Source: Paramoeba atlantica (taxonomy: Eukaryota > Protista > Discosea). From it: a stretch of 64,000 nucleotides of DNA. Below, in pieces: positions 1 to 64,000 of the stretch. Each line of letters starts with the position of its first letter. The stretch's first letter is position 1. The position numbers and the translations under genes were made by a program. The notes beneath the pieces were generated by a model. That model had not been told where the DNA came from and did not search any database. It was given only the letters and a program-made list of their open reading frames with translations. The stretch spans positions 1 to 64,000 of the forward strand of contig CDRNVI010000140.1 in assembly GCA_977017575.1 (NCBI GenBank). Direction: 5' to 3'.

Positions 1-158
1 CTCTTCTCTCTTCTCTCTTCTCTCTTCTCCCTTCTCTCTCTCTCTCTCTTTTCTTCTCCCAAAAAAAACATTGAGCTTCCAAAAACAACAAAAAAACAAA
101 AAGAAATGATTATTTTAAAAAATATTTAAAAAAATAATAATAATAAAATAGATTTTAG

Positions 159-1357
159 ATCATGTTTATATACCATATGGGTGGGATTCTCTCTCAAAAA
201 TCACATCTGATATCCCTGATTTGGACGAATTTGATGACTTTATTTCTGCTCCAAAAAAGAGTTTGGTTTGTTTTTTTTTATTTTTTTTTTTTTTATTTAT
301 TTTTTATTATTTTATTTTGTTTCTTTTTTTTTTTTTTTTTTTTTTTGGATTTGTATTTCTCTTTCTTTCAAATTATTTAATACTCTCTTTTTACTCTCTT
401 TCCTTTGCTCCATTTTTAAAATCAATCTCCTTTTCTTATTTCAACACCCCCATTTTCCCTCCTCTCTCTTTTCCAAAAATGAAAAAAAAAAAAAGGCACA
501 ACCAAAAATCCTCGAAAGAACAGAGAGTTGTACTAGCGGAATCAGATGAAGAATTTTTGTTACGACATTATAAACATTTGCAAAGTAAGAAAGATGGAAA
601 GGAAATGGAGGACTCTTCTCCTTCTCGCAGTTTGGGTACTGTTAAGAACCCAAATCTCAGGTTATTTTATTTTATTTTTTATTTTTTATTTTTTATTTTT
701 TATTTTTTATTTTTTATTTTTTATTTTATTTTAGTTTTTATTTTATTTTATTTTATTTTATTTTTGAATCTTTTTTATTATTTTTATTCTTTTGATTCGT
801 TCTCTTATTGATTTATTATTATAAAATCTTGATTTTATTCTTGAATCTAAAAAAAATAAATTAATTTTTCTTCTTTTTCAAAAAGACCTGCAACTCATTC
901 TGTCCCAACCGTCTCAACCTTATCTCTTCCCTCTTCACCAAAGAGAGACCCTTCTCCGATTCAAAGCACTTCTCCCTCTCCCCTTTCTCCTTCTCCCCTT
1001 TCTCCTTCTCCCCTTTCTCCTTCTCCACTCTCCCCATTTGCTCCAATTTCTCCAGCTCGTGCTACCCCTTCTCCCAGCCCAGGTAAAGAAAAGAAGAGAG
1101 AGAAAAGAGAGAGAAAGGAGACAAGATATAAAAGAAGAAAAGAAATTTCGAGATCTCAAGAACAAGAATAAGGAGAATAAGAATGAAAATGAAAAAGAAA
1201 TAAGAAAAAGAAGAATAATTAAAATAATAATAATAATAATTAAAAACTGATCCAATGAACAATATCACAGATGATAATGCTGCAGTTGTCGATGCGGCGA
1301 AAAGGACTGAACTGCACAGCTTTTTTGATAATTTAATGTCATCAAAGGTTCTTCTTC

Positions 1358-1394
<37 letters not shown>

Positions 1395-1487
1395 AAACTC
1401 CTCTCATTTTTTTTTGTGACAAAAAAAAATTATGAAGAATTTGTTCCTTTTTTTTTCTTTTTCTCATTCGTTTCGTCACAGAAATAA
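159..1487 (+). CDS. DYNC1LI: Cytoplasmic dynein light intermediate chain, 3' exons only (gene starts before the window)
   Basis: Spliced reading gives DHVYIPYGWDSLSKI (LIC-type FIPxGWD motif), VLAESDEEFLLRHYKHLQ (LIC AEDxxxFL region), an SPLSP-repeat linker, and ELHSFFDNLMSSKK* (LIC helix-1 type xxFFNSLLSKK). Exons about 159-261, 522-660, 885-1082, 1250-1347, 1482-1487; boundaries inferred from GT/AG sites and phase. Confidence 0.75.
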
Positions 1488-1527
1488 GAGGAAGAGGAAG
1501 GACCATCACTTTTTGACCATTTTGACA

Positions 1528-3225
1528 CTATTTCCCCCCCACATCATAAGAAATATCATGAATAGTAAAACCTTTCGAACCCCCAATCCAATTTCGCTTT
1601 CGTTCTCTTTCCACAAAAAATTCGGTTCTGTTTGTTAGATGATCGATTCTTTCTTTTCTTCTCTTCTTTCTTCCAGTATTGTGGGTGGGACAGAGAGGGA
1701 GGGATTTATGCTCTCGATTTTGTACCTTCCGCACCTCATCTGCATAAAGTGATGGTGTTCTGTTTTTTTTTTTTTTGTGATTCAATAATTATTATTTTTG
1801 TGCAGACAAAAATTGTTGTTGTACACAAAATCCCAAAAAAGAAAAATCAAAGAAAAAAAAGAAGAATCAAGAGTGAGAAGAGAAAACCTGAGAACTTCCT
1901 CTGGAGTTTGGTAATATTTTTTCTGAAGAATTTCGTGGTAATGGTAACTCGGGATAAAATCAACAAAATGATCCGGACTTCTTGTCCAACAAGACCCACA
2001 AACCTAAAAGAAAGAAAGAAAGAAAGAGATTCAGAAAATACAGGAAAACCAAAAAGGAGAGAGAGATTCCAAAAAAGAAATTCCAAAAAAAAAAAACAAC
2101 AACAACCTTCCATCTATCTTTCTCTTCCGGAATGTCAGCTCCCGGTTCCACAAACATCCGATGATGAACAGAACAATAAGGAACATGTACTTCTTTTGCA
2201 GATGAGAGAAATCCCCCCCAAAAAGAGAATGTACCAAAATCGAGAATTAAATAATTGGCTCTCATCATAAAATAGAGATCTTCCAATTCACTCTTTGGTC
2301 CATCGCTTGGTGTCCAACGGGCATTGTATTTCTCTATTAGAAAAGAACTCAAGTGAGAGAGTTTTTCTTTTGGGGGCGCAGCAAGCCAGACATTGTCCCA
2401 TTTTCTTTCTTCTAAAATGGTTTGGTAATAGAAAGTCATTACTTTGTAAATCCATTCTGGTTTTGCGCAAAAGCCTTTCCCTCCTCGGAGGTGAATCACA
2501 ACATCATTTGGACCTGGAGAAGGCAAATATCTTTTGAGAAAGGGAGAAGGAGCAAAGAGTTCGTCCTTGATTTTGTCTCGACAACTCGCATAAAAGCTTG
2601 CAACATAATATCGATGGCCAGAGATGAAACGAAAAGAGTTTGTATGGCATCTTTGATCCCCAACATATGGTGAATTGGGAGGTGAATTGTAAAAGAGAAT
2701 GGGTAATCGATCAAGAAGACAAGGGAAATCCCCTTCTACAAATGTAGAGAGAGAAGTTTTATAGTGATCTGTGAGGATTCGAGCATAGGCATATTTGAAA
2801 AGCTGGTTTCCGAGACGGCCTTCTTTTCTTCCATCACATTTCACACAAACAAGTTGTTCGGATGACTTGGTTGTGTGGTTTTGGAGATCCAAAAAGAACT
2901 CCTTGTACTTCTTTGGCCGCCACCAAATGCTTTCTTCTGGGTTATTTTCAAGATTTTTTGTTTTTAAAAGTTCTTCTTCTCGTTTTAATCCTTCTTTCAA
3001 TTCTAGAATCCAATTGTTGGAGAGAGAGGATCGCCAAGTTGGACCGGAGATGAGAGAAGCGAGATGAATCACATGACTGATGTGAATTCCTTGTAAGTGG
3101 GCTTCATTTGCTATCACGTGATCGACCTTTGAAGCACTCTCGAGAGTGTTGTCTGGGGAACGAGGTTTGGAACAAACTTCATCGATGACCAAGAGGCTCA
3201 GAAGAATGAGAAAGAGACAAAACAT
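1528..3225 (-). CDS. Glycosyltransferase family 11 (alpha-1,2-fucosyltransferase-like) with an N-terminal signal/anchor; 3 exons
   Basis: GRLGNQLFKYA, VVIHLRGG (variant of HxRRGD) and DLYFMMRANYLILDFGTFSFWGGFLS match GT11 motifs I-III. Hydrophobic N-terminus. In-phase exons about 3225-2108, 2004-1890 and 1760-1528. Confidence 0.75.
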
Positions 3226-3390
3226 GAAACAGAAAAAGAAAACCGAAACTTGAAAAATGACAAAGAAAAAATTGGGGCGCTAAAAAAAAAGAAATCTATT
3301 TTTAAATATTTTTGAATTTTAACGGTTATTTTTTTTTTTCATTTGCAGACTCAAAAAGAGAAGAGAAGAGAGAGAGAGAGAGAAAGAGGG

Positions 3391-4206
3391 ATGGAAAACA
3401 TTGGAGTTGGTCGTCTCTCTGTTGTTGGAGTTGAAGAAAATGGTCACCCAAATCTAATTTCTGAATCTCCAAAGAAGAATGGGGGGAAAATTGAGTCGAT
3501 TAAAACTCTTGCGAGTTTGAAAAGAGAGAAGAAAGAGAGAGGAAGAAAATCTTTTGGGATTGAAGAAGAGGAAGAAGGAGAGAGGGGAGAGAGAGAGGGG
3601 GAAGGGGATGGGGAAGATTCGTTTTTGTTGGATGAGAGTGAGTTTGAAGAAGGCGTTCTTTTCTTGGAAAGAGAGAGGACAAAAGAAGAAGAAGAGAGAG
3701 AAGAAGAAAGAGAAGAAGAAGAGGAAGAAAGAGAAGAAGAAGAAGAAGAGGAAGAAAGAGAAGAGGGAAGCGAAGGAGTCAGTTTTGAAAAAGATTCTTT
3801 TGGAGAAGAGACTCCTCTTGAGTGGGCTGAAAATGAAGTTGTTGATTCTCTTTTAGAAACAACAGGTTTTTTGATTTTTTTTTGATTTTTTTGATTTTTT
3901 TTTTTTTGATTTTTTGATTTTTGTTTTTTTATTTCTGGTTTTTATTGATGGCCTTTTTTTGTTTTCTTTTTGGTTTCTAATTTTTCTCAAAAAAGGATCA
4001 GTTCCTAAATCGTCACAGCTCTTCATCTCTCAAGTAATCTTTTTTCTTTTCTTTTTTCTTTTCTTTTTCTTTTTCTTTTCTAAAAAATGATCAAAAAGCT
4101 CCAACAAGAGAGGTCTGATCTTCTTGAAAGAATTGAGAATCTTGAATTCCAACAATACTCTCTGGAGGTCCTTTCTTTCTCTTTTTCTCTCTCTTTTTCT
4201 CATTTC

Positions 4207-4238
<32 letters not shown>

Positions 4239-6661
4239 TTCTCTTTCTCTTTTCTATTCATTTGATTAAAACAAAACTGATTTTTCTGGGATTCAGGATC
4301 AATTGATCAATGCACTTGAAGATTCGAAACAATATCAAGTTGAGTATGAAAAAATTGTTGAAGAGGTTTTTCTTTTCTCTTCCCTTCTTTCTCTCCTTCT
4401 TTCTCTCCTTCTCTCTTCTTTTCTCTTCTCTTTCTTTTGAGTTCTCAAGTTTCTTTTTCAAAAAAAAGGGGAAAGGGCTCTTTAATGCATTTCAAGGCAA
4501 ATCCAGTCGATTGAAAGAAATAACTGAAAAACTCACTCAACTCAAACTCGAGCTCTCAAATAAGGTTTTTTTTTATTATTTATTTTTTTTTTATTTAGAG
4601 ATCAAAAATGGTGATTAATTTTTTTTAATTTAATTTCAAAAAAAATTAGTTTTTGATCTCTTAAAATGAACATTTTTTTAAAAAAAACTTAAATCTCTTG
4701 TGATAGGAAGAAGAGTTGAAGAACGCAACCAAATCGATCAATCAATGGAAAGAGAGATTGGAAGGTAAAACCAAAAGAAACAACATTTTTCTTTTTTCAT
4801 TCTTTTCTTTTTCATTCTTTTTTATCATTCTCTTTTTTTTTTTTTCAAAATTCTCATTTCTTTTTCCCCCCATTCTCCCCCCCCAAAAAAAAAAACAAAA
4901 CAAAAACAGCGGAAAAAAAACTAGTCCTCGAATGGAAAGAAAAATACAAAGCACAAAGCGCAAGATTCAAACAAAATTTCGAATCATACAAATCCCTCCG
5001 AACCGAACTCGAAAAGAAAAACCAAACTCCTCCAACAGATGAAATTGAGACAAAAATAAGAGCCGAATTTGATTCTAAATTGGCGTGTGAGAAGAGGCAA
5101 ATTCGAATTGATGTTGAAAAGAAATTGAAATTGGATTTGGAAAAGAAATTGAAGTTGGAGTTGGAGAAGAAGATGGAAAAGAAAGTGAGAGTTGAGATGG
5201 AAAAGAAAATGAAAGTTGAGATGGAAAAGAAATTGAAAATTGAGATGGAAAAGAATCTGAAAGTAGAGATGGAAAAGAGAATGAAAGTTGAAATGGAAAA
5301 GAGAGGAGTAGAAGAGAGGGTGAGAGAGTTGGAGGGGGTTGTTGTTGGAAAAGATGAGGAGATTGAGATGTTGACTTCTTTGCTTAAGAAAGAGAGGGAA
5401 GGGAGAGAGGGGAGGGGAGAGGAAATGGAGAGAGAGATGGAGAGAGAGAGTGAGAGAGAGGTGGAGAGAGAGAGTGAGAGAGAGGTGGAAAGAGAGAGAG
5501 AGAGAGAGATGGAGAGAGAGATGTGTTGTTTGAGGGAAAGGGTTGAAGAGAAAGAGAAGAGGATTGAAGAGATTTCTTCTAAAGAGGAAGAGAGAGAGAG
5601 AGGAATGGAGAAATTAGAGAATTGTTTGGTTGAGAGTGAAGAGAAGATCTCGAAATTAAAAGGAGAGAAGAGAGAGAGAGAAGAACTCGCGAGAAAACAT
5701 CTCCTCAAATCAGAGTACAATTCTTTGATTGTATTAAAACTCGAAAAAGAGAAAGAAGAGAGAGAGGAAGATTTCTCTTCTTCTCAAGAGAGAGAGAGAG
5801 AATTAAGAGAGAGATTATCCCAATTGGAAGAGAAATATAAAAGAGAGGTTCTTTCGAGAGAGGATTCTTCTTCTCGTTTTGAGGAGAAGTATCATTCTGT
5901 TTTACAAGAGGTTTTTTTTAATTTATTTATTTATATTTTATTTTAATTTTTTCTTATTTTATTTTTATTTTCTTTTTTTTATTTCTTATTTATTTATATT
6001 TTATTTTATTCTATTTTTCGTTTTTTTCTTTTTTATTTATTTTATTTTATTATTTTCTTTTTCTTTCTTTCTCCTTCTCTCAATCTCTTCCTTTTTAGAG
6101 AAATACTCTTAAAAAACGAGTGGATCGTTTAATGGAAATGGCCAAAAATGTTATGATTGCAAACCAAACTCATGTTTTCTTTTCTTTTTCTCTTTTATTT
6201 CTTTTTTTTTATGGAAAAACGACCAATCTGATCTTTTCTTTCTCTCTCTCTCTCGCTCTCTCTCGCTCTCTCTTTCTCTCTCTCCTCTCTTTTCTTTTTT
6301 GATTTGGAATAGATTGAGTTGAGTTCTTCAACAGAAAAAGTGGCGGACTTGTTTCAGAAAAAGTACGATGCTCTTCGGGTTTGCATCTTTTTTCTTATTT
6401 ATTCTTTTATTTATTTATAAAAGAAGAATTTAAAATTTAATCAGTGAATTTGAATAAAGTTTAATGAAAAATAAGTAAAAAATGAAAAATTGAGAGAATT
6501 AAAAAGTAAAATAAATAAAATAAAAATAAAGATTTAAAAATGAAAAATTGAGAAAAAAAAAATAGGAAAAAATCGAAAAACAGAAGAAAACAATCACTCA
6601 AAAAGAAGAAGAAATCAAAGAAAAAGAAGAAGAAAACAAACAAATGAAAGACGAGAAAGAA

Positions 6662-6692
<31 letters not shown>

Positions 6693-8266
6693 AAGAAGAA
6701 AGAGAAGAAAGAGAAGGATTCCAAGAGAGAATGAGAGAGATGGAGAGAGAGAGAAGAGAGAGAGAGAAAGAGAGAGAGTTCTTCGAATGGGAGAGAGAGA
6801 GAATGAGAGGAGAAATCGATCTTTCTTCTTCTTTGATTCAGAAAGAGAGAGAGGAGAGAGAGAGAGAGAGAGGAGAGAGAGAAGAAGAGAGAAGGGAAGA
6901 GATGGAGAGAGGAGAGCTGAGAGAAAGGGAGAGAGAAGAAGAAAGGGAAAATTTGAGAGAAAGAGAGAGAGAAGAGAGAGAGAAAGAAGAAGGAGAGAGA
7001 AAGAAAGAAAGAGAGAAAGAAGAAGGAGAGAGAGAGAGAAAGAGAGAGAAAGAAGAAGGAGAGAGAGAGAGAAAGAGAGAGAAAGAAGAAGAATCTCTCA
7101 ATGAAAAGATGAATCTTTTGTCTCTTTCTCTTTCTCATGTCAAAGAAGAGACTCTCTCTCTCTTGGAACAGAGAGATCAATTGAAAAGGTTTTTTTTTCC
7201 TTTTTCTTTCTTTCTGTTTCTTTTCCCTTTCTCTTTCTCTATCTCTTTCTCTTCTCTTTCCCTTTTCCCTTTTCCCTTTCTCTTTTCTCACCTTCTCTCT
7301 CTCTTTCTCTTTTTCAGGTTTGTTGAGGAAATTGGAGGAGAATATGAACAAATGTTTTTGGAATTGAAACAATCTCTCTCTTCTGCTTTCCAACTTTCAA
7401 GTTTTATTTTTATTTTTTTATTTTTTTATTTTTTTATTTTTTTATTTTTTTATTTTTTTATTTTTTTATTTTTCTTTTCATTTCATTTCATTTTTTCTTT
7501 TATCTTTTATTTTGTGATTTTGAGTTCATTTTTTTTCTTTTTTTAACAGAAGAAAAAGAACAAAATTCTTTAAAAGAGAAAGAAAAACTCAAAAACGATA
7601 TTTTTCTCCTCAACAAAGAAAAAGAAGAAAAAGAAAGAGAAAGAGAACAAGAGAAAGAGAGAGAGAAAGAGAGAGAAGAGCATTTAGAGAGAGAGAAGAG
7701 AGAGAAAGAGAATGAAATTTGTGTTCTTGAGAGAGAAAAAGAAGAGAGAGAGAGAGAAATGAGTGTTCTTGAGAGAGAAAGAGAAGAAGAAGAGAGAGAG
7801 AGGAGAGAAAGAGAGAAAGAAATTGGTCTTCTTGAGAGAGAGAGAGAGGGTCTTTTGTTCTATTTTTCTGAGGTTTTTTTTATTTTTTATTTTTCATTTT
7901 TCATTTTTCATTTTATTTAATTTTATTTATTTATTTTTTATGATTTATGTTTTTATGTTTTTATTTTTGTCCTTTTGTTCTTTTCTCTCTTTCTCTCTTT
8001 CTTTCTCTCTTTCTCTCTCTTCCCTCTCTCTTTCTTCTCAAAAACAAACTAAACCCCCAATCACACAGAGCCAAACAACAAACAAAAAAGCAGAAGAGAG
8101 AGAAAGAGAGAGAGAGAAACTCCTCTCTTCTCTCCAAAAAAGAAACGTTTCTCTTCTTCTCTCTTCTCTTGTGAGAGATTCTCTCTCTTCTGCTCTCTCT
8201 TTTGTGAGAGAGAGAGGGGAGAGAGAGAGGAGGGAGAGAGAGGGGGAGAGAGAGGGGGAGAGAGAG

Positions 8267-8302
<36 letters not shown>

Positions 8303-8430
8303 TTGGGAGAGAAGTTGGAGAATTTTGTTTCTCTTTGTGAGAAAAATCGGTTTTATTTTTGTTTTTTTATTTTTTTATTTTTTATTTTTTTATTTTTTTA
8401 TTTTTATTTTTATTTTTATTTTTATTTTTA

Positions 8431-8461
<31 letters not shown>

Positions 8462-11400
8462 TTAATATTAAAATATTCAAATATATTTCTTTCTTCTCTT
8501 ATCTCTCTCCTCTCTTCTTTCTTCTCTTCTCTCTTCTTAATTCAACAGAGAAATAATTGATAATTCAAATTTCCAAATTCGAGAATTAAAAGAAAAATTA
8601 GAACAATCTGATTCCTCAAATCTCCATGTTTTTTTCCCTTTTCTTTCTCTTTCTCTTTTCTCTTCTCTTCTCTTTCTCTTCTCTTTCTCTTCTCTTTCTC
8701 TCCTTTCTCTCCTTTCTAAACAACAACAAAAAAAAATAGTTAAAAGGAGAAATGGGAACAATCACCAAAAAATTAAGTCAAACTGAAACAGAAAAGAAAC
8801 GTCTTTCTCTTCTTCTCAAACAAGTTCTCTCTCTCTCTCTCTTTCTTTTCTCTCTCCCTTCTCTCTTTCTCTTTTTCTTTTCTCATTTTCTCTCTCTAAT
8901 GATTGTCAATTCTCCTCTTTTTTCTTTCCTCTTTTCACTCTCTTTTCACTCTCTTTTCACTCTCTCCCTTCTCTCATTTCTCTCTCTCTTTTCTCTCTCT
9001 CTTCTCTCATTTCTCTCATTTCTCTCTTTTCTCTCTTTTCTCTCTTTTCTCTCTTTCTCTCTTTTCTCTTTTCTCTCTCTCTCTTTCTCTCCTCTCTCTT
9101 TTAGACACACGAGTCACAAGGGGCATTAAAAGGACAAATAAATCACCTTGAATTTCAACTTGATCAACTTCACACGTTTTTCTTTCTCTTTTCTCTTTTC
9201 TCTTTCTCTCTTCTCTTTCTCTTTTCTCTTTCTTTCTCTCTCTCTCTCTCTCTTCTCTTTCTTTCTCTTTCTCTTTCTCTTCTCTCTCCCTTTCTTTCTC
9301 TTCTTTCCTCTTCTAATTGTAATTTTTATTATTATTATTAGAGAGATAAAGAATAAAGAAGAGAAAGAAAAGAGACAAATTCAACAAATTCAAAATATTT
9401 GTTCTGAAAATGAAGAATTGGATTTGAGTTTGAAACAAAAAGAAAAAGGTTTTTTATTTTTTATTTTTATTTTTGTTTATTTTATTTTATTTTTTATTTT
9501 TTATTTTATTTTTATTTTCTTTTGATTTTTATTTTTAATTATTTTATTTTATTAATATTTTATTAATATTTTCTTTTTAAAGAAATCGATCAAGTGATTG
9601 TTTCGTATGATAACAAAATGTTGGAATTGAAAAATGTAATTAAAAATCAGAGGTTTTTTTTCATTTCATTTCTTTTCTCTTTTTCTTCTCTTTTCTTCAT
9701 TCTTCATTTCATTTCCTTTTCTCTTTTCTATTCTCTTTTCTTTCTCTTTTCTCTTTTCTCTTTTCTCTTTTCTCTTTTTCTAAAAACAAAAAAAAAAACA
9801 GAGAAGTGATTCGAAAACAACAAATTGAATTCAAAGAAGAAACCGATTCTCTTCGTCAATCTCTTGATCAGTTCTCTCTTTTCTCTTTCTTCTCTTCTCT
9901 TCTCTTCTCTTCTCTTCTCTCGTCTCCCTCTTTCTTCTCTTTCTTCTCTCTCTTTTTCTTCTCTTTTTTCTCTTCTCTTTTAAAATTAATCAAGATTCTT
10001 TCAAAAGGAGAGACGGGAAAGAGAAAGAAGAAATCTCAAATTTAGAACATCAACTTTCTTTTGCTCGCTCGGTTTCTTTTCTCTCTTCTTTCCTCTTTTC
10101 CTTTCTTTTCTTTCCTTCTTCTCATCTCTTTTCTCTTTCTCCCTTTCTCTCTTCTCTCTCTTCTCTCTCTTCTCTATTCTCTTCTCTCTTCTTTTTTCTC
10201 TCTTCTCTCTTCTCTCTTTCTCTTTCTCTCTCTCTCAGAAAAACAAAACACTTCAAGATGAATTAGAAAAAGAAAGAAAGAAAATGATAGAAATGAGAGA
10301 GAAATGGAACGCCACTTCTCTTGAATGTCTCTTTCAATCTCAACAAAAATCTCAAATTAAACAAGAGGTTTTCTTTCTTTTCTCTCTCTCTTTCTTTTCT
10401 CTCTTTCTCTTCTCTCTTCTCTCTTCTCTTCCTCTCTCCCTCTCTCTTCTTCTCTCCTTTTTTCTTTTCTTTCTCTCTTTCCCCTCTCTCCTTCTCATTT
10501 TTACGTTTAAAGAACTCGGAAATGAAAGAAGAAATCGAAGAAAAAACAATTAAAATCGTCGAATTAACAAACAAATCAAAAGAAAGAGAGAGAGAATTGA
10601 AAGAGGTGAAAGAAGAGAGGGAGAGAGAAAGAGAGGAGAGGGAGAGAGAAAGGGAGGAGAGGGAGAGGGAAAGAGGGAGAGAAGAGGGAGAGAGGGAGAG
10701 GGAGAGGGAGGAGAGGGAGAGAGGGAGAGAAGAGAGAGAGAGAGAGAAGGAGAGAGAGAGAGAAAGAGAAGAGGTTTTGGAGAAAGCGGAAGAAAAACTG
10801 AGAGTTCAAAATCTTATTCTTCAACATTTACAGGTCATTTTTATTATTAATAATAATTAGTATTATTTAATATTAATAATTAATATTATTTATTATTATT
10901 AATTCTTATTCGTTCTTTTTCTCTTTTTCTCTTCTCTTTCTTTTTCTTTTTTGATTTTAATTCCATTTTTTTTGTTTCTCTCCTCTTTTTTCCTTTCTCT
11001 CTTCTCTCTCCTCCCTTCTTGATAAACAGAAAGAAGTATGGAAACAAAAAGTAGAAACAAATATCATCGAAAATGAAAAACAAGAATTGATTCTTCAATT
11101 GGAAATTCTTCTTCTTCGTTCTGATTATTCTGTTTGTTTTCTCTCTCTCTTCTCTCTCTCTTCTCTCTCTCTTCTCTTTTTCTCTCTTCTCTTTTCTCTT
11201 CTCCTTTTTCTCTATGATCTCATTTTTTTCTCTCTCTTCCTCCCCCTCTCTCTTTCCTCTTTTCTCTCTTCCCTCCCTCTCTCTTTCTTTTCTTTTTTTT
11301 CTCTTTCCTTTCTCTTTTTTTTTTTCCTCTCTCTCTTTCTTCTCTCTTTCCTCTCTAAAGGGAGTACAAGGAAAAGAATGTGGAGTGAGATTAACCGCAC

Positions 11401-12071
11401 AAAATATACAAATTCAAAAAGAAATACAAACTGTAAAGAGAGAGAAATCAAAATTGGAAGAGAGTTTGGCTGATACAAAGTTTGTTTTCTCTTCTCTTCT
11501 CTCCCTCTCTCTCTTTCTTTCTTTCCTTTCTTTTTTCTCTTTCCTCTCTCCTTTTTCTCTTTCTTTTCACTTTTTCTCTTGTCTTTCTTTCTTCTTTTCT
11601 CTCCTTTTAAATTCATTGAAATTCAAAACAGAAAAAGTCTCAAACAAATATCAAATAAACAAAAAAATATGAGAAAAAGCCTCGAAAAAGCAGACTCGGA
11701 ATTGAGATGTCTTCTTGCAATCTTAAACAAGACAAGGTTTCTTTCTCTTTTTTTCTCTTTCTTTTTTCTTTTTTCGATTTTTTCCTTTTTCCCTTCTTGC
11801 TTTTCTTTTCTATTTTCTCTCTTTCTCATTTTCTTCTTTTCTCTCTCTCTTCTCCTCTATTGTTCTCTTCTCTTCTTCTCTTTTCCTAAAAAAAAATTAC
11901 AGACAAATGTTCAAAAAGCACTGGCGCAACGAAGAAATGGTACAAAGCGAAGAACTTTGTACTTTTATCAGAGCTTTTCTCGATACAGAATTACAACCCC
12001 CTTCTCTCTCTTCTTCTCCTTCTTCTTCTTCTTCTTCTTCTTCCTCTGATTCAATGGATCAACAAGAATAA
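3391..12071 (+). CDS. Large multi-exon E/R/K-rich coiled-coil protein, function unknown
   Basis: ATG at 3391. GA-rich exons encode heptad-like E/R/K/L tracts (e.g. 5030-5905, 6640-7190, 10500-10830) and are separated by CT/T-rich introns with AG|GT boundaries. The last exon reads QMFKKHWRNEEMVQSEEL...DQQE* (stop 12069-12071). Exact exon structure not fully resolved. Confidence 0.6.
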
Positions 12072-12529
12072 TCACTTTCCCTTTACTCTCAAGAGGAATT
12101 TCTTCTTCCACTTTTCTTCTTCTTCCTTCTTCTTCTCCCCAAATTCTTTCCTTTTTTCTTCCCCAATGTAAAATAAGACATCCAAACATGAAAGTAATAA
12201 TATTCAAAATAAAAATCAACAAAATATGATTTTATTATTTGTCTTAAATTATATTTAAATATTCCATAAAAAATAATTATGATATTTTTTTCAATTCAAA
12301 TTTGAATACAATTGAAAGATGAATTTCAAAAAACCACAACAGGAAAGAATTTCGAGATTTGGAGACCAAAAGAGTGTCGAGAAAAAAGACTAAGTTTTCA
12401 TAAAGAAGCGAAAAAACTATTATTGAACAACAATCAGAGAGCAAGAAGAGAAAAGAGAGAAGAGAAAAAGAAAACGAAAGAATGAACACATAATAATAAA
12501 GAAAAAATAAAGATAAATAAAAATCAATA

Positions 12530-13274
12530 TTAATAGAGAAGGGAAAACCTTCCCAGAGCCGAAAAAGTCAACATCACAACAGCAGGACAAAGGCTCCCCC
12601 TCCCAAGAGACAGCTCTCTATCCCCTCTCTCTCCCTCTCCTCCTTCTTCTCTCTCTCCTCCCTCTTCTCTCTCTCCTCTCTCTTCTCCCTCTCTCCTCCC
12701 TTCTCTTTCCTCAAGAGAACGAAGTCGGTTTTGATGTAATTTTCTCTTCAATTTCGCAACATACAACACCAACTCAATTGTTGTTCCAACTAAAGTTGGT
12801 CCTCTCCCTCTCTCTCTTAACCCCTCTCCTTCAAAAGAAGAAGAAAGAGCAACAGGAAAAGAAGAAGAAGAAAGAGAAGAAAGAGAAGAAGAAGAAAGAG
12901 AAGAAGAAGAAGGAGACTCTTCTCTCTCAGAAAGAAATTGTCTTGCTTCTCTCTCAATACCTTGAACAACAGCATCAGATATTCTGACCATTTGCCCCTC
13001 ATCCAAAAATTTCCCCAAATCAGACCCTCCTCCTCCTTCTTCTTCTTCTTCTTTCTCTCTCTCTTTCCCCTCTCTCTCTTTCCTCTCCTTATCTCTCTCC
13101 CTCTTCTTCTCTCTCTCCCTCTTCTTCTCTTTCCTTTTCTTTTCAATCAACTCCATATCATCTAATTGTTCTTTCCAATCCATAACCTTCTCAACAAATT
13201 CCTCTTCTTCTTCTACAACACTCTCTATTTCCTCTCTCAATCTCCCCAACCTCCTCTCAACAATCTCTCTCATC

Positions 13275-13306
<32 letters not shown>

Positions 13307-15744
13307 TTCTTTCTCTCTTATCTCTTTAATTATTCTTTGAATCTTGGATTTGTACAATTGATGGATTTCATCAGGGTCCATTTCTTTCATCTCTTCGAAA
13401 TCTTTTTCTTGAAAATTTTCTTTCCATATTTTTTCTTCTTCTTCCTCTTCTTCCTCTTTTTCTTTGTCATTTTCTTCCTCTTCCTCTTTTTCTTTTTCTT
13501 TTTCTTTCTCAATTTTCGCTTCCACAATTTCTTGGTTACTCCCTTTTATCTTGTCATCTTTCTCTTTTTCCTTATTTTCTGAAGACCGAGCAGAATCCTT
13601 CTCTTTTTCTCTCTCCTTTTCAATCTCCTTCTCTTTCTTCTCAATCTTTTCCTCTACTTTCAGCAACGAAGAAGAAAGATTCCTCTTCAATTCCCCTTTC
13701 CTTTTCTTTTTCTCTCCCCCTCCTCCAATATCAACCATACTCTTTCTTCGTTTCTTCCTCTCTGCAGAAAGAGGAGCCCGTCGAGAAACACGTTGTTCAG
13801 AAACTTGTCTTCCCAATTGTTGTTGTAATTCGAGTTGTTTTAAATATCTTTCCATCACAACTTTTGGTGGTGTCCATCTTCTGCGAATCGCTGACATTTC
13901 AGCAGCTGTTGCTGAATTGGCTCTTCGTCTCCTCCGACGGGGAGAACAAGTTGTAGAAGAAGAAGAAGTGGAGGAAGAGGAGGAAGAGGAGGAGAAAAAT
14001 GAAGTAACAGAATATTGAGAAGTAGGAAATGGGGAGGAACGAGGGATATTTTGAGGACAAGGACTTCTTCGAAGGTTTAAACAAGGGCTCTTTCGAGGAC
14101 TTAAACAAGGGCTCTTTCGAGGGCTAAGATGAGGAGATCTTTGGAGACTAAACTGAGGAATCTGACGAGGACTTAACACTCGAGGGCTTAAACTTCTTAA
14201 TTTTGGGATCCGAGGGCTTCCCCGAGGGCTTTTGGGAAGAGATCCTTTTGACATCTCATGCGGTTTTCGTAATAAGACAGGCGGTCGAGTTGGTGTTGTT
14301 GTTATTGATATTGCTGATGTTGATGGCATGGGCGATTTTGACGGGAGCCCAGGAATAGAGGTGCTCTTTCTCCTTTTTCCTCGAAAATGAGGCGCAGAGT
14401 TAAGACGATTTACATGTTGTCTTGAATCACAGTTTGGATTTGCGCTGTCAGCAGGCAAAGGGCTTTTGAAGCTCGCTCTCTGAGAACCTCCTTCGTCGTT
14501 CCCTCCTTCAATCTTTTCTTCGGATACTCGTTCAATCCCTTGATCACCTTCTTTACTCTCTTGTTCTCCTTTCGGGCTCTTTTGTTCTGCACTAGATTCG
14601 AGATTTTCTCCTGCTCTTTCCTCTTCGCCTTCCACTTCGCCTTTCTTTTCCTCGTCTCCTTCTTGCAGACTTTCTCTCTCCTTTAACTCACTCTCATCTG
14701 AATAATTCAGAACATCATACTCTTCCTCTTCCTCTTGATGAGTCCAATCCCAAAGAGGAGAAGAGTCAAGAGCATCCTCCAACTCAGCATCCAAATTTCG
14801 CTTCTTCCCACTTCTCAACTCTATCAACTCTCTCTCCTGAAATTGGAGTTCCAACTGCTCGATTGTTTGGCGAAGAGCATCAATCGTCATCAAGCAATGT
14901 TCGTTTTCTTCTTTCAGTTCTTCTTCTTCTCTTTCGAGTTCTCGATGTGCAAGTACCATCTTTGAAACAATTTTCATTAAATTATCTCTCTCCGCCTGTA
15001 CAATTTTGAGTTTAGTTAAGCCAAAGATCAGAGAACAGAAAAAAGAAAAAGAAATCTGAAAACCAGAGCCTGTCCAAGTTTTATGCGAAGGGAACCGCTC
15101 TCTTCTTTGAGGTTTTGTCTAATTGTCTCACTTTCACTTTGTTCTCTCTTTACATGTTGAAGTTCATCCTTCAATAAAAAGGTTTCTTTCTCAAAACGAT
15201 CGACATGTTGCACATCTCTTTCTTTCTCTTCCAACAATTCTTTTACTTGAGCCAAAGAACCTTCCAACTCTTGAACCCTTTGTTCATGAACCTTTTGGAA
15301 ATCCCTCTCTCTTGTGACTAATCCCATTCTTTCCTTCCTTTCTTCTTCCAACATTTTGATTACTTTTCCAAACGCTTTTTCTACTTCCGCCTTGGCATTC
15401 AGAACGTGATCAATTCTCGATTCTAACTCTACACAACGAGCGCCAAGAGAATCCACCATCTTCTGAGAACGAAAAAGAGTCTCATTCAAATCAAGATTCT
15501 CCGTCTTGTACCCCTCTGCTTCGCTTAGCCTTTTCTTTAAAACTTCATTTTGTTTCCCAAGAAGCTCATTTTTTTCGAGAAGAGATTTTCCGATTTGAGC
15601 AGCAACTTCCAATCTCTGAACATAATCGAGATCAAAGTTACCAAGTGGAGTAGGAGACGATCGTGTGCGTAAAGGAGACATCAGAGGGGGAGAAGAAGAT
15701 TTGAGGAAAGAACGAGTATTCTCTACATTATTCTCCTCGTCCAT
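12530..15744 (-). CDS. Coiled-coil protein with an N-terminal CC1 box (BICD/BICDR/HAP1/TRAK-like candidate dynein adaptor)
   Basis: LEVAAQIGKSLLEKN (AAxxG CC1 box) is followed by a long coiled coil. A phase-0 intron (about 15045-14998) joins ORF 15028-15744 to ORF 12530-14977. A further small exon near 12310-12390 is possible. Confidence 0.65.
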
Positions 15745-16164
15745 TCACCGGAACGGGGAGAGAGAGAAAAGAGGGACAACTTCACAGAAGAAAGATTTCT
15801 TCCAAAAAATACTTTCTTTTACCACAAGCAATAAAAAACGAGTGAACAATCCCAAATAATCTCAAAATACCAAATACCAAATACTGACTTCCAAGAAAAA
15901 GAAAAAGAACTGGACAAGAACAACGAAAAAAAAAACAAACAAATTGGGTTTGCGACAGTCAAAAAAGTTCCTCTCCCACATAACTTTCAATGAGAAAAGT
16001 GAATTTTTGAAAGTCGTAAAAAATAAACCAAAAAAAAAAATAGAAATATCAGGCTAAATTTAAATCTCTAAAATTCTTGCGACCGATTTTTGTTGTGATT
16101 TTCGTTTTTTGCGGTTGTTGGGTTTCTCCTTTCTCTTTCTTTCTCTTCTCTTTGTCTCACGGGC

Positions 16165-16891
16165 ATGTTGCGACGAACTTTGTTGAGTTCTTTGAGTTTG
16201 GGTCGAACTCTTCCCCACCCTTGGTACCAAACTCCTTTATGTCGTTTTGTTTCTGGTTTGTTTTTCTTTTGGGGACATTCCCTCTCCAAAGAAAAGGAAA
16301 GATTTTTATTTTTTTTTTGAGCAGTGAAGAAGTTCACCAAAAGCCATGAGTGGATCGAATCTGATGACGGAATTGGAACGTGTGGTTTGACAGACGTTGC
16401 TCAAGACAAGGTTTTTCAAATAATAACAAAGAAACTAAAACGTTCAATCGATTGGAATGACCACAAAACACCACTTTTTAACCCAATTTTTGAATCGAAT
16501 CTTTTCTCACTTCGGGAATAGCTTGGAGAAATTGTCTTTGTTAGTTTGCCAACAGTTGGAAGTGAGTTTAAGGTTGGAGAGGAAGTTGCGGAAGTTGAGA
16601 GTGTGAAATCATGTGCAAATCTTTTTGCTTCTTTTGATGGCAGCGTTGTAGAAGTGAACTCGAAAGTCTGTTTTTTCAACTCATTTTCCTTTTTTTTTTT
16701 TGAAAAATCTTACACTTTTATTCTTTTCTCTTTCTCCTCTCCATAAGTTGGAAGATGATCCAAGTGAAATCAATAAAGCCGCCGAATCGAGTGGGTGGTT
16801 GGTCAAGATGTCGATCGACAATGCCGCTCAATTGGAATCCTTGATGTCACCCGAGGAATACAAAACCTTTTGTGACAATGAAGATAACTAG
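16165..16891 (+). CDS. GCSH: Mitochondrial glycine cleavage system H protein; 4 exons
   Basis: Transit-peptide-like MLRRTLLSSLSLGR, then KFTKSHEW, GLTDVAQDK|LGEIVFVSLP, lipoyl motif EVESVK, and SEINKAAESSGWLVKM. Confidence 0.95.
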
Positions 16892-16899
16892 AAGGATAT

Positions 16900-19416
16900 C
16901 TATTTATCTTTTTTTGGTTCTTCATCAACAGACTTTTCTTCATTGAAAGAAGAAGATCTCGAAGGTCCTGCAACTAAAGAAGGCCGGGAAGGTTCTTCTA
17001 ATAAAGATCTGGAAGGAACGACAGACGCTTCTGATTTTCTCTCTTCCCTCTCTCTTCTTGACGGACGGTCCCCTCTCTCTTCAATTTTCCTTTGTGGTTC
17101 TTCTTGTTTCACAACACCGAGCATCGAAGGAGGAGTAGAAAACAAACCAAACTTCTTCAAAATGGCATGGAATCTTTGATACAGAGAATCGGATCCACCA
17201 ATCATTGGGAATTGAAGATAAAAGAAAAAGCCAAGTTTGATATGATACCACCCTGGGATATCACTTAACCCGACAGTTTCACAAAGAATGAACAAGAAAG
17301 TGCATGGCATGGCAATCACCCAATAGATCAAACGAGAACGAATTTCAATTCTTAGGTCAGGAGCTTCTTCTGCACCTTCTCCTTCAAGACCAGCACCAAC
17401 AGGCCTTCGTTTCTGTGGCTGGCGTTTGTTGCCTCTACTCTTGTTAATCGATTTGATTGAATAGTAGACAGGAGTTGCTAATGAGACAAAAACAACACCC
17501 AGAGCGGTGACGAATCCAGGTGTAAGGAAAAAAATAAGACCAATCATCAAAACACCAGATTCAAGTAAACCAACAATAAATTTCCCAGCCCGACCAGAAA
17601 ATAACGCTGTGGAACAAAAAAGGATCAGGGATATTTTAGGAAAAACTCAAATTGATTAAATCAATAATTCGAGAGAGAGAGAGGGGGGGGAAGAAAACTT
17701 ACATGGAAGAAGCTTCATGAAAAACCCTTTTTGTTCTTCAGAAACAATTGTTGGGGGCTTGACCGCAACATATCGATCCAAAAAAGAAACAATGAGTCGA
17801 TAGACAACAGAAACGCCATTCGTAACGGGAAGTAAGAGCCAAAGCAGGAAGAGAAAGGAAACTTCTTCTTGGTAAGGAATCATATCCAACGCCCTCCCAA
17901 CAAGAGGAAGAATATCAATAATGAGATGTAAACTGACAGGAACCGCCAAAATCACCCAATACATCAAACCTTGCCCCATCCCATCTTCATTTAAGGACTC
18001 AATCGCTTTGACTGAGCGAATAAGAGGATAAAGGAGCGCCAATAAGACAACCATCCACCCCCCTGAGATGGAGCTAGCGATCTCGGGAAGGAAATAGATA
18101 AAGAGAACAACTGGTATGACAACCAAAAGATGGGGAAGGATTGAGGCCACTGCAAGTGATTTCTTTTGGACTTCTTTGATCATCGCTCGGTATTTTTCGC
18201 TACACCATCTGTTGAAACGATCCCAGTATCTGCTCACAAATGATCAATTATTCAACATTTAAAATAATAATGAAACATCAAGAAAAATATAAAGAAACAA
18301 AGACCTTGCTCGTTGAATATGTCTCTTCAAAGCCCATGAGAAAAAGAAAAAGACAACAGTCCCGACTTCCAAGTAAATGTTTGTCTTATCTTGTTCAAAG
18401 AAGAGCTGAACCGCTTTCGCAATATAGGGAAGCGAACTAATCAAGAGAAAGATGAGAAGATGAATGAGTGGTCCAAGGACAAGCAAAACAGCAATCGCCC
18501 AAAGTTTTCCTGCTTCCCAAGTCCCATGAATCGCTTCCAGAAAAGAGAAAAAGATCTTCCGAAGGGATTCAAACGGAACAGGATCTTCATCAACAACAAC
18601 AGGAATCCATTCCGAATCGATTTCAACACCAAAAGTCGAAGAAGCCAACTGATTTCGAGTCTGATGAGTCGAGCAGACAAACAAACCAATCGCCCCAAGA
18701 AAGAAGAAGAAAAGAGCAGGCTTCAACCGCCTCGACTGGATCACACTCCACAGAACCTTACTCATCACACAAACAAAGAAAACTTGAAGAAGAAAGACAG
18801 TGACAATGCCACAAAGATGTTGGATTTGAAAATGGCCCAGATCGCCAAGATCCAATGCATTTTGATGGGCGACATTTTCTCCTAGGATTTCGGTGTAGAA
18901 AGAGAGAGTGTGGTTGTAGCTCGAGTTTAGGTGGTTTTCGTATTGTTTTTTGAGTGAGTCGAGAAGATCTTCTTCTTCTTTTGTTTTTTTTGGTTTTTCT
19001 TTTTTTTCTTTTGGTTTTTCTTTTTGTTTTTGTTTTTCGTTTTGTTTTTCTTGTTGTTGTTGTTTTGTTTCTCTTTTCTGTTTCTCTTGCTCTTTTTCTA
19101 TTTTTTCTTGTTGTCTTCTTTCTTTTTCGCTCTTCTCTTTCTCTCTTTCTCTTTTTTCTTGTTCCCTCTTTTCTTGCTCTCTTTCCTCCTTCTCTTTTTT
19201 CTCTTGCTCTCTTTTTTGTTGGTCAATTCTCTCTTTTTCTATTTTTTCTTGTTCTTTTCGTTCTTTTTCTCTTCTCTCCTGTTCTCTGTTTTCTTGCTCT
19301 ACTTTCTCTTGTTCAAACACTCTATCTTCATTTTCTTGAGGATCACAACCTTCATTCTCTTCAATTGATACGCTCCAACCCACAAGAAGAAGAAGAAAGA
19401 GAAGGTTGAACATCAT
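16900..19416 (-). CDS. Signal-peptide, coiled-coil, multi-TM protein with two TB2/DP1/HVA22 (REEP-like) domains; 3 exons
   Basis: ORFs 18259-19503, 17656-18237 and 16900-17550 splice in phase (AG|A and T|CG junctions). Two LYP/YYSIKxI...LxYWV...FLxWL/YL repeats are typical of HVA22/REEP. Confidence 0.7.
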
Positions 19417-19562
19417 GGTCGTATTGACCGCCAAAAAAGAAACACAACAAAAAGAAAGAAAGAGTACGAACGTTGCGCTTTTTTTTTTTTGCTGAAAAGT
19501 CAAAACAAAAAGGAAGACGGAGATGCACAGACAAATCTTACACTTTTTTGTTTTTTTTATTG

Positions 19563-21394
19563 TTATTTTACAGATCTTTCCATTTGCTCTTGTAATGCCC
19601 CTTCATTTTTTTGGTCATGTTTGTTGACCCAGGCGAGGAGCATCTTTAAATCAATCAACATATATTTGAGAGCCTTTGTCCATTGCACATCATTATTAAA
19701 ATGAGTTTTGATGTTTAACCCTCCAACTCGCTCTTTATCTATGACATATGGAACTTCGAAGCCAGGATCAGTTTGGTTGACATGATCACATACCTCCTGC
19801 AAAAAAAAAGATTTGAAGAGGAAGGGAAGGGGGAAAAATCAAAACGAGAATGAAACAAAGAGAACCTTTAAACACTTCAGAAAAGCAACCATTGCAGTAT
19901 CAAAACGACGATCACGTAGAAGACGACCAAAACTGATATCATTAGATCCATAAAGTTCGTACTGACTCCCATCATCCAACCTGGCAGAGAAAAAGTGTGA
20001 GTTACCGATTCACGGACTGTTTTTGCAAAAGAAAAAAGATAGGGTTTGAGGAAAACAATGTGAGGAAAAAGAAGAAAACCTTACTACACGAGAAAAACTT
20101 CCTTGTGGAATCAATAAATGCTGTGTAAAATTGTATTTGAGTTTACGAGAGATACACGAGAGGAGATGGCACGCTTGGCCCCACCCTAAATTAAAAGAAA
20201 TTAACCAGGAGATGGAAAATGTGGAAAGAATTCAAGGTTTGACAAAGAAGAAAAAAGACAATACCAGCATTAATTTCATTCCATTCGACAGGTTGAGAAG
20301 GTAAACGTCCCAATCTAAAATCATTAATGGTTCCAAAGTGACCATCGTGCCAAATATGAAAGACATCGTTTAAAACATCAGTTCTCTCCAGATGTTGAAG
20401 TTGTCCAGTCGCTGTGTTCATTTTTGCTAAAAGGGCATCTTTTCGTTCCTCAAACTCATGAGACTCAACCAAAAAACAATTAAAATCTTCATAAAATCGA
20501 TCTTCAAGAAGATCAAGTTGACCTGATGTTTTTGATGAGAAAAAGAATCAAAAAAAAAATAGCCAAAGAGGGCAAGAGGGGAGGAAAAACCTGACTCAAA
20601 CTTAACTTTCTCCATTTCTTCTCGAAATTCACTTCTTTCTTTTTCAACTTGATCAATCATCCGGAGAAGTTTTGCTTCCTCAGCCTCCAACGCCAAAATC
20701 TCTTTTTTCAGTTCATCTTCTGATGGTGAGTGAAGTTTCATTTGCTGTATAAAAGAAAAGGGAAACACATTTTGAATAATAAAAAAAAGAGGAATTTTTT
20801 TGAGAACAAAAATTTGATATTGTTTCTCATTATTTACCAAGAAAAACTTTTGTCAAACAAAAATCAAACACAAAAAGCAACAAAAAAAAATCGAAAGACC
20901 TGAAAGTCATTCAAGAATTCCTGATGAGCAGCACTCTCCCTCGTCTCTTGTTTCGCCAACGCTTCATATTCTTCAAATAAGAGATCCATACAATCAACAC
21001 AAACAGGAAAATCGACATCTGTCAATTCTGTTGCCACACGAAAAACATTTTGTGCAGCAGAAAGCTGTGCATGTAAAGAAACGTGTTTTCCCTTTCGCCC
21101 ACCAGGAACAGGAATAACACTTGACGTCCCTTTCATCTGTTGCTGCACTTGAGCTCCAGAATAAGATTTACTTTTCCGTTCAAAACTGTTTGTACCAATG
21201 GACGATCGAAGATCATCTTGATCTTTTTTGTCCCCAGATCTTGCTGCTTCCTTCCAAGTTCCTCTTCCCATATTCGATGGAGACGAGAAATCTGGGGGTT
21301 GTGATTTTTTAAAGGGGTTTTTGTCCCCACTTGTATGAAGTAAAGAAGAATCTAACATCAGCTCTCTGCCACATTTCTGGCAAAAGTGGTCCAT
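19563..21394 (-). CDS. ATG6: Beclin-1 / Atg6; about 6 exons
   Basis: N-terminal [52 protein letters not shown] and [20 protein letters not shown] are Beclin coiled-coil/BARA signatures. Confidence 0.95.
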
Positions 21395-21749
21395 CAGAAC
21401 CAGAGATGCAAGAGAGGCAAAATTTTTGGTTTTTTCGTTTGCCAAAAAAAAAAAACAAAAATCAAAAAAGGCCTTCTTTTTTGGCCGAACCCAAAATAGA
21501 AAAATAAAAAGGCCAAAAAACTTGGCCTAAAAACTTGACACGTTTTCGAAGATTTCGGGTGTTTTCCATCGAAATCTCGTTGATTTGCCAAAATCGTTTT
21601 TCGCTGTCTACCAAATACAGAAAAAAATTCCAAATAAAGGACGAAGGTTCCGCCCTTTTTTCGCAAAAACTGAAAAGTGACAAAAACTGAAAAGGGAACA
21701 AAAGCGAACGACTGGCTTTCTTGCGGACAAAGTCTCAGTTTGTCCAATT

Positions 21750-23548
21750 ATGCGAGGGATCAGTTCGAAGTTGACTGTCTCAACGTACACCCAATCGCAA
21801 CGAGCCGAACTTGAAAGGTTTTATTCTGATTTGTCCCAAGAAGAAGATGCCTTGAGTTCTTTAGAAGAAAAATTTCGGATCGAAGAACTTGCCGACAAAA
21901 TTGACTTGACCGCGGAACAAGTTCGGATGTGGCTCCGTAATCGGAAAAAACGAGGTGTTTACAAGGGACGTTCCGCTCTTGCTGTGGAGCAAGTTCGAAT
22001 CCTTGAGTGGATCTATGAGAATCACTCCAACTATCCATCTACCAATCTGAAGAAGAGAATCGCTGAAGAGTTGGAAATTTCCTATTCCCAATTGCAGGTT
22101 TTTTTTTTTTTCTCATTTTTTATTCTTTTTTTTTTTCAAGACTATTTTTTTTGTCTCCAAATAAACACTCACGTACCAAAAAAAAAAAGAAATGGTATGA
22201 AACTCGGCGACAAAGAGGTGCCCCTGCTTTGATTTCAAAATTCGAGATTCAAGATCAGTCTGAATGGGAATTATCAGTGAAGAAGCTTCGAGAATTAATT
22301 CATGAGGAAGAGAGAAATGAAATCTTTGTAAAAAAAGAGGACTTTCGGCCACACCAATCAATTACTTCAATCTTCGCTCTCCAACAACCACTGAAACGAT
22401 CAAGATGCCAGTCTCCAACATCAACATCAGCAACAACAACTGTTTCAGATCTGAGATCTTCTGGAGGCCAACAGCAGCCACTCGAGCCTCTCTTGATCCG
22501 TTCTTCTCTCAAAGCAATTCACGCCTCTTTTGTAAACTCTCAGCAACAAAATTCTCCATCATCACCACAACTGCATTCTCAAGAGAGTAGCCCGATCATG
22601 TCATCATCACCAGCACCATTAAAACGATCTCGGGGTTCTTCCGAAACGGTTCTCCACATCACAAGGCAACAAAAACTTCAACATCAAACACAGGCACAGC
22701 AACCCTTATCCACCCCTCAGCCAGTCATCTCACCTCCTCAATCATCCTGTATTCAAACTGAGTCCGATCCAATGCCAATTTTCCCTCCTTTGTTGGGTCA
22801 GATACCAAATGATCGACAGGTCGTCAGTGCTCAAACAACACACAACGACAAGAATTTTTGTCCTCCTCCAAGAATAATGGAGCCTCAGCCACAGCAGTCC
22901 TTTCCTGCAACATTAATACACAGAATTGGCCAACCTTCTCTTGGTGGCAACTTCGGTAGGAATCTGGAGCCTACACCCAATGAACTTTTCCCTATTTCCT
23001 TTTCGTCTTCACCACAACACCCACAACACCGGCAGAACAGTTTTGGGATCAAGTCATTCTCAGACGATTCCTCATCGAGATCACCACAGTGTTTCCCCCC
23101 TAATCCTGGAATCAATCAGTATGAATCACCGCCACCACTGCTACCTTCAATAACAGAACTTTATGAGACAAGAATCCCCAAACAGAAGTCAATCCCTCCA
23201 ATTGATAAACTTATGAGCGAGAAAGAAAGAGTATTTTTTTCTGCAGCAGAACCCCAACAACAACCTCAACAACACCACCAACAATACGAACACCTCCGCC
23301 ATCATCAACATCAACATCAACAAAACCAATACCAACAACTTCAATCCCACCAACAACACCAACAACAAATTCAACACCAACAACAACAAATTCAACACCA
23401 GCAACAACAAATTCAACACCAGCAACAACTTCAACACCAGCAACAACCTCAACACCAGCAACAACAACAACATGGACAAACCGAAAGACCGTCGAATCTG
23501 CCCAGAGGCGAGCTCCTAACTCCCTGGAGACGGGTGTTTGACAAATGA
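21750..23548 (+). CDS. Double-homeodomain transcription factor, paralogue 1, with Q/S/P-rich C-terminus
   Basis: HD1 helix 3 EQVRMWLRNRKKR. HD2 EQVRILEWIY...YPS...KRIAEEL...QLQ|KWYETRRQR. Phase-0 intron 22098-22189. PolyQ/H tail. Confidence 0.8.
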
Positions 23549-23973
23549 ACAAAAACGATAAAACATTTTTTGTTTTCGTGAATATCTCCCTTTCGTCTTC
23601 ATTTTGGGTCCATTGCCGCGAATCTTGTGCAAACGAATAAATTATTATTTTGAAACGCTGCCTTTTTCGTTTCTCGCGAAAACGAAGGAATTTTTTGAAA
23701 AAAAATGGCAACAAAATTGGTGGTGTGGGAAAAGCCAAAAAGGTGAATTCCTAAGTGTCGTAAGGAATTTGCTCTAAATTTGGAAACCGTAACAGAAAAC
23801 TCTCTGACTTTCGCATATTACTGCGATGAAACGTCACGCTTTTACGAAGGTTAGTTTCTTTTCTCTTGGGCGAACCACTCACTTGTTTACAGTATCGCCC
23901 CATCGCGTTTCCTCTCCCCACCCCACGTCTCTTTCTCATATCTATCTCGTGTTCATTATTGTTTTGTATTATT

Positions 23974-25644
23974 ATGATTCGAAAACTCACTATCGCGACT
24001 TACACCCCCACCCAACGGGTGGAACTTGAAAAATTTTACCAAGAATTCCATGAAGGAGAATCCCCAAAATCCCCCTCTGATGAAAAATTGAAAGTCGAGG
24101 AACTCTCCGGGTCCATTGGCCTTACTCCAGATCAAATTCGTATGTGGTGCCGGAACCGAAAAAAGCGAGGAGCTTACAAAGGAAGGTCTGCTCTCGCTGT
24201 CGAGCAAGTCCGAATTTTGGAATGGCTTTTTACCAATCACTCAAACTACCCTTCCACTGTTTTAAAGAAAAGGGTGGCTTCGGAACTCGGAATTACTTAT
24301 TCCCAACTTCAGGTTCATTTTTTCTCTTTCTCTTTTATCTCAAGTGATATTTTTTGTTTTTTCCCCTTCCCTCCTCTATCCTCTCCCTTTTTTTCCAAAA
24401 AAAACTTAATTTGTTAATTTATCTCAAAATAGAAATGGTTTGAAACTCGTCGTCAGAGAGGAGCTCCAATTCTTATTTCGAAATTTGAAATTGAAGATGC
24501 CAAGGAGTGGAATGCTTGTATTGATCGGTTAAAACAACTTATTGATGAATGCGAGAAAGGCGGGGCCACAACAAAAGGTGGTAAAGGTGGCGGAAACACC
24601 TCGGCCGCTTCTGTTACTCCTCTTCAATCAACATCATCAACAGATAATGGTCTCTCAACAGCTGAAATTTCTTCTCCTCCTTCAAAACGAGCTCGTACCT
24701 CTTCTCCTGAAGGAAACGAAACGAAAAAAGCAACAGAAAAGACGGAACCTCTCACAAGCACTCTCCCAGCTGTCCACAAAACCTTTCCCAAAACACGACC
24801 TTGTCTTGGATCAAGAATGTTGCGCCCTGTTTCGCAGCAGCAGCAGAAAAATTCTCAGAACCAAGGAACAGCGTCTCCCCCTTCCCCCACGACCACCACC
24901 ACCGGAGTTCATCAAACAAAAAGTTCTTCGACAGTAGCAGCAGCAGCCCTTTTTCAGCATGTTGTTGGACAAAGTTTCAACCACCAGATTCCTCCTGCTG
25001 CTGGAGGAACTCTGACACACTTAAGAAGATCTTCGGCTCAAATCCCCCATCAAACACAACAACAACAACGTCGTCGTGAGTTTGTGGGATCTGTAGGACC
25101 CTCCTACCAGCAAACAGTGGTTGATCCGATCCTTCCCCCACTTTCTTCTCTCACTCCGTCTTTCTTCCCAACCACCACAGAACAACCACAGCAACAACAA
25201 GCTTCGAGGAAACGACTTCGGGAAGAAACGCTTCTTCCTCTTGAGCCACTTTCTCATCTTGGATTTTCAGCAATGACCTCCTCTTCCTCTTCTTCTGCTG
25301 CTGCTGCATCGACACTGCCTCGGCTTTCCTCGTTTCTTTCCGAATCACTTCCAATGGGATATAATGACTCAATGATGTATAAACAACCAACTCATCATCT
25401 TCGTGATGTCCTCTCAGTTGCCGAAGTTCCCCAACCCTCCTCTCTCTCGTATTTGGTTCACTCTGGAGCAAACCCTCCTCCCAAACTTCCTCTCCTTTCT
25501 TTCCCTTCTTCAGTAACTGGCCAAACTCATTTCTCTCATCAAACCCTTGAGGCATCGAACCCTTTTATCAACCGCCGCCCACCAACTTACCCCCTCCCAC
25601 CCCCAACAAACAATTTTTTGACCCTCCACCAAAGCACCATATGA
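23974..25644 (+). CDS. Double-homeodomain transcription factor, paralogue 2 (tandem duplicate)
   Basis: DQIRMWCRNRKKRGAYKGRSALAVEQVRILEW...QLQ|KWFETRRQRGAP. Same intron position as paralogue 1 (24313-24432). C-terminus diverged and low-complexity. Confidence 0.8.
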
Positions 25645-25811
25645 ACTATTCCTCCCACCAAATTCTGGATTGAAAAAAGATATTTTGATGGATGGATAAT
25701 TTTGGATTGTACAATAAAAATTTATTTGAAGAAAAAAAAATTGAAAAATCTTTGATGGTTTTTTTGCTGAAGGGGGAGGCGAAACGAAAAAGTGATCCGC
25801 GTCACCAACAA

Positions 25812-50248: not shown

Positions 50249-51089
50249 CACCCTTCCAAATGAATATGTTTCACATAAATCAGAAGAAGGAATTTCACAA
50301 CACATCAGAAATCAAGAACAATTAAAGCAAAGCAACAAGACAAGTGGGATTTACATTTAGCACAGCAAATCAAGATGAGGTGAACAGACAGAGACCCATC
50401 ATTGAACCAAATATCAAGCCATCAAGGAAATCAGAATGAATCACAAAATCACAAGAACAAATATCAGTAGAATAGAATGGAAAAACATAAGGGATTGGTG
50501 CAGAAGCAATCAATAATCCAAAACATATTACTTTGAAGCAAAAGAGGGATCAACACAAGAGCGCAAGAGATAATCAAAGAACTTAAGGCATGGACATGGA
50601 GAACAAGACAGAAAAATTCAATTCAGGAATTCAAAAATAATACAACCCAGAAAAGGAGAAATCGATCCAACAAAAACAGCAGGGAATAGGAAGAGAGGGA
50701 TTTGTGTTCACTACTGGAGACACAGGTGGTGCATTGAATCCTCAGAAATGCTATGTTCACTCATCATTGAGCGAGGATTGGAAGGGAGAAAGGATAAGTG
50801 TTCAACAGGAATCACTATTGCATAGTTCCTCTGGGTATGCTACATTTACTCATCATTGAGAGAGGAAGGTGCTGAAGATGTTGAAAAGAAGAATCTTTCA
50901 GAGAAAAGCAAAACAAGTCATCATAAGATGAACCGGTGAGATTGAGAGTAGAAAATCAAAAATGATTTCAACAGAGACAAAGAAATCAAAAGTCCTTAAA
51001 AAAAATAGGGGGTTCAAGATACAATTGTCTGAATTTCCTATCTTTTGTTGTAGTGTGTATTCTTGTGGCTGGTTGCCACAGAAAATATT

Positions 51090-53363
51090 ATGGAAACCTC
51101 TTCACCCAGTGTAAAGGAAGGAGAGGGAATTCCTGCCAGAAACGCCTGGTCAGGACGAGCGGATAGTGAATCATTTGCTCAAGTTGTAAAAAAAAGTGAA
51201 AGAAAGAAAAGACCTCTTGAAACCAAGGAAGGCTTTCCAGCCTCTAAAGGTCTCAGCGATGTGTTACACGAGATTGATCGGAACAATGTCAGACTATACC
51301 AAGGTTTAGTCGTGCGCCTGAACCCAAAAACTGTTGTTGGAGCCAAGTCGAGACCAACAAAGTTAGTGGAATCACTGGATTTTAGACCAGGACTTCCCAA
51401 TTTCAACGAGGTTATCAAAGCGATTGAAAATGTGACTTCTCTTAAAGGGAAGATTTTTGTGAACGTCAAGCAGGGCCATTTTGTGATCTCAGTGCTCGAG
51501 AACATGGATGCTGCCAGTGTAGAAAAAGAGTTTTTGAGCAAAGGTGACGAATTGGCAAAAAAACTCAAGAAATCCTTTGTCTGGAGGAACAATGAGGATG
51601 CAAAATTGTGGGGGCTCAAAATCAGGGTTCCCTTCGAAGCCGAGGGCGTGGAGTGGATCCAGAATCTTTTTGCTGGCCCAAATTCTCTTCCGAGACATAA
51701 TTTGAAGAAAGTAGTTCAAATTGCCCAAAATTGTATTGTTTTGGTTTACAACCAAATCCCCATTAACCTTGTCTGTCTCATCGCCCACACCAAAGGGTGG
51801 TTGGGGATTAGTGATACTCAAGCTTGAGTTTCTGTTTGGACCCCAGCGAGGCCCTTTGATAAAGTGGTGAAATGCCCCACTTGCCAAATTAACCATCCTG
51901 CTTGTTTGGATTGTTTATTTGAAATTTTACAAAAAAAGGATCCAAGTGAAGTTGGCAATATGGCAAGAACAGAAATGTACTCGATCAACACCTGCGACCC
52001 CAAAGGAGTTAAGATAAGAAAACAAGCTGCCAGAGATGGTGTGCAATTTAACTTCGTCTCGCCTGAAGGAGTCCCCTCATCCTGTGCCCCCCTCGGTAAA
52101 ACTGGTGAGCCTATGGTGGTGGGTCCTGAGAGAATAGATCAAACTCCCCCCAAGTCACAAGCTTCTAAACCTGCTGAAGGTCTCTCCCCTATTGGTGTTA
52201 AAAAAGATGGCTCAAATTTACCTGTGCGTAATGCTGGTGGCCAAGGGTTGGTGTCTTGTTCACCTAATGTTATTCCTGCTGAACCTACCCCTCCAAAGGG
52301 CCCCCTTCCTGTGAAGAAGAGCCATGAAGTTGTACCCAATAACTTCAAAGTACCTTCTTCCACAACTAAGGGATCAGCTGTCCAAAGGAGTTCCTCTGTG
52401 GGTCCAGTCAAGCATGATGCTGCAGCTCTGAGTAAGACGAGTTCGTTTTCTCCCATCAAGACCAAAACCCCTTCGAAAATTAAAACAATAAATGGGAGCA
52501 GCAAACAAGGTAGTGGATTCTCAGTGCCCCCCATATTGCCAGCCCAGCGACCACAAGCACAACCAAAAAAGAAGAGTACTCGGACATCGGTGAACACATG
52601 TTCCAACCCAGTAGTCTCTTCCTTTAAGTCTGCTTCTTCACCAAAAGAGACTGTGGGCAAGTCAAGAAATTGTGCTGATTCTGTGATCCAGAAGAAGGAG
52701 AACAGAAGAAGCCAACCTGTTTCCGGCCCTGCTCCCATCTTCATCAACGAAGAAGATTTACCAGTCGAAAATGGATTGGTGGAGGAACCTGACAATAGAA
52801 GGGAGGCGAAATCAATGTTAAAGAAATTGAACCTGAACATCGAATGGGCAAGCACAACCGAGGATTTCAGAAGAGTTTATGAGGGGTTGGAGAATGGCTC
52901 AATTTTCCCAGAGGATAGGAGATTAAGGCATCAAGCTTTCTATTTGGTTGAGTACCTTATGAAGACAGGATGCACCAAGAGGAAGAAGGGCGGATCAGAA
53001 GAGGTGATTAATGTTAGAGTAGGGTGGGAGAAAGGAAAGAATGAGAGTGAAGAGGAAAAGGGAAAAATATTGCAAAAGAAAAGAAAAATTGCACAAGAAA
53101 AGGAAAGTGGGGAAAGAAAGCCGGTGAATTTTCCAAATGAGGAAGGGGTGGGTGTTGTTCATCCACTTATGGAAAAACCTGAGGAAAGAGGCAGTGGTGT
53201 CCAAGACGGTGTCCCCTTTTCCTTTTTGTTTGAAGGGTCAGATATGAAAGTGGAAGGAGAAGAGGAGGAAGAGGGGGATGCTATGGAGATCGAAACGAAT
53301 GAGGAGTTTGCCAGAACAACCCAAGCAAGGAGAGAGAGTGAGGGAGGGAAGTCAGTCGTTTAA
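51090..53363 (+). pseudogene. LINE-B ORF1 (one in-frame TGA at 51825-51827)
   Basis: ORFs 51063-51827 and 51864-53363 are in the same frame, and the 38877 copy has Arg (CGG) at the stop position. Contains a C-x2-C-x3-H-x2-C-x2-C motif (CPTCQINHPACLDC). Confidence 0.8.
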
Positions 53364-53460
53364 AAAAAAAAAAAAACACAAAAACACAAAAACACAAAAA
53401 CACAAAAACACAAAAACACAAAAACACAAAAACAAAAAAAAAAAAAAAAACAAACAAACA

Positions 53461-56400
53461 ATGACTAAACTCAGGAAGAAAAAGAATAAGAAGAGAAAGG
53501 AAAAGGGATTGGTGGATATTAGAAGTAGCTTTGGTGTGGGCCCCCAGGTAGCCCCTCCCCCAACAACAAACTTGCCTAATGTATTCCAGTCAGAGTGCCT
53601 CCCATCAGGTCCTCCGAGTGAGCCAGGAGTTGACCCCCGTGATAGGTCCTCAGCTAATTTAAGTGAGAGTGATGAATGTAGGTTTCCTGATGCATGTGTT
53701 ATCTCCTGGAACATGAATGGGATTCAAAATTTCGAAAAATTGAGAACCCTTCAGAAGATGGCTGGGAGTTGTCGGCCTCTTTTCATTTTGATTCAAGAAT
53801 CTCACTCTGATTTTGAATGTGACCTCGATCTCATCAGGAACCAATTGAGGAAGTATATCTGGTTGAGAGACAACTCCTTTGGGAAGAGGAGGGGTCTGCT
53901 CATTGGAGTTAGGCGGATGGAGGGGGTGAAAGAGATCTCTCCCTGTTTCTTTGACCAGACCATGAGTGGATTATTTGGTGTCCATGTGACTATTGGATCG
54001 ACGAACTATTCTGTCCTGAATATATACCATCACCCTGACCTCAAAGTAGCCACCATCTCACAGGAGGCTGCTCGTTTTTTCGGCCAGAACCCCAGGAGCA
54101 TAAATATCTTTGGGGGTGATTTCAATTGGGATGTGAAGGAAAAACAGATGGGGGAAATTGAAAAGTGTTGTGCTTCTCTTTGTATGTCACGCTTGAAATG
54201 GGATGAACCCACCCATTATAAAGGGAGGTGTATTGACCATATCTTCTTCTCATCCAAGGTTCCATTAAAATGTTTGTTTATCAATGCCATCCTGTCCAGC
54301 TTTAAAGATCATGCACTGCTGATTGGAGGATCCTTGTTTAAGGAATGGGAGATTCGGGTGAATAAGAAATCCATCCCTGAGTATCTGATTAATGACCATG
54401 GGTTCATCAACACTCTTATTGAGAGGATGGGTACCTTCTCCAAGGGTGATGATCCCAATGAGTTTTTGACCAGATTTAAGACCACAGCTTGGGAATTAGT
54501 TCCCTACTGGAGAGAAAGAAACACTGAGGCGGCATTGTTTAGAGAACTGTGGAAGATCCACTCTCTTGTAAGATCCCTTCGCAATTCTTGCATTCTTAGG
54601 AAATCTACTGTCCAGAGGCCATACTCTTCCCTTGAAATGGGTCTGTTGGACCAGGCCTCCCTTGGTTGGAAAGGTCCGAAGGAAGGGAAGTCGTGGAGGA
54701 GAGGAATAATCCCCAGAATGATTTCTGCAGTGCTCAAGAAGATTGAATGCATTGAAGGACAGTTGGGGATCTTTATTGACAGTCACCCTGTGAGGCCTAA
54801 AGTGAGATCATCCCCAAGGGTTAAAGGAATTGTTGTGGATGGGGTCATTTCCAGAGATAATGGTGTGGTCCAGAAAGCAATTAAAGAATTTTGGGGGAAT
54901 CTATTGGGCTCAGTGAGGCCATACAACAAGGACTCCCTCCAGAAGCTGATTGAGAACCATAAACCTCAGTTTCCTAAGGTTGATTACCATGTTGTTGATG
55001 GGGCCAAGGTTGATAAACTGCTGTGACAGTGCAATAATTCAAGCACTGGCCCAGATGGTATCCCCTTTGCTCTCTACAGAGTGACAAGTGAACAGCTGTG
55101 TGATATGTGGTGTGAACTTATTCAGAGAGCTGGGGAATCAATGGATTTCCCTGAGTTGTTTGGGGAGAGTCAGCTTGTGTTACTACCTAAGATTGAGAAT
55201 ATTCCTCGTCCTGACCAATTTCGACCAATAAGTATTACCAATTCTGATTATCGGATTGTGATGAGATATTGGGCCAAATGGCTGATGGAGAGTGCCAGAG
55301 AGGTGATTTCCCCGGAACAAAATGCTATATTTGCTGGAAGGTCCATTGATAATGCAGTGGAATCGATACATGATGGGTTTATGGAAGTGGTAGCAGAGGG
55401 CAAAGATGTGACCATCCTCCAAACTGATTTCTGTAAGGCCTATGACTATGTTAACCATGAAGCCCTTATGGAGTTGCTGATTGGGTTGAATGCTCCACCC
55501 CAAGCCCTTGAAGTTGTATCTAAAGTTCTGCGAGAGTCAGATACATGGCTTCCAACTGTAGGATCGAATGATAAGACACAGAAGGAAGCCATCAAGAGCC
55601 GGACTGGTGTGCGACAAGGCTGCCCCATTTCACCTCTTCTGTTCATTATCCTTTTTGATGTTTTATTGGTTAGTTTGAACAATGGGGGTGACCTTGAGAA
55701 GCTTGCTGGGTTCATGGATGACTTAGCCCTTCTCCTTCACAGGGTTCAGTCCATAAATTCCTTGACCTCAACCTTCCAAGAATATGAACAAGGAACTGGG
55801 ACCAAACTTAACTACAACAAATGCTTTGTATTGTCAACTGAAAAATTCGCTCCTGTGGGCCCTTGGGTTGAAATGCCTTCAGCTAATTATTTGGGAGAGG
55901 AGACTGTGTACTTGGGAGTTACAATTTCTCGAAGAATGAACCCAACTAAAGACTGGGAAGGGGTGATCAAGAAAATGCAGAAGGTTGGAACAGCAATTAA
56001 GCAAAGGAAAGGCAGCTTCAAGGAGAGAGTCCGGATGATCAATACTTACCTTATTTCTTGTATGGGTTATTTGGCAAGATTCAAGCTTATCTCGAAAGCT
56101 GTCTCCTCAAAGATGTGGAAGGCCATTCATTCAGCCTTAGGTGCATATGCAAATCTAAAGTCCTGTGTAATGACCTCCCTTTGTCCCCCCTTCTTTGAAA
56201 AACCTCAAGTTAGACACTCTATTCTGTTTAACTGGGCTCTGCTGATATTGAGGAAACCTCTCCAAGATCATTATAGGAATCCATTGTCCATTGGGGCCAT
56301 GAGGATTGATGCTTTGGAAGCTAGTGGCACTATCTCAGAACAAGTGAGGATGGGCTCCAAAACCAAGAGATCCTTCTCTCTCCTCTCTCGGAACATTTCT

Positions 56401-57811
56401 GTGGGAGTGGAGAATTTCTATGTGGGGAATGGGTGCTTGAAATGTGTGATCTATAATTTGTCTCTTCCACAAAGACCCCAGATTAAGCGGAACCTTTTGA
56501 AATTCTTTTTGAGGGGTCTTCCAACTGTGGATAAGATTGCCCATTTTATATCTGTGAGTCCACTTTGTTGGCTGTGTAGGAAAGCCAAAGAGTCAAGGGT
56601 GCACCTCCTTGAAGAATGTCTGAAAGCTAAGGCAATTTTGAAAACTATTGGGAGGAGATGCTTTGTTTTAAAGATTCCTGGGTGGGAGAGTGCCGACTTT
56701 GTGTGTGGATTTATGAACCAGTATCTAAAGAAGGCTGAAGCATCTGCAGTGAGTGCAGCCCTATTGAGCTTGTGGATCACTGTATGTGCAGAAGGATCGA
56801 AGTCCCCAAGCTTTGCTGTTAAAATTTTTGATGAAATTGCTAAGACAAACAAGATGATCCCCAAACAAACTATAAGAAAGGCTCCCCAAAGGTAAAAGAG
56901 AAGTGAAACAACCAAAGTTCAAGTACCCTGCCTTGCAAGTGTTTTATGATGGCTTTGGGTGTGTAGACCCCCACATTGGGGGAGCTGGGTATGTGATTAT
57001 TAAGGAAGGTTTGGAGGTTGGAGGTGGATTTGAATCAATCCCACTAGGCTCAAATAACTTGGGTGAGTTTTTGGGATGCTTAGCTGGTCTACAACAAGTT
57101 ATTGGCTTTGGGCAACGCATAGAGATGGTGGGAGATTGTAAAATTCTGACTGAGGCAGCGCCTAAGACGAAACCAATTGATAACTTTGAGCTCAACGAGA
57201 TCCTATCTGAGATCAGAAATATTGCTGAGAGTAAATTTGCCAAAGTGGAGTACACTCATGTGTATTGCAAATTCAACAAGAGGTCAGATGCAATTGCAAC
57301 GGCAGCAAGTCACTCTGAAGAGGATGGGATGGAAGCTGTGTTTGATAGGAACTGGGATCCAAGATCGAAACAACTAGCAACAACCAGTGAGGAATGGATT
57401 ATCGAAAATTCCAAGCTGTGGAAGTGGGTGATGGAACCGTTGGATTTGGATTGGAGCTTCCCTGTGAAGAAAGTTCAGTTTAAGAGGAGGTTTAAGGACA
57501 AGGTGATTACAACTAATAATGTTTACTTCCCAGTACAAGCTGCACTGGATGGGGTGATGATTTCTCCTGTGTTCATTTCAGATGATATTGTCAAGTGGTT
57601 TCCAGAAAGAGCTGCACCTGGAGAGATGTTAGAAAGTTTTGTTGAAAAAGAAAACCAGAAATGGAGAGAGGAGTATGAGCAAGCAAGGAACCGTTGGTTG
57701 AAGAGTGCAATGAGATCTTCCATTGTAAGGAAGATTATTAGGCCTATTAAGGCTGTTAAGAAGAAAAGAATTTTGAAAGAGATTCGAATGAGAAATAGAA
57801 AGAAACATTAG
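53461..57811 (+). pseudogene. LINE-B ORF2 (APE-RT-zinc finger-RNase H), one TGA and one +1 frameshift
   Basis: ISWNMNG, IQESH, GGDFN; RPISITNSDY, DFCKAYD, RQGCPISPLLF, FMDD; FYDG...NNLGEF...GDC...NKRSDAIA. TGA at 55024-55026; an extra C in the run at 56884-56887. Confidence 0.9.
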
Positions 57812-60800
57812 AGCTTTTGGCCACTAAGTTGGCACTGAAGTGGGTTGATCCTACTTGATTATAACAATTTAATTTAAGTGTATTCTTGGGTGTCCAGATT
57901 ACACTTCATTTCAATAAATGGCATCTCTGATGTCTAAAATTAAAAAAAAAAAAGAAATCAAAAGTCCAGCAGAAATTATCAAGGTGTCACAAGCTTCAGA
58001 GATGATTGGGAACGGGTGAGAAGAACATTGGACAGAGAGCAACAGGAATGGAGTGCAGCAGCAACAAAAAAGACAAAAAAGATCATCCAGAATAGTGCTG
58101 AAAACATGGTTCAGAGGCAAAGCATTCCAGGTATGCATTTCCAAAATTCAGGAGATGAATTTTCAAAGATAAATCACACATCACATATGTAAAAACAAAT
58201 ATGTTGTCACACAAAGGATAAATGTTGATTAAATCAACAAATGTTACAATTGCATTGAGATTTGAGAAGAGAGGTGAGAAGAACACAAGCTGAAAGAAGA
58301 ACATCAAAGAAAAAATGTCATGAGGCCAGTGAAAATCCATTGCAAGGGTGAGAAAAATAAAGACTCAGAGAATCAGAGAAAATAAAACTCAGAACTCCCT
58401 TGAAAGAACAAAGACGAGGCAATGGAGTCACAAAAGAACAAAGAGGGGACATGAGAACTCCCTTTGAAGGTAACAGGTGTCTTAAAAGCAAAGTAACATC
58501 AGAGGGCATTGTCTAAGGGATTGCAAAGACAAAAGCGGTCATCAAATTGCAGGCAGAACAGAAAGAAATGGGATAGCAATCTCCAAAAATGATGATAACA
58601 TCGAAACAGAGGAAGAAGGAACAACATTCACAATCAACCATAAAACAAGAGAGAATTGGAGAGTGAGAACCAGATCAAAAGATTAAATTGCACAACAATA
58701 ATTTGACGAGAATAAACTATAGGGAATAACAAAGGAAATTGAATAATACCAAAATGTTTTTAGGTGAAGCCAAGAAATTAGTCACGAGTCACACGAACAC
58801 TTCCTTCCAATTTGATATTTTGATCTCATCACAATAAGGGCATTTCAAAACAAGAGAGAGTATTAACCATCAGATTGCAAAACTGAATTGACAGAGAAAA
58901 TCCAAAATCAACTTATCAAAGATCAAGAAAAGACTTAATTCCAATAAATCAACCAATAATTAGAATAGAGTGTAAATGGTGCAAGATGCTCAATGGAACT
59001 TGCTGAAAATAAAACCATTACAAATCAAATTCAAGAATCGACATCATTACCAGAGAATAAACAAAAACATGAGACTATGACAGAGGGAAAAGCGAATCGA
59101 GGTTTCTCAAAGAGAAAAGAAATTTAGAACAGAGAGTATCAATGACAAGAGAGAAGCATCAGCAATCAAGTCAACTTCAAAACAAACAAATCAAATTAGA
59201 AAGGTCATAACTTGGGGGAAAGTGCAATAACCAAAATCAAAACAGCTTCAGGGGTGGTACATCCAAAATTACACAAACACAATTTTTTTAATGGAACACC
59301 CTTCCAACACCAAAATGGGTTTCAAAATTCAAGTAGGAGTATCTGAGAGAGGAATCCAAGTGAAAATAAAGTCCAGAATCGAAATCACAAAAGGTAAGAG
59401 AAAGGTATAAATCTGACAATTTCAAAGCAAAGAAGGAAATCAGAAGAATTTCCATCATCAACCAAAAACAAAAGAACAAAAAGAATCATCCCAAGGCATC
59501 AATCCAAGAATGACAAATTCAGAATGACATTGTCACAAGAAAAACAAGGAGATGGAATCAATTATTTCTTCAATAAAATCAACACAAGGATGAATTCAAT
59601 CAGAAATAAGAGTTCAAATTCATGGGCAGGGAATTTGAGATAATAAGGCGAAAAATCTAAAGCGGTTAACAATAGAGTACATTCAGATTCAAGAAGTATA
59701 AATTCAATCCAGAATTACTTTGAAGATATCAGGAATTTTTAAGAACATCATTGAGACAGAGGGAAAAATCCAATCAAGCTTCGAGGAAACAAAACAAAAC
59801 GAGAAATTGTCAAGCATAAGAATAAATCCAGTCAGGCAAATCCACAATCACAAATTCACAATCAGAAATGGCAGTTGAAGAACAAAAAAAATCCAAAAAT
59901 ACAAATCCACAAATCCAAAATGAGATAGAAATGAGTATTAAAACTACACAACCATCATTCAATCAATACAAATGATAACAAACGTTCATTGAATCAAGAA
60001 AGAAAGCTTGATCAGGGCTCAACTCAAAATCAACAATAAAATAATCATCAAAATGCAGTTTGTAAGCATGAGGCAAACATCAACAAAGACCAATCGAAAT
60101 AATAGAAGGAATCACGAAAATTTTCGAATAGAACCAACAATCACAATATCCAACACAAAGAAGAGATTGAGAAACATGAAGAGGCATTGAGAAATGTTGA
60201 CAAACAAAACTCAAGTCAAGATTATACAAGGAAACAGTGCTGTGTAAGCTGAAGTTGTCCAGAATGTTAATTCCAAATGATATGCTGTTCCGAAAGTATA
60301 ACCAAAGACAAGTAACCAAAACAAACAATGAGCAAGAGGACTGAATTGATTTTACCAACAAAAATGAAGCATGGAAATCAACAAGAAATCATCTCGAGCG
60401 AATCAAAGGCAGAGAGAATCCATAAAACAGAAATAGAACCAAAAAACAGTTGGGCAAAACAAAGAACAAAGTCAAAACAGAGTGTCATGACAGGCAAAGA
60501 AAAACATCAACAAATACAAAAATAATCTCCAAGAAATGAAAAAAATAACATGAATCTTCTATGACATAAGGAGAAAAAACAAAAACAAGTGTGATCAGAA
60601 CTGTGCTTATCGAAAAACCATATGCTAGGTCAAAGACGGCTGCCAGAAATATAATTCAAAACAGTGTACACTGGTATAAAATCGTAAGCTGAAAGCTAAA
60701 AAGCTGGTGCCTTGTTAGGGCTGATAGAAAGGGGGAGAATAAGTGATAATAGGATCGCTGAGGATAGAAGAGAAGGTGTGTCCACATAAATCAAAAGGAG

Positions 60801-61739
60801 AGGGATAAAAGAGAATGACCAGCTCCGTATCACAAAAACAAACAAAAAAATGTCAATCATCCATGCCAAAAGTGCCAAAAAATCGATAACCAGGATCATC
60901 TACAAGAAAGATCCAAAAACCAAAACGGGAAGCTTAATTGCAGCCATAAAACCAAAAATGACAAACAAAATTGTTGTCCAAAACATAAAATCCAAACAGG
61001 AAAAACATTCCACAAAAGAAGGATCAAAAATACTGTAGACATGTCACAAACACAATAAACAGATGAGACATGCACTTCATAAAACAAGGAATTATCGAAA
61101 ACATCTCAAGACAGGAGCAAAACCAACAAATAAATGTACCAAGAGATTCAGCAAGATGAACAAACAACAGAATGATCATTGAGAGCAATGAACAAAATGT
61201 AAAGGGCAAAGTGAGACAATGAGGGATAAAGTCTCAATCCAAAAGTACAAAAACAAGAGACCAAAAATGAAACAAACAGGTTTAAGGTGCAGAAGTATGG
61301 GAACAAGGATCAGAGGCATAAAGAAATTTTCCGAGAAGAATTTCTTCACTCAAAACAAGACCAAAAGAACTTGATTTCCTTGGTTTGAAACAAAGAACAA
61401 GAATCAAAAAATGGTTTTCAATTTTGATGCTCAGTTCACAGAACAACAAACAGACTTTCTCAAAGAGGAAGAAGACAAGAAAACAAAAAACAAACAAACG
61501 AGAAAACAATCAAGATTCACAAACACCAGAATCACAATTGCGAGAATTGGCCAAAAACTGCAACTATGACCCAAGAAAACAAAACGTGAAAAACAAGTTT
61601 TCAACATGAAGAAAAAACACATGAAAAGAAATATGAAAAAGAACGGAGAGGACAGTGATTCAAAATCGCTGCTTCCAGAAAACAAAGATGAAAGAGGAGG
61701 AAGAATAAACTTTCAAAAAACAAAACTCAGGCCAGAAGC

Positions 61740-61753
61740 CTAGACTCTTAATC
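61740..61753 (-). other. Primer-binding site of element B, complementary to the tRNA-Lys(CUU) anticodon arm
   Basis: The + strand reads CTAGA-CT-CTT-AA-TC and abuts the LTR. An identical PBS occurs at 63592-63605 in the second copy. Confidence 0.75.
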
Positions 61754-62324
61754 TGTGAAGTGGCCAGGAGTTTGGGGAAGGAAAGAGTGGGCAGGTGAAG
61801 GAAAGAAGGAAAGGGAAGAAAGGGAAAAAAAAGAAAGAGAAAAGTCAAGAGCAAATCATGGAAAAGATTGGCAGCACATCACAAAGGGAAACCAACCAAG
61901 TAAGTTTATTCCTTTTACCAACAAACAAAAGAAGTATTTGTATGGGACAACAAATATAACAAGTGTGGAATTGACAAGAAGCAAAACAGAATGAAAGACA
62001 AAAACACACAAGAAAAAGGATGTGGCGGAGAGATTAAATCATAGATAAATGTTACAGAACACAGGATTAATTGACATAAAGATTATATAAAATAAACAAA
62101 TAAGATGGTGCAAAAATATTAAGGGAACAACTTGAATTCAGAGTGAGAACTGGGTGGGAAGAGCTCAGATGAGAGAGACAGGAATACATGCAGAATCAGA
62201 ACAGTTTGTACAATCTTACAAATGTTCATCAGAGATATTCACACAACAGGGGAGCACAGTGGTGTACAAAGAGAAACAGATTAATTTGCACAACATGGAA
62301 TCAGTTCACACCAGGATTCTGACA
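61754..62324 (-). repeat. 5' LTR of element B
   Basis: The minus strand starts TGTCAGAATCC, ends CTTCACA, and is followed by the PBS. Confidence 0.92.
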
Positions 62325-62500
62325 ATTTCTTGTTGACTCTGGTTGCTTGAACACTATTGTGACTTCTGAAGATAGAATAATGAATACTTGAAAACCTGAC
62401 CCAATTGTTGCCATTTCACAAGCAAATGGTGAATTAATCCCTGTCTCTCTTGTGGGTGATTTAGAATTGGAGAAAAGTCTTCCCCCTATTGAGAATGTTT
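62325..62500 (+). pseudogene. Copia aspartic protease remnant of element A (continuation of 49677)
   Basis: Removing element B restores ...ETDDE-FLVDSGCLNTIVT...ISQANGELIPVSLVGDLEL...IENV (DSG motif). Confidence 0.85.
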
Positions 62501-63020
62501 CTTTATCTTTTCAATCCCATTTTCAGAGACAAACCACAGGAAACACACAAAAAGAAAAAATGGGCAAAAAGCTTATCTCAAATATGGGTAATAGACCCTA
62601 TTATTTAGACACCTAAATTTTGGTTATTTTTCATTTGCCCATTGGAGCTACAGCCTGTTGAGATGGTGAAAGCAATCCAATTCCTTATAGAGCAAAATGA
62701 GAAATTGATGAGGCAGAATGAACATACTACAGTGAAAGAGATGGTTGGGAAGACTTTGTACAAGTCTCATGAGAGTCATCTCAAACTGGCTCTCAAGAAT
62801 ATCAATTTCAAAGATCCATTGCAAGTTACTTGTTTCTGTGTTCAGGGTGAATGCAACTTGGAACAAGATGTTTGGCCCAACACACTTGAATTTGGAAGTC
62901 AAATCAAACTTGCAATAACTCTCCCCACTGGTAGTTGGAATCTCTTAGGACTAAAGAAGGATGCTGGATTGCCAAGAGATATATTACTCACTCTGAATAG
63001 CTCTTTTGGGAGGCAGAATG

Positions 63021-64000
63021 TGTCAGAATCCTGGTGTGAACTGATTCCATGTTGTACAAATTAATTTGTTTCTCTTTATACACCACTGTGCTCCCCTGTT
63101 GTGTGAATATCCCTGATGAACATTTGTAAGACTATACAGACCATTCTGATTCTACATGTATTCCTGTCTCTCTCATCTGAGCTCTTCCCACCCAGTTCTC
63201 ACTTTGAATTCAAGTTGTTCCCTTAATATTTTCGCACCATCTTATTTGTTTATTTTATATAATCTTTATGTCAATTAATCCTGTGTTCTATAACATTTAT
63301 CTGTGATTTAATCTCTCCACCACATCCTTTTTCTTGTGTGTTTTTGTCTTTCATTCTGTTTTGCTTCTTGTCAATTCCACACTTGTTATATTTGTTGTCC
63401 CATATGAATACTCTTTTTGTTTGTTGGTAAAAGGAATAAACTTACTTGATTGGTTTCCCCTTGCGATGCACCACCAATCTTTTCCATGATTTGCTCTTGA
63501 CTTTTCTCTTTCTTTCTTTTCCCTTTCTTTCCTTTCCTTCTTTCCTTCACCTGCCCACTCTTTCCTTCTCCAAACTCCTGGCCACTTCACAGATTAAGAG
63601 TCTAGGCTTCCGGCCTGAGTTTTGTTTTTTGAAAGTTTATCCTTCCTCCTCTTTCATCTTTGTTTTCTGGAAGCAGCGATTTCGAATCACTGTCCTCTCT
63701 GTTCTTTTTCATGTTTCTTTTCATGTGTTTTTTCTTTGTGTTGAAAACTCATTTTTCGTGTTTTGTTTTTTTGGGTCATGGTTATGGTTTTTGGCCAATT
63801 CTCGCGATTGTGATTCTGGCATTTGTGAATCTTGATTGTTTTCTCATTTGTTTGTTTTTGTTTTCTTGTTTTCTTCTTCATTGAGAAAGTCTATTTGTTG
63901 TTCTGTGAACTGAGCATCAAAATTGGAAACCATTTTTCAATTCCTGTTCTTTGTTTCAAACCAAGGAGATCAAGTTCTTTTGGTTTTGTTTTGAGTGAAG
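63021..64000 (+). mobile_element. Second copy of element B (B'): 5' LTR 63021-63591, PBS and leader, running off the window end
   Basis: Reverse-complement match to 61346-62324; 571-bp LTR TG...CA followed by GATTAAGAGTCTAG. Confidence 0.9.

Follow-up and report, generated by a model that had tools for sequence, protein, structure and literature searches.

Drosophila copia and 1731, yeast Ty5 and Volvox Osser, all hemivirus-type Copia elements, are primed by half tRNA-iMet. Candida Tca2 uses a tRNA-Arg fragment as its primer. In the hemivirus register the primer ends at the "3'-OH of nucleotide 40" (PMC1181622). Plant half-tRNA primers are iMet and Ile, with Bianca relying on half tRNA-Ile (PMC6317226), and in Puccinia (rust fungi) the Copia and Helenus elements use half-tRNA primers of the Tyr, Ile, Asp and iMet types (PMC10886601). 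The Lys type occupies one sentence of the literature: Donnart et al. (2017, BMC Genomics 18:410) gave the primer binding site (PBS) core of FunCo1 as ATTAAGAGTCT, the complement of an internal region of the tRNA-Lys gene, and FunCo1 was detected almost only in Pezizomycotina fungi (PMC5445492). A literature search for the PBS motif found no retrotransposon paper besides that one. The primer identity, which the initial annotation of this locus had suspected to be undescribed, was therefore already in print for the fungal FunCo1 clade, in passing and without a check against the tRNA of the host.

The window analysed here, a stretch of 64,000 nucleotides, holds three elements, A, B and B', that use the same kind of site. 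They resemble FunCo1 in carrying the PBS core ATTAAGAGTCT and in belonging to the Copia superfamily, and differ in that the present host, whose transcriptome is part of a collection of marine microbial eukaryotes, is non-fungal-looking. In contrast to the FunCo1 paper, the host's own tRNA gene could be matched over 14 nt, and the register and a possible extension of the site were worked out, so that this primer type gains both a host that does not look fungal and a host-verified tRNA match. With the hemiviruses the elements share a PBS directly after the LTR, complementarity to the anticodon arm with the primer 3' end at nt 39-40, the Copia gag-PR-INT-RT layout and 5-bp duplications, whereas the tRNA is tRNA-Lys(CUU) rather than half tRNA-iMet. 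Plant Bianca, Puccinia Copia and Helenus, and Candida Tca2 also depend on half-tRNA primers, but none of these is Lys. Half-tRNA primers thus keep one register, 27-40, but their identity shifts among Copia lineages, with iMet, Ile, Tyr, Asp, Arg and Lys all represented.

Judged by their sequence, A, B and B' belong to the half-tRNA-primed, hemivirus-like group of Ty1/copia-type LTR retrotransposons. A has a copia-type gag, its sister copies have RVT_2 domains, and B and B' have TG...CA ends with a 5-bp target duplication; in all three the PBS adjoins the 5' LTR and is complementary to an internal tRNA stretch ending at nt 40, without a complement of CCA.

Structure of the nested elements

The features of the nest, in window coordinates, are as follows.

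48087 to 48470, forward strand: 5' LTR of element A; end firm, start approximate and probably truncated by about 20 nt
48471 to 48484, forward strand: PBS of element A, GATTAAAAGTCTAG, complementary to tRNA-Lys(CUU) positions 27-40 at 13 of 14 bases
48485 to 48504, forward strand: leader boxes of element A, GCT... and CTGAGC, complements of tRNA D-arm positions 23-25 and 10-15 with G26 skipped; a possible extension of the PBS
48576 to 49677, forward strand: gag of element A, with a copia-type gag domain (PF14223) and a CCHC knuckle (PF00098)
49678 to 50248, reverse strand: 3' LTR of element B, 571 bp
50249 to 50257: polypurine tract of element B, GGAAGGGTG
50249 to 61739, reverse strand: internal region of element B, with no long ORF and no reverse transcriptase (RT)
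about 51063 to 57811, forward strand: LINE nested inside B, with endonuclease, RT and RNase H domains
61740 to 61753, reverse strand: PBS of element B, GATTAAGAGTCTAG, complementary to tRNA-Lys(CUU) positions 27-40 at 14 of 14 bases
61754 to 62324, reverse strand: 5' LTR of element B, 571 bp
62325 to 63020, forward strand: stretch of element A lying between the insertions of B and B', contiguous with the A gag region in copy L086
63021 to 68687: element B' as a whole, with an exact 5-bp target duplication, GAATG
63021 to 63591, forward strand: 5' LTR of element B'
63592 to 63605, forward strand: PBS of element B', GATTAAGAGTCTAG, complementary to tRNA-Lys(CUU) positions 27-40 at 14 of 14 bases
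68117 to 68687: 3' LTR of element B', beyond the window, in L063

Element A was the insertion host of both B and B'. Its gag region is unbroken in copy L086; in the window it is decayed by stops and interrupted by the B insertion. The 5' LTR of A is 96-97% identical to those of two further A copies, L086 and L080, both of which have some 20 extra upstream bases, from TGTTACG, that the window copy is without. The LTRs of B start with TGTCAG and end with TTCACA, and its 5-bp target duplication, ATTTC, is exact at 49673-49677 and 62325-62329. The LTR ends of B and B' are firm because their TG...CA ends carry such exact duplications.

Each of the three 14-mers starts at the first base past an LTR of the TG...CA type that ends in ...ACA, and the TGG sought after the 5' LTRs of A, B and B' was absent in all three. 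With one mismatch permitted, shuffles of the window predict 0.06 PBS matches, against three seen. The initial annotation had described PBSs set directly after three 5' LTRs and lacking TGG, and every one of its coordinates and strands was reproduced. It had allowed that the LTR boundary might lie elsewhere, which the 5-bp duplications of B and B' and an LTR pair in a further family, E, show not to be so.

The B-family elements (49678-62324; 63021-68687 = L063:1-4687) are about 5.7 kb long with 571-bp LTRs that are 95-97% alike, and the family has at least four copies in the genome. The features that it shares with the autonomous families appear limited to the PBS and the GCTT box. Elsewhere in the window, 39913-40635 is a tandem array of about 17 units with a period of about 41 nt.

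Conservation and expression of the primer binding site

Searched together with the preceding CA, the PBS has 22 exact occurrences in the genome and its reversed control has none. The sites comprise 19 with the G form of GATTAAGAGTCTAG and three with the A form of GATTAAAAGTCTAG. This survey, which had been proposed with the initial annotation, shows a site common to at least five LTR families, in which the G form prevails. Across 13 copies from five families (A to E) the flanks average 57% identity, while ACA plus PBS is invariant except at the wobble site. That the 14-mer is a chance match, or that the LTR boundary has been misplaced, is extremely improbable: we found no point in favour of either, and they are opposed by the 5-bp duplications flanking the TG...CA ends, by the empty reversed control and by the conservation of the 14-mer in five families.

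The site is also present in RNA. A public transcript contig, L087, is 100% identical over 1176 nt to an A-family copy on contig C219 and contains 31 nt of U5, the G-form PBS, the leader and gag. When L087 is compared with L086:1472-2647, the transcript ends in a non-templated A run after ...GTTT, where the genome reads GTTTACTC; an AATAAA lies about 25 nt upstream of the A run, and the equivalent point in the window is at about 49612. Going by this one assembled contig, early polyadenylation would yield a gag-only mRNA with a TAA stop completed by the tail, whereas the genomic frame continues into the protease. Such an mRNA may be a way to make excess Gag.

Match to the host tRNA-Lys(CUU)

The host tRNA set was surveyed via pattern searches of the genome, and tRNA-Lys(CTT) genes were confirmed with ARAGORN. 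All 28 genomic occurrences of CTAGACTCTTAATCTAG were called as tRNA-Lys(CTT) genes by ARAGORN. In the numbered gene, CTAGACTCTTAATC occupies positions 27-40; the PBS of B and B' is therefore its complement at 14 of 14 bases, with the first base opposite C40. The element bases directly past the PBS leave tRNA positions 26 and 25 unpaired. The initial annotation, working from the shape of the 14-mer, had assigned its complement to tRNA positions 27-40 and had likened the register to that of copia and Ty5. The 28 host genes bear out the first of these proposals, and the primer end at nt 40 the second.

A tRNA-Asn primer was considered and rejected, since AGACTGTTAATC was found only on C53, a contig of a different contig set. 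The nuclear tRNA-Lys genes fall into two disjoint sets, one with the stem CCAGA on the low-numbered contigs C26, C53 and C59 and the other with CTAGA or CTAGG from C137 upwards. It is this second contig set that holds every copia RT match and every Lys-type PBS site, and the assembly seems to hold two eukaryotes. Separately, 14 short contigs (L043-L056; contigs C108-C134) share one organellar tRNA cluster: Met, Trp-like UCA, Gln, Cys, Ile, Lys, His, Leu, Pro, Asp, Glu, Leu and Met. They are probably many redundant mitochondrial contigs.

The wobble difference between A and B

The PBS of A in the window has TTT at the anticodon-complement position, and the initial annotation had proposed that two Lys isoacceptors are in use, a tRNA-Lys(UUU) half by family A and a tRNA-Lys(CUU) half by family B. 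With one G-U pair allowed, tRNA-Lys(UUU) could form 13 of 14 pairs with this site. We nonetheless regard such a division as very unlikely. The comparison of host Lys anticodon arms with the 14-mers, suggested in the same annotation, came out exact for Lys-CTT and not for Lys-TTT: the host's nuclear tRNA-Lys(UUU) reads CTAGG-CTTTTAA-CCTAG, with two differences from the complement of A's PBS, and on that PBS its position 39, adjacent to the priming 3' end, would be in an A-C mismatch. A full-stem TTT version had no match in the genome, pattern scans of this organism's contigs returned no tRNA gene with the A-form complement AGACTTTTAATC, and none of the four genomic matches of the 14-mer CTAGACTTTTAATC is a tRNA. 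A Lys(TTT) gene with the stem CCAGA/TCTGG is found only on C26 and C59, in the separate contig set without a copia RT match.

Nor is the A form a trait of any family. The A-family copies L080 and L086 and the family transcript have the G form, and the A form is limited to one copy per family in A (the window), C (L068) and D (L074), with G in their remaining copies. Relative to L080 and L086, the window A copy has 46 private substitutions, 42 of them G>A or C>T and mostly at CpG; three of its private substitutions fall in the AGA context, which is also that of the PBS site. In L068, 43 of 58 changes are likewise G>A or C>T, and other PBS copies show other changes, mostly transitions (AATTAAG..., ...AGTTTAG). 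Given the minority status of the A form and the bias towards G>A and C>T, the wobble difference reflects decay and therefore no choice of primer. On this comparison of copies, the A opposite C34 in the window A copy is a post-insertion G>A transition, with no switch to tRNA-Lys(UUU). A tempting over-reading, wobble-specific choice of isoacceptor, is thereby replaced by ordinary C>T/G>A decay.

Over 48100-49677, about 90% of the private substitutions of the copia copy against L080 and L086 are C>T or G>A and concentrated at CpG, a pattern that points to methylation-driven decay of repeats.

Proposed priming mechanism

Taken as a whole, the best explanation of the site is probably priming by half of a tRNA-Lys(CUU), a reading drawn from sequence comparison. 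A tRNA-Lys(CUU) 5' half, produced by a cut within the 3' strand of the anticodon stem so that its 3'-OH is at C40, would anneal to the PBS and prime minus-strand strong-stop DNA. A tie between transposition and tRNA cleavage remains an idea. The pairing would probably extend past a bulged G26 into the D arm, through the GCT and CTGAG boxes of the leader. The PBS itself would go no further than position 27, and the probable reason is an RT block in plus-strand synthesis at G26, a base expected to be m2,2G; with RT halted there, the second strand transfer would have 14 nt of overlap. The pairs G10-C25 and C11-G24, together with a 5-nt variable loop, favour m2,2G26, a modification that stops RT. 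Its presence as a stop would explain the 14-nt length of the PBS.

The link of the 14-mer to priming is made through its sequence, and fungal GalEa copia elements have been reported without a tRNA-type PBS (PMC5445492). The 14-mer might serve in another role, as a packaging or dimerisation signal or as a target of tRNA-derived small RNA, and the element might be primed in some other way, such as self-priming of the Tf1 type or use of a tRNA 3' end. We consider this very unlikely. Self-priming was rejected on finding that the longest PBS-complement word in the LTRs of A, C, D and E is at most 7 nt, priming by a tRNA 3' end is opposed by the missing TGG, and the 14-mer sits exactly at the place required of a PBS, in the register of proven half-tRNA primers.

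A GCT follows the PBS in all five families, after one extra base in family E, and a second leader box reads CTGAG in A, B and D, CTGAT in C and CTGGG in E. In RNAduplex predictions these boxes pair with tRNA positions 23-25 and 10-15, and G26 is unpaired. The D-arm duplex formed by the 20 nt after the PBS was stronger than shuffles in five of five families (fraction 0.006-0.035), with z from -1.9 to -3.1 per family, values that are not independent as the families are related; when 100 other 20-nt windows were taken from the element itself, it outdid 99-100 of them in each family. The extension is suggestive only, because of this relatedness, and we propose tentatively, as a possibility somewhat short of even, that the primer site exceeds 14 nt and that the leader in all five families pairs with the D arm while skipping exactly G26. 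If so, the modified G26 would set the length of the PBS by stopping RT and would be tolerated as a bulge when the primer anneals. The same G26 rule would then apply to every half-tRNA-primed copia element and account for the 27-40 register that they have in common.

Coding capacity and relatives

Element A is a decayed autonomous copy. The gag frame of its intact homologue L086 continues through to a DSG protease, and an open frame of 1682 aa is present in the A-family copy on C219. A genome search with PF07727 (copia RT) gave 34 RVT_2 matches, all on contigs C137-C230, and for about 20 of the 34 the same strand carries the PBS, or a close variant of it, at a distance of 3.3-5.3 kb upstream. 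The internal sequences of B and B', about 4.5 kb each, lack both an RT and any ORF longer than about 100 aa, and the two therefore look like non-autonomous relatives inserted into A. A further copia family (C137:77223, C152:34524 and C201:91737) carries GATTAAGAGTCT and then CT; this site matches positions 29-40 over 12 nt, and RVT_2 lies 3.4-3.8 kb downstream of it.

Two ENA assemblies contain the same families (L088, family E; L089, family D) or the same 14-mer (L090), and their source is probably the same or a close organism. The LTR pair of L088 ends in ...CACACA, with the PBS after the 5' LTR and unrelated bases after the 3' LTR. At L090:148-161 (reverse strand) the 14-mer lies apparently three bases (TGA) from an apparent LTR end (...TGTTCA), and L090 may represent a family with a spacer between U5 and PBS. 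Apart from this organism's transcript, a gag query retrieved just two contigs, both from another assembly of the same or a near organism, and a search of metagenome contigs with the family E RT found no relatives. The nearest RTs outside these assemblies share 41-45% identity and lie on short contigs without the 5' region. Among relatives from other samples, with 30-36% RT identity, a half tRNA-iMet site directly follows the LTR in three of the four with a readable 5' region; these three (L092, L095 and L098) carry GGTTATGAGCC or GGTTATGGGCC, that is GGTTATG(A/G)GCC, past the LTR.
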